A DNA stretch of 64,000 nucleotides from Anaerolineales bacterium (lineage in GTDB: Bacteria; Chloroflexota; Anaerolineae; Anaerolineales; UBA6663). Both the position numbers and the translations under genes were made by a program. This document shows, in pieces, positions 1 to 64,000 of the stretch. Below the pieces are notes generated by a model. It was given only the letters and a program-made list of their open reading frames with translations. It did not search any database and was not told the DNA's origin. The stretch's first letter is position 1. Each line of letters begins with the position of its first letter. Location of the stretch: the NCBI GenBank assembly GCA_044224715.1, contig JBGAJV010000001.1:38186-102185 (forward strand). The letters run 5' to 3'.

Positions 1-1143
1 GGTCGTGGCGGCTGGGCCAGCCGCGGCGACCGCGGCCGGGTCGCGCACGACAAGCGTCCGATACTTCAACGGCGCCACGCCCGCCTGCCGGGCGACATCC
101 CAGCAGAGTTCGGCCTTCCCGGTGCGCACGGCGTAGTTTGAGGGGCCGACAAAAGTCGGGTTGATCTGAATGGTGTCGGTCAGCCCGCGCACCGGCACGA
201 AGGACTCGACTGAGGCGACCAGGGTGGCCGTCGGGCGGTTACGGCTGTTCCCAGCCAGTTGCAGCGTGAGCGCGACCTGGATCGTGCTCGATCCGCCGGT
301 CGGCGCGCGAACCGGGACAAGAAAGCTGGCGAAACCGCCGTCCTGTCGCACGGGCACCAACACCTGTGTACCGGCCAGCAGCGAGTCGGCCGAGGTCAAC
401 CGGGCCTGGATGGCGACGGGCACCATCAGAGTCGCGCCGCGCCCAACCCGTACCTGGCCCGGCAAGCGCCAGGTCTCGGTCGCGCCGGCTCCGACGATCG
501 GCAGCCAATCCGGCAGGTCGGCCGGCGGGTCGACGAGGGCGAGCGCGCTCCAATTGGTGTTGGTGGACGTGGCCAGGCCCTGGGCCAGATCCTGTCGCTC
601 GAGACCGGTGATGTCGAGACACGCGCGCTGGACGACGTCAGGCTGCACCCAGAAATGCAGGTGGGGCTGCGCGGTGCCCGTGTGGCCGGCATAGCCGATG
701 ACCTGTCCGCGCCGAACCGCGGTGTCGCGAGGCACGACCACTCTGGCGAGATGCATGTAGCCGCTGGCGCGCCCGTCGCCATGCCGGATCATGACCATCT
801 GCCCCGTGTTCTCGCGCGTGCCGACGAAGAACACAGTGCCGTCGGCCGGGGCCAGCACGGGGACGTTCTCCATCGAGCCGGTGACCGGGACGTAATCGAG
901 CGCGCAGGTGTTCTCGTAGTACCCGCACTCGTGGTCGAAGGTGTTGCTCGATCCGCACGGCCCCCGCGTGATGCGCCACAGGCCGGCCGGGAGCGGCAGG
1001 CGCCAGGCCGACCAATCGGTCTGTGACGTCGCCAGCGCCGTCGCGGTGGGGGCCGCGGCGAGTCCGGCCGAGGCGGTCGGCAACAGGTGTGTGACGGCGA
1101 AAAGCAGCGCGATCACAGCCCGTTGGTATAATCTTCGGGTCAT
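1..1143 (-). CDS. M23-family (LytM-type) zinc metallopeptidase, secreted; 3' end runs off the window
   Basis: Hand translation of the minus strand from ATG 1143-1141 stays open to base 1 (absent from ORF track because edge-truncated). N-terminus MTRRLYQRAVIALLFAVTHLLPTASA looks like a signal peptide. MIRHGDGRASGYMHL and GQVIGYAGHTGTAQPHLHFWV match the M23 zinc-site motifs. Confidence 0.85.
   Translation of the reverse strand, partial: MTRRLYQRAVIALLFAVTHLLPTASAGLAAAPTATALATSQTDWSAWRLPLPAGLWRITRGPCGSSNTFDHECGYYENTCALDYVPVTGSMENVPVLAPADGTVFFVGTRENTGQMVMIRHGDGRASGYMHLARVVVPRDTAVRRGQVIGYAGHTGTAQPHLHFWVQPDVVQRACLDITGLERQDLAQGLATSTNTNWSALALVDPPADLPDWLPIVGAGATETWRLPGQVRVGRGATLMVPVAIQARLTSADSLLAGTQVLVPVRQDGGFASFLVPVRAPTGGSSTIQVALTLQLAGNSRNRPTATLVASVESFVPVRGLTDTIQINPTFVGPSNYAVRTGKAELCWDVARQAGVAPLKYRTLVVRDPAAVAAAGPAATT
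1124..1132 (+). promoter_or_regulatory. Extended -10 element (TGgTATAAT) for the L,D-transpeptidase gene, located inside the first codons of the divergent M23 gene
   Basis: Sequence cgtTGgTATAATcttcgggtcatctATG; the hexamer ends 13 nt before ATG 1146. No experimental TSS available. Confidence 0.45.
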
Positions 1144-1145
1144 CT

Positions 1146-2168
1146 ATGCAATCTCAACGTCTCTCCCGACGGGATTTTCTCAAGACCACGGGCCTTGCCG
1201 CCGGGGGGGTGCTGCTGCCCCCGCCCCCGCCCGACGAGCTGGTCCGCACGCCGGTCGGCCTCGGTCGTGCCGTGCGTGGGCTCTATGTCTACAGCGAGCC
1301 CTCGTTCAATTCCGACCGTCTGAACTTCCTGGCGGCCGACTCGGTTTTCGAGACCTACGGCGTGGTCGAAAGCCCGGACGACCTGCTCAACAAGCGCTGG
1401 CATCGTGTCCGCCGGGGGTTTGTGCACGCCGGGCCGGTACAACCGGTGAGCTGGCACAATCAGGTGCCGACGGCCGACCTGCCGTCGACCGGCGCCCTGG
1501 TCGAGGTCACCGTCCCGTTCGCCGCCGCCCGGTCCGGACCCGGCCCGGGGTTTCGCGAGACGGCCAGGTTTTATTATGGCACCACCCACTGGGTGCAGCA
1601 AATCGCGACAGACGATACCGGCGCGATCTGGTACGGCGTCCTCGGTGATCTGACGCGCACGTATTCCTGGCTCGACGGCCGGCAGATGCGACGCATCACG
1701 GCCGAGGAGATCGCGCCGATCTCGCCCGACGTCACCGACAAGCACATCGAGATCACGCTGAGCGAGCAGATGCTGCGGGCTTATGAGGGCAGCAAGCTCG
1801 TACTCGAGCAGCGCACGTCCTGCGGCACGGCGCTCCGCCGCGAGGGCAACCGCACCATCTACAGTACGCCGACCGGCGACCTCCAGGTGATCAGCAAGCG
1901 TCCGTCGCGGCATATGGCCGGCGGCGATCTGGCCTCGGCCGACGGTTACGATCTGCCAGGCGTGCCCTGGGTCTCGTACATCCACTGGTGGGGCGTCGCC
2001 ATCCATGGCACCTACTGGCACGACGACTTCGGCATCCCGCGCAGCCACGGCTGCGTCAACGTGCCGAGCGAGGTGTCGAAGTGGATCTACCGCTGGACCA
2101 CTCCGGTGGTGCCGCTGTCGGAACGCTGGGTCGACGCCAAGGGGACGGCCGTCATCGTTCGCGATTGA
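1146..2168 (+). CDS. L,D-transpeptidase (YkuD-domain) with twin-arginine signal
   Basis: N-terminus MQSQRLSRRDFLKTTGLAAGG is Tat-like. C-terminal HWWGVAIHGTYWHDDFGIPRSHGCVNVP carries the catalytic H...GC of YkuD domains. Confidence 0.9.
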   Translation: MQSQRLSRRDFLKTTGLAAGGVLLPPPPPDELVRTPVGLGRAVRGLYVYSEPSFNSDRLNFLAADSVFETYGVVESPDDLLNKRWHRVRRGFVHAGPVQPVSWHNQVPTADLPSTGALVEVTVPFAAARSGPGPGFRETARFYYGTTHWVQQIATDDTGAIWYGVLGDLTRTYSWLDGRQMRRITAEEIAPISPDVTDKHIEITLSEQMLRAYEGSKLVLEQRTSCGTALRREGNRTIYSTPTGDLQVISKRPSRHMAGGDLASADGYDLPGVPWVSYIHWWGVAIHGTYWHDDFGIPRSHGCVNVPSEVSKWIYRWTTPVVPLSERWVDAKGTAVIVRD

Positions 2169-2193
2169 CACGGCCGTTCGGGGGGCCACGCCC

Positions 2194-2622
2194 ATGAGCC
2201 AACATGCCCTGTTCGAAGGCCTGGTCTCGGATCCATCCGGCCGACCGGTGTCGGTCGCCCTGGTCGGCGGCGAGGCCCAATACGTCGTCGAGGATGACGG
2301 TTTCCGCTTCCATCATGATGCCGAGGCCATCGATCGCCAGATACTGGCGCAGATGGGCCAGCTCGCGACCGACAACCGCGAAGCGCTCACCCGCGGCGTT
2401 CTGCAGATGATCGGGCAGGACGACCTCTTCACCAAAGCCGCCGTTGACGCACAACTCAATAACATGCAGGCCGGCTTCGATCAGCTGATCCGCCAGGGCC
2501 TTCCCGAAAACGCGCGGACGTATCTGGGCATGCTCGGGTTCCGCGTGGTCCTCAACTTCCACGGCGAGATCGAGCGCATCGATCAACCGACCGCGCCCGA
2601 CGGCAACGAGGACCCCGAATGA
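2194..2622 (+). CDS. Hypothetical protein (142 aa)
   Basis: Track ORF 2005-2622 overlaps the upstream gene, so I take the internal ATG at 2194 (MSQHALFEGLV...) just after the stop at 2168. Its stop overlaps the next ATG (ATGA at 2619-2622). No family recognised. Confidence 0.55.
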   Translation: MSQHALFEGLVSDPSGRPVSVALVGGEAQYVVEDDGFRFHHDAEAIDRQILAQMGQLATDNREALTRGVLQMIGQDDLFTKAAVDAQLNNMQAGFDQLIRQGLPENARTYLGMLGFRVVLNFHGEIERIDQPTAPDGNEDPE

Positions 2623-3584
2623 CCCCGCGATGCGCGGCGGCGCGACTTGGCCTGGGCCTGGCGTTGCTCTCCGGGCTGACGGCCTGTACCCGCGGTCAGG
2701 GCGTCGACACGGAGGCGACCGTGGCGGCGGTGGCAACCGGCGTGCAAGGAACGCTCGAGGCCTCGGGCACGCGCCCGCCCGCGCCAACGTCGACGCCGCA
2801 AGCCACCCTCGGCGCCAATGTCGCTACAAACACGCCCGACGCAGGGCAACCGACCCAGGCCCCGCCCCCCGCGACGGCCACCGTCGCGCTGCCGGTCGCG
2901 ACCTTTACGCCGAGCGTGTCCACCCCTAGCGGGCTGCAGCACCCCGGCGCGCCGCTGCTCGCCGCCACACGACCGGCGACCGCGCCGGTCGTGGATGGCG
3001 ATCTCAGCGAGTGGGTGCTCGACCTGCGTCTCGACCAGAACGCCTACGGCGGCGATCAGTGGACCGGCGTCGGCGACGACTCGGCCGACTACGCCCTCGC
3101 CTGGGACGACGGCCGACTGTATCTCGCGGTGCGCGTCACCGACGATGTCTTCGTGCAAACGCAGCGCGGCGAGACGATCTTCAAGGGCGACAGCCTCGAG
3201 CTTCTGTTCGACTCGGATCTCGGCGGCGATTTCGAGGCGACCCAGTTGAGCGCCGACGATCTACAGCTCGGCCTCTCGCCCGGCGACTTCGCGACCGTCG
3301 GCGCCGACACGTATCTGTGGTTCCCGAGCGCGCTCAACGGCGCGTCGACCGGCGTGTCGCTGGCCGCGCGCAAGACGGCGACCGGCTACGACCTCGAGGC
3401 CGCCATCCCGTGGTCGCTGTTCAACGTCGCGCCGGCCGCCGGCGCGCGCTATGGCTTCCTGCTGTCGCTCAACGACAACGACCTGCCCAACTCGGCCACC
3501 CAGCAAAGCATGATCTCGAGCACCGTGGGGCGCCGACTGACCAACCCGACGACCTGGGCCACGCTCGAGTTGCACGCGCCATGA
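2619..3584 (+). CDS. Lipoprotein with PT/A-rich linker and CBM9/DOMON-like carbohydrate-binding domain
   Basis: Lipobox LSGLTAC. C-terminal VDGDLSEW...YALAWDDGRLYLAVRVTDDVF...GDSLELLFDSD resembles family-9 carbohydrate-binding modules, recognised by eye. Confidence 0.7.
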   Translation: MTPRCAAARLGLGLALLSGLTACTRGQGVDTEATVAAVATGVQGTLEASGTRPPAPTSTPQATLGANVATNTPDAGQPTQAPPPATATVALPVATFTPSVSTPSGLQHPGAPLLAATRPATAPVVDGDLSEWVLDLRLDQNAYGGDQWTGVGDDSADYALAWDDGRLYLAVRVTDDVFVQTQRGETIFKGDSLELLFDSDLGGDFEATQLSADDLQLGLSPGDFATVGADTYLWFPSALNGASTGVSLAARKTATGYDLEAAIPWSLFNVAPAAGARYGFLLSLNDNDLPNSATQQSMISSTVGRRLTNPTTWATLELHAP

Positions 3585-4555
3585 CCGCCTCGCAGGCGAC
3601 AGCCGCGCCGGCCGATCTCATCGCCCGCGCCGTGTCGCGCCGCGCGTCGCTGACCGGCGCCCGCACGACTGCCTACCGCCTCCTCCATCGCGACGCCGAC
3701 GGTGTCGCCGGTCTCGCGCTCGATCGATTCGGCGATTGCCTGATCGCCAATCTGTACGACGGCGCTCAGCCGGACCCCGACCTGCTCGCGGCCGCGCGTC
3801 ACGCGGTCGGTGCCACGGCCGTGTACCTCAAGCGCCGCCCGGCTCAGGCCAGCCGCCTCACCGAAACCGAGCGTGCCGCGCTCGCTCCGGCCACGCCCGA
3901 GCTCGGGCGCGCGATCGAGGCGACTACGGCTCTCGAAAACGGCGTGACCTACGAGATCCGACCCGGCGCCGGGCTGAGCGTCGGTCTGTTTCTCGATATG
4001 CGCGAGGTGCGCGCGATGGTGCGCGACATGGCCGCCGGGCTGCGCGTCCTCAATTGCTTTGCCTACACCTGCGCCTTTGGCGTCGTCGCCGGGCTGGGCC
4101 GCGCGGCCGAAGCGGTCAACGTCGACGTGTCGCAGTCGATGCTCGCCTGGGGCGCGCGCAACTATGCCTTGAACGACCTGAACGCCGAGCGCGAGGACTT
4201 CATCTTCGGCGACGTGTTCGATTGGCTGAACCGTTTCGCGCGCCGCGGCCGGCAGTTCGATCTCGTGATCGTCGATCCGCCGCCTTTCGCCACCACGCGC
4301 ACGTCGCGCTTCTCGATCACGCGCGATCTCGGTCGGCTCGTCGCGCAGGCCGCGGCCTGCGTCGCGCCGGGCGGTCGCGTGCTTGCGTGCGCCAACGCCG
4401 CCGAATTGCCGCAGTCGGCGTTCGATCGCACCCTGACGTCCGAACTGGGCGGCCGCCGCGCCCGGGTCGCGCAGCGCTGGCACGAGCCCGATCTCGACTT
4501 TCCGCGCCGGCGCGGCACACCTCCCTATCTCAAAGTGGCGCTCCTGGAGCTATGA
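3581..4555 (+). CDS. Class I SAM-dependent methyltransferase (RlmI/RlmK-like rRNA methyltransferase core)
   Basis: Start ATG 3581 overlaps the previous stop (ATGA). Motifs LNCFAYTCAFGVVAG and LVIVDPPPFA. The track ORF from 3011 is an out-of-context N-terminal extension across the upstream gene. Confidence 0.8.
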   Translation: MTASQATAAPADLIARAVSRRASLTGARTTAYRLLHRDADGVAGLALDRFGDCLIANLYDGAQPDPDLLAAARHAVGATAVYLKRRPAQASRLTETERAALAPATPELGRAIEATTALENGVTYEIRPGAGLSVGLFLDMREVRAMVRDMAAGLRVLNCFAYTCAFGVVAGLGRAAEAVNVDVSQSMLAWGARNYALNDLNAEREDFIFGDVFDWLNRFARRGRQFDLVIVDPPPFATTRTSRFSITRDLGRLVAQAAACVAPGGRVLACANAAELPQSAFDRTLTSELGGRRARVAQRWHEPDLDFPRRRGTPPYLKVALLEL

Positions 4556-5766
4556 CCGGTAAACCCGCGCGCGCCCGTCCGCCATCGAAGCGCTGGCTGG
4601 CCTGGATCGGCGGCGGTGTCGGTGTTCTGTTGGTGTTGTGCGTTGGTATCGGCGCTGGCGGCTGGTTGGCCATCCGGCAACGTTATACCGACACACCCGA
4701 CACGCATGACCTTGACGCGCGGCTGGCGACACTGGTCCAGACGTATCTGGCGCGACGCCCGCACGGTGCGGTGGTGGTCGGGGTCGTGCAGCAAAATCGA
4801 ACGGCGATCTTCGGGTACGGCAAGCTGCCTGAAGGCGCCGCGCCCCTCGCCGACACCGAATACGAGATCGGGTCGTTGAGCAAGGTTTTCACCGCCCTGC
4901 TCTTGGCCGACATGGTCGCGCGCGGGGACGTCGCTACGACCGATATGCTCGGCGATCTGCGCCCACGGCCGTCCGACACCTACGACGCCGAGACCCGCTC
5001 GGCGCCGGCCGTGTCCGTGATCACGCTCGGGCAACTCGCCACGCACACCTCGGGACTTCCTCGGCTGCCCGCCGGACTGACCGACGCCGAACTCGGCAGC
5101 GCGAACCCATATGCCGCGTATGACCTCGATCGACTCTGGCAGGACCTCGACTCCGCACAGCTCGAGAACGCGCCAGGCGTCGCGTATGGGTACTCGAACT
5201 TCGGCGCCGGAGTGTTGGGCCAGGTGTTGGCCCAACACGCCGGGTTGCCGTACGATGCGTTGATCACCGAACGGATCCTGACGCCACTCGGTCTGAGCGA
5301 CACGGTGCTCGCGCTCACCGCTGATCAGCACACGCGCTTGGCGCCGGGCTTCGTCCTTGACGCCGATGTGTCGGCCACAAACTGGGACCTCAATGCGCTG
5401 GCGCCGGCGGGCGGTTTCAAATCGACGGCACGGGACCTGACGGCCTTCATCGCCGCAAACCTGCTCGTCGGACAGAGTGAGCGCCCGATCGACCGCGCTT
5501 TGGTCGAGTCGCACAAAATCCTGCACAAGGGGTTCGACCAGAGCCTGGCCTATGGCTGGATCGTTCAGGATCAACTCTGGGGCCAGCGCGTCTACTGGCA
5601 CAACGGCGGCACGGGCGGTTACACCAGCTACCTGGCGATCGACTTCGACCACGACGCCGGGATCGTGATCCTCTCCAACTACGGCGACACACTCGCAGGC
5701 AACAGCGATCTCGATGGGTTGGGTCTGGCGGCCCTGCCCCTGATCTCGCGGATATCTCTGCCCTAG
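4552..5766 (+). CDS. Membrane-anchored serine hydrolase of the beta-lactamase/class C (PBP4*-like) family
   Basis: ATG 4552 overlaps the previous stop (ATGA). N-terminal TM segment WLAWIGGGVGVLLVLCVGIGAGGW. SxxK motif SLSKVF and YxN motif YSNFG. Confidence 0.85.
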   Translation: MTGKPARARPPSKRWLAWIGGGVGVLLVLCVGIGAGGWLAIRQRYTDTPDTHDLDARLATLVQTYLARRPHGAVVVGVVQQNRTAIFGYGKLPEGAAPLADTEYEIGSLSKVFTALLLADMVARGDVATTDMLGDLRPRPSDTYDAETRSAPAVSVITLGQLATHTSGLPRLPAGLTDAELGSANPYAAYDLDRLWQDLDSAQLENAPGVAYGYSNFGAGVLGQVLAQHAGLPYDALITERILTPLGLSDTVLALTADQHTRLAPGFVLDADVSATNWDLNALAPAGGFKSTARDLTAFIAANLLVGQSERPIDRALVESHKILHKGFDQSLAYGWIVQDQLWGQRVYWHNGGTGGYTSYLAIDFDHDAGIVILSNYGDTLAGNSDLDGLGLAALPLISRISLP

Positions 5767-5775
5767 CTCACGGCC

Positions 5776-8424
5776 ATGCGCTGCAACGACTTCGATCTGA
5801 CCCACAACCTCGACGGACTCTGGCGCTTCCGACTTGGCGACGGCGCCGAGCGCGACGTCGTCGTGCCGGGCGCCTGGGAGGCCGCGACGGGCGACTTTCT
5901 CACCGACGGCCCGGCGGTGTATGCCCGCGACGTGATCCTCGGGCCGGAATGGGCCGGTCGCCGGATCTGGATCGAGTTCGACGCGGTCAGCTTCGCCATC
6001 GACGTATATGTGAACGACGTTCTGACCGGCACGCATCGCGGGATGTGGTCGCCGTTTCAATTCGATCTCACCCCGCACTGGGTCGCCGGCGCCAATCGCC
6101 TCCGCCTGGAGGTCTGGAAGCCGGGCGCCCGCTACCCGGTGCGCGAGGCGCTGGCCGGCTTTCTGCCCGACGTGTGCACGACGTTCGGCGGGCTCTGGCA
6201 ATCCGTGCGGCTGCGCGGCGCCGCGCCGGATACGCCCGGCTTCGACGACCTGTGCTGGACCGTGAGCGCCAACGGCTCGGCGCAGGTGAGCGGGTCCGTG
6301 TCAGAGCCGGTGCCGCCCGGCGCCCGGCTCACGCTGACGATCGGCAACCGCTCGTCGGTCGTCGATTTGGGCCACGCCGGCGGCCGCTTCGCGCTGACGC
6401 TCCGGGGCGCAATCCGCCGTCGCTACGGCCCATCGGCGCCGCGCCTGACGACGGCGATGCTCTTGCTCGAGGCGCCGGAGGGCGCCGAACTGGCGCGTGT
6501 CAGCCGACGCCTTGGCCGCCGCTGGTTCGAGGCCCGCGGCGCCGAGCTGCGCCTCAACGGAACGCCGGCGCACCTGCGTGGCGTGCTGGATTGGGGCTGG
6601 AACCCGACGACCGTGTGCCCGCGCTACGTGGATGCCGACGCGCAATTCGCGCGCGCGCGCGAACTGGGCTTCAACCTGTTCAAGTGTTGTCTCTACGTGC
6701 CGGACGAGGCCTTCCTCGACGCCGCGGACGCAGCGGGGATGTGGCTCTGGTTGGAGATGCCGCTGTGGCTCCCGGCAGTCACGCCGGCGCTCGAAGCATT
6801 GGCGTTGGCCGAATACGAGGCCGTGTTCAGGCGGTTGCATCATCATCCGTGCATCGCGGTCGTCACGCTCGGGTGCGAGCTGAACCACGCGAGCGGCGTC
6901 GACTTCCTGCGGGCGCTCGACTCCCTGGCGCGCCGCTACTTCCCGGGCGCCCTCATCGGCGACAACTCGGGGTCGGCCGAGGCGTACGGCGGCGTGCGCG
7001 CCGACCTGGGCGACGTGATCGACTACCATTTCTACGCGGACCCGCATTTCTTCGGCCCGTTGATCGATCACTTCGACCGCAACTATCGACGGGCCCGACC
7101 GTGGTTGTACGGCGAATTCTGCGACGCCGACACGCTGCGCGATTTCGCGACGGCCCGCGACGCGTGGTGGCTCACTTCCCAGACGACGCTTGAGCGCGAC
7201 GACTTCCTCGCCCAGCGAGACCATGCGTCCCGTTTCAAGGCCGCCGAGGTCCGCGATGGCGGCGCCGCCCTGACCTTCATCGGGCGCAGGCAGGCGACGG
7301 CCATCCGCAAACACATCCTCGAGCGCGTGCGCCGCCACGCCCCGACGGGCGGCTATGTCGTCACCGGCTGGCGCGACACGCCGATCACGACCTCGGGCCT
7401 GATCGACGACGGCCTCGCGCACAAGTTCTCGCCCGACGTCTGGCGGAGGTTCAATGCCGACCGGGTGCTGAGCCTCGATCGTGATCGACGGCGCTTATGG
7501 GCCGGCGGCGATCGCCCAAGCCCACGCGAGCCGTATGTCTTCTGGTCGCGCGAGATTGCCGAGCTTCACGTCGTCATGTCCAATGCCGGCGGCCCGGCCG
7601 CGGCCGGTCGGTTGAATTGGTCACTGATCGACGAACACGGCGGTGTTGTTCGATCCGGCGAGTCGGTGACGACGCCGGTTGCAGCCGGTGAATCGCGCGA
7701 ACTATGCGTGCTCGATCTCGCCCTGCCCGCGGTGACGCGACCGACCGCGACCACGCTGGCCGTTCGCTGGCTCGGCGCCAGCCCGGCGACACAGACGTGT
7801 GAAAACGCCTGGCGGCTGCTGACCCTCCCTCGCCCGGCGTTGCCGGGCGTCGTAGCCGTGGAGGGACTGCACGCGCATCGGGCCGCGCTTCAGGCGCTTT
7901 GGCCAACGACGGCGTTCGTGGGGCTGATGGAGGCTCCGGCGACAGCGCCGCTCCTGACCGACTCGGCCCGCGTTCAGTTCGGCACGCTGCTGCAGCAAGG
8001 GCGTCGGATCCTGCTCTGGCTGACCGAACCGGACCCACGCCTGACATCGCTGCGACCGTTCTGGCGGGAGGCCATTCATCAGGCGGATTTCGTCGCGCTG
8101 GGTCTGCCCGCGCTGGATCATGCCGATCTCACAATGCACGGCGTCGCGACCGATCAGGCGTTGCGAATCGAAGGCGTGGGCACCGTACTGCGCGCGACGG
8201 ATCTCCGGGTCGCCGCGCGACCGTGGCGTCGATTCGATGCCCGTCAGCTCGATTGGCGCGACTATTGGTTGGACCTTGTATCGGGCTCGGGCCGCTGCGC
8301 GGTCACGACGCTGCGCCTCGCGGGTGGGCATGGCGATCAACCGGCCGGGCTCACCACCAACCCCGTCGGCGTCTGGCTGCTCGCGCACGGGCTGAACTCA
8401 CCAGCCACTGGGCCGACCGATTGA
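5776..8424 (+). CDS. Glycoside hydrolase family 2-like protein (no signal peptide)
   Basis: The N-terminal sugar-binding pattern IWIEFDAVSFAIDVYVNDVLTGTHRGMWSPFQFDLTPHWVAGANRLRLEV is typical of GH2. It is followed by a TIM-barrel-like region (GFNLFKCCLYVPDEAFLDAADAAGMWLWLEMPLW). Confidence 0.7.
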   Translation: MRCNDFDLTHNLDGLWRFRLGDGAERDVVVPGAWEAATGDFLTDGPAVYARDVILGPEWAGRRIWIEFDAVSFAIDVYVNDVLTGTHRGMWSPFQFDLTPHWVAGANRLRLEVWKPGARYPVREALAGFLPDVCTTFGGLWQSVRLRGAAPDTPGFDDLCWTVSANGSAQVSGSVSEPVPPGARLTLTIGNRSSVVDLGHAGGRFALTLRGAIRRRYGPSAPRLTTAMLLLEAPEGAELARVSRRLGRRWFEARGAELRLNGTPAHLRGVLDWGWNPTTVCPRYVDADAQFARARELGFNLFKCCLYVPDEAFLDAADAAGMWLWLEMPLWLPAVTPALEALALAEYEAVFRRLHHHPCIAVVTLGCELNHASGVDFLRALDSLARRYFPGALIGDNSGSAEAYGGVRADLGDVIDYHFYADPHFFGPLIDHFDRNYRRARPWLYGEFCDADTLRDFATARDAWWLTSQTTLERDDFLAQRDHASRFKAAEVRDGGAALTFIGRRQATAIRKHILERVRRHAPTGGYVVTGWRDTPITTSGLIDDGLAHKFSPDVWRRFNADRVLSLDRDRRRLWAGGDRPSPREPYVFWSREIAELHVVMSNAGGPAAAGRLNWSLIDEHGGVVRSGESVTTPVAAGESRELCVLDLALPAVTRPTATTLAVRWLGASPATQTCENAWRLLTLPRPALPGVVAVEGLHAHRAALQALWPTTAFVGLMEAPATAPLLTDSARVQFGTLLQQGRRILLWLTEPDPRLTSLRPFWREAIHQADFVALGLPALDHADLTMHGVATDQALRIEGVGTVLRATDLRVAARPWRRFDARQLDWRDYWLDLVSGSGRCAVTTLRLAGGHGDQPAGLTTNPVGVWLLAHGLNSPATGPTD

Positions 8425-8569
8425 TGCCCTCAGACAGCCATCCATTCATCCGCTGATCCGTTGCGGGGGTCGTGGTTGGACCACCCGACCGGCGGGGTTC
8501 GCCGACTGATGCCGAGGTCGTGCGCGCCTGCCTCGCGCGACGCCGTCGGCCGGCGCGCCGACCTTCAGG

Positions 8570-8575
8570 TAGAAT
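8570..8575 (+). promoter_or_regulatory. -10 hexamer TAGAAT exactly 6 nt upstream of the map start codon (leaderless geometry)
   Basis: caggTAGAATttcaacGTG, with no Shine-Dalgarno between hexamer and start. Confidence 0.4.
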
Positions 8576-8581
8576 TTCAAC

Positions 8582-9373
8582 GTGTTCACGCGTAACCAAC
8601 CCCCAGGTATTTCACTCAAGCGCCCTGAAGAGATCGCCGCCATGCGCGAGTCGGGTCGCCTCGTGGCTCAGGCGTTCGAGCTGATGCGCGGCATCGTCGT
8701 GCCGGGCGCCCGTCTCTCCGACATCGACGACGCCGTGGCGGCCTTCCTGGCCGAGCGCGGCGCGCAGCCGCTGTACAAGGGCTATCGGGGCAACCCGCCG
8801 AGCCATCCGCCTTTTCCGGGCGTCATATGCGCTTCGGTCAACCACGAGATCTGTCATGGCTTGCCCGACAAGCGTCGGTTAAAAGAGGGCGACATCGTCG
8901 GCATCGATATCGGGCTGAAGTACAACGACTTCTGCGGCGATGCCTGCGTGACGTTTCCGGTGGGCGCGGTCGCGCCTGAGGTGGAACGCCTGCTGAAGAT
9001 TACGCGCGAGTGTCTGGATAAGGGGATCCAGGCCGCTCAGCCGGGCCGGCATCTCACCGACATCGGCGCCATGATCCAACTGCACGCCGAGGCGAACGGG
9101 TGCAGCGTGGTGCGCGAATGGGGCGGCCACGGCATCGGCCGCAACCTGCACGAGCCGCCGCACGTGTCGCACATCGGCCCGGGCGGCCGCGGCCCGAAGC
9201 TGCGCCCGGGTATGGTGTTCACGATCGAGCCGATGATCAACGCCGGCGCGCCAGAATGGCAATTGCTCGCCGACGGGTGGACCGTGGTCACGAGCGATGG
9301 TCGACTCTCCGCTCAGTACGAGCACACCATCGCGATCACGGAGACCGGCGTCGAAGTGCTGACGGTCCTGTAA
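8582..9373 (+). CDS. map: Type I methionine aminopeptidase
   Basis: LKRPEEIAAMRESGRLVAQ, FPGVICASVNHEICHG, GDIVGIDIG, EWGGHGIG and TIEPMI are the classic Map metal-ligand blocks. GTG start. Confidence 0.95.
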   Translation: MFTRNQPPGISLKRPEEIAAMRESGRLVAQAFELMRGIVVPGARLSDIDDAVAAFLAERGAQPLYKGYRGNPPSHPPFPGVICASVNHEICHGLPDKRRLKEGDIVGIDIGLKYNDFCGDACVTFPVGAVAPEVERLLKITRECLDKGIQAAQPGRHLTDIGAMIQLHAEANGCSVVREWGGHGIGRNLHEPPHVSHIGPGGRGPKLRPGMVFTIEPMINAGAPEWQLLADGWTVVTSDGRLSAQYEHTIAITETGVEVLTVL

Positions 9374-9379
9374 GCGCCG

Positions 9380-10339
9380 CTACGGCACAAAAGCCCGCAG
9401 CGCCTCACCCGAGCCGCCGACGTTGAAGGCGCCGACGTCGGCCGGCACGACTGCCGACTCCAACGCACCCAGCTCCACGGACCAGCCTGCGCCGCTCACG
9501 GTGATCCGACCCGACACGCACGTCAACGCCTGGAACGAGTCGCCGCGCGTGTCGAGCGCCACAACTCGCCCCGCGGGTGTCAGCCGCTGGAGCTCGAAAT
9601 ACTCGCAGCGCGTCACGGGCCGAACTCCCGGGGCGACCTCGTCGAGGACTGTCTCGGCGCGGCCGCTCAATCCACGATCGATCACGGCCAGCGACTTCTC
9701 CACATGCAATTCGCGCCCGGCTTTGGCTGGACGATCCCAATCCCAAACGCGATAGGTGATATCCGACGTCTGCTGCACTTCGTACAACAGCAAGCCCGGC
9801 CCGAGCGCATGCAGCGTGCCGGCGCGGATGAAGAACGTGTCGCCCGGTCGGGCGGGCACCGATTGCATGAGCGGCAGCAGGCCGGTGCGACCCGGCGCGC
9901 TGCCGTTTGCGGCGCCGCGCACCGCCAGCGCCAGTTGTTCGGCCGAGACGCCGGCACGCATGCCGACGATGATCTCGGCGGCGGGATCGGCTTCGAGGAT
10001 ATGCCAGGCCTCGGTCTTGCCGAACTGGTCCGGCCCCTCGAGGGTGACGGCCTGGTCGTCGTTGGGGTGGACCTGAACCGAGAGCCAGTCGCGGCAATCG
10101 AGCAGCTTGATCAACAGAGGCACGCGCAGCCCGGTGCGGCGGATCGGTTTGCGGCCAAGGAAGGCTTCACCCTCCGCGGCTGCCAGCGCGCCGAGCGTGC
10201 GCCCGGCGTTCGGCCCGTCGGCGATGACATCGCCCTCAAAGACGACCCAGGCTTCGCCGATGGGCTGCGGCGCCGCGTGGAGTCGTTGGCCGCCCCAGAC
10301 GCGGGCGTGGAATTGGGGTTGCAGTCGGAAAGCGGGCAT
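9380..10339 (-). CDS. manA: Type I phosphomannose isomerase (cupin)
   Basis: True start is ATG 10339-10337 (MPAFRLQPQFHARVWGG). Motifs LSVQVHPND and GKTEAWHILEA. The upstream 77 codons of track ORF 9380-10570 are translated hairpin repeats. Confidence 0.85.
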   Translation of the reverse strand: MPAFRLQPQFHARVWGGQRLHAAPQPIGEAWVVFEGDVIADGPNAGRTLGALAAAEGEAFLGRKPIRRTGLRVPLLIKLLDCRDWLSVQVHPNDDQAVTLEGPDQFGKTEAWHILEADPAAEIIVGMRAGVSAEQLALAVRGAANGSAPGRTGLLPLMQSVPARPGDTFFIRAGTLHALGPGLLLYEVQQTSDITYRVWDWDRPAKAGRELHVEKSLAVIDRGLSGRAETVLDEVAPGVRPVTRCEYFELQRLTPAGRVVALDTRGDSFQALTCVSGRITVSGAGWSVELGALESAVVPADVGAFNVGGSGEALRAFVP

Positions 10340-10425
10340 GAATGACCTGTGTGGTGGGTGGACCGATGCGTTGGTGACGGATCCGTTCGCAAATGTCGAG
10401 ACCGGTTTGGGTCGGGCGGCCCGCG

Positions 10426-10583
10426 GTGCCGGCGTACAACCGGGCCGAGTGGGCGGCCACAAGGGCCGCCGCCTGAAACGTGCCGGCGCACAACCGGGCC
10501 GAGTGGGCGGCCACAAGGGCCGCCGCCTGAGACGTGCCGGCGTACAACCGGGCCGAGTGGGCGGCCACAAGGGCCGCCCCTAC
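10426..10583. repeat. Tandem array of 2.9 copies of a 54-bp unit, each carrying a GC hairpin (GGGCGGCC-ACAAG-GGCCGCC)
   Basis: Units start at 10426, 10480 and 10534 (GTGCCGGCG[T/C]ACAACCGGGCCGAGTGGGCGGCCACAAGGGCCGCCGCCTGA[A/G]AC). There are two SNPs between copies. The last copy ends ...GGGCCGCCCCTACTG and overlaps the TAG stop of the SCO gene at 10580-10582. Confidence 0.9.
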
Positions 10584-11194
10584 TGGGACAACAATGAACG
10601 CATGTCGCTGACCATGTCCTCGCGCGGGAAATCGTACGGCCAAATCGTGCGCAACACGCCCTGACGATCGACGACCAGGACGGTGGCCGAATGATCCATC
10701 AGGTACCCGGCGGCCGAATTCTCCGTCTCCTGGCGCTGGTAAAACACGCCGTACGCGCCGGCCACGCGCGCGATGTCGTCGGCGCTGCCGGTCAGGCCCA
10801 CGAAGGTTGGGTTGAACGCCTTGGCATACGAGTCGGTGCGATCCGGCGTGTCACGCTCGGGGTCGATCGAAATGAAGATGACCTGCACGCTGTCGGCCTG
10901 CGAGCCGATCTCTTTCAAGGCGGCCGTCAGATCCGAGAGCGTCTTCGGGCAGACATCGGGACAGAACGTGTACCCGAAGTACAGGGCGACGACCTTGCCG
11001 CGATAGGCGCTGAGATGCACGGGCTGGTTGCCGCCGCCGAGCAGCTCGAAATCGTACGCGGGCCGCGGCGACTCGATGGCGACGCCCCGCAACGCCGGCG
11101 GGCCGATGTACGCGCGATAGATCCACAAACCGCCGATAAGCAGACCGACTCCGATCAAGGCGCCGATCACGAACAGGCTAAACCGTTTGTCCAT
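10580..11194 (-). CDS. SCO1/SenC-family copper chaperone / thiol-disulfide oxidoreductase, membrane anchored
   Basis: Start taken at MDKRFSLFVIGALIGVGLLIGGLWI (ATG 11194). CxxxC motif FGYTFCPDVCP. DHS motif near the C-terminus. Confidence 0.85.
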   Translation of the reverse strand: MDKRFSLFVIGALIGVGLLIGGLWIYRAYIGPPALRGVAIESPRPAYDFELLGGGNQPVHLSAYRGKVVALYFGYTFCPDVCPKTLSDLTAALKEIGSQADSVQVIFISIDPERDTPDRTDSYAKAFNPTFVGLTGSADDIARVAGAYGVFYQRQETENSAAGYLMDHSATVLVVDRQGVLRTIWPYDFPREDMVSDMRSLLSQ

Positions 11195-11233
11195 GCGGCA
11201 ATGATACCGGCCCGGCCCATCGGGCGCCAACGC

Positions 11234-11899
11234 TCAGGGGTAGCAGCCGAACAACTGCGCGGCATCGTACGCGAGGCGGCCGGGGCCGTCGGCGGCCAGC
11301 GCCTCATTGGCGACGAGATGCAGGTCGCTGAGAAGGCGCTCGGTCGACGGCAGATAATCCTGCGTGCCGTACTGCGCCCGCACGATGCCCCATCCGTCGA
11401 CAAGCACGAGCCGCGTGTCGAGGTCCCATGTGTCGGCGTTGTTGCGGCTGTAGAACGTCCCAAAGCCAACCGACACCAGACGCCGAACGCTCTGCGCGTC
11501 GCCGGTCAGGAATGTCCAGACATCGGGTTGAGCTCCGACGGACGCCGCCCAAGACCTGAGTCGGTCGGGCGTGTCATAGTCTGTGTCGATCGAGACCGTC
11601 ACCAGGTGAACCGGCAGGCCGAGGGCGGCACTGCTCAACTGATCCTGGATGGCGCGCTGCCGTTGGATGGCCTCCGCGCACATGCCGGCGCAGCGGCTAT
11701 ACGCGAACGTGTAGAGCGTCAGCCCGCCGCGCAGCGCCTCGCTGCCGAACGCCGCGCCGTTCTGATCGACGAGCTGAAAACCGGGCGCGGGATCCTTTTT
11801 CGGCAGCACCTGCACCGGCTCGAAGAACACAAACGCGTAGATCGCCAGCAGCGGCCCGGCCAGGATCCCGACGACGAGGTACGCGAGACGGCGCAGCAT
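11234..11899 (-). CDS. Second SCO1/SenC-family protein (paralogue, tandem)
   Basis: Start taken at MLRRLAYLVVGILAGPLLAIYAFVFF (ATG 11899). CxxxC variant FAYSRCAGMCAE. Thioredoxin-like fold pattern. Confidence 0.8.
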   Translation of the reverse strand: MLRRLAYLVVGILAGPLLAIYAFVFFEPVQVLPKKDPAPGFQLVDQNGAAFGSEALRGGLTLYTFAYSRCAGMCAEAIQRQRAIQDQLSSAALGLPVHLVTVSIDTDYDTPDRLRSWAASVGAQPDVWTFLTGDAQSVRRLVSVGFGTFYSRNNADTWDLDTRLVLVDGWGIVRAQYGTQDYLPSTERLLSDLHLVANEALAADGPGRLAYDAAQLFGCYP

Positions 11900-12141
11900 C
11901 ACCCGTTCCACCCATCGTGACGGCGTGCACACATTGGTTGAATCAATAACGTCAACATGCAGGCTGATTGTAACGCCCGTCACAAGGCGATGTCAGATCG
12001 GCGTCAGAAACGACGTCCGATATCCGCTGGATATCTCGGGAAATTCAAGCAATGAAGCGCCAACGGCGTTAGCCTCATCCGCGTCATGCACAGCAATGTC
12101 GGGGATACGCTTCGACGTTGGCTATTCACTCGGAGGGCAGA

Positions 12142-13992
12142 ATGGAGATTTTCATTGTCACGGTCCTGTCTGTTCTGGCGGTCGCCATCTTATTGGCGAT
12201 CGCCCTGAGCACCGGGGCGTTGGGTCTGGTCGTCATCGGCGAACAACAGGTCGGCATCGTCGTGCGCAAGCTGGGCGGCCGATCGCTCAAGCCGGGGCAG
12301 TTGATCGCCTTGAACGGCGAGGCGGGTTATCAGGCCGACACCCTTGCGCCGGGTTGGCACTTCGGTTTCTGGCCGGTGCTGTATCAGGTGATCCGCGCGC
12401 CGCTCGTGCACGTGCCGCAAGGCGAGATCGCGCTGGTCGTCGCCAGTGACGGCGCGCCGATGCCGGCGGAACGCATCCTGGGTCGCATCGTGGATTGCGA
12501 CAACTTCCAGAACGCGCGCAAGTTTCTCGAGCACGGCGGTGAAAAAGGCCGCCAGCTCGGGATCCTGACCGCGGGCACCTACCGGATCAACACGGCGCTC
12601 TTCACCGTGATCACGCGCGCGACGGCCGAACGCCAGGGGCTGTTGCCCAACCAACTGATGGTCTCGCGCATCGAGCCCGACAAGGTCGGTATCGTGACCA
12701 CGCTCGACGGCAAGCCGATCGACGAGGGCGAGATCGCGGGCACGGTCGTGCCGGATCACGACAACTTCCAGAACGCGCAACGATTTCTGGATCAGGGCGG
12801 CCGTCGTGGCCTGCAGGAGCAGGTGCTGCTCTCGGGCGCCTGGAACCTGAACCCGTGGTTCGTGCAGGTCGAGCAGACCTTGATGACCGAGATCCCGATC
12901 GGTTACGTCGGTGTGGTGATCTCGTTCGTCGGGAAGGCGCACGTGGACGTGAGCGGCGCCGAGTTCAAGCATGGCGATCTGGTGGATCAGGGGCACAAGG
13001 GCGTCTGGGTGCAGCCGCTCTACCCCGGCAAGCATCCGCTCAACCAGCGCATCATGAAGGTCGAGCTTGTGCCGACGACCAACATCGTGCTCAACTGGGC
13101 GAATCGCACCGAGGCCCACAACTACGACTCGAGATTGTCGTCGATCACGGTACGCTCGAAGGACGGGTTCAGCTTCAACCTGGATGTGTCGCAGATCATC
13201 CATGTCGCGGCGCTGGATGCGCCTAAGGTGATCTCGCGCGTGGGCTCGATGCAAAACCTGGTCGATCACGTCCTGCAGCCGATCGTCGGGAACTACTTCC
13301 GCAACTCGGCGCAGGAATACACGGTGCTCGACTTCCTGTCGGCGCGTAGCGAGCGCCAGCAGGAGGCGGCCGAACACATCCGTCGGGCGCTGGGGACGTA
13401 CGACGTGCAGGCGATCGACACGCTCATCGGCGACATCAACCCGCCGGCTGAGCTGATGACGACGCTCACAGACCGCAAGATCGCGGAGGAGCAGAAGAAG
13501 ACGTACGTACTGCAGGAGGAGGCTCAAACCCAACGTCAGCAGCTGGTCCGCGAGACCGCCAAGGCCGACATCCAGAAGGACGTCGTCCAGGCCGAGCAGA
13601 GCGTCAACATCGCCGAGCTCCAGTCGAATGCGACCATCAAGCGCGCGCAAGGCGAAAGCGAATCGATCCGCTTGCGTGCCCAGGGTGAAGGTGAGTCGAT
13701 CCGTCTGCGGGCGCAAGGCGAAGCCGAGGGCGTTCGCGCGATCGGCGCGGCCCGCGCGGCGGCCTACCAGGCCGGTGTCGAGGCGCTCGGCGCGAACGGC
13801 TACACGGCCATTCAGCTGATGCAGATCGTCGGCGATCAGCGCGTCCGGATCATCCCCGAGATCCTGGTCGGCCAGGGCAACGGGACGTCGGGCGCCGGCA
13901 TCACCGACGCGCTGATCGGTGTGCTGCTGCGCGACCAGATCGCGGGCAAGACCGCGGAGGGTGAAGCGCAGGCGGCCGAAAAACGCGGATGA
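12142..13992 (+). CDS. SPFH/band-7 domain protein, flotillin-like
   Basis: ATG 12142 is preceded by GGAGGG at a 5-nt spacing. N-terminal TM segment. SPFH-like core, then a long coiled-coil with EA-rich repeats (RAQGESESIRLRAQGEGESIRLRAQGEAEGVRA). Confidence 0.85.
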   Translation: MEIFIVTVLSVLAVAILLAIALSTGALGLVVIGEQQVGIVVRKLGGRSLKPGQLIALNGEAGYQADTLAPGWHFGFWPVLYQVIRAPLVHVPQGEIALVVASDGAPMPAERILGRIVDCDNFQNARKFLEHGGEKGRQLGILTAGTYRINTALFTVITRATAERQGLLPNQLMVSRIEPDKVGIVTTLDGKPIDEGEIAGTVVPDHDNFQNAQRFLDQGGRRGLQEQVLLSGAWNLNPWFVQVEQTLMTEIPIGYVGVVISFVGKAHVDVSGAEFKHGDLVDQGHKGVWVQPLYPGKHPLNQRIMKVELVPTTNIVLNWANRTEAHNYDSRLSSITVRSKDGFSFNLDVSQIIHVAALDAPKVISRVGSMQNLVDHVLQPIVGNYFRNSAQEYTVLDFLSARSERQQEAAEHIRRALGTYDVQAIDTLIGDINPPAELMTTLTDRKIAEEQKKTYVLQEEAQTQRQQLVRETAKADIQKDVVQAEQSVNIAELQSNATIKRAQGESESIRLRAQGEGESIRLRAQGEAEGVRAIGAARAAAYQAGVEALGANGYTAIQLMQIVGDQRVRIIPEILVGQGNGTSGAGITDALIGVLLRDQIAGKTAEGEAQAAEKRG

Positions 13993-14025
13993 AGATCGCT
14001 GCGGTTTGACGGTTGACTGAGACCA

Positions 14026-14060
14026 TGAGCGCCGCTGGATGCCCGACCTCCGGCGGCGCT
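14026..14060 (+). terminator. Hairpin downstream of the flotillin gene (9-bp stem GAGCGCCGC/GCGGCGCTC, 17-nt loop) followed by ACGTCTTTCG
   Basis: Inverted repeat read directly. Only a weak T-tract, so intrinsic-terminator function is uncertain. Confidence 0.35.
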
Positions 14061-14203
14061 CACGTCTTTCGTGGCCGCGTCCGTCCTTGACCGGCAACCT
14101 GAGAAACGACTGTGGACGCGACACGGACGGGATCGAACCCAACGCCTTGATCGTCAGCCCCCATGCCGTGTCTTCTTACACGTATTTCGAAGCGACTGAC
14201 GCC

Positions 14204-14602
14204 ATGCTGAAACTGCTTTTCCTGGTCGCCTTGATCGGTCTGTTTGTCAGTTCCGGCGTGCATCTCGCCGTGGCCAATGGGCTGCCGATTCCCGAAGAGG
14301 TGTTCGTCTTGCATGTCGGCGTGCTGATCCTGATCCTGCCGCTGGCCGGATCGGTGCGTCGCCCATCGCAGAGCGCACCGCGCCTTAACTACTGGTGGAA
14401 CGCGTGGCGCGAGGCCCCGCTCCAACTGCAACTGTTGACTGTGTTGCTTGGCGGTTACCTTACCGTCCAGACCTGGGCCTGGATCGTCGGCTCGGGCGGT
14501 TCGCGTGAGGGCTCGTTCTTGCGCGTGATCAGCAGCGCCTGGATGTGCGCCTACGCCGTGGAAGCGGCGTTTCTCTCGGCCGCCGCCACGCCACGCCGGT
14601 GA
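14204..14602 (+). CDS. Small integral membrane protein (132 aa), unknown function
   Basis: Internal ATG 14204 (MLKLLFLVALIGLFVSSGVHLAV...) and about four hydrophobic segments. The upstream part of track ORF 14039-14602 is Arg-rich and non-protein-like. Confidence 0.55.
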   Translation: MLKLLFLVALIGLFVSSGVHLAVANGLPIPEEVFVLHVGVLILILPLAGSVRRPSQSAPRLNYWWNAWREAPLQLQLLTVLLGGYLTVQTWAWIVGSGGSREGSFLRVISSAWMCAYAVEAAFLSAAATPRR

Positions 14603-14631
14603 GCTCGTGCGTTTCAGGGGTTGCGCCGCAC

Positions 14632-15549
14632 TCAGCGCTGACCGGACGAGCCGGGTTGCCGCCAGCGCTGACGCTCGGCTTCGATCAGCCAGGCGGGTTT
14701 TTCGTCGCCGGTCCAATTGTGGAGGATGTCGCCGTAGATGTTCACCCGCCGCTGATGCAGCAAGGGGAAGAATTCGCGCCACTTGCGGAGCACATCCAGG
14801 TTGACGTCGGCGGCGATGACCTCGACGGTGTCACGACCGGCCTGCGCCAGGATCGTGCCGGACGGGTCGCAGATGAAGCTGCTGCCGTAGAAGGTATTTG
14901 TGCCCTCGACGCCGACGCGGTTGCAGGCAGCGACAAACACGCCGTTGGCCACCGCATGGCCCTGCATCACGCGCTGCCAGGCGTCACGCGAGTCCATCGC
15001 CGGGTCGTTCGGCTCTGATCCGATCGCGGTCGGGTAATAGATCAACTCGGCGCCGTGGAGGGTGTAGATCCTGGCGAGCTCGGGGAACCACTGATCGTAG
15101 CAGGTCGGCGCCGCGATGCGGAGCCCTGCCGCGGCGTGCACGGGAAATGCGTCGGAGCCGCCAAAGAACGCTGTCTCGTGGTAGCCGTCGCCCGAAGGGA
15201 TGTGAACCTTGCGCGTGATCCCCACCAGACGCCCCGCTTCATGCAGCGTCGCGGTGTCGAAGTAGCGCCCATCCTGAGTGCGCTCGTAGAGGCTACCGAT
15301 CACGGCCACGCCTAGCGAACCCGACAGCTCGGCGAAGAACGTCTCCGAGGGCCCTCCCGGCAACGGCTCGGCATACGCGAACCCGGCCGGGTCGCGCGTG
15401 ACGGCGAAGTAGGGGTTGAGCGTGAACTCCGGCAGCCCGATCAACTGGGCGCCGGCCGACACCGCCTCGCCGGCCAGTTGGCGAATCTGAGCACGCATCG
15501 CGTCGACATCGCCGAGCCAGCGCGTCTGCAAGAGGGCCAAACGGGTCAT
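14632..15549 (-). CDS. Carbon-nitrogen hydrolase (N-carbamoylputrescine amidase / nitrilase superfamily)
   Basis: Catalytic E-K-C triad contexts: GLPEF, RKVHIP and APTCYDQWFPE. Confidence 0.9.
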   Translation of the reverse strand: MTRLALLQTRWLGDVDAMRAQIRQLAGEAVSAGAQLIGLPEFTLNPYFAVTRDPAGFAYAEPLPGGPSETFFAELSGSLGVAVIGSLYERTQDGRYFDTATLHEAGRLVGITRKVHIPSGDGYHETAFFGGSDAFPVHAAAGLRIAAPTCYDQWFPELARIYTLHGAELIYYPTAIGSEPNDPAMDSRDAWQRVMQGHAVANGVFVAACNRVGVEGTNTFYGSSFICDPSGTILAQAGRDTVEVIAADVNLDVLRKWREFFPLLHQRRVNIYGDILHNWTGDEKPAWLIEAERQRWRQPGSSGQR

Positions 15550-15555
15550 GTTGTA

Positions 15556-15561
15556 TTTTTA
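15556..15561 (-). promoter_or_regulatory. AT-rich -10-like hexamer (TAAAAA on minus strand) 6 nt upstream of ATG 15549
   Basis: Minus strand reads cgcggTAAAAATACAACATG. This is a striking AT run in a GC-rich genome, with no SD. Confidence 0.35.
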
Positions 15562-15569
15562 CCGCGAAC

Positions 15570-16736
15570 TCAAGTGAGGAAGCGCCGCACCGGGTTCGGC
15601 TCGCGTAACACGGCGCGGTCGAAGGCAAACGGCCGCATGTCGAAATCCGGCGACAGGCCCGATGCGATGTCCGCCAGGATCTCACCGATCACGGCCGCGA
15701 ACTTGAACCCGTGCGCGGCATCGGCGGCGATCACGATACTCGGGTGCCCCGGCACCGTGTCGATCACGAAATCGCGATCCGGCGTCATCGTGTACAGACA
15801 GGGCTTCGAGAACAGGTGCAGCCCGAGGCCGGGGAGCACGTTCTTGACGAACTGGCTGACGCGGCGGAGCGTCCCAAGATCCACCTCGTAGGTGCGCGTC
15901 GCCGCCGTCACCTCCGCCCCGCCCACGTCCTGACCGACCTTGACGCCGGGGGCGCCGTGAACCGGCACGCCGTAGAAGCACGGGTCGTCGAGCCAGATCC
16001 AGGCCGGGAACCGACCGGGCATGAACTGCGACAGATGCTCGGCGGCGAAGTAGTTCACCTGCTCCTGCGTCACGGTGAGCGGGAGCGACAGGCCCAGCTG
16101 CGACAGGATCTCGTTGGTCCACGCGCCGGTGGCGACGATCAGTTTCTGGCCCTCGAACACGCCCGACGAGGTGACCACCTCGACCGAACCGCCGAGGTCG
16201 CGCACCGCTTGCACGGCGGTGTGCTCGAGCAACCGCGCGCCGTGGTTCCGGGCCGAACGGCGGAGCGTGGTCAACGCGGTGCGAGCCGAGACGAACCCGC
16301 CGTCGGGTTGGTGGAGCACCTGCACTGAATCGTCGATGTGGAATTGCGGCCAGCGCCGGCGGGCCTCGTCGCCGGCGAGCAGCTCGAAGGGCACGTTGGC
16401 CGCTGTCAGGCTGCCGGCGTAATCGCTCAGTGGGATCGCCCCGCCCTGCGGGAAGAAGTCGAGGCCGCCGACACGATGGACGAGCCGAAGATCCTGCTCG
16501 GCTTCAAGCCGCTCCCAGGCCCGGTAGGCGCCCTTGGCCAGCTCCACGTAGAATGGGGTGTTGTACGACAGACGGATGATGCGGCTGTGGTCGTGCGACC
16601 CGCCGCGCGCGTGATCGAGCTCGTATTGCTCGAGGCCGAGGACGTCGCCGCCCGAACGACGCGCCAACGCCCAGGCGGCGGCGCTACCGATCGCCCCAAG
16701 GCCGAGGACGATGTACTTGAACTGTCGACGCTCCAC
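15570..16736 (-). CDS. FAD-dependent amine oxidase of the monomeric sarcosine oxidase / N-methyltryptophan oxidase (SolA) family
   Basis: GTG start. Dinucleotide-binding motif YIVLGLGAIGSAAAWALA. HDHSRIIRLSY, and a C-terminal HGFKF block. Confidence 0.85.
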   Translation of the reverse strand: MERRQFKYIVLGLGAIGSAAAWALARRSGGDVLGLEQYELDHARGGSHDHSRIIRLSYNTPFYVELAKGAYRAWERLEAEQDLRLVHRVGGLDFFPQGGAIPLSDYAGSLTAANVPFELLAGDEARRRWPQFHIDDSVQVLHQPDGGFVSARTALTTLRRSARNHGARLLEHTAVQAVRDLGGSVEVVTSSGVFEGQKLIVATGAWTNEILSQLGLSLPLTVTQEQVNYFAAEHLSQFMPGRFPAWIWLDDPCFYGVPVHGAPGVKVGQDVGGAEVTAATRTYEVDLGTLRRVSQFVKNVLPGLGLHLFSKPCLYTMTPDRDFVIDTVPGHPSIVIAADAAHGFKFAAVIGEILADIASGLSPDFDMRPFAFDRAVLREPNPVRRFLT

Positions 16737-16958
16737 GTTGCACCCCTGACGTTCGCGTCATGCGATGGTTCGCGTCCTGGATCGAAGTCGGCAGAAGTAT
16801 AGACAGGATACGCGTGGCGTCAAGCCCAACGGTGTGCCGATCGGATCATTTCGGCGGCGTTCGGAGCATTTCCGGTCGATGGACCAGGGCCGTCGATGAC
16901 AGATCGGGATAGGCGTGCCGCGGGTGGTGGTCCGCGGTCCGCGTTTGGATGAGCAACC

Positions 16959-18962
16959 ATGCCCCAGTCCGTTCACATCCTCGAAAACGTCCGGATCGCG
17001 ATGCGCGACGGCGTGACGCTGTCGGCCACGCTGTGGTTGCCGGGAGACGCGGCGGACGGCACACGTGTGCCGGCCATCCTCGAGTTGATCCCGTATCGAA
17101 AAGACGACTGGCGCTGGATGAGCGACAGGGCGCGGATGCGCTACTTCGCCGAGCACGGCTTCGCCGGTTGCCGCGTCGATGTGCGCGGCACGGGCAGCAG
17201 CGAAGGCATCGCCCTCGACGAATACGCGCGCGACGAGACCCTGGACGGCGTCGAGGTGGTGGGCTGGCTCGCCGCGCAGCCCTGGTGCAACGGCAACGTC
17301 GGCATGTGGGGCATCAGCTACGGCGGTTTCACGTCGATCCAGGTGGCGGCCGAGCGCCCGCCGGCGCTCAAGGCGATCGCGCCCATGTACGCAACCGACG
17401 ACCGCTACACAGACGACGTCCATTACTTCGGCGGTTGTCTGACCGCCAGCGACGTCTCGCAGTACGCCGTCAGCCAGATCGGCATGAACGCCCTGCCCCC
17501 GCGGCCGACCTTCGCCGGGCCCGATTGGGTCAATCGCTGGCGCACGCGTTTGGAGCAGACGCCGCCCTGGCTGTTGCACTGGCTGCGACACCAGACCGAC
17601 GGGCCCTACTACCGTCAGGGATCGTTGGCGCCGGACTACGACCGGATCGCGTGCGCGATCTACAATCTCGGCGGATGGATGGACGGCTACACGAACGCCG
17701 CCTGGCGCATGCATCTGCGCTGCCCGGCGCCGAGCCGGACCCTGATCGGCAACTGGGGCCATCTGTTGCCAGACACGGCCTTCCCGGGGCCAAACGTGGA
17801 TTATCTCGACGAGTTGGTGCGGTTCTTCGGCACGTGGCTGCGCGGCGACGACGTGGGTCTGGACGACGAGCCGGATCTGATCGCCTTTGTGCGCGAGCAC
17901 GCGCCGCCCGAGACCTTTCCGGCGGCGTGGCCAGGCGTCTGGCGCGGCTATCGCCGCGCGGCCCTAAACGCCGCGCCACGCCAGACGTGGTGGCTGGCGG
18001 GCGACGAGCTAAGCACCGACCGACCGGCCGCCGCCACCAAACGCAGCGTCACCCACCAGCCGACCTGGGGCAGCAACGGCCCGCTCGCCTCCGGCGCCGG
18101 CGCATCGCCGAACGGGCTCTGGCGCGACCTGCGCCTCGACGACGCCACGGCGTTGACGTACACGAGCGCCCCGATGGCTTCGCCGCTCGACATCCTCGGC
18201 ATGCCCGCGGTGACGCTCGAGATCCGCAGCGACATGCCGACCGCGCACCTGGTCGCCCGGTTGAGCGCGATCGCGCCGGACGGCACGGCCTGTCTGATCT
18301 CGTGGGGCGCCTTGAACCTGACCCATCGCGACTCGCATGCGGCACCGCGACAACTGGATCCGGCCCAAACCTACAGCGTGACCTTGGCGCTGAAGGCGAC
18401 AGGCTATCGTGTGGCGATCGGCCATCGGCTCCGGCTGACGCTCGCGACCGCGCATTGGCCGCTCATCTGGCCGGCGCCCGACCCGGGGGCCGTGCACGTC
18501 ATCGCCGGTGGCGCGCGCGTCTCACGTGTCGATCTATCACTCGCGCCGGACGAAACGCCGATACACCGACCGCTCAAAGCCACGCCGCCCGAGTTGACCT
18601 GGGAGGGCAGCTACGACGAGCAGGCGCCGGTGTGGACGATGTCCGAGGACGTGCTGACCGGCGCGCATACCGTCACGATCTTCGGCGGAGACCGGCAGAG
18701 TCTGCCGGACGGCACACGGCTGTCGGCATCCGAAGACATCCGCCTGACGGCTCGGCCGACAGACCCGGCGCACACGACCCTGTACAACCAGGTGCTTTAC
18801 GATCTGGACCAGGACGGCCATCACGTGGCCGTGCGCTCGGTTGGCACCATTGAGAGCGATCACGACACCTTGACCGCCGATCTGCACCTCACCGTTGAAC
18901 TGGACGGCGCGCCGTTCTTCAACCAGGCCTGGCGCGAGCGGATTCCACGCAACGGCTGCTGA
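16959..18962 (+). CDS. CocE/NonD-family hydrolase (S15 X-Pro dipeptidyl-peptidase-like)
   Basis: VRIAMRDGVTLSATLWLP...PAILELIPYRK at the N-terminus. Nucleophile elbow GMWGISYGG. Confidence 0.85.
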   Translation: MPQSVHILENVRIAMRDGVTLSATLWLPGDAADGTRVPAILELIPYRKDDWRWMSDRARMRYFAEHGFAGCRVDVRGTGSSEGIALDEYARDETLDGVEVVGWLAAQPWCNGNVGMWGISYGGFTSIQVAAERPPALKAIAPMYATDDRYTDDVHYFGGCLTASDVSQYAVSQIGMNALPPRPTFAGPDWVNRWRTRLEQTPPWLLHWLRHQTDGPYYRQGSLAPDYDRIACAIYNLGGWMDGYTNAAWRMHLRCPAPSRTLIGNWGHLLPDTAFPGPNVDYLDELVRFFGTWLRGDDVGLDDEPDLIAFVREHAPPETFPAAWPGVWRGYRRAALNAAPRQTWWLAGDELSTDRPAAATKRSVTHQPTWGSNGPLASGAGASPNGLWRDLRLDDATALTYTSAPMASPLDILGMPAVTLEIRSDMPTAHLVARLSAIAPDGTACLISWGALNLTHRDSHAAPRQLDPAQTYSVTLALKATGYRVAIGHRLRLTLATAHWPLIWPAPDPGAVHVIAGGARVSRVDLSLAPDETPIHRPLKATPPELTWEGSYDEQAPVWTMSEDVLTGAHTVTIFGGDRQSLPDGTRLSASEDIRLTARPTDPAHTTLYNQVLYDLDQDGHHVAVRSVGTIESDHDTLTADLHLTVELDGAPFFNQAWRERIPRNGC

Positions 18963-18986
18963 GCGGCGGTTGACCGGGATGAAACA

Positions 18987-19030
18987 GAACGGGCCCGAAC
19001 CGCGCGTATACGCGCGGTTCAGGCCCGTTC
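18987..19030. terminator. 44-nt near-perfect palindrome between convergent genes (likely bidirectional terminator hairpin)
   Basis: GAACGGGCCCGAACCGCGCGTA|TACGCGCGGTTCAGGCCCGTTC: 22-nt arms with one mismatch and no clear U-tract. Confidence 0.55.
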
Positions 19031-19052
19031 GTCGTGCCTGGGTGGCTGCGAC

Positions 19053-19364
19053 TTATTCCACCAGTGGCGCCTCGGCGTTGGCGTTCATGCGCTGCCAGAC
19101 GATGATGCCGGCGGCGACGCCGACCGCGCCGATGATGATCCACGGCAGCGCGGAGCCGCGCCGGCGCGGCGCCTCGGCCAGGGCTTCATCCGAAGCCTCG
19201 ATGGCGACGACATCGGCCGCCGCCTCGACCGGCCGGCGCGCGCGAACCAGGCGCCGCGCGATGCCGCGGCGGCCCTTGCGCTTGGGCTCTTCGCGCCCGA
19301 TATAGCGGTAGATCAACGCCCGGATCAGGTCGAGGCCTTCGTCGATCAGGAGATCGAATAGCAT
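19053..19364 (-). CDS. Small hypothetical protein (103 aa) with basic middle region and C-terminal TM helix
   Basis: GAGGAGG SD upstream of ATG 19364. C-terminal hydrophobic segment LPWIIIGAVGVAAGIIVW. No family recognised. Confidence 0.55.
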   Translation of the reverse strand: MLFDLLIDEGLDLIRALIYRYIGREEPKRKGRRGIARRLVRARRPVEAAADVVAIEASDEALAEAPRRRGSALPWIIIGAVGVAAGIIVWQRMNANAEAPLVE

Positions 19365-19388
19365 GGTGATTCCTCCTCGTGACTGAAG

Positions 19389-20468
19389 TTATTGTACCTT
19401 GAGGGGCTTGAAACCCCGACCGAGGATCTCGTTGACCGGGACCATGACCACGAAGGCGTTGGGGTCCTCGACCTCGACCAACGTCTTGAGCATGGCCGTC
19501 TCGGTGACGGTCAACGCCACGAACAGCACGTCACGGTCGGTCTGGGTGTACATGCCCTCGCCGTGGAGGGCCGTCACGCCCCGGCGCATGTCCTTCATGA
19601 TCCGCGCGGCGACGTCCTTCGGCCGGCCGGTCACCAGAAAGGCCAGCACCTGCTGCCGCCGCCGGGCCTGGAAGGCGCGCGGACGCCCGCCGGTCGAGCG
19701 GTCGGCCGAGGCGCCGAACTTCGGCAGGACCTCGCCCGACGCATGGGTCAACCGGGCCGTCGCGAGGCCGATCGCGAACAACACGCCGTTGTAGACCAGC
19801 CCGATGGCGAGGACCACCTCGCCGCGGATCCCGCCGACGGCGGCGCGGGCGACGAACTCGTCCCACACCTGAACCGTGGGTGGCTGCAGATAGATCTCGG
19901 CCACCCAGGCGATCGCCAGCACCACGAATAGCCACTGGTAATTACGGCGGAACCGGCGACCGAACGCCTCCCACATGCTGATCGGGAACTGCGGCTCGAG
20001 CAACGATTCGGCCAAACTTTCGGCCCATTCGGGGTGCGGCCGAAACGGCGGCACCAGCATCGCGGCGAAGAAATCGGTCTCCATCAACCGCGCGCGATAG
20101 CTCCACAACTCGTAGTAGCGGTAGCGCCGCGCCTCGATCCAGGCGAAGAACGTCACAAGGCAGGTCGCCAGGATGATCACGCCGTGGTGGTTCGTGGAAC
20201 TGCCGAAGGCGAAGGCCAGCGCCGCCCCGGTGGTGAGCACCGCCCAGTTCGTCGTCGTGTCGAGCCGTTGCCGCCAGACGTTGCTGCGCTCGATCTCGGC
20301 CTGATAGTAGGCCGTGAGCGCGCTTGTGAACTCCGAAGGGCGCAGGCTGTAGCCGCGAAAAGACCAGACGTGTTCGCCCGGAAGGGGATCTGGGCCTTCC
20401 ACGGGGTTCGATCCGGCGGGCGGCGTCTCGGCGTCGGTGGACATGGCTGTGTTAAGATATCTCTTCAT
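19389..20468 (-). CDS. Membrane protein fusing a DUF2270-like domain to a C-terminal DUF2179 (YitT C-terminal) domain
   Basis: YYQAEIERSNVWRQRLDTTTNWAV...WIEARRYRYYELW matches what I know as DUF2270. The C-terminal GVTALHGEGMYTQTDRDVLFVALTVTETAMLKTLVEVEDPNAFVVMVPVNEILGRGF matches DUF2179. The start could instead be ATG 20444. Confidence 0.7.
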   Translation of the reverse strand: MKRYLNTAMSTDAETPPAGSNPVEGPDPLPGEHVWSFRGYSLRPSEFTSALTAYYQAEIERSNVWRQRLDTTTNWAVLTTGAALAFAFGSSTNHHGVIILATCLVTFFAWIEARRYRYYELWSYRARLMETDFFAAMLVPPFRPHPEWAESLAESLLEPQFPISMWEAFGRRFRRNYQWLFVVLAIAWVAEIYLQPPTVQVWDEFVARAAVGGIRGEVVLAIGLVYNGVLFAIGLATARLTHASGEVLPKFGASADRSTGGRPRAFQARRRQQVLAFLVTGRPKDVAARIMKDMRRGVTALHGEGMYTQTDRDVLFVALTVTETAMLKTLVEVEDPNAFVVMVPVNEILGRGFKPLKVQ

Positions 20469-20536
20469 CTGCAGGCCGCGTCAAATCGTTGTCGGGCCTG
20501 CGGCTTCATTATACGTTGACCAGACAGGAGTCGGTT

Positions 20537-22618
20537 GTGACCGCGATGACGCCACCGCGAGCGAGCGCCCGCCCCCACACGATCACGCAGCATGGCAAGA
20601 CCCGGACCGACGAGTACCATTGGCTCCGCGAACGCGACAACCCCGACGTCCTGGCTTATCTTCAAGCCGAGAACGCCTATACGGCCGCCCAACTCGCCGG
20701 GACGCACGACCTCCAGACGCGGCTGGTCGCCGAGATGCGCGGACGCATCCGCGAGGAAGACGAAAGTGTCCCAGAACGCCACGGCGCGCACGAGTATTTC
20801 ACCCGCACCGAGACCGGCCAACAATACGCGGCGTTGTACCGACGGCCCAGCGGCGACCCGGCGACCCCGGCGCAGTGCCTGCTCGATCTCAATGTCCTGT
20901 CCCAGGGCCAGACGTTCTGCAAACTCGGCGGCTGGCGGGTCAGTGACGACGGCCGCTGGTTTGCGTACTTGATCGATTTCGCGGGCAATGAAGCCTTCTC
21001 GCTGGTCATCGTCGACCTCGAGACCGGCATCGCCCTGCCCGAGCGGATCGAGCGCGTCTACTATGGGTTAGATTGGGCCGCCGACAATGCCACGCTCTTC
21101 TACACCGTCATCGACGACGCCCATCGGCCGTGCCGCACTTACCGGCACCGACGGGGCACCGATCCGCGCGAGGACGTGATCGTGCACGACGAGCCGGATC
21201 CGATGTTCTTCGTCTACGCGCGTCGAACGCGCAGCCGCGACTACCTCACCATCGTGAGTTACAGCGGAACGACCGGTGAAGTGCGTCTCCTGCCGGCCGA
21301 CCATCCGGAGGCCGAGCCCACCGTCATCGCGCCGCGACGGCATGGCGTCGAAGTGTCCTTCGAGCACCAGGGCGATCGCTTTCTATTGGTGACGAACGAC
21401 CAGGCCCAAAACTTCCGGCTGTTGACGGCGCCGGCGACCCTCAGCGGCGCGCCCGAGTGGCGCGAGTTGATCCCTGGTCGACCGGACGTCATGCTCGAGA
21501 GCGTCGACGGCTTCCGGAATCACCTCATCATCCAGCAGCGCAGCCGTGGTCTGCGCGAGATCCTGCTGCACGACGTACGCACCGGGCGCGAACACGCCGT
21601 GGCCTTCCCGGACGCCGCGTATAGCGTCCATGTCGACGAAAACCCGGAGTACGATGCCGGCTCGGTGCGGATCGTCTACAGCTCGCTCGCACGCCCGGAG
21701 ACGGTTGCCGACATCGATCTGGCGACGGGCATGTGGACGGTGCGCAAGGTCGACCAGTTCCCGAGTGGACACAACGCCGACGATTACGTGGTCGAACGGC
21801 TCGAGGCCGTCGCGCGCGACGGCGCCCGCGTGCCGATCTCGGTCATCTACCGGCGCGGCGCGCTCAGACCCGGCGGCCTGCCGACTCTGATCACCGGGTA
21901 TGGCGCTTACGGGTCGAACCACGAGCCCGGGATGATGAAGAACTGGTTGAGCCTGGTCGATCGCGGCATGCTCTGCGCCGTGGCGCACATCCGCGGCGGG
22001 TCAGACCTCGGCCGCGCCTGGTACGAAAAGGGCAAACTGCGCTACAAGCGCAACACGTTCGACGACTTTATCGCCTGCGCCGAGCACCTCGTCGCCAGTG
22101 GGATCGCGGATCGGCAGCGGCTTGCCGCGCTGGGCGTGAGCGCCGGCGGTCTGCTGATGGGCGCCGTGCTGGTTCAGCGGCCGGATTTGTGGCGAACGGT
22201 GATCGCCAAGGTGCCCTTCGTCGACGTGGTCAGCACCATGAGCGACCCGAGCATCCCGCTGACCGCCATCGAGTGGGAGCAATGGGGCAACCCGATCGAC
22301 AGCGCCGATGACTTCGCCTATATGTTGTCGTACTCGCCGTACGACAACCTCAAGCCGGGAGCGTATCCAAACCTCCTGCTGACGGCCGGCCTGAACGACC
22401 CGCGTGTTCAGTACTGGGAGCCGGCGAAGTTCTGCGCGCGATTGCGCGTGCTGAAGACCGACAACAACCGCTTGCTCCTGCGCACGAACCTGGCGGCCGG
22501 TCACGCCGGCGCATCAGGCCGGTTCGACTATCTGCGCGAGATCGCGACCGAGTGGGCCTTCGTCCTCGACACGCTCGGCCTGGGCGACGCGCCGCCGCGA
22601 CCTCTGACGCAGGCGTGA
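20537..22618 (+). CDS. ptrB: Oligopeptidase B (protease II), S9A prolyl oligopeptidase family
   Basis: GTG 20537 is preceded by AGGAG at a 6-nt spacing. HGKTRTDEYHWLRERDNPDVLAYLQAENAYT, nucleophile GVSAGGLLMG, and C-terminal GHAGASGRF. Confidence 0.9.
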   Translation: MTAMTPPRASARPHTITQHGKTRTDEYHWLRERDNPDVLAYLQAENAYTAAQLAGTHDLQTRLVAEMRGRIREEDESVPERHGAHEYFTRTETGQQYAALYRRPSGDPATPAQCLLDLNVLSQGQTFCKLGGWRVSDDGRWFAYLIDFAGNEAFSLVIVDLETGIALPERIERVYYGLDWAADNATLFYTVIDDAHRPCRTYRHRRGTDPREDVIVHDEPDPMFFVYARRTRSRDYLTIVSYSGTTGEVRLLPADHPEAEPTVIAPRRHGVEVSFEHQGDRFLLVTNDQAQNFRLLTAPATLSGAPEWRELIPGRPDVMLESVDGFRNHLIIQQRSRGLREILLHDVRTGREHAVAFPDAAYSVHVDENPEYDAGSVRIVYSSLARPETVADIDLATGMWTVRKVDQFPSGHNADDYVVERLEAVARDGARVPISVIYRRGALRPGGLPTLITGYGAYGSNHEPGMMKNWLSLVDRGMLCAVAHIRGGSDLGRAWYEKGKLRYKRNTFDDFIACAEHLVASGIADRQRLAALGVSAGGLLMGAVLVQRPDLWRTVIAKVPFVDVVSTMSDPSIPLTAIEWEQWGNPIDSADDFAYMLSYSPYDNLKPGAYPNLLLTAGLNDPRVQYWEPAKFCARLRVLKTDNNRLLLRTNLAAGHAGASGRFDYLREIATEWAFVLDTLGLGDAPPRPLTQA

Positions 22619-22648
22619 TCCGTTAGGCAACCGCGAGAGGCTCCGCCG

Positions 22649-23980
22649 ATGCCCGCTGCCGTGAGACTGCCCTGGCGTCCGCTCGACCTGCTCGACGCCG
22701 AACAGGTCGAGCAGATCCACGCAGCGTCGTTGGCGATCCTCGAACGCACCGGGGTCGAGTTTCAGGACGACGAGACGCTGGCGTTGTGGCGCGCCGCAGG
22801 TGCCGAGGTCGATCAGACGACACAGCGGGTGCGCCTGGCGCCCGAGTTGGTGCTCCGGCTCGTTGCGCTGGCCCCTCGTACGTTTACGTGGCGGGCACGC
22901 AATCCCGCGCATGACGTTGACTTTGGGCTCGGGCTGGCGGCGTTTGGGCCGTGCGGGGGCATGGCGTACGTGCTCGACGCCCGACGCGGACGCCGTTCCG
23001 GCACGCTGGCCGATTACGCCGATCTCGTGCGGGTGGCCCAGGCCTCGCCGGCGCTGCACTTCGCCGCCTGGGAACAGGTAGCCGCGCTTGACGTTCCACC
23101 GTCGGTCCGCCATCTTCAGCGCCTGTTGGCGGCCATTCGGCTCTCCGACAAACCGTTGATGGAAAGCGCCCACGGGCGTGTGATCACGGCCGATTGCCTG
23201 GCGATGTGCCGACTTGTGTTCGGGCCGCTGGAGGACCAGCCGCCCGTGATCGGCGACGTCATCAACGTCAGCAGCCCGTTGCGGTTCGATGCCCGCATGC
23301 TGGGCGGCCTGCTCACTTATGCGCGCGCGGGCCAGGTGACGTACATCACGCCCTTCATCCTGGCCGGAGCGATGTCGCCGATCTCGATGGCGGCGGCCCT
23401 GGCGCAGCAGAACGCGGAGGCGTTGGCCGGTGTCGCGCTGACGCAACTGGCGCGACCAGGAGCGCCCGTGATGATGGGCGGCTTTACGTCCAACCTCGAT
23501 CTTCGCTCGGGGACGCCTGCCCTGGGAACACCCGAAGGCGCCTGGGCCATCCTGGCCGGCGCCCAGCTCGCCCGTCGATATGGCCTGCCGTTTCGCGGGA
23601 ACGGCGGACTGACAAGCAGCAAGAGCCTCGATGCCCAGGCCGCTCTAGAGACCCACTGGGCGCTATGGCCCAGCCTGCTTGGCCACGCCGCCCTCAACAT
23701 GCACGCCGCCGGTTGGGTCGATGGTGGGCTAACCGTCTCACTCGAGAAGTACGCGTTCGACCTGGCTCAGCTCGAGGACCTGTTTGCGGAGCTGACGGGT
23801 ATGGGGACCGGTCTTGCCGCGGCTCCCGTGTCGCGGTCGGCGGATTGGGCCCTGCGCGACTGGGATCGGCGCCTCGAGGCCTATACGCCGCCGCCGCTCG
23901 ACCCCGCGCTATCCGAAGCCCTTGACGATTACGTCGCCCGTCGTTCGATCGAGCTCGCCGACGTCAACCTCTACGTCTAG
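22649..23980 (+). CDS. MttB-superfamily methyltransferase, non-pyrrolysine type (quaternary-amine:corrinoid methyltransferase-like)
   Basis: N-terminal LLDAEQVEQIHAASLAILERTGVEFQDDETLALWRAAGAEVD is the family signature as I know it. No in-frame TAG inside the gene. No corrinoid-protein gene is adjacent. Confidence 0.75.
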   Translation: MPAAVRLPWRPLDLLDAEQVEQIHAASLAILERTGVEFQDDETLALWRAAGAEVDQTTQRVRLAPELVLRLVALAPRTFTWRARNPAHDVDFGLGLAAFGPCGGMAYVLDARRGRRSGTLADYADLVRVAQASPALHFAAWEQVAALDVPPSVRHLQRLLAAIRLSDKPLMESAHGRVITADCLAMCRLVFGPLEDQPPVIGDVINVSSPLRFDARMLGGLLTYARAGQVTYITPFILAGAMSPISMAAALAQQNAEALAGVALTQLARPGAPVMMGGFTSNLDLRSGTPALGTPEGAWAILAGAQLARRYGLPFRGNGGLTSSKSLDAQAALETHWALWPSLLGHAALNMHAAGWVDGGLTVSLEKYAFDLAQLEDLFAELTGMGTGLAAAPVSRSADWALRDWDRRLEAYTPPPLDPALSEALDDYVARRSIELADVNLYV

Positions 23981-24092
23981 CCGACGCGCCGTAAAGCCGA
24001 CGTGAAGAACTCGGCTGTTTTCAGCGTTTTTTACTGCCCAGCGCCTGTCTCAACTCCTATACTTCTCTCGATATGCCTGCACTTTCAGGCCG

Positions 24093-27000
24093 TTGTCGAA
24101 AGGCGCACAGTCCACGATGACCGTCTCATCGCGCCCTGCCCAATCCGATCGCACCCGGTTCGTCGAGGTGCTCACGACGCACGAACCTGTGGCGTCCGAC
24201 GGCCCGACGCGCCCCGAGGTCTCGGCCGACAGCGAAGCGGCCCGCCGTGTGCTCGAACGCATGCGCGACTTCGTGTTCGAATTCGACGATCAACAGCGAC
24301 TCGTCTGGATGAACGGCGCGGCCCGTTGCGCCGTCGGCTTCGAGCCAGATGCGCCGCTCGGCCAGAATCTCCTCGCGCTAATTCATCCCGACGACATCGG
24401 CCGCGCCCAACAGGTGATCGACGACGCCACCCGCACCGGCGAGGTCGACGGGCCGGCGACTCTGCGCCTCGCCTGCATTGGCAACGGCTACCGTTGGATC
24501 GAAGCGAATGCCACGCTCCAGCGCGGCCCCGAGGGGTCGATCATCGGCGCGCTCGTGATCGCGCGCGACATCGAGGATCGACAGCAGCAGGCAAGACAGC
24601 TCCAGCAGCACATGATCGAAACGCAGGCCCTGAACCGCCTGCTGACCGGCGCGTCGGCCCTCAGCACGCCGCCTGCCATCCTGCAGTTGATTTGCGACGT
24701 CATCGGAACCGCGATCCCCGATGCGACCCTGCTCGGGGCGCTGACAGACGTCGAGCGACTGGTCAACACGGTGGTGGCCGTCCACGATCCCGAAACGGGT
24801 AGCGAGCGAACGAGCCCGCTCGCGCGCCAGTTGTCCGTGAGCCTATTGATGGCCGAATGCGGCCCGCGCCTGATGGCCGGCGAAACCGTGACGGTCAGCG
24901 TTGACCTGGCGCAACGGATCTTCGCGCAGCTTTGGGCGGAACCGCCGGCCGATATCACCGGTTCCACCATCCTGTGCACGCCGATCATGGGACCACTGGC
25001 GCCGCACGCCATGTTGCTGTTGACGGTGCCTGGGCAGCGGGAGCTCCAGGACCGCGAAATCGATCTGACCACGGGTCTGGGCCGGGCCGTAAGCCCGATA
25101 CTCGAGCGCGCGCTCGTGCACCGCGAGGCGGCCTGGAGCGAGGAACGTTATCGGGCCCTGACGGCCATGGTCTCGGACATCGCGTTCGAGATGCGGTTGT
25201 TCGAGGGCAAGCCGCACATGATCTGGTGGGCGGGCCCCGTCCAACAGATGATGGGCGCGAGCCCGCAAGAGATCTGCGATCTTCAGACCTGGCTCGCGCG
25301 TTCGCACCCGGACGATCACCCGATCGTCCGCGCGATCGCGCCGCGTGTGGCGCAGGGCCAGACCTTCGATTTCGAGGCCAGGATCCGCAACGCGCAGGAG
25401 CAATTGCGCTGGGTCAGGATCTGGATCCGACCGAGCAAGTCGACGACCGGCGAAGTCGTCGGCTTCTATGGTCTCGCCCGCGACATCACGGAACGACAGG
25501 AGCAATCGCAGCAGGTTCAGGATCTGCTGACCGAGACCCAGGCGCTCAATCGCGTGCTCGAGCAGGCCGGCGCGCAACGCGATCCGGACAAGATCCTGGA
25601 CATCGCCTGTCAGGAGCTCAAGGGCCTGGTCGGCGCCGCCACCGTGGCGGGCGCCCTGATCGATTTGGACACGGGCACGGCGCGCGTGGTCACCGAACAC
25701 CGCGACCCCGGTGGGCCGACGCTGCTGGGCATGGAACGCCCGATCGATCGACCCGACTCGTGGCCCTTTGTGAGCACGCCGGAGACGAACGCCGTCCATC
25801 TGGACCCCATCGAGATGGCGCCCTGGCCCGAGCTTGCGCCCGACGGCGCGGCGTTGTTGCGCCAGGCGATGGCGCCGCTGGTCGGGCGCTACGGCCAGAT
25901 CGGCGCGATCCTGATGCTCGACTATCGCCAGGATCCGTTCGCCCCAACGACCCTCGAACGCGCCGATCGTTTTGCCCACGCTGTCGCGCCGCACATCGAG
26001 AACGCGCGGCTGCAGATCGAAATCGAGACAAGCCGACGTCGGTATCGCATGCTGTCCGAGATGGCATCCGACCTGGCCTTCGAACTTCAATCCATCAACG
26101 GCACACCGCAGGTGGTGTGGAGCAACGGGCCGTGGTCGTTGCTGTTGGGAACAAACGACCCGGAATCGCTGACCGACCTCAATGGCCTGATGAGCAATTG
26201 CCATCCGGACGAGCGCGCGTTTTTAGCCGAGATCGACCCGACGTTGCGCCGATCCGGACGATGGCAAGGTGAGTTCCGCGTCGCGGCCGGCGACGACACG
26301 TGGCGCTGGGTCAGCGCCCAGGTGCAGGCGTTCCAAGATCCCGAGTGTCCAAAGATTCACGGCATCCGCATGGTCGTGCACGACATCGACTCGCGTCGCC
26401 GCCAGGAACGCGCCCTCGCCGATGCCCACGCGGCCACCCAGGCGCTCCTCTCCACGATCCCGGATTCGATCCTGCACATTCGCCGTGACGGCACCTTCGG
26501 TCCGGGATGTGTGCTCGACCCCGAAACCGAGGCGTTGATCGGAGTCTCGGCTGACGAACTGACCGGCAAATCGTTGCGCCGCTACGTCGGCGGCAACGCA
26601 CAGTCATTCCGTGAACTGCTGCGTTTCGCGGTCAACGTCCTTCGGACAGGGCGTTCCGAGAGCATCGATTTCCTCCTTCACGGCCAGGACTATGAGGGGC
26701 GGGCCGCGCGCAGTGGCCCCGACGAACTCGTCGCTGTCATCCGCAACGTGTCGGGGCGCAAGCGCCGTGAGCGCGCGCTCGTCGAAAGCGAGAACCGCAA
26801 TCGCGCGCTGATCGAGGCAATCCCGGACGCGATCTTCCGCATGTCCGCCGACGGGCATTTGCTCGACTTCAAACCAGACATCAACAGCCGCTACGGGCAG
26901 CAGATTCAGCCGCACATCGGCCAGCATGTCAGCAGCGACGTCGGCATGCCCCTGGAGACGCAGGGGCGGCTTCTCATGGCGATCCGCGCGGCATTGGCGA

Positions 27001-29159
27001 GCGGCAACGTCCAGACCTTTGATTACCGCTTCGGCCCGCCGACGCACGGGCGCGATCTCGAGGCCCGGATCGCGCGCAGCGGCCCGGACGAGGTCGTCGC
27101 GACCGCCCGCGACGTCACCGAACGGCGTCAAAAAGAACAACAACTGGCCGATGCGCTGAAACAACTCGAATCTAGCGTGCGCCAGGCAGAGGAACTCGCC
27201 GTCGAGGCCCAGTCGGCCAGCCAGGCCAAGAGCGCCTTCCTGGCCACCATGAGCCACGAGATCCGCACGCCGATGAACGCCGTGATCGGCATGACCGATC
27301 TGTTGCTCGACACGCCGCTCAACACCGAGCAGCGCGAATACATCGACACGATCCGGGTCAGCGGCGAGAGTCTGTTGACCATCATCAACGACATCCTCGA
27401 CTTCTCGAAGATCGAGAGTGGTCGGCTCGAGCTCGAGGCGATCCCGGTCGATACGCGCAAAGTCGTCGAGGAAAGCCTCGACCTCGTCGCCGGGCGCGCC
27501 GCGGAGAAACATCTCGATCTCGTTTACCTGATCGACGACAGCGTCCCAGTCAGCCTGTTGGGCGATGCCCATCGGCTGCGCCAGGTGCTTGTGAACCTGC
27601 TCAGCAATGCCGTGAAGTTCACGGAGAGCGGCGAGATTTCGGTCAGCGCCAGAGCCGAACCGATCACGGACAGGCCCGGCTGGCACGAGGTGCGCGTGGC
27701 CGTGCGCGACACCGGCATCGGGATCGCGCCGGACAAGGTCGTCCGGCTCTTCCAGCCGTTCGCGCAGGCCGACTCGTCGACCACGCGCGAATTCGGCGGC
27801 ACCGGCCTCGGTCTGGCCATCAGCAGCCGCCTTGCGGCGTTGATGGGCGGCCGTATGTGGGTCGAGAGCACGCCGGGCCAGGGCTCGACGTTCTACTTTT
27901 CGATCCAGGCACAGAACGCACCCAGCGTTCAGCACGTTTACTTGTCTGGCGCCCCGTTGGAGTTGAGCGGCCGGCGCGTGCTGATCGTCGACGACACGGT
28001 CACCAATCGCGCCGTGATCGAAGCGCACTGCCGCCGCTGGGGGATGGCCCCGACGACGGCCGCCTCCGGCGCCGAGACGCACGACCTGCTGAACCACGGT
28101 CTGCAGTTCGACCTGGCCGTGCTGGACTATCTGCTGCCCGACACCAACGGCAGCGACCTGGCGAACGAGATCCGCGAACGCCGACCCGGCCTGCCGCTGA
28201 TCCTGCTCAGTTCGCTGGGGCGCCGTGACGCCGAGCCGGTGTTCGCGGTGAGCCTGAGCAAGCCGGTCAAGACCGGACAGTTGTACGAAGCGCTGCGGCA
28301 GACGCTCAACCAGAGCGCCCGTGCCGACGCCGGCGGGGCCCTCGGAGTTCGGCCCGAACTGCCGCGGCAGAGCCTCAAGATCCTGCTGGCAGAGGACAAC
28401 CCCGTCAATCAGCGCGTGGCGCTGCTCATGCTCGAGCGGCTCGGCTACACGGCCGACGTCGCGCAGAACGGCATGGACGCGCTGCAGGCGTTGTATCAGC
28501 ACACCTACGATCTGGTGCTGCTCGACGTGCAGATGCCCGAGATGGACGGGCTCGAGACGGCGCGGCGCATCTGCGAGCGCTGGCCGGAAGGCAAGCGACC
28601 GCGCATGGTGGCCATGACGGCCAACGCCATGCAGGGCGACCGCGAGGCCTGTCTGGCGGCCGGGATGAACGACTATATGGCGAAGCCGATTCGCCGCGAG
28701 GAGTTGAGCCGCGTGTTGGAAGATGCCCGCAAACGCCTGCTTGGGGATGCGCCCGCAGCGAACGTCACGACGCCCGTGGACATCGCGGTCGAAGGTGCTG
28801 TCATCGACTTGAGCACGTTACGCGACGCGCTGAGCCTTTCCGAGGAGATGACCGAGACGGAACGCGACACCCTGCGCTCGGTCCTGGAGATGTACCAGGA
28901 GGACTCGGTGAAGTTGTATCAGCAGGCGCTTGAGGCCCAGCGCGTGAATGACTCCCCCACCCTGGTGCGCGCACTGCATACGCTCAAGAGCAGCAGCGCC
29001 ATGCTGGGTTCGCGTGTGCTGGCGCGCCAGTGCGGCGAATTCGAGCGGCGAGCAAAGCAGGGCTCCGTCACGGACGGCGAGGAACTGCTTGTGGCGATCG
29101 AACACCAGCTGCAGGTCACGCGAACGGCCGTCAGCGCGCAGATCACGGTGCGCTGGTGA
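24093..29159 (+). CDS. Giant hybrid sensor histidine kinase: multiple PAS/GAF modules - HisKA - HATPase - REC - REC - HPt
   Basis: H-box [20 protein letters not shown]2 box [37 protein letters not shown]1 is [12 protein letters not shown]...[16 protein letters not shown]2 is [12 protein letters not shown]...[13 protein letters not shown]. HPt motif is [12 protein letters not shown]. Start is TTG 24093 or ATG 24117. Confidence 0.9.
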
Positions 29160-29196
29160 CCAGCCGCCTCGCTTCGTTTGAGTGAGCCGCCGCAGC

Positions 29197-30561
29197 TCAG
29201 GCGCCGATCTTGGGCAGATCGGCCATGGCCGCCGCCACCATCTCGGCCGGATAGCTGTAATCCTGCAGCTTGCCGTTGAGATAGTCCGCGTAGGCGGTCA
29301 TGTCGAAGTGACCGTGGCCCGAAAGGTTGAAGACGATGACGCGCTTGGCGCCTTCGCGCTTCGCCTCGAGGGCTTCTTCGATCGCCACGCGAATCGCATG
29401 GCTTGACTCGGGCGCGGGGATGATCCCCTCGGCGCGGGCGAACATGAGCCCAGCCTCAAAGGTCGCCAGCTGGCCGACGGCCTTGGCCTCGATGTCGCCG
29501 TGATCGACGAGCGCGCTGACCGACGGGGCCATGCCGTGATAGCGCAGACCGCCGGCGTGGATGCCGGGCGGCATGAACCCGTGGCCGAGCGTGTGCATTT
29601 TGACGATCGGCGCCGACTTGGCGGTGTCGCCGTAGTCGAACGTGTAGGTGCCCTGGGTCAACGACGGGCACGAGGCCGGCTCTGCGGCGACGATGCGCGC
29701 GCGCTTGCCGTTCTTGAGGTTCTCGCGCACGAACGGGAACGCGAAGCCCGCGAAGTTCGAGCCACCGCCGGCGCACCCGATGACGACGTCGGGATACTCG
29801 CCGGCGAGTTCCATCTGCTGGAGGGCTTCCTGACCGATCACGGTCTGGTGCATGAGCACGTGCCCGAGCACCGAGCCGAGCGAGTACTTCTTGGCGCCGC
29901 CCGACGACGCCGCGGCCTCGACGGCCTCTGAGATGGCGATCCCAAGCGAGCCCTGATTGTCGGGGTTCTCGGCCAGCAGCGAACGGCCGTAATGCGTGTT
30001 CTCCGACGGGCTGGCGTAGACCTTCGCGCCAAAGCTCTCCATGATGATGCGGCGGTACGGCTTCTGGTTGTAGCTGACCTTGACCTGGTAGACCTCGAGA
30101 TCGATCCCGAACATGTTACAGGCCATGGCCAGCGCGCTGCCCCACTGGCCCGCGCCGGTCTCGGTGGTCAGGGCTTTTGTGCCGGCCTCTTTGTTGTACC
30201 AGGCCTGCGGCACGGCGGTGTTGGGCTTGTGCGACCCGACCGGGCTGACGCTTTCGTTCTTGAAGTAGATGTGCGCGGGCGTGTCGAGCATCTGCTCGAG
30301 CCGCACGGCGCGAATGAGCGGCGTCGGCCGCCACAGTCGGTAGACCTCGCGGATCGGCTCGGGGATCTCGATATAGCGCTCGGTGCTGACCTCCTGCATG
30401 ATCAGGCTCATCGGGAACAACACCGACAGGAAATCCGGCGTGACGGGCTCGAGCGTGCCCGGGTGTAGCACCGGCGTCGGCGGCACGGGCATGTCGGCGT
30501 TGATGTTGTACCAGGCTTTGGGAAGTTGGCTTTCGTCGAGCAGGAATTTGTGTTGCGACAT
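29197..30561 (-). CDS. trpB2: TrpB2-type (stand-alone) tryptophan synthase beta-like PLP enzyme
   Basis: N-terminus [21 protein letters not shown]...TPLIRA, the PLP-lysine context [11 protein letters not shown], and length 454 aa are all characteristic of the TrpB2 clade. No trpA is adjacent. Confidence 0.9.
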
Positions 30562-30893
30562 GAGGGCGGCTCCAGAGGCGAATTTCGGCCATTGTACAGT
30601 GGTCTACGCGAAAACGAAGGGGAGGCGCCGGGCGTGTGCCGGGCGCGTGATCACCCGATTTCGACAGGGCGTCGAGCTAACCGGATCGTTGCCGCCGTGG
30701 CAGGCATTGGGACGGATCCCCACCAAGGCTGCCTGCAGCCATCGGCGCTGATTCGCGCAATTTCGTCGCGATTCGTCGATTTCGTGGCGGCGCTTCCGCG
30801 CTACAGCACAAGGCGCGCCTGCCCTGGTCGGAATCGCGGGCAAAATCGGCCAAACGGTATAATCAGGCCAAACTGTTCGGAGGCAGAGGTCCC

Positions 30894-33095
30894 ATGACGA
30901 CGCTCAAGGCAGATGTCCTGAATGCCATCGCAGGCGGGTACCACGGCGCTCCATTCGACGTATTGGGGATGCACCCGGCCGCCGAGCCACACAAGGGGCT
31001 GGTCATCCGGACGTTTCAGCCCCACGTGGCGAGCATCGACCTCGTCGTTGGCGGCGGTCGAACGCCGCTCGAGCGCGTCCACGCCGACGGCATTTACGAG
31101 GGCGTGCTCTCCGACGTCGCGGAATTCCCCACGTATCAATTGGCGTTACAGCATCACGACGGCACCGAAGAAGTCATCGAGGACCCGTACCGCTTCGGAC
31201 CGGTGTTGAGCGAGACCGATCTGTACCTGTTCAACGAAGGCACGTTGCTCCGCGCCTATCAGAAGGTCGGCGCCCACCTGCTCACCCACCAGGATGTCGC
31301 GGGGTGTTGCTTCGTCGTTTGGGCACCCGCCGCCGAGCGGGTCAGCGTCGTCGGCGATTTCAACCAGTGGGACGGCCGACGACACGTGATGCGTCCACGC
31401 GGCGCAAGCGGGCTCTGGGAGATCTTCCTGCCCGGCCTCGGAGAGGGTACGGTCTATAAGTTCGAAGTCAAGAGCCGGGTTCACGGTTACCAGGCCAATA
31501 AAGCCGACCCTTACGCGTTCGCGGCCGAACGCCGCCCCAACACGGCCTCGGTCGTGCACGACCTCGGGCACTATACCTGGGGCGACGCGACCTGGATGAC
31601 GGATCGCAAACAGCGTCAGGAACTCGCCGCGCCGGTCGCCGTATACGAGGTCCATCTCGGCTCCTGGCGGCGCAAGCCGGACGGCGGTTTCCTCAGCTAC
31701 CTCGAGCTCGCCGACAGCCTGATCCCGTACGTCAAGGACCTCGGCTACACGCACATCGAGTTGTTGCCGATCGCCGAGCACCCGTACGATGGCTCGTGGG
31801 GCTACCAGGTCACGGGCTACTACGCGCCCACGGCCCGCTACGGCACCCCCGATGAATTCCGGACCTTCGTCGATCGCTGCCACCAGGCCGGGTTGGGCGT
31901 CATCGTCGACTGGGTGCCCGCCCATTTCCCCAAGGACGAACACGGCCTTGGCTACTTCGACGGCACGCATCTGTACGAGCACGCGGACCCGCGCCAGGGC
32001 GAGCACCGCGATTGGGGCACGCTCATCTTCAACTTCGGCCGCAACGAAGTGCGCAACTTCCTGCTGTCGAACGCGCTCTTCTGGCTGGACGAGTACCACA
32101 TCGACGGTCTGCGGGTCGACGCCGTCGCCTCTATGCTCTACCTCGATTACTCGCGCGAATCGGGCGAGTGGATCCCGAACAAGTTCGGCGGCCGCGAGAA
32201 CCTCGAGGCCGTCGACTTCCTCAAACGCTTCAACGAACTCGTGCATCAGGAACACCCCGATGTGCTCACGTTCGCCGAGGAGAGCACGGCCTGGCCGATG
32301 GTGTCGCGGCCGGTCTACCTCGGCGGGCTGGGGTTCGACCTGAAGTGGAACATGGGCTGGATGCACGACATCCTCGAGTACATCCAGAAGGACCCGGTCT
32401 ACCGCCGGTATCACCACAGCGGCCTGACCTTTTCGCTCATCTACGCCTTCACCGAGAACTTCATCCTCCCCTTCTCGCACGACGAGGTGGTGCACGGCAA
32501 GCGCTCGCTGTTGCACAAGATGCCGGGCGACGACTGGCAGCGCTTCGCCAACCTGCGCGCGCTCTACGCGTTCATGTACGCGCACCCGGGCAAGAAGCTG
32601 TTGTTCATGGGCGGCGAGTTCGGGCAGTTCAACGAGTGGAACGCGCAGACCGGCCTCGACTGGCACTGGTTGGAGCGCGAGTTCAATTCCAAGCTCCTGG
32701 CGTTCGTTCGAGATCTCAACAAGGTGTACGTGGCCGAAGCCGCCCTGCACCAGGTCGACTTCAGCTGGGAGGGTTTCGAGTGGGTCGACTTCCGCGATGT
32801 CGACAACAGCATCGTCTCGTTCATCCGGCGCGCCAAGGACAAGAACGACGCCCTCGTGGTCGCCGCCAACCTCACGCCCGTGCCGCACCAAGGCTATCGG
32901 ATCGGCGTGCCGCTGCCGGGGTACTACCGCGAGATCCTTAACAGCGATTCGGTCCATTATGGCGGGAGCAACCTCGGCAATTCGGGCGGGCTGCCCGCTG
33001 AGGCGCTGGCCTGGCAGAACCAACCGTACTCGGTGCAGATCACGATCCCGCCTTTGGGGGTTGTGTACCTCAAACCGACCGGAACGACGTCGTAA
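30894..33095 (+). CDS. glgB: 1,4-alpha-glucan branching enzyme
   Basis: GH13 blocks [27 protein letters not shown] and [21 protein letters not shown], with TATAAT at 30858-30863 upstream. Confidence 0.95.
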
Positions 33096-33116
33096 CTAGG
33101 ATCGGCTGAACCGGGC

Positions 33117-34238
33117 ATGTCGCGCGTCGCGTCGTTCACCAACCTCGCCGAGTCGCAGAGCCGCGAGCGGTTTTATTCGGTTGTCCACGACCTGCTGTAC
33201 GTGGGGTTGTTCGTCCACGCCATCCTGATCCCGGTGTTCTTTACGCTGGGCGTCACGACGCTGGCGTTCACCAATATCGTCAGCGTCGCGCTCTACCTGG
33301 GCGGTATCAGCATCGGTCGGCGCGCGCAAACCGACATCGCCTTCGCCCTCGGCGCGATCGAAATCCTCGGGCACTCGGCGTTGGCGGTGCTCAACCTCGG
33401 CTGGCAGGGCGGCTTCCAGTATTACATCTTTCTCGTCGCGATCCTCGTCTTCCTGCATCCCTCGGAGCGGACCAGCCTCAAGGCGCTCGCGGCCGCGCTC
33501 GTGTATCTGCTCTTCGTCAGCTTGAGCTACCAGGCTCAGGTCACGGCGCCGCTTACCCCGGTCGCAGCCGAGGTCCTGCGCGTGTTCGAGGCCTTCAACG
33601 TCTCCACGTTCTTCTTCCTGATCGTGTTCCTGGCGTTCCTCTATCACAAGGCCGCGGGGCGGGCCGAGGCGAAGCTGCAGTCGGCCAACCAGACGCTCGA
33701 CCGCCTGGCGCGGCTCGACGAACTGACCGGGCTCGCCAACCGGCGCGCCATGATCGCAGCGCTCGATCAGGCCGTGCGCGACTTTGCCGTCGATAGCCGG
33801 GTCTTTTCGGTCGTGATCTGCGACGTCGACGGGTTCAAACTGATCAACGACCAGTTCGGGCACACGCTGGGCGATGAGGCGCTCCGCCGAACCGCCGAGG
33901 TGCTGCGCGCCGCCGTGCGCGAGCAGGATCTTGTCGCGCGGTGGGGCGGCGAGGAATTTCTGATGCTGCTCCCGGCCACCGACATCGCGGCCGCCGAGCA
34001 TGTGGCCGAACGCGTGCGACGACAGATCCTGGCCGCGGAGGTCAGGGTCGCCCACGCCTCGCCGGTCCTGACGTTGACGTTCGGCGTCGCCGCCCACACC
34101 GTCGGCGCCACCATCGAAGAAACCGTCGCCTCCGCGGATCGCGCCCTCTACGCCGGCAAGAGCACCGGAAAAAACCGGGTCGTGCGGGCGGACAGCGCGA
34201 GCGTTACCGCGGTCCCCGTGTCATCACCGGCCGATTGA
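33117..34238 (+). CDS. Membrane-bound diguanylate cyclase (GGDEF)
   Basis: About 5-6 N-terminal TM segments. DELTGLANRR, the active site RWGGEEFLMLL, and C-terminal ALYAGKSTGKNRV. Confidence 0.85.
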   Translation: MSRVASFTNLAESQSRERFYSVVHDLLYVGLFVHAILIPVFFTLGVTTLAFTNIVSVALYLGGISIGRRAQTDIAFALGAIEILGHSALAVLNLGWQGGFQYYIFLVAILVFLHPSERTSLKALAAALVYLLFVSLSYQAQVTAPLTPVAAEVLRVFEAFNVSTFFFLIVFLAFLYHKAAGRAEAKLQSANQTLDRLARLDELTGLANRRAMIAALDQAVRDFAVDSRVFSVVICDVDGFKLINDQFGHTLGDEALRRTAEVLRAAVREQDLVARWGGEEFLMLLPATDIAAAEHVAERVRRQILAAEVRVAHASPVLTLTFGVAAHTVGATIEETVASADRALYAGKSTGKNRVVRADSASVTAVPVSSPAD

Positions 34239-36218
34239 CGGCAACCAGATCTTTCGCACAACCGGCGTGGCGGTCGCGGTTGGCGTCCGCGACGGGGTCG
34301 CCGTGATGGTCGCGCTGGGCGTCGCGGTCGGCGTTCGCGTCGGCGTCGGCGTGACGGTGGGCGTCGCAGTGGCCGGTTGGGTCGCCGTGGCGGTCGGCGT
34401 CGTTGTCGGGATCCCGTACATGATCGCGGCCAATGGCACGCGCCGGATCACGAACGGGTTGTCGTTCACGGCCCAGAGCGGGCCGGCCGGTGCGCCGCCG
34501 TAGACGCAGACGCCGTTCGAGGGCGGGTTTGCCGGAAAAGCGTCGGCCACGGCGCCCGTGCAGGCCCCGGCGCCGCTGCCTTCGTCCAACCGAAAGTGCG
34601 CGACCACCGCGTTGTCGAGCGGCAGCCGCCCCACCGGTGTAAACGTCGACGCGTAGCGCAGCGTGTTCGAGAATCGTACTTCGTCGAGCCAGCCCGTGAA
34701 CGACGGCTTGAGCGCAGGATCTGAATCGATCTTGCGCCCACCGATCACGAGGTACGGGTCCACGGCCGCGCCGACCCGCCCGTCGAGATAGCTGACGTCG
34801 CCGTCGGGTCCGTCGACTTCGGCGTCGAGCCGGCCATCCACCCAGATGCGCAACCAGCCATCGCTGCGTCGGCGTGTGACCGCGACATGGTGCCAGACGC
34901 CGTTGGCCACGTTTGTCGCGCCGCACAACGTCGTGCCGACAAAGCCGTTGTTGATGCCGAAGGCGACGCGTCCGCCGGCGAGCGCCAGACCGTAGTCCCC
35001 GTTCTGCGCGGCGCCGACGATGTCGCGGTCGAGCACCACACTGCCCTTGATCCACCCATCGTTGACGTTGCAGGTGTTGGCGGGCGTGCGGGTGGCGTCG
35101 AACGCCATGTTGTCGCCGGGCAGCGCCTTCAGCCAGAACTCGAGCGTGAAGTCGGCGGCGCCGACGTCGGCGCCACGCACTCCTGTGTCGATCGGCACCT
35201 GCACCCGCCCGGTGCTGGCGAACGCGCTGCCGTTGAACCAGAGTACGTAGTTGGATTGATAGAAGTTCACGCGCGTGCCCGTGTACGCGCCGGTCAGGAT
35301 TTGATCGAAGGTCTGGCCGGCGTCGGCCAGGCTCTTCGAGTCCCATTGCCCAAGGCAGTTGCCGGTCAGACCGGCGTCGGCGCACTGCGTGGCATAGGCC
35401 CGGTAGTACGTGGGGAAGATCTTGCCGTCGCGGGTCAGCCGCCAGTAGTACATATCGTCGACGGCGGCGTTGGAGCTGGCGTAGGCGATCGCGGGGTTGT
35501 ACACCTGGTCACAGGTGCTGTCGTAGACGTCGGCGTCCGGCCACTTGCCGCCGCGCGCGATCATGTACCAGGCGTACATCTTGACGGCGATCGCGCCGGC
35601 GCGCAGCGACTCGCGGTTCCAGCTGGCGCCCCACTCGTTCGGCAGCACGTTCTTCAGATATTGGCGGAAGTCGATGGTCTGAACCGTGTACGGTCGCGAG
35701 GTGTCGCAATACGGGCTGCCGGTCACGCGCACCCGGATCTGCTGCGGCACGCCCCACTGCGTCTGATCGACGTAGCCCGGCGGCAGATCGAGCGCGGCAT
35801 CGAGGTCCTCGCGCGTCAGGGCGCCGCGCTCGGCCGAAGGCCGCGGGGCGTCTTGCGTGATCGATTGCGGCCCAAGCGCCGCGGTGAGGATCAGGGTGTC
35901 GCCGGCGAGCGCGCGGACGCCGCGCAAAGTCCAGGCGCCGAAACCGGCCGCCGTGACGGTCACGGTCATCGGCCACTCGGGTTCGGGCAGGGTCAACGTC
36001 GCGGCGCGACGACCCAAGGCGTCGACCGCGCCCGAGAGGTCGCCCGGGCCCGACACGGTCGCGCCCGACAGCGGCCGGCCCGTCGTGCCGTTCACAACCG
36101 TGATCTCGACGCGGCCGGAGAGGGGCTCGGCTGCCTGGCCCGCCTGCACTGGCGCGACCAGCCACAACGCCAGCAGAAATGCCGTTTGAAGTTGTCGCCA
36201 AACGTGTCGGGTCTGCAT
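34224..36218 (-). CDS. Secreted multidomain protein: carboxypeptidase-regulatory-like domain - SpoIID/LytB-like domain - LamG/concanavalin-like domain - PT-rich linker - short C-terminal tail
   Basis: Signal peptide ...LLALWLVAPVQAGQAA. SpoIID-like ESLRAGAIAVKMYAWYMI...DSTCDQVYNP. LamG-like FTLEFWLKA...NGVWHHVAVTRRRSDGWLRIWVDGRL. The C-terminus is TPTATPSATITATPSRTPTATATPVVRKIWLPSIGR. Confidence 0.8.
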   Translation of the reverse strand: MQTRHVWRQLQTAFLLALWLVAPVQAGQAAEPLSGRVEITVVNGTTGRPLSGATVSGPGDLSGAVDALGRRAATLTLPEPEWPMTVTVTAAGFGAWTLRGVRALAGDTLILTAALGPQSITQDAPRPSAERGALTREDLDAALDLPPGYVDQTQWGVPQQIRVRVTGSPYCDTSRPYTVQTIDFRQYLKNVLPNEWGASWNRESLRAGAIAVKMYAWYMIARGGKWPDADVYDSTCDQVYNPAIAYASSNAAVDDMYYWRLTRDGKIFPTYYRAYATQCADAGLTGNCLGQWDSKSLADAGQTFDQILTGAYTGTRVNFYQSNYVLWFNGSAFASTGRVQVPIDTGVRGADVGAADFTLEFWLKALPGDNMAFDATRTPANTCNVNDGWIKGSVVLDRDIVGAAQNGDYGLALAGGRVAFGINNGFVGTTLCGATNVANGVWHHVAVTRRRSDGWLRIWVDGRLDAEVDGPDGDVSYLDGRVGAAVDPYLVIGGRKIDSDPALKPSFTGWLDEVRFSNTLRYASTFTPVGRLPLDNAVVAHFRLDEGSGAGACTGAVADAFPANPPSNGVCVYGGAPAGPLWAVNDNPFVIRRVPLAAIMYGIPTTTPTATATQPATATPTVTPTPTRTPTATPSATITATPSRTPTATATPVVRKIWLPSIGR

Positions 36219-36250
36219 CAGCCTCCTTGCTCATGCCCCCTGCCGGCGTT

Positions 36251-36811
36251 TCAGCCGGCCCGCTCGTAGAACACCAGCAACGTGTTGCCGTACTTGCGCT
36301 CCGAGACGGGCGTCAGGTTCTTGAGCGTCAGCGCCTGCGCCTCGGACGGATCGATCTGGGCGCACACCCAGCCGTCGGGGTTGACCCAATCGGGCGCGGC
36401 GTCGAGCGCCTCAAGCGCCGCGACCCACAATGATTTGTATTGCGGCGGCGCGACGTGGATGTAGTCGAAGCCTTCGGTCGGCGGGCGCCGGAGATGGGCA
36501 AAGACATCGGTTCGCGCGACCTTTGCGCGCTCCGCCAGACGCGTGGTCGCCAGGTTCTCGCGAATGACCTCGGCCGCGCCGCGGTCCGCCTCGACGAATT
36601 CGGCGTAGGCCGCGCCGCGGCTGAGTGCCTCGATGCCGACCGAACCCGTGCCGGCGAACAGGTCGAGCACGCGCGCGCCGACGACGTCCTCGCCGAGGAT
36701 GTTGAAGAGCGCCTGCTTGACCCGATCCATGATCGGCCGGGTCCCATCGCCGGGCACCATTTTGAGCCGGCGCCCCTTGGCGACGCCCGAGATCACGCGA
36801 ATGCCTGCCAT
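36251..36811 (-). CDS. rsmD: 16S rRNA (guanine966-N2)-methyltransferase RsmD
   Basis: True start is ATG 36811 (MAGIRVISGVAKGRRLKMVPGDGTRPIMDRVKQALFNIL). SAM motif LDLFAGTGSVGIEALSRGA. Motif IV reads VAPPQY. The upstream codons of track ORF 36251-36874 are a translated hairpin. Confidence 0.85.
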   Translation of the reverse strand: MAGIRVISGVAKGRRLKMVPGDGTRPIMDRVKQALFNILGEDVVGARVLDLFAGTGSVGIEALSRGAAYAEFVEADRGAAEVIRENLATTRLAERAKVARTDVFAHLRRPPTEGFDYIHVAPPQYKSLWVAALEALDAAPDWVNPDGWVCAQIDPSEAQALTLKNLTPVSERKYGNTLLVFYERAG

Positions 36812-36840
36812 ATCGTTCTTTCGTCCCGCCGACAAACGCG

Positions 36841-36882
36841 CGGAGGGCATGGCGAAGGCGCACCCCTTCGCCATGCCCTCCG
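36841..36882. terminator. Perfect 18-bp-stem hairpin between the TPR gene and rsmD
   Basis: CGGAGGGCATGGCGAAGG-cgcacc-CCTTCGCCATGCCCTCCG, read directly. No obvious U-tract. Confidence 0.5.
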
Positions 36883-36913
36883 TCGTGGTGTCGATCGCAA
36901 GGTCGCCAGGTAG

Positions 36914-37282
36914 TTACTTCGCCGACAGGTTCCAGTTGCCGTTCCGCAGGTCGCCGAGCTGACCGGCGATCAGTTTGCTCAGCATCTTGTGGCGGTCATG
37001 GTTGTCGATCTTCTCGGCCAGAGCCGCGGCCGTCTCGAAGGCCTGGATTGCCGCCGCCGGAGAGCCCGCCATCTTGTGCGCCAACCCGAGCCCGTAGTGC
37101 GCTTCGATGTGGTCGCCGTTCAGGCGCAGGGCCGATCCGAACGCCTGGATCGCCTCGTTGTACTGGTGTTGGCCGTAGTAGGCCCACCCGAGGCCGGCCT
37201 GCACGTCGGCGTCGTTGGGGCTGGCGCTGGCCTCGGCCTGATACTTCGGCAGCGGATTGGCGACCTTTGACAGTTCGGGCAT
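36914..37282 (-). CDS. Small tetratricopeptide-repeat protein
   Basis: Two or three TPR-like units (AGLGWAYYGQHQYNEAIQAFGSALRLNGDHIEAHYGLGLAHKMAGSPAAAIQAFETA). GGAGAG SD. Confidence 0.7.
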   Translation of the reverse strand: MPELSKVANPLPKYQAEASASPNDADVQAGLGWAYYGQHQYNEAIQAFGSALRLNGDHIEAHYGLGLAHKMAGSPAAAIQAFETAAALAEKIDNHDRHKMLSKLIAGQLGDLRNGNWNLSAK

Positions 37283-37306
37283 GACGCGTCTCTCCGAGTT
37301 CTTGTA

Positions 37307-37333
37307 GCGTCGCCCGGCGAACCGGCGCGACGC
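37307..37333 (-). terminator. GC hairpin just downstream of sucD (GCGTCGC-CCGG-cgaa-CCGG-c-GCGACGC)
   Basis: Inverted repeat read directly, 7 nt after the sucD stop. No U-tract. Confidence 0.4.
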
Positions 37334-37339
37334 GCGACG

Positions 37340-38196
<857 letters not shown>

Positions 38197-38200
<4 letters not shown>

Positions 38201-39399
38201 GGTTCTTCTCGGGTGGGCGGGGCGTCGCTTCGGGCGCCCACACCTTGTGGGCGCCCACAGCGGGACGTTCTCACTGCCGCCGCTACGCCTTCTTGCGCCG
38301 CGTCGGCCAGAGACGTGGCGGTGATCATCTTGGCGTCGGCCAGCAGTCGGCGGCCTTCGGCCTCGTTTGTGCCGACCAGGCGCACCACCATCGGTACCGT
38401 GATGCCGACCTCCTGCATGGCCTGGATGACGCCGCGCGCGACCTCGTCGCAGCGCGCGATGCCGCCGAAGATGTTGATCAGGATGGCCTTGAGCCTGGGC
38501 TCGGCCACGATGATGCGCAGCGCTGCCGTGACCTTGTCGGCCCCGGCGCCGCCGCCGATATCCAGGAAGTTGGCCGGCTCGCCGCCGAAGTGCTTGACGA
38601 TGTCCATCGTGCCCATCGCCAGCCCGGCGCCGTTGACCAGACACCCGATCTCGCCGTCGAGTTTGACGTACGACAACCCGTACTTGCGCGCCTCGGTCTC
38701 GGGCGGGCTCTCCTCGTCGAGATCGCGCATTTCGGCCAGGTCGCCGTGCCGGAACAGCGCGTTGTCGTCGAGATCGATCTTGCCGTCGAGCGCGATGAGG
38801 CGGTTGTCGCCGGTGATGACCAGCGGGTTGATCTCGGCCAGCGTCGCGTCGGTGTCGACGTAGGTCTGGTACAGCCCCAGCGCGATCGCGCTGAAGGCTT
38901 TCCAATGCTCACGCTCGAGGTTGATCGCCAGCGCGATATTGCGGACGTTGTAGTCGCGCAGGCCGATCAAAGGGTCGACGTATTCACGCACGATGGCGTC
39001 GGGATTGGTCCGCGCCACTTCTTCGATCTCGACACCGCCCTCGGACGAGCAGATGATCACCGGCCGGCGCGAGGCGCGGTCGTTGGTGATGCCGAGGTAG
39101 ATCTCCTTGCGGATGTCGGCCGCCTCGTCGACCAGCACCTTGCGCACCGGCAGACCCTTGATCGTCATCGACAGGATCTGGGCCGCCAGCGATTCGGCCT
39201 CCTCGGGGCTCTTGGCCAGCTTAATGCCGCCGGCCTTGCCGCGGCCACCGACCAGGACCTGGCTCTTGACCACCACGCGCCCGCCCAATTCCTGGGCGAC
39301 GGCCCGGGCCTCGGTCGCGGTACTGGCGACCTGCCCCTTGGGGATCGGCACGCCATGCCTGGCAAATAGCGCCTTCGATTGATACTCGTGAAGTTTCAA
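38197..39399 (-). CDS. sucC: Succinyl-CoA synthetase beta subunit, with about 27 extra C-terminal residues encoded by a palindromic repeat
   Basis: TTG 39399 is preceded by GGAGG (ggaggccgtcTTGAAACTTCACGAGTAT = [12 protein letters not shown]). The ATP-grasp blocks are present throughout. The TGA stop overlaps the sucD ATG (ATGA). Confidence 0.9.
38232..38256. repeat. Perfect palindrome GGGCGCCCACA-cct-TGTGGGCGCCC embedded in the 3' end of the sucC ORF
   Basis: Read directly. It translates as ...CGRPQGVGA... after the conserved SucC C-terminus ([13 protein letters not shown]). Confidence 0.85.
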
Positions 39400-39430
39400 G
39401 ACGGCCTCCGAACCGCAAGGCATCAGTTTT

Positions 39431-39455
39431 CAGGGCGACTGTGTGGGTCGCCCTG
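39431..39455. repeat. Hairpin CAGGGCGAC-tgtgtgg-GTCGCCCTG in the sucC leader (same GGGCGNC family)
   Basis: It lies between a minus-strand TATAAT (39474-39469) and the sucC SD/TTG start. Confidence 0.7.
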
Positions 39456-39573
39456 ATCGGATTTCGGGATTATACACCGCGAAAAACGGGAAACCCTCCT
39501 GGGTCGAGGCTTAGCGCGGCCCAGGGCGCCCCCCGCTTATCGCCCATGGTCCAGGCGGCTGAGCCGCCACGCC

Positions 39574-42500
39574 TCAGGGCAATGGCGCGTACGTGATCAC
39601 GCGATTGGCGCCCGGCTCGCTGACCAGCAGCGTGCCGTCCGGCCCGATGGCGATGCCGCTGAGCAGGGTCAGCAGGCTGTCGCCGGCCTCGCCGACCGTG
39701 TTGCGGTACACGCCATCCGGCCCGAACACGATGACCCGGAAACCCTCGGGATCGGTCACGTAGACCCGACCCTGGGCATCGACCGCCAGGAAGGGTTTGT
39801 TGTCCAAGCTCTGGCCGAACCAGCCGTTGACGTCGATCTTCTGGGTGAAGACATAGGAATCCGCGCCGCCCCCGTCGGCCGGTTGCGGCACGAACTTCTG
39901 AACGCGCTGGTTCCAGGTGTCGGCCACGTACACGGCGCCATCCGCACCCACCGCCACGCCGACGGGCTCGTCGAGTTGGCCGTCGTCAAAACCGTAGCTC
40001 CCGATCGACGTGATGCCCTGGCCCCGCTCGTCGAAGACGAGGATGCGCTTGTTACCCGTGTCCGCGACGAAGACATGGCCATCCGGGCCGACTGCAATAC
40101 CGCGCGGCCCCCACATCTCGTCGAGCAGCCCGCTTTGCCCGAACTTGCCCCAGGCAAGCAGGAAGTTGCCGTTCGCATCGAACTTCTGAACACGGTGGTT
40201 CCAGGTGTCGGTGACGTAGACGCTCCCGTCCGCCCCAACCGCGACGCCCCACGGTTCGACGAATGACCCCGGCGTCGGGTCCGCGAGCGGCTGGCCGGTG
40301 GCCGGGTCGATCGGCGACGCCGTGCCGAACACGCCAAGCAGATCGCCCTTGGCGCCGAAGTGCTGGATGCGGTTGTTGCGCGAGTCGGCCACGTAGTAGC
40401 TGCCATCGGGCGCGAACGCCACGCCGCGCGGCGCGTTGAACTGGCCGCCATCGGCCCCGGCCGTGCCGACAGCCGTCACCGGCGCGACGGCGAGCTTGCC
40501 GGCCGCGTACGGATCGACCGCCGTCGGGGCCTGCCCCGAAGCGCCCACGCCGTACGACCAGATCTGCGCGGCGATGTCCTTCCGCACATACAGCCGCATG
40601 CGATCGGCCGGGTTCCACTGGGCCAGATCGAACGTCTGGCCGGTGAGCTCGCCGTACTTGGTGTAGTCCCGGTCCCACCAAATGTCCCACAGCGCCTGAC
40701 GCTTGTCGGCATCGATGAGGTTGTTCCACACGCGCTGCTCGATCGGCGTTTCGTTGATGAAGTAATCCTGGTTCGGCCAGACCATACGGATGTATTCGAA
40801 CTGGTAGTAATCGTTCCGCACGAGCGGCTCGACCTTGGTCCAGTCGCTGGCGCCCGCGATGATGACCGGCACGTCGCGCAACTGCTCGCGCGTCGGTTCG
40901 CTGCCATAGAACACCTGATTGGTGTAATCGCGCAGGTACCAGGTCATCGGCCACGAGACGTCGGCGTCGTACGCGACCTTGAGGCCTTTGCCGTCGGCCG
41001 TGCGTTCGGCGATCTCATCGATCTGCCCCAGCACGGTCTTGACGCCGCGAGCGCCGTGGGCATAGACCATGTACTCGTTGGCCAGGTCGTAATTGATGTA
41101 GGCCGCCACGAACGCGGTGCGCGCGGTCAGGATCGCCAGCACCGCAAAGGCGGTCAAACCGCCCAGCCGCGCCACGTTCACCCAACCGAGCGGCTGCCCA
41201 AGCGTGTACAACGCAACGCCGCCGATGGCGGCCACGATCACGGTCGAGACGAACGCCGTGGTCGTCTGCACCTGGGTCATCTCCATGCCCGCAAACGGCC
41301 GGTTGGACCCAAGCAACATCCCGAGCGCCGAGACCGCGGCCAGCAGCGTCGCCGGCAGGATCAGGGCCACCAACCAGGCGCGCTGCGCCTTAAAGTGCGC
41401 CCAGTCGACGCCCTCGATCAGGCGTCCGACCACCCAACCCGTCAACAGGATCATGGGCAGGCAGATGTGCGTGGTCAACCACGGCATCTTCTCGCCCGCG
41501 ATACTGAAGCCGATGAAGGCCATCACCGCCCACCAGCCGATGTACAGCAGTGCCGGAAAGTCGCGGCGCGCCGGCGCGTTCACGTTCGGCTCGAGCCGGG
41601 CTTCGGCGGCCGGGTCCACGGCCTCGAACGGGATGTCGTCCTCGGGTCCGACGTACGGGCCCTGGTGCGCCGGCACAGGCCGGTCCGCCACGGCCTCGAT
41701 CGGCCCGATCGGTTCGATCCCGGCGACCGGCGCTGACGCCGCCGTGCCCCAATCGGTCAGGCGCAGCAGCGGTTCGAAACCGCGCGTGATCAGACGTTGA
41801 ATGCCGATGCCGGCCGCGATCAAGGCCCCGATGCCCGGCAGATACTCGTACATCGGGATGTTGATCAACAGGTAGTAATACCAGGGCTGTCCACCGCGAC
41901 GGACGCCGTGCTGCTCCATCCAGTAGCCGAGCGAGCCCACCAGACCCGTGGCGATGCCGGCGCCGTTGGTGAAGAAAGTCGTGTAGAGCGGGATATAGAT
42001 CCCGTAGAAGATCGCGGCGCACACCAGGAACTTGTTCCAGTCCCAGATATAGCCGAGCACGACCGAGGCCACGATCAGGAACAACGTGACCACTGTGGTC
42101 ACGCCGAAGTTCGAGGTCAGGAACGTGGGCAGGTATTCGAACACGCCGAGCCCCGTCAGGACCGGCGGCGTGTAGTCGGTCGCCTTGTACCCGAGCATCA
42201 TCACGGGCAGTGCCGCGGCCTGGGGCAGCACGAAGACGCCGAGGGCCATGATCAGGTCGAGCGACGCGAAGTTGCGCACCCGACGCCCGAAAGCGCGCAT
42301 CACCACGCCGAGCGTGACCACGCCGGCGATCAGCGCCACCAGGAACGCGATATCGGCCGCGATCGTGTACAAACTCGCGGCCGGCGCGGCCGGTTCGTCG
42401 GGGTTGGCCGCCTGTGGCGCGAACGCCGTGCCCGACAACCCGAGACGGTCGTTGAGCAGGAACAACGCCACCCCGACCAGCGCGGCGCCGACCATGATCG

Positions 42501-43197
42501 ACCCGGTCGTCCAGAACGTCGACTTGAGCTCCGGCCGCGGCCAGGCGTTCACCACGAGTTCGGCCAGGAAGTACACGCCCAGGAAGACCAGCGCGATCGC
42601 GACATAGATGAACGACGACTCCATCGTCGCGTAGAACAGGGCCATGACGGCGGTCAAGCCATAGATGAAGCGCGACTGCCGCGTCTCCATGTAGCGGAAG
42701 ACGCACAGCGCGAGCAGCAGCCCCCAGACCATCACGTAGGGTTCGTCGCGGATATAGCGGGCGTAGTACAGCTGGTACGGCGAGATCAACAGGAACAGGG
42801 CAGCGGCCAGCGCTCCGGCGCGCCCAAGCCACCGCCGGAAATACCACATCAACCCGATCGCGATCACGCCCATCAGCGCGGCCGAGATGCGCGCCGTGAA
42901 GTCGCTGTCGCCGAACATCCAGTAGAGGAAGGCCGTCACCTCGAACTTGAGCGGCCCGTGCATCATCGGCGTGTGCGAGAACCCTTTGCCTTCGAAGAGA
43001 TACCACGCGAACTGCGTGTGCAGACTCTCGTCGTGGCTCATGACACGCTCGCCCAGGTTGTAGAAGCGGGTCACAAAGCCCAGGATGATCAGGCCGATGT
43101 ACGCCAGCTTCTCGAGATCCAGGCTGAAGACCGTGGCGACCGGGCGGTCGAGCCACGACCTGGAAACGTGTTCATTCGGTAGGGTTGCAGTCGCCAT
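39574..43197 (-). CDS. Polytopic GT-C-fold glycosyltransferase-like protein (PMT_2/ArnT-like, TIGR03663-like N-terminus) fused to a C-terminal NHL-repeat beta-propeller
   Basis: N-terminus FVTRFYNLGERVMSHDESLHTQFAWYLFEGKGFSHTPMMHGPLKFE plus more than 12 hydrophobic segments. The C-terminal repeats are YVADSRNNRIQHF, YVTDTWNHRVQKF, FVADTGNKRILVF, YVADTWNQRVQKF and YVTDPEGFRVIVF. Confidence 0.85.
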   Translation of the reverse strand: MATATLPNEHVSRSWLDRPVATVFSLDLEKLAYIGLIILGFVTRFYNLGERVMSHDESLHTQFAWYLFEGKGFSHTPMMHGPLKFEVTAFLYWMFGDSDFTARISAALMGVIAIGLMWYFRRWLGRAGALAAALFLLISPYQLYYARYIRDEPYVMVWGLLLALCVFRYMETRQSRFIYGLTAVMALFYATMESSFIYVAIALVFLGVYFLAELVVNAWPRPELKSTFWTTGSIMVGAALVGVALFLLNDRLGLSGTAFAPQAANPDEPAAPAASLYTIAADIAFLVALIAGVVTLGVVMRAFGRRVRNFASLDLIMALGVFVLPQAAALPVMMLGYKATDYTPPVLTGLGVFEYLPTFLTSNFGVTTVVTLFLIVASVVLGYIWDWNKFLVCAAIFYGIYIPLYTTFFTNGAGIATGLVGSLGYWMEQHGVRRGGQPWYYYLLINIPMYEYLPGIGALIAAGIGIQRLITRGFEPLLRLTDWGTAASAPVAGIEPIGPIEAVADRPVPAHQGPYVGPEDDIPFEAVDPAAEARLEPNVNAPARRDFPALLYIGWWAVMAFIGFSIAGEKMPWLTTHICLPMILLTGWVVGRLIEGVDWAHFKAQRAWLVALILPATLLAAVSALGMLLGSNRPFAGMEMTQVQTTTAFVSTVIVAAIGGVALYTLGQPLGWVNVARLGGLTAFAVLAILTARTAFVAAYINYDLANEYMVYAHGARGVKTVLGQIDEIAERTADGKGLKVAYDADVSWPMTWYLRDYTNQVFYGSEPTREQLRDVPVIIAGASDWTKVEPLVRNDYYQFEYIRMVWPNQDYFINETPIEQRVWNNLIDADKRQALWDIWWDRDYTKYGELTGQTFDLAQWNPADRMRLYVRKDIAAQIWSYGVGASGQAPTAVDPYAAGKLAVAPVTAVGTAGADGGQFNAPRGVAFAPDGSYYVADSRNNRIQHFGAKGDLLGVFGTASPIDPATGQPLADPTPGSFVEPWGVAVGADGSVYVTDTWNHRVQKFDANGNFLLAWGKFGQSGLLDEMWGPRGIAVGPDGHVFVADTGNKRILVFDERGQGITSIGSYGFDDGQLDEPVGVAVGADGAVYVADTWNQRVQKFVPQPADGGGADSYVFTQKIDVNGWFGQSLDNKPFLAVDAQGRVYVTDPEGFRVIVFGPDGVYRNTVGEAGDSLLTLLSGIAIGPDGTLLVSEPGANRVITYAPLP

Positions 43198-43224
43198 GCG
43201 TTCCTTCTCTCGAATCCCGTCGCG

Positions 43225-44181
43225 TCACGGTTTCTTCTTCGACTTCATCCGCAGCCGCTGCGGCGGTCGCTTCGGCGCGGGTCGACGCCCATCGCTCGGA
43301 GCCTTGGCTGCCGGCCGACCAGCGCCCGGCTTGCGCGAGGTCGACGATCCGGGCCGGGTCGGGCGGTGCGTCTTGGCCGGAGATTTAGCCGCCGTCTTCG
43401 CCGGCGCCTTGGCCGACGTCTTGGCGCGCTCGGGGGCAGCCTTGCCACGCGGCGTCGGTCGCCCGCGCAGCGAGCGCACTTCGCGTTCGTCGAGCGAGCG
43501 CCATTCACCCGTGCGCAACTCGCCGAGCTCGAGCGTCCCGATCCGCACGCGGATCAGACGGAGCACCGGCAAGCCCAGCGACGTGCCGATCTCGCGGATC
43601 TCGTGCTTGCGGCCTTCCTGCATCACCACGCGCAGCCAGGTCGTCGGGCCGGGCGCATCCTCGCGCCAGACCTTCGCCGGTCGCGTGCGCCGACGCTCGT
43701 TGGTCTCGCGATCGGTCAACACCACGCCACGGCGCCAGGCATCGAGTTGATCCTCATCCGGGTGGCCCTTGACCAGCACCCGGTACTCCTTCTCGACGTT
43801 GTGACTCGGATGCGTCAACCGGTTGGCGAGGTCGCCGTCGTTGGTCAGCAGCGTCAGGCCCTCGCTGTCGAGGTCTAGGCGCCCGACCGGGTACAGCCGG
43901 ACCGTGCTTGGCACCAGGTCGAGCACGGTCTCGCGCGGACCTTGCGGGTCTCGCGAGGACACGACCCCGGCCGGTTTATGCAACGCGATGTACGTCAGTT
44001 GTTCTGCGGCCGAGAGACGCTCGCCGTCGATCATGATTTGGTCCACGGCGGGGTCGGCCTTCTGGCCGAGCTCCGCGGGACGTCCATTGACCGCTACGCG
44101 GCCCTGCAAGATCAATGCCTCGCACGCGCGGCGCGAGCCATAGCCGGCCTGAGCCAGCAGCTTTTGAAGTCGTTCAGACAT
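43225..44181 (-). CDS. rluB: Pseudouridine synthase, RsuA/RluB family, with Lys/Ala/Pro-rich basic C-terminal tail
   Basis: S4 domain MSERLQKLLAQAGYGSRRACEALILQGRVAVNG. Catalytic motif VGRLDLDSEGLTLLTNDG. Confidence 0.85.
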   Translation of the reverse strand: MSERLQKLLAQAGYGSRRACEALILQGRVAVNGRPAELGQKADPAVDQIMIDGERLSAAEQLTYIALHKPAGVVSSRDPQGPRETVLDLVPSTVRLYPVGRLDLDSEGLTLLTNDGDLANRLTHPSHNVEKEYRVLVKGHPDEDQLDAWRRGVVLTDRETNERRRTRPAKVWREDAPGPTTWLRVVMQEGRKHEIREIGTSLGLPVLRLIRVRIGTLELGELRTGEWRSLDEREVRSLRGRPTPRGKAAPERAKTSAKAPAKTAAKSPAKTHRPTRPGSSTSRKPGAGRPAAKAPSDGRRPAPKRPPQRLRMKSKKKP

Positions 44182-44197
44182 GGTCGGGTCCGCCTTT

Positions 44198-44551
44198 TCA
44201 GCGCACGGGCTGCGCCACGGGCGCGGGTGTGAAAGCGGCCGCTGGACCTGCCGAGGCGCGGACCGCTTGGGTTTCGTTGGGGGTCATCGACACCTGAGCC
44301 ACGCTTGGGGCCGGCACAACCGCGGCGGCAGCCGTCGGCGTAAGGCCGAGGACGACGCCCATCAACGTCGTGCTCAGGAAAATGGTGATGCAAAGCGCGA
44401 TGCTGGTCAGCAAGGGCCAGAGCGGCGTCGCCCGACGCCGTGTCGGCGCATTCACGCGCGTCCACACCTCCGACCACGGCTCGGTCGAGGCGGAGACGGC
44501 ATCCAAAGCCGACGTCATCGCTTGCAGCTGGTTCTCGACGGTCGGGGTCAT
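44198..44551 (-). CDS. Putative single-pass anti-sigma factor (117 aa)
   Basis: ATG 44551 overlaps the sigma-factor stop (ATGA). One TM segment (LWPLLTSIALCITIFLSTTLMGVVLGL). The call rests on position only; no family motif was recognised. Confidence 0.5.
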   Translation of the reverse strand: MTPTVENQLQAMTSALDAVSASTEPWSEVWTRVNAPTRRRATPLWPLLTSIALCITIFLSTTLMGVVLGLTPTAAAAVVPAPSVAQVSMTPNETQAVRASAGPAAAFTPAPVAQPVR

Positions 44552-45129
44552 CCGGCCACCTCCAGCACAGACCACTCGAGCTCGTCGCCCAGGCTGTGCA
44601 GCGAGCGCCGCAATCGTTCGACGCCGAGGCGCACGCGCGATTGAGCCGTCTTCTCGTTGCACCCGGCCACCTCGCCGATCTCGCGGAAGCGCAAGCCGCC
44701 GAGGTAGCGCAACGCGACCGCCTCGCGCAGATCCGGCGGCAAGGCCTGCAGCGCCGTCCAAAGCTGACGCCGAATGCCGCGCGCCTCGAGCGCCTGCTCG
44801 ACCTCCCGCGAGGTCGCAGCCTGGCTGAGCGCCGCGGCCGATAACGGCATCAGATCGAAGAAACGCCGCCGGCGCTTGTTCCGGCAGCGTCCAACCGCGA
44901 TCATGAACAGCCAGGTGCGGAACGCGGCGCGGGTTGGATCGTAGCGGGCGATGTTGCGTAGGGCGTAAACGAACGAGTCTTGCGCGACCTCCTCCGCGTC
45001 GCCGACGTCGCCGAGCAACGCGAGACAAAGCCGCATCACGGCCGGATACTGGCCGGCATACAGCTCGGCGCTGGCAGATTCCTGTCCGGCGCGAACACGA
45101 GCGAGGAGATCAAGGTCCATATCAGACAT
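44548..45129 (-). CDS. ECF (group 4) sigma-70 factor
   Basis: Region 2 is DAEEVAQDSFVYALRNIARYDPTRAAFRTWLFMIAV. Region 4 is LPPDLREAVALRYLGGLRFREIGEVAGCNEKTAQSRV. I prefer ATG 45129 because the GTG at 45159 falls inside the putative promoter spacer. Confidence 0.85.
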   Translation of the reverse strand: MSDMDLDLLARVRAGQESASAELYAGQYPAVMRLCLALLGDVGDAEEVAQDSFVYALRNIARYDPTRAAFRTWLFMIAVGRCRNKRRRRFFDLMPLSAAALSQAATSREVEQALEARGIRRQLWTALQALPPDLREAVALRYLGGLRFREIGEVAGCNEKTAQSRVRLGVERLRRSLHSLGDELEWSVLEVAG

Positions 45130-45140
45130 ATATACACACG

Positions 45141-45167
45141 CAGACGTCAAATGGCTCACGGAAGTTC
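45141..45167 (-). promoter_or_regulatory. Candidate ECF-type autoregulatory promoter (GAACTT - N15 - CGTCTG on minus strand)
   Basis: Minus strand reads tctGAACTTccgtgagccatttgaCGTCTGcgtgtgtatatATG. The AAC...CGT spacing of 17 nt resembles known ECF promoters. Confidence 0.45.
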
Positions 45168-45211
45168 AGAAATTTATCGTCAACTCATGATCCCTGTCTT
45201 TCTGGGCGCGA

Positions 45212-46390
45212 TCAGCCCTTGAGGATCTCGCTCGCGAAGCTGCGGCGGACGTCGTCGAGGTTCAGCTCGGGCAATTCAGCCAGGTTGGACAGGCCGAAGT
45301 GCTGCAGGAACTCGGGCGTCGTGATGTAGAGGACCGGTCGCCCGGGTCCTTCGGCGATGCCGGCTTCCTCCACCAGGCCCTTGGTGAGCAGGTTCTTGAT
45401 CACGCTGTCGGAGTTCACGCCGCGGACCTGTTCGATCTGCGGCCGGGTGATGGGCTGCCGGTAAGCGATGATCGCCAGGGTCTCGAGCGCGGCCTTCGAC
45501 AACGGCGCGGTGGCCGACAACCCCAGGAACCGCTGGATGATCGGCGCCGCCGTGGCCGAGGTCGTCAACTGCACCCGATCTTTGATCCGTTGGATGGCGA
45601 TACCGCGACCAAGATAACGCTCGTCGAGCACGGCCAACGCGGCTTCGACCTCGCCTACCTTGACCTCGAGCGCTTCGGCCAGTTTGGCCACCGGCGCCGG
45701 GCCGTCGGCCACGAACAACAAGCTCTCGATCTGGGCGTCGAGGCCGAGCGGCGACGGCGGCCGCCCGACCGGCAGCGGCTGCGTGGGATCGGGCTCGGCA
45801 GGCACGTCGGCCTCGACCCCGGTTTCACCCGACACTTCGAGCGCCAGGGCCGCTTCGGATATCTCTTCGATCGGCGCCTCGCCGTCGGTGGAGCCCTCAG
45901 CAACGCCCTCGACTGGCGACTCGGCGTCCACGGACGCCTCACCTTCGTCTTCGATAGATGCCTCGGGGTTCGTGGACAGGGCTTGCAGCGTCACGTCCGG
46001 TTCGATCACCGTCGGTTCGGTCTCGAGCGAGTTCTCGCCTGCCAGATCCGACGACGCAACCGCCTCGCCCACGGCCGCGTCCGGTTCCACGCCTTGCGTC
46101 ATCGGCTCCGATGAGATCTCGGCCTCAACCGATGGTTCTTCGGCCACGGCCGGCATTTCTTCGTCGCTCTGGACCGCCGACGCCGCGTCAATCGTGGGCG
46201 CAACCACGTCCTGAAGAGCTTCGCCGTCAGGGGCCGGCTCGGTGGCCGGCTCATCCGCTGGTTCGCCTGCCAATGGGCCGCCGGTCAGGCCGGTCAGCGG
46301 GCTGTAATGCGCGCTGGGCTCGGTCGAATCGGCCGATTCCTGCCCATTCAGGTGTGAATTTGGTACAAAACCGTTGACATTATCGAACAT
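45212..46390 (-). CDS. scpB: Segregation and condensation protein B with a ~200-aa acidic low-complexity N-terminal extension
   Basis: The C-terminal ~185 aa (ESLLFVADGP...LSKAALETLAIIAYRQPITRPQIEQVRGVNSDSVIKNLLTKGLVEE...GRPVLYITTPEFLQHFGL) is canonical ScpB. GAGG SD precedes ATG 46390. Confidence 0.8.
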   Translation of the reverse strand: MFDNVNGFVPNSHLNGQESADSTEPSAHYSPLTGLTGGPLAGEPADEPATEPAPDGEALQDVVAPTIDAASAVQSDEEMPAVAEEPSVEAEISSEPMTQGVEPDAAVGEAVASSDLAGENSLETEPTVIEPDVTLQALSTNPEASIEDEGEASVDAESPVEGVAEGSTDGEAPIEEISEAALALEVSGETGVEADVPAEPDPTQPLPVGRPPSPLGLDAQIESLLFVADGPAPVAKLAEALEVKVGEVEAALAVLDERYLGRGIAIQRIKDRVQLTTSATAAPIIQRFLGLSATAPLSKAALETLAIIAYRQPITRPQIEQVRGVNSDSVIKNLLTKGLVEEAGIAEGPGRPVLYITTPEFLQHFGLSNLAELPELNLDDVRRSFASEILKG

Positions 46391-46449
46391 GGACGACCTC
46401 GTGAAGGGGTGCAGTATATCCCACGTCCGCCGGTGGGCAAATGTGACCG

Positions 46450-46458
46450 TGCTATGAT
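46450..46458 (+). promoter_or_regulatory. Extended -10 (TGcTATGAT) 6 nt upstream of ATG 46465 (leaderless geometry)
   Basis: ccgTGcTATGATtttcggATG, with no SD. Confidence 0.45.
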
Positions 46459-46464
46459 TTTCGG

Positions 46465-47028
46465 ATGCTGAGACGAACCTACCTCTACCCGATTCTGGCC
46501 TGTCTGGCCGCCACGGTGGCCTGTGGGCTGCCGGGTTTCGCGGCGCCCACGCCTCCGGCGTCGCCGATCCCGGTGTCCGCCACGTCGGCCTATGAAGTGA
46601 ACGATCTGCTGCAGGCCGCCGCCACGGCCGCGGCGACCGGTTCCGTGACGCTCACGTTCACGGAGCAGCAACTGACATCGGCGGTGGCGTTGTATCTGCA
46701 GGACAACCCGACCGATCCGCAGATCACGGAGCCGCAGGTGTTCCTGCGCGATGGCAAGATCCAGCTCTACGGCAAGGCCGACGTCCAGGGCTTCACGGTC
46801 GACGCCACCTTTGTGATCAAACCGATCGTGTCAACCGATGGTCAGCTGACCTTCACCGCCGAAAGCGGATCCTTTGGGCCGCTCGCCGTGCCCGATGACG
46901 TGCTGGCTCGCGTCAGCGCCGTGCTCAATGAATGGGCGACCGGCTCCATCGCGCCGGCGATGACCGGCGTGCGTCTGACCGACGTCTCGGTCTCCGATGG
47001 CGTCCTGACCGTGACGGGTTCGAAGTAA
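46465..47028 (+). CDS. Lipoprotein of unknown function (possibly LmeA/DUF2993-like)
   Basis: Lipobox LAATVAC. Beta-rich repeat pattern (VFLRDGKIQLYGKADVQGFTVDATFVIKPIV..DGQLTFTAESGSFGPLAVPDDV). The family assignment is tentative. Confidence 0.6.
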   Translation: MLRRTYLYPILACLAATVACGLPGFAAPTPPASPIPVSATSAYEVNDLLQAAATAAATGSVTLTFTEQQLTSAVALYLQDNPTDPQITEPQVFLRDGKIQLYGKADVQGFTVDATFVIKPIVSTDGQLTFTAESGSFGPLAVPDDVLARVSAVLNEWATGSIAPAMTGVRLTDVSVSDGVLTVTGSK

Positions 47029-47072
47029 AGGCCCGCGATCGGCCGAAGGGTGACGGGGGAATCGGTGTATCG

Positions 47073-48674
47073 ATGACGTTCCGCTGGCCTCTGCATGTCG
47101 TCCTGACTTTGGCCCTGGCCCTGGCCGCCTGCGTGCCCGTCGCGGCGGCGCCGACCGATGCGCCCGTGGCCATCGTCGTCAGCATCACGGCCGACGGTCA
47201 GACCCAGCGCTTCCAGCTCGAACAAGCGGTGACGGCCCGCGAAGCGCTGGCGCTGGCCGGGATCGCGGTCGGCGAGACCGACCGCCTGTCGATCCCACCG
47301 TTCGCGCGGCTCGCGGATGGCGATCATCTGATCGTCACGCGCATTCGTGAGACCACGTCGGTCGAACAGGTCGTCATCCCCTTTAGCTCGCGCACGGTGC
47401 GGAACGAATCGCTTCCGGCCGGCGAGCGGCGTCTGGTGCAGGCCGGCGCCAATGGTCTCGAAGAATTGACCTACCGCACGGTCTTCGAGGACGGGCTGCA
47501 GACCAGTCGCAGCGTCATCCGCCGCGTCGTGCTCACTCCGGCCGTGGACGAGCTGGTCATGGTCGGCGCGCAAAGCGCCTTCACCGCCGTGCCGATCACG
47601 GGCACGCTGGCCTATCTCAGCGCTGGCAGCGCCTGGGCGACCCGCGGTCTGACCAGTCAGCGGCTGCTCGTCGCCGCAGACGGTGACCTCGATGGCCGGG
47701 TCTTCAGCCTCTCGCCCGACGGCCAGTTCCTGCTCTACACCCGGTCCATCTCCGACACCACGTCCGATCTGTTCAACCAGCTCTACGTCGTCGATATCGC
47801 CGCGGGCGGCCCGCGCCCGCCGATCCAGCTCCCGGCCGGCAACGTGCTGTGGGCCGACTGGGTCGTGCTCCCCGACTCGCCGCCAACGATCGCGTACACC
47901 TCGGCGCTCAAGACCGATCGCGCGCCGGGCTGGCAGGCCAACAACGATCTGTGGCTGCTCAGCTGGGCGGCCGATACGAAAACCGGCGAGATGGAATTCA
48001 ATCCGCTCCTGGTGCTCGACACGTCGTCTGGCGGCTTGTACGGCTGGTGGGGAACGGGCTTCGCCGTGTCGCCGGACTATACGCAGATCGCGTATGCGCG
48101 CACCGATGGCATCGGCGTGGTCGATCTGGCCACGTATGAGACGCGTGGTTTGATCTCGTTCACGGCCTACAACGCGCGCAGCGACTGGGCCTGGTACCCC
48201 GCGCTGCATTGGGCGTCGGGCGGCTGGCTGTACACCGTCACCCACGGCGCCCCGATCGGGCTCGAACTCCCCGAAGACTCGCCCGCCTTCGACGTGACGG
48301 CGCTCAACATCGGCACCTCGGCGCGGCTCGAACTGATCGCGCGCGCGGGCATGTTCGCGAACCCGACGCCGTCGCCGGTCGTCGCGTTCGGCGCGCCGCA
48401 GCAGATCGCTTACTTGCAGGCGATCGAACCCGAGAACTCGCCCTTCAGCAACTACCGCCTCTACCTGATGGACGCCGACGGCAGCAATGCCCGGGCGCTC
48501 TTTCCGGCCGACGATCAACCGGGGTTGGCCCCCGGCGCGGCCCCGGCCTGGTCGCCCGACGGCCGCCTGATCGCCATCGTCTCCGCCGGAGACCTGTGGC
48601 TGATCGACCCCAAAACCGGGATCGCCCAGCAGGTCACCGGCGACGGCCTGACCAGCCGGATCGATTGGCGCTGA
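47073..48674 (+). CDS. Secreted/lipo-protein with DUF348-like + G5 domains followed by a TolB-like (PD40/WD40-like) beta-propeller
   Basis: ATG 47073, signal LALALAAC. G5-like PFSSRTVRNESLPAGERRLVQAGANGLEELTYRTVFEDGLQTSRSVI. The C-terminus has AWSPDGRLIAIVSAGDLWLIDPKTG. Confidence 0.8.
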   Translation: MTFRWPLHVVLTLALALAACVPVAAAPTDAPVAIVVSITADGQTQRFQLEQAVTAREALALAGIAVGETDRLSIPPFARLADGDHLIVTRIRETTSVEQVVIPFSSRTVRNESLPAGERRLVQAGANGLEELTYRTVFEDGLQTSRSVIRRVVLTPAVDELVMVGAQSAFTAVPITGTLAYLSAGSAWATRGLTSQRLLVAADGDLDGRVFSLSPDGQFLLYTRSISDTTSDLFNQLYVVDIAAGGPRPPIQLPAGNVLWADWVVLPDSPPTIAYTSALKTDRAPGWQANNDLWLLSWAADTKTGEMEFNPLLVLDTSSGGLYGWWGTGFAVSPDYTQIAYARTDGIGVVDLATYETRGLISFTAYNARSDWAWYPALHWASGGWLYTVTHGAPIGLELPEDSPAFDVTALNIGTSARLELIARAGMFANPTPSPVVAFGAPQQIAYLQAIEPENSPFSNYRLYLMDADGSNARALFPADDQPGLAPGAAPAWSPDGRLIAIVSAGDLWLIDPKTGIAQQVTGDGLTSRIDWR

Positions 48675-48692
48675 CCCGACAAGGAGCTCATC

Positions 48693-49781
48693 ATTTCCGA
48701 CACCACGCCCCCCGCACCGGCCGCGCCGCGACCGGCGTTCGAGATCGGCCTGTATTCGTTCGTCGAGCGCACGCCCGACCCCGCGACAGGCGCGCTGGTC
48801 AACCCCGAGCAACGCCTGCGCGATCTGATCGAAACCATCGAACTCGCCGATCAGGTCGGTCTCGACGTGTTCGGCATCGGCGAACACCACCGGCCGGATT
48901 TCGTCGCCTCGGCGCCGAGCGTGATCCTGGCGATGGCCGCGGCCCGGACAAAGCGCATCCGTCTGACCAGCGCCGTCACCGTGCTCAGCTCAGACGACCC
49001 GGTGCGTGTGTTCCAGCAGTTCGCCACGCTCGATCTGCTTTCGGGTGGCCGCGCCGAGATCATGGCGGGCCGCGGCTCGTTCATCGAGTCGTTTCCGTTG
49101 TTCGGCTATGACCTGAACGCCTACGACAGCCTGTTCGAGGAGAAACTCAGGCTGCTCCTCGAACTCCGCGAACGCGAGCACATCACGTGGTCGGGCCGAC
49201 ATCGCCCGCCGCTCGACGGGCAGGGCATCTATCCGCGGCCGGTGCAAAGCCCGCTGCCGGTCTGGGTCGCTGTCGGCGGCACCCCCGAGTCGGTCGTGCG
49301 CGCGGCGACGCTCGGGCTGCCCATGGCGTTGGCCATCATCGGCGGGCTGCCCGAGCGTTTTGCGCCGCTCGTGCGGTTGTACCGCCAGGCCGCGCGCGAG
49401 GCCGGCCGCGACCCGGCCGACTTGCCGCTGAGCATCAACTCGCACGGCTTCATCGCCGACGATTCGCAGCAGGCCGCCGACGACTACTTCCCGACGTTCT
49501 CGCAGGTGATGAACAAGATCGGGCGCGAGCGCGGATGGCCGCCGATCACGCGGGCGCAGTTCGAAGGCGCGCGCGCGTTGCGCGGCTCGGATTACGTCGG
49601 CAGCCCCGATCAGATCATCGAGAAGATCCTGTTCCAGCACCGACTGTTCGGCCATCAACGGCTGATGTTGCAGCTCGGCGTCGGCACCATCGCACACGCC
49701 AAGATGATGCGGGCCGTCGAGCTGCTCGGCACCCGGGTGGCACCGGTCGTCCGCGCCGAGCTCGCCGGCGCCGGATCTTAA
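48693..49781 (+). CDS. Luciferase-like (LLM class) flavin-dependent oxidoreductase; start codon non-canonical or uncertain
   Basis: The track starts at GTG 48867 (MFGIGEHH...), but the frame is open from 48675 and encodes the conserved first strand ([19 protein letters not shown]...[22 protein letters not shown]). AAGGAG sits at 48681-48686. The only in-frame candidates before that strand are ATC 48690 and ATT 48693. Confidence 0.75.
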
Positions 49782-49933
49782 CCTTGGACCTGACAGGTCG
49801 ACTCGCGATTCGCGGAAATCCCAGCCTTTGATACATAGACGACCATCGATAGATCCCGGTTTTTCTAACCTACGGTCCGCAGCAACCGGGCCCGGGCCGG
49901 CGGCCCCGATCCCGTATACTGGCTCCGCGTCCC

Positions 49934-52900
49934 ATGAAACGTCTCTTCGGTTTGCTCTCGCTGATCGCGCTCCTCGCGTCCATCCTGGGCGCCGTCGCCA
50001 CAGGGCTGCAGCACCAGGCGCTCACGCGCGGTGTCATCGCCGGTCTCCCACCGTCTGACCTGGCGCCGCGCCCCGCCAACCTGCGCGCCGTCAACGTCGA
50101 TCTGACGAGTTACGCTCCGGCCGACTTGCCCAAAGTGCTCGACGACCTGTCCCCGTTCGGCTGGCTGCGCGTGCCCGTGTACTGGCGCCGCGTCGAACCG
50201 GAGCGCGGCGTCTTCGATTGGGCGGCGACCGATGCATCCCTGCCACTCGCCGCGAGCCGCGGCTATCGACTCCTCGTGGTGCTGATCGACGCGCCCGACT
50301 GGGCCGGGCCGACCGACCCCGACGTGCATTCGCCGGTCGGCGACATCGCCGCGTTTGCCGATTTCGCGACGGCGCTGGCCGGCCGTTACGGCGCCGTGAT
50401 CGACGCGTATCAGGTCTGGGACGAACCCAATATCCTGGTCGGCTGGACCTTCCCGGCATCGGCCGGCGAATACACCACGCTGCTCGCGGCTGCGTATCCG
50501 GCGCTCAAGGCCGCCGACCCCACGGCGACTGTGGTGGCCGCCGCCCTCGCGCCGACCCTCGAAACCGGTCCCGACAACGTCAGCGACCTTCTCTATCTTC
50601 AACAACTCTATGACCTCGACGCCGACGCCTACTTCGACGCCGCGGCGGGCAAGCCGTATGGCTTCGACAGCCCGGCCGACGACCGCGACGCCGACTCGGC
50701 CCGCCTCGGCCTGGCGCGCTTCGTCCTTCTGCGCGGCGTGATGGAGCACAACGGTGACGGCGCCAAACTGCTGTGGGGCGGGAACTTCGGCTGGAACGTG
50801 CTGACCGACTCGCCCTGGCGCACGGTGTCGCCCGGGACCCAGGCGGCGAACACGCTCGGTCTCTTTGACCGCGCCGCGAACGAATGGCTCTGGGCCGGAC
50901 CGTTGGCGCTCGAGGCGTATCAACCGCGGCTGATGGCGCCCGGTGTGGCCGCCGATGCAGCCGACCCGCATTGGGGTTTCGCGCTGGTCGGCCCGGACGG
51001 CAAACGCACGGCCCTCGGCGAGGCCATCGCTAAGGCGCCGCCGATCGATCTGAGCAGCGCAGGCCCGGGCAGCTATGACGCCCAACACCCGGCTGCAGCC
51101 TATACCGGTCCGTGGGAGTTCTCGGAACTGGGCGCCGATATCCCGGAAGACTACGCGGCATCGAGCCTGACGATCCGCTTCCGTGGCAGCGATCTCGCCC
51201 TGCGCGTGCGCCGCGGCGACTATCGCGCGTATCTCTACGTCGAGGTCGATGGTCAGCCCGCCAACGCCCTCCCACGCGACTCGCGCGGCGCGTATCTCGT
51301 GCTCACGGCCCCGACGACGGCCACGGAGACGTCGCTGATCGCCGTCGCGCGGAACCTCGAGCCATCGGCCGAGCACGTCGCCGTCATCCATCCCGAGCGC
51401 GGGTGGGATCAGTGGGCCATCGCCGGCTTCGCGGTCGGCCGGCCGGCCCGGGAAGACGGCTACGGCCTCGCCCTGATCGGGCTCGCGCTGCTTGGCGGGT
51501 TGGGTCTCGCCGGCGTGTGGTCTCTGCGCCGCGATCTGCTCGCGCTCGTGCCGCGCGGCCTCAGCGATCGCGCCGGCGTGCTGTTGACGGCCCTGGTCGG
51601 CGGACTGCTGTACGTCTCGAGCTGGCTGGCCTGGGACGCGCCGGCGGCGGCGCTGACCAGACGACTGGGAGATGCGTTGCCGATCGTGGTCACTGCCGCG
51701 ACGGCCGGCGTGTTCTACTTCGCGCCGTCGTTCACGCTGGCCGTCGCGGCGCTGCTCGTCCTGGCGATCCTCTTCTACTTGAGACCCGACATCGCGCTGG
51801 CGTTGCTCGCAGTGGCGCTGCCGTTCTTTCTGTTCCCGCGTATGTTGTGGAGCCGCGGGGCTTCGCTGTACGAGTTCGCGCTATGGGTGGCGACGGGAGC
51901 CGTGGCCTTGCGCTACGGCCCGACCTGGCTCCGCGAACGGCGCCGGCCGCGGCTCACGGGGCTGGACCTCGCCGTCGTGGCCCTGGTCATCGTCGGCGCA
52001 TTGAGCACGTGGGCCGCGACCCAGCGGGCTGTGGCGGTGTACGAATTCAGGACCGTGTTTCTGTCGAGCGCCCTGCTCTACGGTCTGGTCCGCGTCGTGC
52101 CGCTCGACCGCGCCGGCACGTTGCGCCTGATCGGCGGGTGGCTCCTGGGCGCCGCGCTCGTCGCCGGCTACGGCCTGATCCAGTACGTCACGGGCGAAGG
52201 CCTGATCATGACGGCAGAAGGCGTCGCGCGCATCCGCAGCGTATACGGCTCACCGAACAATCTGGGTCTGTACCTCGGTCGCGCGCTGCCGATGGGTTTG
52301 GCGCTGTTCGCCGCCGGAGGCGCCGACGTGTGGCGCCGTCGGCGTCTGAACGTCCGCTCGGCGCTGATCCTCGGCGCGCTGGCCGTGGCGCTCGCGCTCG
52401 TCGCCGCCGCGTTGTTGCTGAGTTTCTCGCGTGGCGCGCTGGTGCTGGGCGTGCCGGCCGCCCTGGCCGTACTGCTGATCGCGTGGCAGGGCCGGCGTGG
52501 GGCGCTCGTGGTCGGGGGCGTGGCGGTTCTGGCCGTCGTGGCGCTGCCCGTGCTAATGCAGATCCCGCGCTTCGCGGGCATGTTCGATCTCCAGAACGGC
52601 ACGGGTTTCTTCCGCATCAATCTCTGGATCTCGGCCTGGCGCATGTTCCTCGATCACCCGTGGCTGGGCGTCGGCCCCGACAACTTTCTCTACGCCTATC
52701 GCAGCTTCTACATCCTGCCTGAAGCGTGGAAGGAACCCAACCTGTCGCACCCGCACAACATCGTCATGGACTTCATGAGTCGCCTGGGTGCTCCAGGGCT
52801 GCTGCTCGGCTTCGCGCTCATCGGTGGGTTCTGGCGCGCCGCCTGGCGAAAGGCCGGCGCCCTACGATCGCATGGGGACGTGGTTGGCTTCGCGCTCACG

Positions 52901-53035
52901 GTCGGGCTGATGGCCGCCGTCGCCGACATGCTCGCCCATGGCCTCGTCGACCACTCGTTCTTCCTGGTCGATCTGGCCGGTGTGTTCATGCTGTGTGCCG
53001 CGGTGGCGCAGACTGACGACTTGGGCGCGCGATAG
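49934..53035 (+). CDS. Fusion protein: N-terminal extracytoplasmic clan GH-A-like glycosidase domain + C-terminal O-antigen ligase/polymerase-like (Wzy_C) polytopic domain
   Basis: N-terminal anchor, then WRRVEPERGVFDW...YRLLVVLIDAPDWA...YQVWDEPN (NEP-like acid/base). The C-terminal half has more than 10 TM segments, with LLLSFSRGALVLG and RINLWISAWRMFLDHPWLGVGPDNF...SHPHNIVMDFMSRLGAPG. Confidence 0.8.
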   Translation: MKRLFGLLSLIALLASILGAVATGLQHQALTRGVIAGLPPSDLAPRPANLRAVNVDLTSYAPADLPKVLDDLSPFGWLRVPVYWRRVEPERGVFDWAATDASLPLAASRGYRLLVVLIDAPDWAGPTDPDVHSPVGDIAAFADFATALAGRYGAVIDAYQVWDEPNILVGWTFPASAGEYTTLLAAAYPALKAADPTATVVAAALAPTLETGPDNVSDLLYLQQLYDLDADAYFDAAAGKPYGFDSPADDRDADSARLGLARFVLLRGVMEHNGDGAKLLWGGNFGWNVLTDSPWRTVSPGTQAANTLGLFDRAANEWLWAGPLALEAYQPRLMAPGVAADAADPHWGFALVGPDGKRTALGEAIAKAPPIDLSSAGPGSYDAQHPAAAYTGPWEFSELGADIPEDYAASSLTIRFRGSDLALRVRRGDYRAYLYVEVDGQPANALPRDSRGAYLVLTAPTTATETSLIAVARNLEPSAEHVAVIHPERGWDQWAIAGFAVGRPAREDGYGLALIGLALLGGLGLAGVWSLRRDLLALVPRGLSDRAGVLLTALVGGLLYVSSWLAWDAPAAALTRRLGDALPIVVTAATAGVFYFAPSFTLAVAALLVLAILFYLRPDIALALLAVALPFFLFPRMLWSRGASLYEFALWVATGAVALRYGPTWLRERRRPRLTGLDLAVVALVIVGALSTWAATQRAVAVYEFRTVFLSSALLYGLVRVVPLDRAGTLRLIGGWLLGAALVAGYGLIQYVTGEGLIMTAEGVARIRSVYGSPNNLGLYLGRALPMGLALFAAGGADVWRRRRLNVRSALILGALAVALALVAAALLLSFSRGALVLGVPAALAVLLIAWQGRRGALVVGGVAVLAVVALPVLMQIPRFAGMFDLQNGTGFFRINLWISAWRMFLDHPWLGVGPDNFLYAYRSFYILPEAWKEPNLSHPHNIVMDFMSRLGAPGLLLGFALIGGFWRAAWRKAGALRSHGDVVGFALTVGLMAAVADMLAHGLVDHSFFLVDLAGVFMLCAAVAQTDDLGAR

Positions 53036-53113
53036 GCACGTGGGCCCATCGCCCCGCACGCTGGATGCCGGTGTGCCCACGGGCCTTGCCAAGCGACGTC
53101 AACCGTCGCCTCA

Positions 53114-54757
53114 TCAGCAAAATCGCCTCATGATCGGGAAGAACAGCCGATAGGCCCCCGCCGGAAACGGCGCGGTGGCGCCCCCGGTGGGATCAGTGCA
53201 CTTGACCACGATCGGGGCCTCGGCCGTCCGGCCGAAGTTCGCGCGCCCCGTGCCCCACAACACACGCGCGTTGGCGGTGTTGGGCAGGTCATAGGCGACC
53301 AGGCCCATGTTGATCGTGCCGACCACGACCTCGAGATCCGGATCGGCGTCGATGTTCGCCAACGTCGGCGCGCCGAGGGCACCGTCGCTGGATTGGTTGC
53401 TGCGCGGTAGATCGACGGCGGAGAGCAGCGTGCCCTGTGCCGACACGATCAAGAGCTGGCCGCCGGTGTTGCTGCCCTTGAGCGTCCAGGTCGTAAAGAT
53501 CACCTCGGCCTGACCGTCGTTGTCGAGGTCCGCCACCGCCGGCTCCGATGCAAAGCGAAGCTGGCCGGCGACGTCGAGCTCGTAGGGCCAGCTACCGTGT
53601 TCGGTTTTGTCGAGCCAGAACGCATGCAGGCGACCGTCGTACGAGGAGTAGAGGATCTCGAGCTTCTTGTCGCCGTCGAGGTCCGCCAACACGACGTTGG
53701 GCTCGGCAGACTCGATGACGTTGTAGTCCTCGGAACGCGGCGCGGCGGCGCCGTCGGGCGGCGGGACGTCGACCCAGTTGTAGCTGCCGGCGACCCAGCG
53801 CGATCGATCCAGATTGAAGACAAACGGCGTGTAGTAGAGGTCCGTATACGGATCGGTGTCGCAGTTGTAGACGTTGCCGGCCACCACGATCTCGGGCACG
53901 CCGTTGCCGTCGAGGTCGCCGATCGCGGGCGAGCTGTTGGCGAAGTTCGGGCGGTGCTCGGCGCCGCAGATGGCGTAGCCGCGCAGATCAACCGCGTCCG
54001 ACACGTGCACGCCCACCTGACGCCAGATCTTGCCTGCGCCGTAGCGCGTGTTGACGGGCAGTTGACCGCCGTTGCGATCGAGCCCTGTGATGTAGTGCGT
54101 GTCGGTCGGCACGATCATCTCTTTGTTGCCGTCGTTGTTCAGATCGGCGACCGCCACGTTCTGGTTGTACAGGCCCCAGCCATAGCCGGGCGAGCCGGCG
54201 GCCGGCGCGCGGAACCCGGTGCGGACGTTGCCGGCCGCGTCGTAGACGCTGATCTGTTCGTCTCCGCCGCTGCCGGCGCGGCCGACGATGATTTCGAGTT
54301 GACCGTCGTGTTCGAGATCGGTCACCGCCTGCGTGCGCAGCTCGCCGGCGCCGAAGGGGTTGCGGATCCACAACGTGCCGCCATTGGCCGCGTACACCGT
54401 CAGGCTGTCGCCGCTGCGACCGGCGATCACCTCGAGCGACCCGTCGCCCGTCAGATCCGCCACCGACACGCCGCCCCACACGCGATTGCCGGAGGTCGCG
54501 CGCCACTGCAGTGCCCCGTCCTCGCCGTTGACGGCGACGACGTCATACGAGCCCCAGATCACTTCGGGCTTGTTATCCTTGTCGAGGTCGGCGACGGCCG
54601 GCGAACCGTACCAGCCCGTCTGGCACCAGCTGGTGAAGCAACCGCCGCGTTGCCATTTCAAGACGGGGGTGCTCACGGCGGCGCGGGCGGGTTGCGGAGC
54701 ATTGAGCATCCAGGGGACGAGCAAAACAGCAACGAGGAGCCAGCGACGAATCATCAC
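53114..54757 (-). CDS. Secreted FG-GAP/VCBS-repeat beta-propeller protein
   Basis: Signal peptide MMIRRWLLVAVLLVPWMLNAPQPARA. About 8 repeats of the form SPAVADLDKDNKPEVI, VSVADLTGDGSLEVI, VAVADLNNDGNKEMI and so on. C-terminal tail is AGAYRLFFPIMRRFC. Confidence 0.85.
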   Translation of the reverse strand: MMIRRWLLVAVLLVPWMLNAPQPARAAVSTPVLKWQRGGCFTSWCQTGWYGSPAVADLDKDNKPEVIWGSYDVVAVNGEDGALQWRATSGNRVWGGVSVADLTGDGSLEVIAGRSGDSLTVYAANGGTLWIRNPFGAGELRTQAVTDLEHDGQLEIIVGRAGSGGDEQISVYDAAGNVRTGFRAPAAGSPGYGWGLYNQNVAVADLNNDGNKEMIVPTDTHYITGLDRNGGQLPVNTRYGAGKIWRQVGVHVSDAVDLRGYAICGAEHRPNFANSSPAIGDLDGNGVPEIVVAGNVYNCDTDPYTDLYYTPFVFNLDRSRWVAGSYNWVDVPPPDGAAAPRSEDYNVIESAEPNVVLADLDGDKKLEILYSSYDGRLHAFWLDKTEHGSWPYELDVAGQLRFASEPAVADLDNDGQAEVIFTTWTLKGSNTGGQLLIVSAQGTLLSAVDLPRSNQSSDGALGAPTLANIDADPDLEVVVGTINMGLVAYDLPNTANARVLWGTGRANFGRTAEAPIVVKCTDPTGGATAPFPAGAYRLFFPIMRRFC

Positions 54758-54794
54758 GCACCCCCTACCCCTGAAGGGGCCGGCGGATGCGGGC

Positions 54795-55154
54795 CTAGCT
54801 CAGGGACAACAACAGAAAGAAGACAGCCACGGCGCCCAGCAAGGCAACCAGGATCACGATCGTCAGCGGCGAGATGTTCGGTCGGTGGGGGGTGGACGGC
54901 GCGGCGAAGGCCAATCGCTCGAGCGGCTCGGTGTCGCCGTGGGCGGCGCCGGCGCTCGCGATCCGCTCCATCACGGCCGGCTCCGGCGCGATGTCGAGCG
55001 AGCGCTCGAGTTCGCGCAGGTCCGGCGCCTCCGCCACGGCCTCGGCGCGCGCCGTCGACGCAAGGACGGTCGGCAGGCCGCAGGCACGGCAGAACATGTC
55101 GCCAGGGTCGAGGGCCTGGCCGCAGTTGGCGCACATGAGCTCGGCGTTGCTCAT
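54795..55154 (-). CDS. Zinc-ribbon protein with C-terminal TM anchor (119 aa)
   Basis: CANCGQALDPGDMFCRACG (CxxC-N10-CxxC) at the N-terminus. C-terminal hydrophobic segment LTIVILVALLGAVAVFFLLLSL. Confidence 0.6.
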   Translation of the reverse strand: MSNAELMCANCGQALDPGDMFCRACGLPTVLASTARAEAVAEAPDLRELERSLDIAPEPAVMERIASAGAAHGDTEPLERLAFAAPSTPHRPNISPLTIVILVALLGAVAVFFLLLSLS

Positions 55155-55234
55155 GCGTCAGGATTGTAGTTGGTCGGGGACAATGCGCAATCAGTATTTC
55201 AGTCGAAAATCGACATAACGAGGCGTGGAGATCG

Positions 55235-56431
55235 TTAGCTTTCGTCGGTCTCTTTGGCCGGAGGGACCCAGCGCCGGCGCCGCCCGGCCAGCGAGGCGCG
55301 CTGGATGGCGTCATCGCCAAACTTGTCGCGCAGCCGATCGATGACCGCCGCGGCCCTGCGCTTGCGCTCGAAACCGGCCTGCGGCGCTTCGAAGAGCGTG
55401 AGCTGACGCGCCGGGTCGGTCAGCCCGCTCACCCCGATCCCAATCAGACGCACGCGCTTTCCGGGCTTCCACACCTGTTCGAACAGCGCCCAACCGGCGG
55501 CGAAGATCTCGTTGTCGAGCTCGACAGTGCCGGGCACCGTCGTCTGACGCGTGATGGTTTCGAACGGCGGCCAGCGCACCTTGATCTTGACCGTGCGCGC
55601 CGCCAGCCCATCGCGGCGCAGGCTTTGCCCGACCTGCTCGGTCAGCTCGAGCAGGGTGCGATGCAGCGTGGCCTGGTCGGTGACGTCACGGGCAAAGGTG
55701 GTCTCGGCCGAGATCGACTTGGCCTCGTGCTCCGACACCACGGGTCGATCGTCGCTGCCCTGCGCGGCCGCGCTCATCTGCCGGCCATGCTCGCCGAAGC
55801 GGCGCGCCAGGTCGCCGGGCGGCCAGTCGGCCAGGTCGCCGATGGTCTTCATGCCGAGCGCGGTCAACTGCGCCCGTGTCTTCGGGCCGACGCCCCAGAG
55901 CATGTCGAGCGCCATCGGGCGCAGGAAGGCGGCCTCTTCGCCGGGCGGCACCACGACGAGCCCGTCGGGCTTGCCGGAGTTGGTCGCGATCTTGGCCACC
56001 AGCTTGTTGCTCGCCACACCCAGCGAGCACGGCAGCCCGACCTCGCCGCGGATCCGCGTCTTGATCGTCTCGGCGATCTGGCGCGCGGGACGCGGATCGC
56101 CGGTGAGGTCCAGGTACGCCTCATCGACCGACATCTGCTGCATCACGGGCGAATAGTCGGCCAGGATGGCCATCACCTTGCGCGAATAGTCGCCGTACAC
56201 CCCGTGGCGGCCCGGCAGGAGCTTGAGATGCGGGCACAACCGCAGCGCCTGCGCCGTGGGCAGCGCCGAACGGACGCCGTACTTGCGCGCTTCGTAAGAG
56301 CAGGTCGAGATCACGCCGCGCGAATCCGCCCGGCCGCCGACGGCAAAGGCCGTGCCCTTCAGACTCGGGTCAAGCAGTTCCTCGACCGAGCAGAAGAAGG
56401 CGTCAAGATCCAGGTGGAGAACGAGAGGCAT
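55235..56431 (-). CDS. dinB: DNA polymerase IV (Y-family)
   Basis: True start is ATG 56431 (MPLVLHLDLDAFFCSVEEL). SVDEAYLDLTG, and LWGVGPKTRAQLTALGMKTIGDLA. Confidence 0.9.
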   Translation of the reverse strand: MPLVLHLDLDAFFCSVEELLDPSLKGTAFAVGGRADSRGVISTCSYEARKYGVRSALPTAQALRLCPHLKLLPGRHGVYGDYSRKVMAILADYSPVMQQMSVDEAYLDLTGDPRPARQIAETIKTRIRGEVGLPCSLGVASNKLVAKIATNSGKPDGLVVVPPGEEAAFLRPMALDMLWGVGPKTRAQLTALGMKTIGDLADWPPGDLARRFGEHGRQMSAAAQGSDDRPVVSEHEAKSISAETTFARDVTDQATLHRTLLELTEQVGQSLRRDGLAARTVKIKVRWPPFETITRQTTVPGTVELDNEIFAAGWALFEQVWKPGKRVRLIGIGVSGLTDPARQLTLFEAPQAGFERKRRAAAVIDRLRDKFGDDAIQRASLAGRRRRWVPPAKETDES

Positions 56432-56436
56432 CGAAC

Positions 56437-56511
56437 GATTGGGTGATTGAGCGACTTGTAGATTGTAGACCCGAACACACAATCACCCAATCACTCATTC
56501 ACCCAATCACT
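56437..56511. promoter_or_regulatory. Three copies of a 13-nt motif (TCACCCAATCACT / inverted CAATCACCCAATC) in the dinB-adh divergent region; candidate operator set
   Basis: GATTGGGTGATTG at 56437-56449 is the inverted copy. TCACCCAATCACT sits at 56483-56495 and again at 56499-56511 as perfect direct repeats with a 16-bp period; the second abuts TATAAT. Confidence 0.5.
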
Positions 56512-56516
56512 ATAAT
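56511..56516 (+). promoter_or_regulatory. -10 hexamer TATAAT exactly 6 nt upstream of ATG 56523 (leaderless geometry)
   Basis: cacTATAATggcggcATG, with no SD. Confidence 0.45.
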
Positions 56517-56522
56517 GGCGGC

Positions 56523-57563
56523 ATGAAAGCAGTGTTGTATTCCGAGTTCAAATCGATGCCGCGCGTGGAGTCTGTGCCGGATCCGATTCCGCCGGCGGAT
56601 GGCGTGGTGGTGCGGGTACGCGCGACGGGGCTGTGCCGCAGCGACTGGCACGGCTGGCAGGGCCACGACTCCGACATCCAGACGCTGCCGCATGTGCCGG
56701 GCCACGAACTGGCCGGCGAGATCGTGGCCGTCGGCGCGGACGTGCGCGGCTGGCATGTCGGCGAGCGCGTGACCACGCCGTTCGTGCTCGCCTGCGGCGC
56801 CTGTCGGTCCTGTCTGAGCGGCGATCAGCAGGTGTGTGAGCGTCAATGGCAACCCGGCTTTCACGCCTGGGGCTCGTTCGCCGAATTCGTGGCGCTGCCG
56901 CATGCGGCCGGCAATCTCGTGCGCCTGCCCGACGACCTGGGCTTCGCCGAGGCCGCCGTGCTCGGCTGCCGCTTTGCCACGAGCTTTCGCGGCCTGACGG
57001 GTCGCGGACGCGTTCAAGGCGGCGAGTGGGTGGTCGTGATCGGGTGCGGCGGCGTCGGTCTGTCGGCCGTGATGATCGCGACGGCGCTGGGCGGTCACGT
57101 CATCGGCGTCGACCTGGACCCGGCGCGGCTGGCTCTGGCCCGGCTGTTGGGCGCCGTGCACGTTCTCGATGCCGGCGCCGTCGACGACGTGCCCGGGGCG
57201 GTCAAGACCCTCACGGATGGCGGCGCGCATGTGTCGATCGATGCCCTCGGCAGCGCCCGCACCTGCCGCGACGCCGTCCTCAGCCTGCGCCGCCGCGGGC
57301 GCCACGTGCAGATCGGGCTCCTGGCCGGCGACCAGGCCAACCCGCCGGTGCCGATGGGCGCCGTGATCGCGCACGAGCTCGACGTGCTCGGCAGCCACGG
57401 CATGGCCGCACACGCCTACCCCGACATGCTACGGCTGATCACCAGCGGTCGCTTGCCCGTCGCGCAACTGATCGGCGCGCGCATCGGGCTCGACGCCGCC
57501 GGACCGGCGTTGGCGGCCATGGATCGCTTCCCGGGCACGGGTGTGACCATCATCGAGCCGTGA
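56523..57563 (+). CDS. Zinc-dependent alcohol dehydrogenase (MDR family)
   Basis: GLCRSDWHGWQG and GHELAGEIVAVG. Structural-zinc cysteines CGACRSCLSGDQQVC. Rossmann motif VVIGCGGVGLS. Confidence 0.9.
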   Translation: MKAVLYSEFKSMPRVESVPDPIPPADGVVVRVRATGLCRSDWHGWQGHDSDIQTLPHVPGHELAGEIVAVGADVRGWHVGERVTTPFVLACGACRSCLSGDQQVCERQWQPGFHAWGSFAEFVALPHAAGNLVRLPDDLGFAEAAVLGCRFATSFRGLTGRGRVQGGEWVVVIGCGGVGLSAVMIATALGGHVIGVDLDPARLALARLLGAVHVLDAGAVDDVPGAVKTLTDGGAHVSIDALGSARTCRDAVLSLRRRGRHVQIGLLAGDQANPPVPMGAVIAHELDVLGSHGMAAHAYPDMLRLITSGRLPVAQLIGARIGLDAAGPALAAMDRFPGTGVTIIEP

Positions 57564-57602
57564 CATCGGGGCACATCGGGACACTCCCGGTGTGTCCCGA
57601 TG

Positions 57603-58118
57603 TCAGATCAAGGCCGCAATGGCAGTCGCCAGCCCCGCGAGGAGCAGGCTGACGAGCGTGATACCGACGAAGCCTTTGAGAAACCCGCGAAAGTGGAAGC
57701 CGTAGAACCGGCGGTTGTAGAGCGCCTCGGCGCCGCGCACGAGCACGAAGCGCGGTCGCCAGGTCTCGACGATCAGCCAGTCGACGATGAGCAGGTCGAT
57801 CACGTTGAACGACTGCAACGCGATCCAGATCGCGGCCGCGATCGGCCAGAACCCCGGAAAGCCGCACTGCCCGGCGATCACGCGCCAGATCAATAGACCG
57901 AGCGAACCGAAGATGATGGCGAACATCACAACCGCCACCCACACGGTCTGACGCTTCGCCAGCGCGCTCTTGGGCGGCAGCACGGCCTGAACTTCCGACG
58001 GGTAGTCGTGGACCCAGATCTCGGGGTTCCAGCGCAGGCTCACGATCACCAGGATGCTCAGCAGCATGCTGAGGATCACGCCCATCACCAGACTGTCCAA
58101 GACGATCGTGTTCCACAT
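57603..58118 (-). CDS. Integral membrane protein (171 aa), unknown function, last gene of the feo transcription unit
   Basis: Four or five hydrophobic segments, 27 nt downstream of the feoB permease gene. No family recognised. Confidence 0.55.
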   Translation of the reverse strand: MWNTIVLDSLVMGVILSMLLSILVIVSLRWNPEIWVHDYPSEVQAVLPPKSALAKRQTVWVAVVMFAIIFGSLGLLIWRVIAGQCGFPGFWPIAAAIWIALQSFNVIDLLIVDWLIVETWRPRFVLVRGAEALYNRRFYGFHFRGFLKGFVGITLVSLLLAGLATAIAALI

Positions 58119-58145
58119 GGTCGGGTCTCCAGGCGGCCTCTGGCC

Positions 58146-59546
58146 TCACGCCCAACCCAACAGGCGCGCGCCGGCCGCGACCAGGAAGCACACCACAAAG
58201 GCCAGGACCAGCGGTCCGAGCGCGCCGAGCGTCGTCCATTTGAGGCTGCGGGTCTCCTTCCACATCGTCATGATCGTCGTGGCGCACGGGTTGTGCAGCA
58301 ACGAGAACAGCATCAGATTGACGGCCGTCAGCGTCGTCCAGCTGTACTGGCCGACTAGGAGCGTGTGCATGTCCGAATAGGCCGGCAGATCCGTCATCAT
58401 CCCCGCGCCCAGGTACATCATCATCATGGTCGGCACCACGATCTCGTTGGCCGGGATCGCGATGATGTAGGCCAGCAGGATGACGCCGTCCAGACCGATG
58501 GCATTGCCGAGCGGTTTGAGCGCGTTGGCGACGTGCCAGGCCAGCGACGTGTCGCCGACGTAGATGTTGGCGAGCAGCCAGATCGCGGCGCCGGCGGGCG
58601 CGGCGGTCTGGATCGCGCGCCACAGGACGAAGATCGTCCGATCGATCAGCGACGTGTACAGGATCTGGCGCAGGTTCGGGCGGCGGAACGGCGGCAGCTC
58701 GAGCGAGAACGCCGACGCCTCGCCGCGCAAGAGTGTGCGCGACAGCAACCCCGAGATCACCAGCGTGAAGATGATGCCGATCACGACCACGGTCACGACC
58801 GACCCGGCCGCGACGACCGAGGTCAGCGCCGCCGGAAAGCTGGCGGCCACAAAGACCGTCGCCAGCATGATCAAGGTCGGGAAGCGGCCATTGCACGGGA
58901 CGAAATTGTTGGTCAGGATTGCGATCAGGCGCTCGCGCGGACTGTCGATGACCCGCGTGGCGATGATGCCGGCCGCGTTACAGCCGAAGCCCATGGCCAT
59001 CGTCAGCGACTGCTTGCCATGGGCGCCGGCCTTCTTGAAGAGCCAGTCCATGTTGAAGGCCACACGCGGCAGGTAGCCCAGGTCCTCAAGGAACGTGAAG
59101 CAGGGGAAGAAGATGGCCATCGGCGGCAGCATCACACTGATCACCCAGGCCAGGCTGCGAAAGACGCCGTCCCAGATAAAGCCGGTCAGCCACCAGGGCG
59201 CGCCAAGCGCCGTGAAGAGCGCGGCGCCCTGCGCCTCGACCCAGAACAAGGCCTGGGCCAGCATGGCCGAAGGCACGTTGGCGCCCGTGATCGTGAGCCA
59301 GAAGACGAGTGCCAGGATGGCGAGCATCAGGGGCAGCCCGAAGATCGGCGAGGTCAGCAAGCGGTCGACCGTGGTGTCCCAGGTCCAACGGCGCTGGCTG
59401 CCTTGCTGCACGGCCTTCGAGGCCATGCCTTCGGCCTCGCGATACAGCGACTGCACCAACGTGTCGCGGAAGTCGCCGGGGAGGGTCTGACGCAATTGAT
59501 CGGCCTGCGCCAGGAGGCGTTCGGCGGGGGTGGCGGTGGTGGTCAT
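58146..59546 (-). CDS. feoB: FeoB permease (membrane/gate) domain encoded as a separate gene
   Basis: VDRLLTSPIFGLPLMLAILALVFWLTI... followed by about 8 TM segments, with the FeoB gate-type blocks (GLDGVILLAYIIAIPANEIVVP). Confidence 0.85.
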   Translation of the reverse strand: MTTTATPAERLLAQADQLRQTLPGDFRDTLVQSLYREAEGMASKAVQQGSQRRWTWDTTVDRLLTSPIFGLPLMLAILALVFWLTITGANVPSAMLAQALFWVEAQGAALFTALGAPWWLTGFIWDGVFRSLAWVISVMLPPMAIFFPCFTFLEDLGYLPRVAFNMDWLFKKAGAHGKQSLTMAMGFGCNAAGIIATRVIDSPRERLIAILTNNFVPCNGRFPTLIMLATVFVAASFPAALTSVVAAGSVVTVVVIGIIFTLVISGLLSRTLLRGEASAFSLELPPFRRPNLRQILYTSLIDRTIFVLWRAIQTAAPAGAAIWLLANIYVGDTSLAWHVANALKPLGNAIGLDGVILLAYIIAIPANEIVVPTMMMMYLGAGMMTDLPAYSDMHTLLVGQYSWTTLTAVNLMLFSLLHNPCATTIMTMWKETRSLKWTTLGALGPLVLAFVVCFLVAAGARLLGWA

Positions 59547-59625
59547 GGCTTTACCTGCTACTGAGTTGACGCCAACGCGACTGGATGCCCTTCGCTGTTC
59601 AGTCGTGCGCGCCGATGGGCGATGC

Positions 59626-59645
59626 GGGCGACCAGAGGGTCGCTC
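59626..59645. repeat. GC hairpin (GGGCGACC-agag-GGTCGCTC) of the GGGCGNCC...CCTAC family in the gap between the two feoB genes
   Basis: The minus strand reads CAG TAG GAG CGA CCC TCT GGT CGC CCG, so the TAG stop of the FeoB G-domain gene is part of the element. Confidence 0.6.
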
Positions 59646-60458
59646 CTACTGAGCCCCTTGCAACGCGATCTTGCGGCTGAACCCGCGCACGGCCTGACGC
59701 TGACGGGCCGCGATCTCGGTCAATTCGCCGCTCAAGAGCGCCTGGCGGATGCGCAGGTCGCCATCGAGCAACCGCAGTGCGACCCAGCGCGGGTTGGGCA
59801 GGCCCGGCGCCGCCTGGTCGATCAGCGGCAACAGATCGCTGATGGCGGTCTCGAGCGCCGGCTGCGCTTTGACGCGTTTGGGTTGGACGACAACCTGATC
59901 GGTGACGATGTCGCGAACCGCGCCGAGGATGTCGCCCAGGCCTTCGCCGCTGCGGGCCGCGGCCGCGACGACCGGCACGCCGAGGTCGCGCGCGAGCGCC
60001 CGCACGTCGACGGCGATGTTCTTGCGGCGAGCCTCGTCCATCAGATTGACAACCACGACGGCGCGATCCGTAATCTCGAGCACCTGTAACACCAGGTTGA
60101 GGTTGCGCTCGAGACAGGTGGCGTCGTTCACGACGACAGTGCAGTCGGGCTGGCCGAACAGGATGAAGTTGCGCGCGATCTCCTCGTCTTGCGAGGCCGA
60201 CAGCAGTGAATACGTGCCCGGCAGGTCGACGAGCTTGTAGCGTTTGTTCTGGAACTGATAACCGCCTTCGGCACGCGTCACCGTCTTGCCGGGCCAGTTG
60301 CCCGTGTGCTGGCGCAGACCGGTCAGCGCGTTAAACACCGTGCTCTTGCCGGTGTTGGGGTTGCCGGCCAGCGCGATGAGATAGTCGAAGTTGCTGACGT
60401 CGACGCCCATCTGGGCCAGAGAGGCGTTCGCCGGACAGGTGGCGCAATCTTCAGTCAT
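59646..60458 (-). CDS. feoB: FeoB N-terminal GTPase + helical domain encoded as a separate gene (270 aa)
   Basis: G1 is GNPNTGKST, G3 is DLPGTYSL, G4 is NLMDEA. There is a 25-aa N-terminal extension containing CATCP. Confidence 0.9.
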   Translation of the reverse strand: MTEDCATCPANASLAQMGVDVSNFDYLIALAGNPNTGKSTVFNALTGLRQHTGNWPGKTVTRAEGGYQFQNKRYKLVDLPGTYSLLSASQDEEIARNFILFGQPDCTVVVNDATCLERNLNLVLQVLEITDRAVVVVNLMDEARRKNIAVDVRALARDLGVPVVAAAARSGEGLGDILGAVRDIVTDQVVVQPKRVKAQPALETAISDLLPLIDQAAPGLPNPRWVALRLLDGDLRIRQALLSGELTEIAARQRQAVRGFSRKIALQGAQ

Positions 60459-60460
60459 GG

Positions 60461-61513
60461 TCAGGCTCCTTGCGGCACAGCCGCATCATTGACCGCGGCG
60501 TCCGCGTCGTTGATCAAGACATGTTCGGCCTGGTCGCGCCGTAGAGCGATCAGGGTGCCGCGCACGCGATAGGCCACCGGGTCGCCCAGCATGCTTGGCA
60601 GCTCGGCCGTGATGCGCGCGCCCGGCGTCAGGCCGAGGTCGAGCAAGCGGCGCCGCGTGAAGCCCTGCAGGCCCTGATCGAGCGCGCCGACCTGGGCGGT
60701 CTCGCCGCGCTTGAGCGCCGTCAGCCGTCGCGACGTCTGTGCGCTCACGGCGGGCGCCTCGGCGACGAAGATGTTGGCGGCCAGCACCGGCGCCAGCGCG
60801 AAGGTTTTGTGCCCATCCGAGAGCATCAAGCGCTGCGGCGAGGCTTCCACCACGCGTACGACCTGACCGGGCCGCAGCCCCTCGGCCGCGATCTGGGCGA
60901 AGACGGCCGGAGGTTCGTCCTCGAGGTGAACGACCAACGCCGGCTGCCCGGTCGGCCAATCGGTGAGCGGCCGCGATTCGACTCGCGCCATCTCGCCGCG
61001 GACGGTCGGGATCGGGTCGCCGTGCGGGTCCGTCGTCGGGTGGCCGAGCAGGATCTCGAGCGCGGCGAGCTTGGACGCATCGGCGTCATGTTCGCGGCGC
61101 TCGGCCTCGGCGTGCACGTCGGCCAGCGGCATGCGCGCCTCGTCGACCAGATAGCGTTCCCACAGTCGGTGGGCGCGGATCACGCCAAGCGCCAATTGCT
61201 CGCCCTCGGGCGTCAATCGAAACCCGCCGGCGGCCGAGCGGATCAGGCCGCGGCTTTCCAGGCGCCGCACGAGTGCCACCGCGCGTCGGCTGGGCACGCC
61301 AAGCGCGCCGGCCAGGCCTTCGAGAGTGGCCGGCCGCCCGCCGCGCCATTCGCGCGCGTGGATGAACTTGAGGGCGTCCTCGGCCAGGTGGCGGTCGCGC
61401 TCGTCGCGCCAGCGCCGCCCGATGGCCAGCCCGCCGATGCGCGGGACGAACAGCCACACGCCCACAGCCAGGGCGACGACGAACAGTGCAACACTCAACT
61501 CAGCCATAGCCAC
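60461..61513 (-). CDS. Membrane-anchored DtxR/MntR-family protein fused to two FeoA (SH3-like) domains
   Basis: N-terminal hydrophobic helix ELSVALFVVALAVGVWLFV. wHTH region LAGALGVPSRRAVALVRRLESRGLI. Metal-site pattern HRLWERYL...DVHAEAERREH...DPHGDPIP. Two FeoA-like segments follow (LTDWPTGQPALVVHLED...GLRPGQVVRVVE and LTALKRGETAQVGALDQG...GLTPGARITAE). Start is GTG 61513 or ATG 61507. Confidence 0.8.
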   Translation of the reverse strand: MAMAELSVALFVVALAVGVWLFVPRIGGLAIGRRWRDERDRHLAEDALKFIHAREWRGGRPATLEGLAGALGVPSRRAVALVRRLESRGLIRSAAGGFRLTPEGEQLALGVIRAHRLWERYLVDEARMPLADVHAEAERREHDADASKLAALEILLGHPTTDPHGDPIPTVRGEMARVESRPLTDWPTGQPALVVHLEDEPPAVFAQIAAEGLRPGQVVRVVEASPQRLMLSDGHKTFALAPVLAANIFVAEAPAVSAQTSRRLTALKRGETAQVGALDQGLQGFTRRRLLDLGLTPGARITAELPSMLGDPVAYRVRGTLIALRRDQAEHVLINDADAAVNDAAVPQGA

Positions 61514-61514
61514 C

Positions 61515-62177
61515 TCACCGCTCTCGCGCTTCGACGAACACGTGATCCGTGATCGTGCGATCCAGCTCCTGCTCGCGGTCGCCGACCAGCACGGCCAGGG
61601 GACCGCCCGTCGGCGCGCGCATCACCCGGAGCGGCGCGCGCAACACGAGGCCGAGCTCCGTCAGACGCGCGAGAAAGTGTGCGTCCTCGTCGTGGACCCG
61701 CGCGACGTAGACCGTCTCGCCGGCGGCCACGGCGCTCAGCGCACGCCGGCAGGGTTCGGCGACCTGGCCCTCCCGCGTCGGGATCGGGTCGCCGTGCGGG
61801 TCGTGGCCCGGGTTGCCCAGGGCCGCCGCGATCTTGTCTTCGAACTCCTCCGAGATGACGTGCTCCAGTCGCTCGGCCTCGGCATGCACTTCATGCCAGC
61901 CGTAGCCGAGGGCCTCGGCCAGGTAGAGCTCGATCAGGCGATGGTGTCGGATCACCTCGAGCGCGATCTTGCGCCCGGCTTCGGTCAGCGCCACGCCGCG
62001 ATGACGTTCGTAATCCACCAGCGGCGGTTGCATCCGGGCGAGCTTCTGCACCATTTCGGTCACCGAGGCCGGCGCCACGGCCAGCCGTTCGGCCAGCGCC
62101 GAGGTGGTCACGCGGCCCGAGTCCTCGAGGAGCTCGTAGATCGCCTTCAAATAGTCTTCGGTGTTCGAACTCAGCAT
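61515..62177 (-). CDS. DtxR/IdeR/MntR-family metal-dependent repressor with C-terminal SH3-like domain
   Basis: Start ATG 62177 (MLSSNTEDYLKAIYELLE) with AGGAG SD. HHRLIELYL...EVHAEAERLEH...DPHGDPIP. Confidence 0.85.
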   Translation of the reverse strand: MLSSNTEDYLKAIYELLEDSGRVTTSALAERLAVAPASVTEMVQKLARMQPPLVDYERHRGVALTEAGRKIALEVIRHHRLIELYLAEALGYGWHEVHAEAERLEHVISEEFEDKIAAALGNPGHDPHGDPIPTREGQVAEPCRRALSAVAAGETVYVARVHDEDAHFLARLTELGLVLRAPLRVMRAPTGGPLAVLVGDREQELDRTITDHVFVEARER

Positions 62178-62186
62178 ACACTCCTC

Positions 62187-62202
62187 TTTAGGCTGGCCTA
62201 AA
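62187..62202. promoter_or_regulatory. DtxR-family-like palindromic operator (TTTAGGCT|GGCCTAAA); a second imperfect site lies at 62217-62235
   Basis: 7/8 symmetric half-sites of type TTAGG, immediately upstream of the SD of the dtxR-like gene. The second site is ATTTTAGGTTTGCCGAAAT. Confidence 0.5.
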
Positions 62203-62327
62203 TACAAGGGGACTATATTTTAGGTTTGCCGAAATGTCAACCGCTCTTACCTTGGACCTGTCAGGTCCATCCAGGATTCTCGAGTTTTCAAGGCGATCCA
62301 AAGAACGACAACTGTCGCGATTCTAAC

Positions 62328-62356
62328 TTGACGGACCCACAGAAGAGTCCTAATAT
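62328..62356 (+). promoter_or_regulatory. Sigma-70-type promoter: -35 TTGACG, 17-bp spacer, -10 TAATAT, 6 nt before ATG 62363 (leaderless geometry)
   Basis: TTGACGgacccacagaagagtccTAATATctgaatATG, read directly. Confidence 0.55.
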
Positions 62357-62376
62357 CTGAATATGTACTCAGATGT
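62353..62376. promoter_or_regulatory. Imperfect 10-4-10 inverted repeat (ATATCTGAAT-atgt-ACTCAGATGT) spanning the -10/start codon; candidate ArsR/SmtB operator
   Basis: 8/10 symmetric positions. TCTGA/TCAGA cores resemble the TGAA...TTCAGA-type operators I recall for SmtB/CzrA-like repressors. Confidence 0.4.
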
Positions 62377-62692
62377 TCAGCCGACAATACCCGTTCCCGC
62401 GCGACGCCTGGACGAAACCGAGGCGCTCTCGTTGGCCGAATTGTTTCGCGCCCTTGGCGACGCCAGCCGCGTGCGCATCCTGACCGCCCTGCTCTCTGGC
62501 GAGCACAACGTCGGCGAACTCGCCGATCAGGCGGCCATCAGCGAGAGTGCGGTGTCGCACCACCTGCGCGGTTTACGGCTGATGCGGCTGGTCCGCGCCG
62601 ACAAGCGTGGCCGGGCTGTCTATTACGCCCTGGCCGATGAGCACGTGCGCGTCCTGTTGCAGCAAGGCCTGGATCACGTCCGCCACGGTTGA
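62363..62692 (+). CDS. ArsR/SmtB-family metalloregulator (alpha5-site type)
   Basis: LAELFRALGDASRVRILTAL and the HTH NVGELADQAAISESAVSHHLRGLR. The C-terminal DEHVRVLLQQGLDHVRH fits the DxHx10Hx2H alpha5 metal site. Confidence 0.9.
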   Translation: MYSDVQPTIPVPARRLDETEALSLAELFRALGDASRVRILTALLSGEHNVGELADQAAISESAVSHHLRGLRLMRLVRADKRGRAVYYALADEHVRVLLQQGLDHVRHG

Positions 62693-62705
62693 GGTCAGCC
62701 CCGTC

Positions 62706-64000
62706 ATGTCCCCAGACACCGCTTCGCCCGACATCCCATCGCAATCGTTCGACCTCGAAGGCCTCGATTGCGCCGATTGCGCTCGCGCGATCGAGCGCTC
62801 GGTCGCTCAACTGCAAGGCGTCGACGCCGCGCGGGTGAACTATATGGCCGGTCGGTTGACCGTCGCCGGCGCGGTTCCGGCCGAGGCGGTCGCCTCGCAG
62901 GTGCGCGCCCTCGGTTACGGAATCCGCCAAACCGAGCCCAACACAACGCTGCAGCGGACGACCATCGGTCTCGGCGTGCGCGGCTTTGTCGCCTTCTTGC
63001 TGCAACGGCAGACCACGGCGCTGGCGCTGGCGGCGCTGATCGCCATCGTGCCCGCCGCCGTGGCGCGCGAGTTGTGGCCGCTGTTCACCGGTCAGGACGT
63101 GGCTGGCTGGTGGCCCGAGGCGCTCGGCCTGCTCGCCCTCGGCCTGGCCGGTTGGCCGATCGCGCGCAGCGCCTGGACCGCCCTGGCCACGACGCACGAG
63201 ATCACGATCAACGTGCTGATGACGATCGCGGCCATCGGCGCTGTGATCATCGGCGCCACGACCGAGGCCGGCCTCGTGATGACGCTCTTTGCGATCGGCG
63301 AAGCGCTCGAGGGCTACACCGGCGAGCGGGCGCGCGCCGCGATCCAGGATCTGGTCTCCACGGCCCCGGCCGAGGCGACGCTGCTCGAGCGCGACGCCGA
63401 AGGCCCGGTGCGTGAGCGACGCGTGCCAGTCACGGCCCTGCGCGTGGGCGACGTGATCGTGGCCCGGCCGGGCGAACGGGTCGCCATGGACGGCCGCGTC
63501 GGCGCCGGAGAGTCGGCCGTCAACCAGGCGCCGATCACGGGCGAGAGCCTGCCGATCGCCAAGGCGCCCGGCGACGAGGTCTTCGCCGGCACACTCAACG
63601 GCGAGGGCGCGCTCGAGATCATCGTCACGCGGCTGGCCGATGACAGCACGCTCGCGCGCATCGTCCACATGGTCGCGGAGGCCGAGTCCCGCAAGGCGCC
63701 GGCGCAGCGCTTCGTCGACCGCTTCGCGCAGGTCTACACGCCGCTGGTCGTGGTCGTCGCCGGCGCCGTCGCGGCGGTGCCACCCTTGTTCTTCGGACAG
63801 CCCTTCTGGAACCCCGACCCGCAGACCCAGGGCTGGCTCTATCGCGCCCTGGAGCTGCTCGTGGTCGCCTGCCCGTGCGCGCTGGTGGTCAGCACGCCGG
63901 TGACGCTGATCAGCGCCATCGCCAACGGCGCGCGCCACGGTCTGCTCATCAAGGGCGGCGCCCAACTCGAAACCCTGGCCGGCGTGCGCGCGATCGCGTT
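62706..64000 (+). CDS. P1B-type heavy-metal (Zn/Cd/Pb-type) translocating ATPase, 3' end beyond window
   Basis: Hand translation from ATG 62706: MSPDTASPDIPSQSFDLEGLDCADCARAIERSV (HMA domain, GxDCxxC). The frame is still open at 64000. The TM6 motif ELLVVACPCALVVSTP is verified at about 63840-63900. Absent from the ORF track because edge-truncated. Confidence 0.9.
   Translation, partial: MSPDTASPDIPSQSFDLEGLDCADCARAIERSVAQLQGVDAARVNYMAGRLTVAGAVPAEAVASQVRALGYGIRQTEPNTTLQRTTIGLGVRGFVAFLLQRQTTALALAALIAIVPAAVARELWPLFTGQDVAGWWPEALGLLALGLAGWPIARSAWTALATTHEITINVLMTIAAIGAVIIGATTEAGLVMTLFAIGEALEGYTGERARAAIQDLVSTAPAEATLLERDAEGPVRERRVPVTALRVGDVIVARPGERVAMDGRVGAGESAVNQAPITGESLPIAKAPGDEVFAGTLNGEGALEIIVTRLADDSTLARIVHMVAEAESRKAPAQRFVDRFAQVYTPLVVVVAGAVAAVPPLFFGQPFWNPDPQTQGWLYRALELLVVACPCALVVSTPVTLISAIANGARHGLLIKGGAQLETLAGVRAIA

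Follow-up and report, generated by a model that had tools for sequence, protein, structure and literature searches.

The 64,000-nucleotide stretch of an Anaerolineales contig analysed here (the window) contains five genes that form an intact operon for a divalent-metal importer of the FeoB family, "PgMntR-FeoB2" class. On balance, and with moderate confidence, we favour the reading that this is an operon of that class with a two-gene FeoB, in which the second gene product, ORF2, is a membrane metal sensor acting on the transporter, ORF1 is the repressor, and the substrate leans towards Mn2+. The operon design is widespread in bacteria, and the one relative that has been studied is atypical.

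Operon layout and promoter

The ORF search and Pfam agreed on the order, gaps and domains of five minus-strand genes (ORF1 to ORF5, 57603-62240), and the positions and metal ligands given for them in the preliminary description were confirmed as well. One promoter drives all five genes.

62212-62240, minus strand: predicted sigma-70-type promoter (TTGACA, 17-nt spacer, TATAGT)
62219-62234, no strand assigned: operator-like palindrome 2 (minus strand TTTCGGCAAACCTAAA), which occupies the spacer between -35 and -10
62187-62202, no strand assigned: palindrome 1, operator-like and perfect, TTTAGGC-CA-GCCTAAA, located after the -10 element and before the Shine-Dalgarno sequence
61515-62177, minus strand: ORF1, 220 aa
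60461-61513 from GTG (350 aa) or 60461-61507 from ATG (348 aa), minus strand: ORF2
59646-60458, minus strand: ORF3, 270 aa, FeoB G-domain and helical (GDI) domain, 2 nt after ORF2, start preceded by AAGGAG
59547-59645, minus strand: 99 nt of non-coding spacer separating the feoB genes; a small hairpin (59628-59643) directly follows the TAG
58146-59546, minus strand: ORF4, 466 aa, FeoB permease with both gate-motif cysteines (GFGCNAAG and HNPCATT), 99 nt after ORF3
57603-58118, minus strand: ORF5, 171 aa, last gene, 27 nt after ORF4

Gene callers start ORF2 at the ATG at 61507, from which the gap to ORF1 is 7 nt; from the GTG it is 1 nt. The promoter matches the consensus at 11 of 12 positions, and its hexamers are kept in a 90%-identical relative (L001) in which the flanking DNA has diverged. 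Two palindromes of the TTTAG-N6-CTAAA type flank the -10 element, an arrangement that would be expected for metal-dependent autorepression. Palindrome 1 has the layout of the crystallised Deinococcus radiodurans DR2539 operator, ATTTTAGTCGCGCCTAAAAT. Palindrome 2, which is conserved in L001, differs from TTTAGGCNNGCCTAAA by 2 mismatches, and this pattern has 2 matches in the whole window where 0.03 are expected by chance.

ORF1 matched the Pfam models Fe_dep_repress (2e-20), Fe_dep_repr_C (2e-30) and FeoA (1e-13), and has the ligands D8, H79, E83, H98, E102, E105 and H106. Its top NCBIfam model is the Thermus-type MntR, at 220 bits and so below the equivalog cut-off of 350, and its PDB matches include 5zr4 (4e-43) and DR2539 (9e-41). 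Conservation of its recognition helix (APASVT) extends across phyla, and the helix agrees with that of DR2539 at P-A-S-V-T. Judged by sequence, ORF1 is a canonical three-domain, Mn-sensor-like DtxR/MntR-type repressor.

The last gene, ORF5, encodes a predicted membrane protein with about four hydrophobic segments and has no Pfam or NCBIfam match. Its family comprises 18 clusters, all of about 171 aa; in relatives at 55% identity the gene follows the permease gene after 12 nt, and a homologue at 42% identity (L089) does not adjoin feoB. The protein is lineage-specific.

ORF2 is a DtxR-type fold with one additional FeoA

ORF2 has the complete three-domain DtxR/MntR fold with all metal ligands, and a single further FeoA is appended at the C-terminus. 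It is a member of the known twin-FeoA subfamily, whose founding member is Porphyromonas gingivalis PgMntR. Its parts are as follows (348-aa numbering).

61448-61504, minus strand: transmembrane-type helix, residues 2-20 (Kyte-Doolittle 2.51 over 19 residues; AF2 helix 2-20)
61385-61432, minus strand: basic juxtamembrane helix, residues 26-41, conserved LAxWRRxRxxRxR, running into wHTH helix 1
61211-61384, minus strand: wHTH, residues 42-99, with H1/H2 highly conserved and the recognition helix (residues 73-85) variable
60983-61210, minus strand: dimerisation and metal-binding domain, residues 100-175 (DPHGDPIP; PF02742)
60758-60952, minus strand: SH3-like domain 1, residues 186-250, the native DtxR third domain (HLEDEP motif)
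60503-60721, minus strand: additional FeoA (FeoA2), residues 263-335 (Pfam FeoA)

Pfam matched Fe_dep_repr_C (PF02742, 3.5e-22) and two copies of FeoA (2.3e-25), as had been anticipated for this protein, but the N-terminal HTH model fell under the threshold (no match at E ≤ 0.01). We nevertheless regard the wHTH as real, because it aligns with DR2539 and the 5zr4 repressor from residue 43/44 and because of the AF2 model (pLDDT 90.6), which superposes on whole Mn repressors with TM scores of 0.89-0.93 and whose wHTH superposes on DNA-bound IdeR and DR2539. The preliminary description spoke of two tandem FeoA domains; there are indeed two Pfam matches, but by superposition the first is DtxR's own third domain, which ORF1 also has, so only one FeoA has been added. 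This FeoA2 matches the PDB FeoA structures 2k5f (6.5e-8) and 7r7b, from B. fragilis (1e-5). The metal ligands had been described as intact-looking and prove to be so: the pattern H-x3-E ... H-x3-E-x2-E-H is formed by H113, E117, H132, E136, E139 and H140, and among homologues position 136 is Glu or Asp while the other five are invariant (H115, E119, H134, E141 and H142 in the 350-aa numbering).

Metal substrate

The preliminary description took the operon to be one for iron uptake, which was an assumption. A classical ferrous-iron Feo importer with two Fe2+-responsive regulators is a serious candidate, to which we give somewhat less than an even chance: every transporter domain is of FeoB type, with feoB as the top NCBIfam model, the gate cysteines canonical for FeoB are retained in the permease, and related MAGs include some from anoxic settings that would offer Fe2+, bioreactor sludge among them. 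PgMntR, too, binds both Fe(II) and Mn(II), according to the PgMntR study, and metal specificity is not reliably readable from ligands alone. Yet both regulators carry Asp at the position of DtxR M10 and Glu at that of C102, a pair taken in the PgMntR study to specify Mn, and their primary site is Asp/Glu/Glu/His, not the Met/Cys site of DtxR. The structures nearest to both are Mn repressors, the NCBIfam models are likewise those of Mn sensors, and the operator has the form of that of the Mn sensor DR2539. Moreover, the only experimentally studied transporter with this type of regulator carries Mn: PgMntR shares its operon with the Mn2+ transporter FeoB2 (PgMntR study). Ligand types, nearest structures and operator thus favour Mn2+ no less than Fe2+, and we infer that Mn2+ is slightly the more likely substrate.

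Role of ORF2

We regard a metal sensor bound to the transporter as the most likely identity of ORF2. FeoA binds NFeoB and is known to stabilise it in the GTP-bound state (PMC8980893). ORF2 would be a dimeric sensor at the membrane, and FeoA2 would dock on the FeoB GTPase in the manner of free FeoA elsewhere; metal occupancy of the DtxR core would alter the contact between FeoA2 and the GTPase, and import would be throttled post-translationally once cytosolic metal is sufficient, while transcription would be handled by ORF1. One molecule could then read both transporter state and cytosolic metal, as the preliminary description had proposed.

The genomic neighbourhood lends indirect support to the earlier suggestion that the FeoA modules work for the transporter. 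Wherever a twin-FeoA locus offers enough sequence to tell, the fusion gene directly precedes the G-domain gene. The window contains no stand-alone FeoA, FeoA2 being the only FeoA module of the locus, and among about 75 related loci none has a stand-alone feoA within ±8 kb except the unfused case L068, in which a separate ORF encodes FeoA2 next to a DtxR that lacks the TM segment and has a canonical recognition helix.

The recognition helix was compared between ORF2-like proteins and their ORF1-like partners in the same 25 genomes, the two sets being equally divergent (mean identity 0.405 versus 0.409). Its entropy is 2.43 bits in the ORF2-like and 1.65 bits in the ORF1-like proteins, and at the DNA-reading positions the values are 2.6-3.1 versus 0.8-0.9 bits, whereas the dimer helix is more conserved in the ORF2-like set. 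The net charge of the recognition helix is zero or negative in 47% of the ORF2 family versus 8% of the partners. At loci that have no canonical DtxR, the recognition helices of the fusion are equally variable. The DNA-reading helix of ORF2-type proteins therefore appears to be under relaxed constraint relative to the canonical partner, although this pattern could also reflect co-evolving operators and not a loss of DNA reading.

Alternatively, ORF2 could act mainly on transcription, as a PgMntR-like, metal-dependent repressor that is tethered to the membrane and binds the operators alone or together with ORF1, with the extra FeoA only stabilising the fold or aiding DNA binding. We think this the less likely reading, but a repressor role remains credible since PgMntR was seen in EMSA to bind its own promoter, and deletion of its FeoA2 abolishes both DNA and Mn binding (PgMntR study). 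The wHTH of ORF2 is complete and confidently modelled, and the recognition helix in the window is Arg-rich, with a net charge of +4, and thus compatible with DNA binding. There are two operators, so that two DtxR paralogues could use one each, and in half of the related loci (37/75), where a canonical DtxR is absent within ±8 kb, local regulation might fall to the fusion alone. Set against this are DNA-reading positions that are nearly unconstrained and often neutral or acidic recognition segments, beside a tightly conserved partner. In addition, both operators agree with the half-site that ORF1's DR2539-like helix would be expected to read, and in the model no more than about 22 residues separate the transmembrane helix from wHTH helix 1, which would leave little room for DNA between the protein and the membrane. 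A repressor would also leave unexplained the invariable link to the FeoB G-domain gene and the lack of any other FeoA.

The N-terminal anchor

That the fusion protein is membrane-anchored, as first proposed from its hydrophobic N-terminus, is well supported. A TM-like helix is found in 79 of 120 ORF2 homologues, and about 60 of 65 evaluable genome loci, across phyla, have the anchor; its hydrophobicity is conserved while its sequence is free (entropy 2.73 bits). The topology is predicted to be N-out/C-in because of the acidic N-terminus and the basic C-terminal flank. It is very improbable that the segment is a start-codon artefact or a cleaved signal peptide, even though it is missing from PgMntR and from 34 of the 120 homologues, mostly Planctomycetota, whose short TM-less variants still keep the basic juxtamembrane helix (WWKRLR...). 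There is no start codon between the helix and the wHTH, and gene callers in independent assemblies include the helix. An acidic or neutral N-terminus followed by a strongly basic flank is what characterises an N-out/C-in signal anchor, not a Sec signal peptide, and exporting a DtxR fold whose partners are cytosolic would make no sense.

FeoB is encoded by two genes

ORF3 matched FeoB_N (5e-58) and FeoB_Cyto (8e-8), and its G1 (GNPNTGKS), G3 (DLPG) and G4 (NLMD) motifs are readable in the sequence. ORF4 matched Gate twice (3e-25) and FeoB_C (6e-13), covers positions 212-594 of TIGR00437, and has its own AGG-type ribosome-binding site and ATG start. The spacer between them gave no Rfam match and no promoter or terminator match. 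ORF3 and ORF4 share a reading frame, with one TAG and 33 open codons between them, a feature that the preliminary description did not mention.

The shared frame is coincidental. In relatives whose G-proteins are 93-95% identical, the protein stops at the same residue, 270, yet the spacers are unrelated (79-149 nt, with stops), the frame offsets are 1 or 2, and the stop codon is TGA or TAG. Between the window and L001 the spacer differs by indels of +1, +13 and +1 nt, which are not triplets. FeoB is split in 43 of 67 related loci, 33 of them with the halves in different frames, in many phyla and with many ATGA overlaps, and two independent SRA assemblies give an identical junction. The first description of a genuine two-gene FeoB is thus upheld, and FeoB here is natively composed of two proteins: a GTPase/GDI protein, which is cytosolic, and a permease. 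Decay or artefact, in the form of a TAG nonsense codon or an assembly error that is possibly rescued by readthrough, draws on the in-frame halves, single TAG and open spacer of the window and on L001 being in frame too, but is effectively refuted by these frames, spacers and independent read sets, by strong purifying selection still acting on both halves, by the permease gene's own start signals, and by the fact that 33 open codons are unremarkable at 67% GC.

Comparison with PgMntR

The twin-FeoA family comprises more than 5,000 clusters in at least 8 phyla, and its founder, PgMntR, was characterised in vitro in 2016 (PgMntR study). The architecture is therefore common and in part characterised, but PgMntR has no anchor, whereas ORF2 does, and the PgMntR study gives no indication of a split FeoB2, whereas FeoB in the window is encoded by two genes. 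We found no paper on the anchor, the missing stand-alone feoA or the DNA-reading helix relaxed in comparison with that of the canonical partner repressor, three features that are apparently new.

Operon organization and genomic context

The five minus-strand ORFs of the preliminary description and every gap between them are present in the window sequence, and its observation as a whole was confirmed. Its interpretation stands in part: the two-gene FeoB, the membrane anchor and the fusion are supported, but two added FeoA modules and the assumption of iron as the substrate are not. The features of the operon are as follows.

Features of the operon (window positions)
57603-58118, minus strand: ORF5, a 171-aa membrane protein without a Pfam or NCBIfam match
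58146-59546, minus strand: ORF4, the FeoB permease, with two Gate motifs and FeoB_C
59646-60458, minus strand: ORF3, the FeoB G-domain protein, with FeoB_N and FeoB_Cyto
60461-61513 from a GTG start, or to 61507 from an ATG start, minus strand: ORF2, a DtxR-FeoA fusion with a dimerisation domain and two FeoA stretches
61515-62177, minus strand: ORF1, a DtxR/MntR-type repressor with a DtxR N-terminal HTH, a dimerisation/metal domain and an FeoA/SH3-like domain (Pfam)
62187-62202: candidate operator palindrome of the form TTTAGGC-NN-GCCTAAA, by sequence match, flanking the -10 element
62219-62234: candidate operator palindrome of the same form, by sequence match, flanking the -10 element
62240-62212, minus strand: operon promoter, TTGACA-17-TATAGT, single and strong, 5' of ORF1

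Gene callers chose the ATG at 61507 as the start of ORF2. A sequence scan found no internal promoter or terminator in the operon, and an RNA element in the leader or in the 99-nt spacer between the two feoB genes was rejected, as there was no Rfam match in either at E<=1. Three long ORFs overlapping the operon, at 57550-58896 (minus), 58365-59564 (plus) and 60809-61552 (plus), were also rejected as genes; they are 247-448 aa long, lie in other frames or on the opposite strand to the real genes, and are shadow ORFs rich in Arg, Gly and Asp, as is typical of DNA with 67% GC.

On one side, the operon is flanked by a divergent ArsR-type regulator with a heavy-metal P1B-ATPase, and on the other by a convergent Zn-dependent alcohol dehydrogenase and then a DinB-type polymerase gene on the minus strand. 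The ArsR/SmtB-type regulator (62363-62692, plus strand) is transcribed away from the importer operon, and the HMA-domain P1B-type ATPase runs from 62706 on the plus strand past the window end (64000). This pair and the operon have in common an intergenic region of ~185 bp, with a plus-strand promoter-like site at 62328-62356. The back-to-back importer/exporter arrangement is kept in two related loci (L085 and L087). The nearest relatives are Anaerolineales MAGs. In L001, a relative with 90% identity, the homologues of ORF1 and ORF2 are ~720 nt apart (about 4930-5650) and the insert contains stop codons, while the gap in the window is 1-7 nt.

ORF5 has about four hydrophobic segments and belongs to a family of 18 clusters, all about 171 aa. 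In relatives at 55% identity a homologue follows the permease gene after 12 nt, and none was found in the related loci of other phyla. We rejected ORF5 as a universal component of the system because it occurs only in close Anaerolineales relatives, plus one distant homologue elsewhere; judging by this distribution, it is a lineage-specific addition. The distant homologue (L089, 1036-2009; 42% identity) lies away from feoB and overlaps the start of a zf_CopZ (PF18423) gene, which hints that this family of small membrane proteins has a wider role connected with metals.

The two-gene FeoB is genuine

Both halves of FeoB are well represented in the two genes. ORF3 carries the G-domain and the GDI domain (Pfam FeoB_N at 5e-58 over profile positions 3-153 of 156, and FeoB_Cyto at 8e-8), with the motifs GNPNTGKS, DLPG and NLMD readable in its sequence, and ORF4 is the permease, with two matches to PF07670, one to PF07664 and coverage of TIGR00437 positions 212-594. 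FeoB here is not a single polypeptide, and each half scores ~192 bits against the TIGR00437 cut-off of 315.65.

The two ORFs are in one reading frame, with one TAG and 33 open codons between them, so a nonsense mutation had to be excluded. We counted 67 related loci that have both halves: feoB is split in 43 and a single ORF in 24, and in 33 of the 43 split loci the halves are in different frames, often with ATGA overlaps. Between the window and L001 the feoB spacer has indels of +1, +13 and +1 nt, and the TAG is kept in both. In relatives with a 93-95% identical G-protein and a 90-91% identical permease, the first gene also ends at residue 270, with a TGA or TAG stop; the spacers that follow (79-149 nt) are unrelated, and the frame of the second gene is offset by 1 or 2. 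In all lineages the split is at one and the same domain boundary. These frames, indels and unrelated spacers led us to reject a nonsense mutation or readthrough of one feoB, and an assembly error was rejected because two assemblies from independent SRA runs have exactly the same junction. From all of these observations, the split is genuine, as the preliminary description had argued, and in the light of the locus comparison it is an ancestral and recurrent gene organization. The lengths of stand-alone G-domain proteins among 1.8 billion representatives are mixed with contig-edge fragments, and the split count rests on the locus survey.

A 6-bp hairpin (GCGACC-CTCT-GGTCGC; 59628-59643, minus strand) starts 3 nt past the ORF3 TAG, and L001 keeps it with T-G in place of one A-T pair. 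It has no T-run and is thus not a terminator, but it could determine how strongly the two feoB halves are translated, or how stable they are, relative to each other. The L001 spacer contains a short tandem repeat, GAACAGC x4 (about 7555-7585), and this repeat explains the difference of 13 nt in spacer length between L001 and the window. Among close homologues of the stand-alone G-domain protein, six (P0127, P0138, P0161, P0164, P0174 and P0176) are 350-380 aa long with the G-domain beginning at residue ~93-146; these may be FeoA-NFeoB fusions without a permease, another way to distribute the Feo modules.

ORF2 is a twin-FeoA protein, probably of the PgMntR type

The profile search of ORF2 matched PF02742 and two stretches of PF04023. 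An AlphaFold2 model built from 83 homologues was confident (pLDDT 90.6, pTM 0.80). It has a helix at residues 2-20, a break at PRIGG, a long basic helix (26-56) leading into a winged HTH (recognition helix 73-85, wing 89-98), a helical dimerisation domain (100-153) and SH3-like beta-domains at 189-250 and 270-334. Residues ~43-250 superpose on whole Mn-dependent DtxR-family repressors such as 5zr6 (TM 0.89-0.93 at 1.6-2.0 Å), and the core is 41% identical to DR2539, the Mn sensor of D. radiodurans. The "first FeoA" of ORF2 is therefore DtxR's own third domain. Of the two FeoA modules that had been proposed, both stretches are present, but only the C-terminal one (FeoA2) is an addition, the other being the native third domain that is also found in ORF1. 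The ligand positions H113, E117, H132, E139 and H140 are invariant among homologues, and the primary site is completed by D44 and E/D136.

By Pfam and the model, ORF2 has the domain order of the twin-FeoA subfamily typified by PgMntR of P. gingivalis, a DtxR core followed by two FeoA/SH3-like domains. As in that subfamily, it is in one operon with a FeoB-family transporter; its stop is 2 nt before the ORF3 start, and the adjacency is found in all related loci. The published alignment of PgMntR homologues (PMC4805248) includes Roseiflexus, Anaerolinea, Ignavibacterium and Melioribacter proteins with the ORF2 motifs RAHRLWERYLAD, HxEDEP and RRRLLDLG, and the same taxa, Chloroflexi and Ignavibacteria, are among our matches to ORF2. 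By this alignment and the domain order, ORF2 probably belongs to the known PgMntR-type subfamily. The Anaerolinea homologue is marked "truncated at residue 359" in S1 Fig of that paper; its full length therefore exceeds the family norm, and it may have a further fused domain.

The family is large, with more than 5,272 clusters matched (Planctomycetota members among them) and at least 599 loci among GTDB species representatives, in Chloroflexota, Acidobacteriota, Bacteroidota, Ignavibacteria, Gemmatimonadota, Verrucomicrobiota, Calditrichota and Actinomycetota. The architecture is thus common, and PgMntR has been studied, but the anchor and the split feoB appear in no paper that we found. Our literature search for a membrane-anchored DtxR-FeoA protein or a split FeoB covered sources other than subscription-only reviews, so an earlier mention of either is possible.

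An N-terminal segment with a Kyte-Doolittle value >=1.6 over 19 residues is present in 79/120 ORF2 homologues, followed by a conserved basic stretch, PRxGLLALWRRxRxxRxR; the shorter variants, mostly from Planctomycetota, have only the basic part. The anchor is free in sequence (2.73 bits) and its hydrophobicity is kept. The helix was found in about 60 of the 65 evaluable genome loci and in none of the canonical DtxR controls, and no start codon lies between it and the winged HTH, all of which upholds the membrane tether that had been proposed. The charge distribution implies an N-out/C-in topology.

The separate repressor and the likely metal

ORF1 is a member of the DtxR/MntR family (PF01325 at 1.9e-20 and PF02742 at 2e-30, both above gathering cut-offs). 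Its ligands in the alignment, D8, H79, E83, H98, E102, E105 and H106, correspond to DtxR positions 10, 79, 83, 98, 102, 105 and 106. The best NCBIfam match, NF047407 (Thermus-type MntR), reaches 220 bits against a cut-off of 350, and on profile scores ORF1 is the equivalog of no named regulator. It matches DR2539 at E = 9e-41, with the APASVT recognition helix in common.

Two candidate palindromes, against 0.03 such matches expected by chance, were found at the operon promoter, and both are kept in L001 while the surrounding DNA diverges. They overlap the promoter, as a DtxR/MntR-type operator would, and their TTTAG-N6-CTAAA layout is that of the crystallised DR2539 operator. Both ORF1 and ORF2 have Asp and Glu at the equivalents of DtxR M10 and C102, a pair treated as Mn-specifying in the PgMntR study (PMC4805248). 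Given this pair in both regulators and the fact that FeoB2, the partner of PgMntR, is a Mn transporter, we infer that Mn2+ is at least as likely a substrate as Fe2+. The operon does encode a FeoB-type importer, as the earlier label "iron-uptake" implied, but Fe2+ had been assumed, and the ligands, the operator and FeoB2 make Mn2+ at least as good a candidate.

A possible role of ORF2 at the transporter

In every twin-FeoA locus for which sequence was available, the gene directly upstream of the G-domain gene is of the ORF2 type. [quoted passage not shown] FeoA as a small (~8 kDa) free protein beside feoB was not found here, the domain being present only at the ORF2 C-terminus; no stand-alone feoA occurs in the window or, apart from one unfused case, within +-8 kb in about 75 related loci, so FeoA2 is the only FeoA available. 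In this apparently unfused case (L068, Actinomycetospora chlora, 8001-8990), a DtxR without a TM helix, whose recognition helix is canonical (SSVSGMLRKL), is followed by FeoA2 as a separate 102-codon frame and then by a split feoB, which may be the ancestral state or a frameshifted fusion.

We compared the paralogues in 25 genomes with both ORF1-like and ORF2-like proteins, which have diverged equally overall (mean identity 0.405 vs 0.409). DNA-reading positions stand at 0.8-0.9 bits in the canonical partner vs 2.6-3.1 bits in the ORF2-like protein, and the dimer helix, H1 and H2 are more conserved in the ORF2-like proteins than in the partner. The recognition segment is neutral or acidic in 47% of ORF2-like proteins vs 8% of partners. 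This points to relaxed constraint on the ORF2-type recognition helix. At loci without a nearby partner repressor the helix is equally variable and no more canonical, so this test does not separate the two roles, at the transporter or on DNA. Taken together, the sequence comparisons argue that ORF2 serves the transporter, instead of or besides acting on DNA.

Since FeoA contacts NFeoB and stabilises its GTP-bound state, we propose, with the locus and conservation data, that ORF2 is a transporter-gating sensor. ORF2 would be a membrane-bound dimeric metal sensor whose metal occupancy modulates the contact between FeoA2 and the GTPase; the change in contact would gate import, and ORF1 would carry out transcriptional repression. 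We regard this gating model as having about an even chance, or slightly less, of being correct. The NFeoB-binding protein FeoC is small and has a winged-helix fold, and ORF2 thus holds analogues of both accessory proteins, FeoA and FeoC. No FeoC Pfam match was found in any of the five operon proteins and the ORF2 winged HTH is of the DtxR type, so a FeoC-like role for it is speculation. Our broader reading of the class is tentative: a DtxR fold repurposed as a membrane-anchored metal-sensing FeoB subunit, with an FeoA module and a FeoC-like winged HTH, where metal gates the GTPase and permease and the paralogue binds DNA. Cytosolic Mn2+/Fe2+ gating would then be allosteric feedback at the transporter itself, acting on a separately encoded GTPase and permease.

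Alternatively, ORF2 may be a genuine membrane-tethered repressor, which we consider less likely. PgMntR binds DNA in vitro (PMC4805248), the recognition helix of ORF2 in the window is Arg-rich with a net charge of +4, and half of the related loci have no nearby canonical repressor; about a third have a separate one, and the relaxed recognition helix favors the subunit role. The subunit and tethered-repressor roles are not mutually exclusive.

Implications

The function of FeoA and the control of the pore by the FeoB GTPase are open questions in bacterial metal transport. The ORF2 class is a natural experiment in which FeoA is permanently joined to a metal sensor and the GTPase and the pore are made as two polypeptides. 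The components are therefore individually expressible, and the idea that FeoA relays a regulatory signal to the G-domain is directly testable; we believe that the main value of this naturally dissected system is in testing FeoA function. If ORF2 is indeed a transporter subunit, FeoA, whose function has long been debated, would act as an adaptor that feeds a signal into the FeoB GTPase.

Members of the class occur in at least 8 phyla and make up thousands of protein clusters, yet the class was filtered out of one Feo survey and goes unmentioned in another. FeoA-DtxR architectures were explicitly left out of a survey of FeoA fusions (PMC8980893), and neither DtxR nor a split FeoB comes up in the main paper on Feo evolution. 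Such operons are routinely labelled "ferrous iron transport"; because the regulators look Mn-type, Mn uptake is perhaps under-called in Chloroflexota, Acidobacteriota, Bacteroidota and other phyla.

Comparison with known systems

The closest system is PgMntR (PG1044) with FeoB2 (PG1043) of P. gingivalis (PMC4805248). Like ORF2, PgMntR has a winged HTH, a dimerisation/metal domain, an SH3-like domain and a second, C-terminal FeoA, and removal of this FeoA2 abolishes both Mn and DNA binding. Unlike ORF2, it has a short N-terminus without a hydrophobic helix, its DNA-binding domain starting at residue 13, and it has Asp/Cys at the primary site, a mixed Mn/Fe type, in place of Asp/Glu. FeoB2 is treated as a single transporter with no sign of a split, and no separate canonical DtxR gene is mentioned in that operon, while the window has two feoB genes and ORF1. 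A membrane anchor of the homologues is never mentioned in that paper, and the word "transmembrane" is absent.

Canonical FeoA/FeoB(/FeoC) systems of E. coli and V. cholerae have, like the window, a G1-G5 G-domain, GDI, a two-Gate permease, FeoB_C and an SH3-like FeoA module, but their FeoA is free rather than the C-terminal domain of an anchored metal sensor, and FeoB is one gene rather than two. The window operon also differs in its DtxR/MntR-type regulation, and its substrate may be Mn2+. In B. fragilis NFeoAB (PDB 7R7B; PMC8980893), FeoA contacts the G-domain nucleotide-dependently and stabilises the GTP-bound state. FeoA is covalently tethered there as in ORF2, whose FeoA2 matches 7r7b at E=1e-5, but to FeoB and not to a DtxR-type sensor.

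Of the proteins with a solved structure, DR2539 and the 5ZR4/5ZR6 Mn-dependent repressor are the closest to ORF1 (9e-41 and 4e-43) and to the ORF2 core (41% identity, TM 0.9). They resemble ORF1 in the APASVT recognition helix, and the window operator has the layout of the dr1709 operator. Unlike ORF2, they are soluble, with one SH3-like domain and no extra FeoA, and the target of DR2539 is an Nramp transporter instead of FeoB.

ToxR, CadC and TcpP consist of an N-terminal cytoplasmic OmpR-type winged HTH, then a TM helix, then a periplasmic sensor domain. ORF2 would resemble them in principle only, as a winged helix that a single TM helix keeps at the cytoplasmic membrane; its TM helix is at the N-terminus, there is practically no periplasmic part, the sensor lies in the cytosol and the fold is that of DtxR. 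Within this set of systems, the window operon is typical of a variant of the PgMntR/FeoB2-type system that is widespread but has hardly been studied; the variant is distinguished by its membrane anchor, its two-gene FeoB and, in about a third of related loci, a separate canonical repressor.
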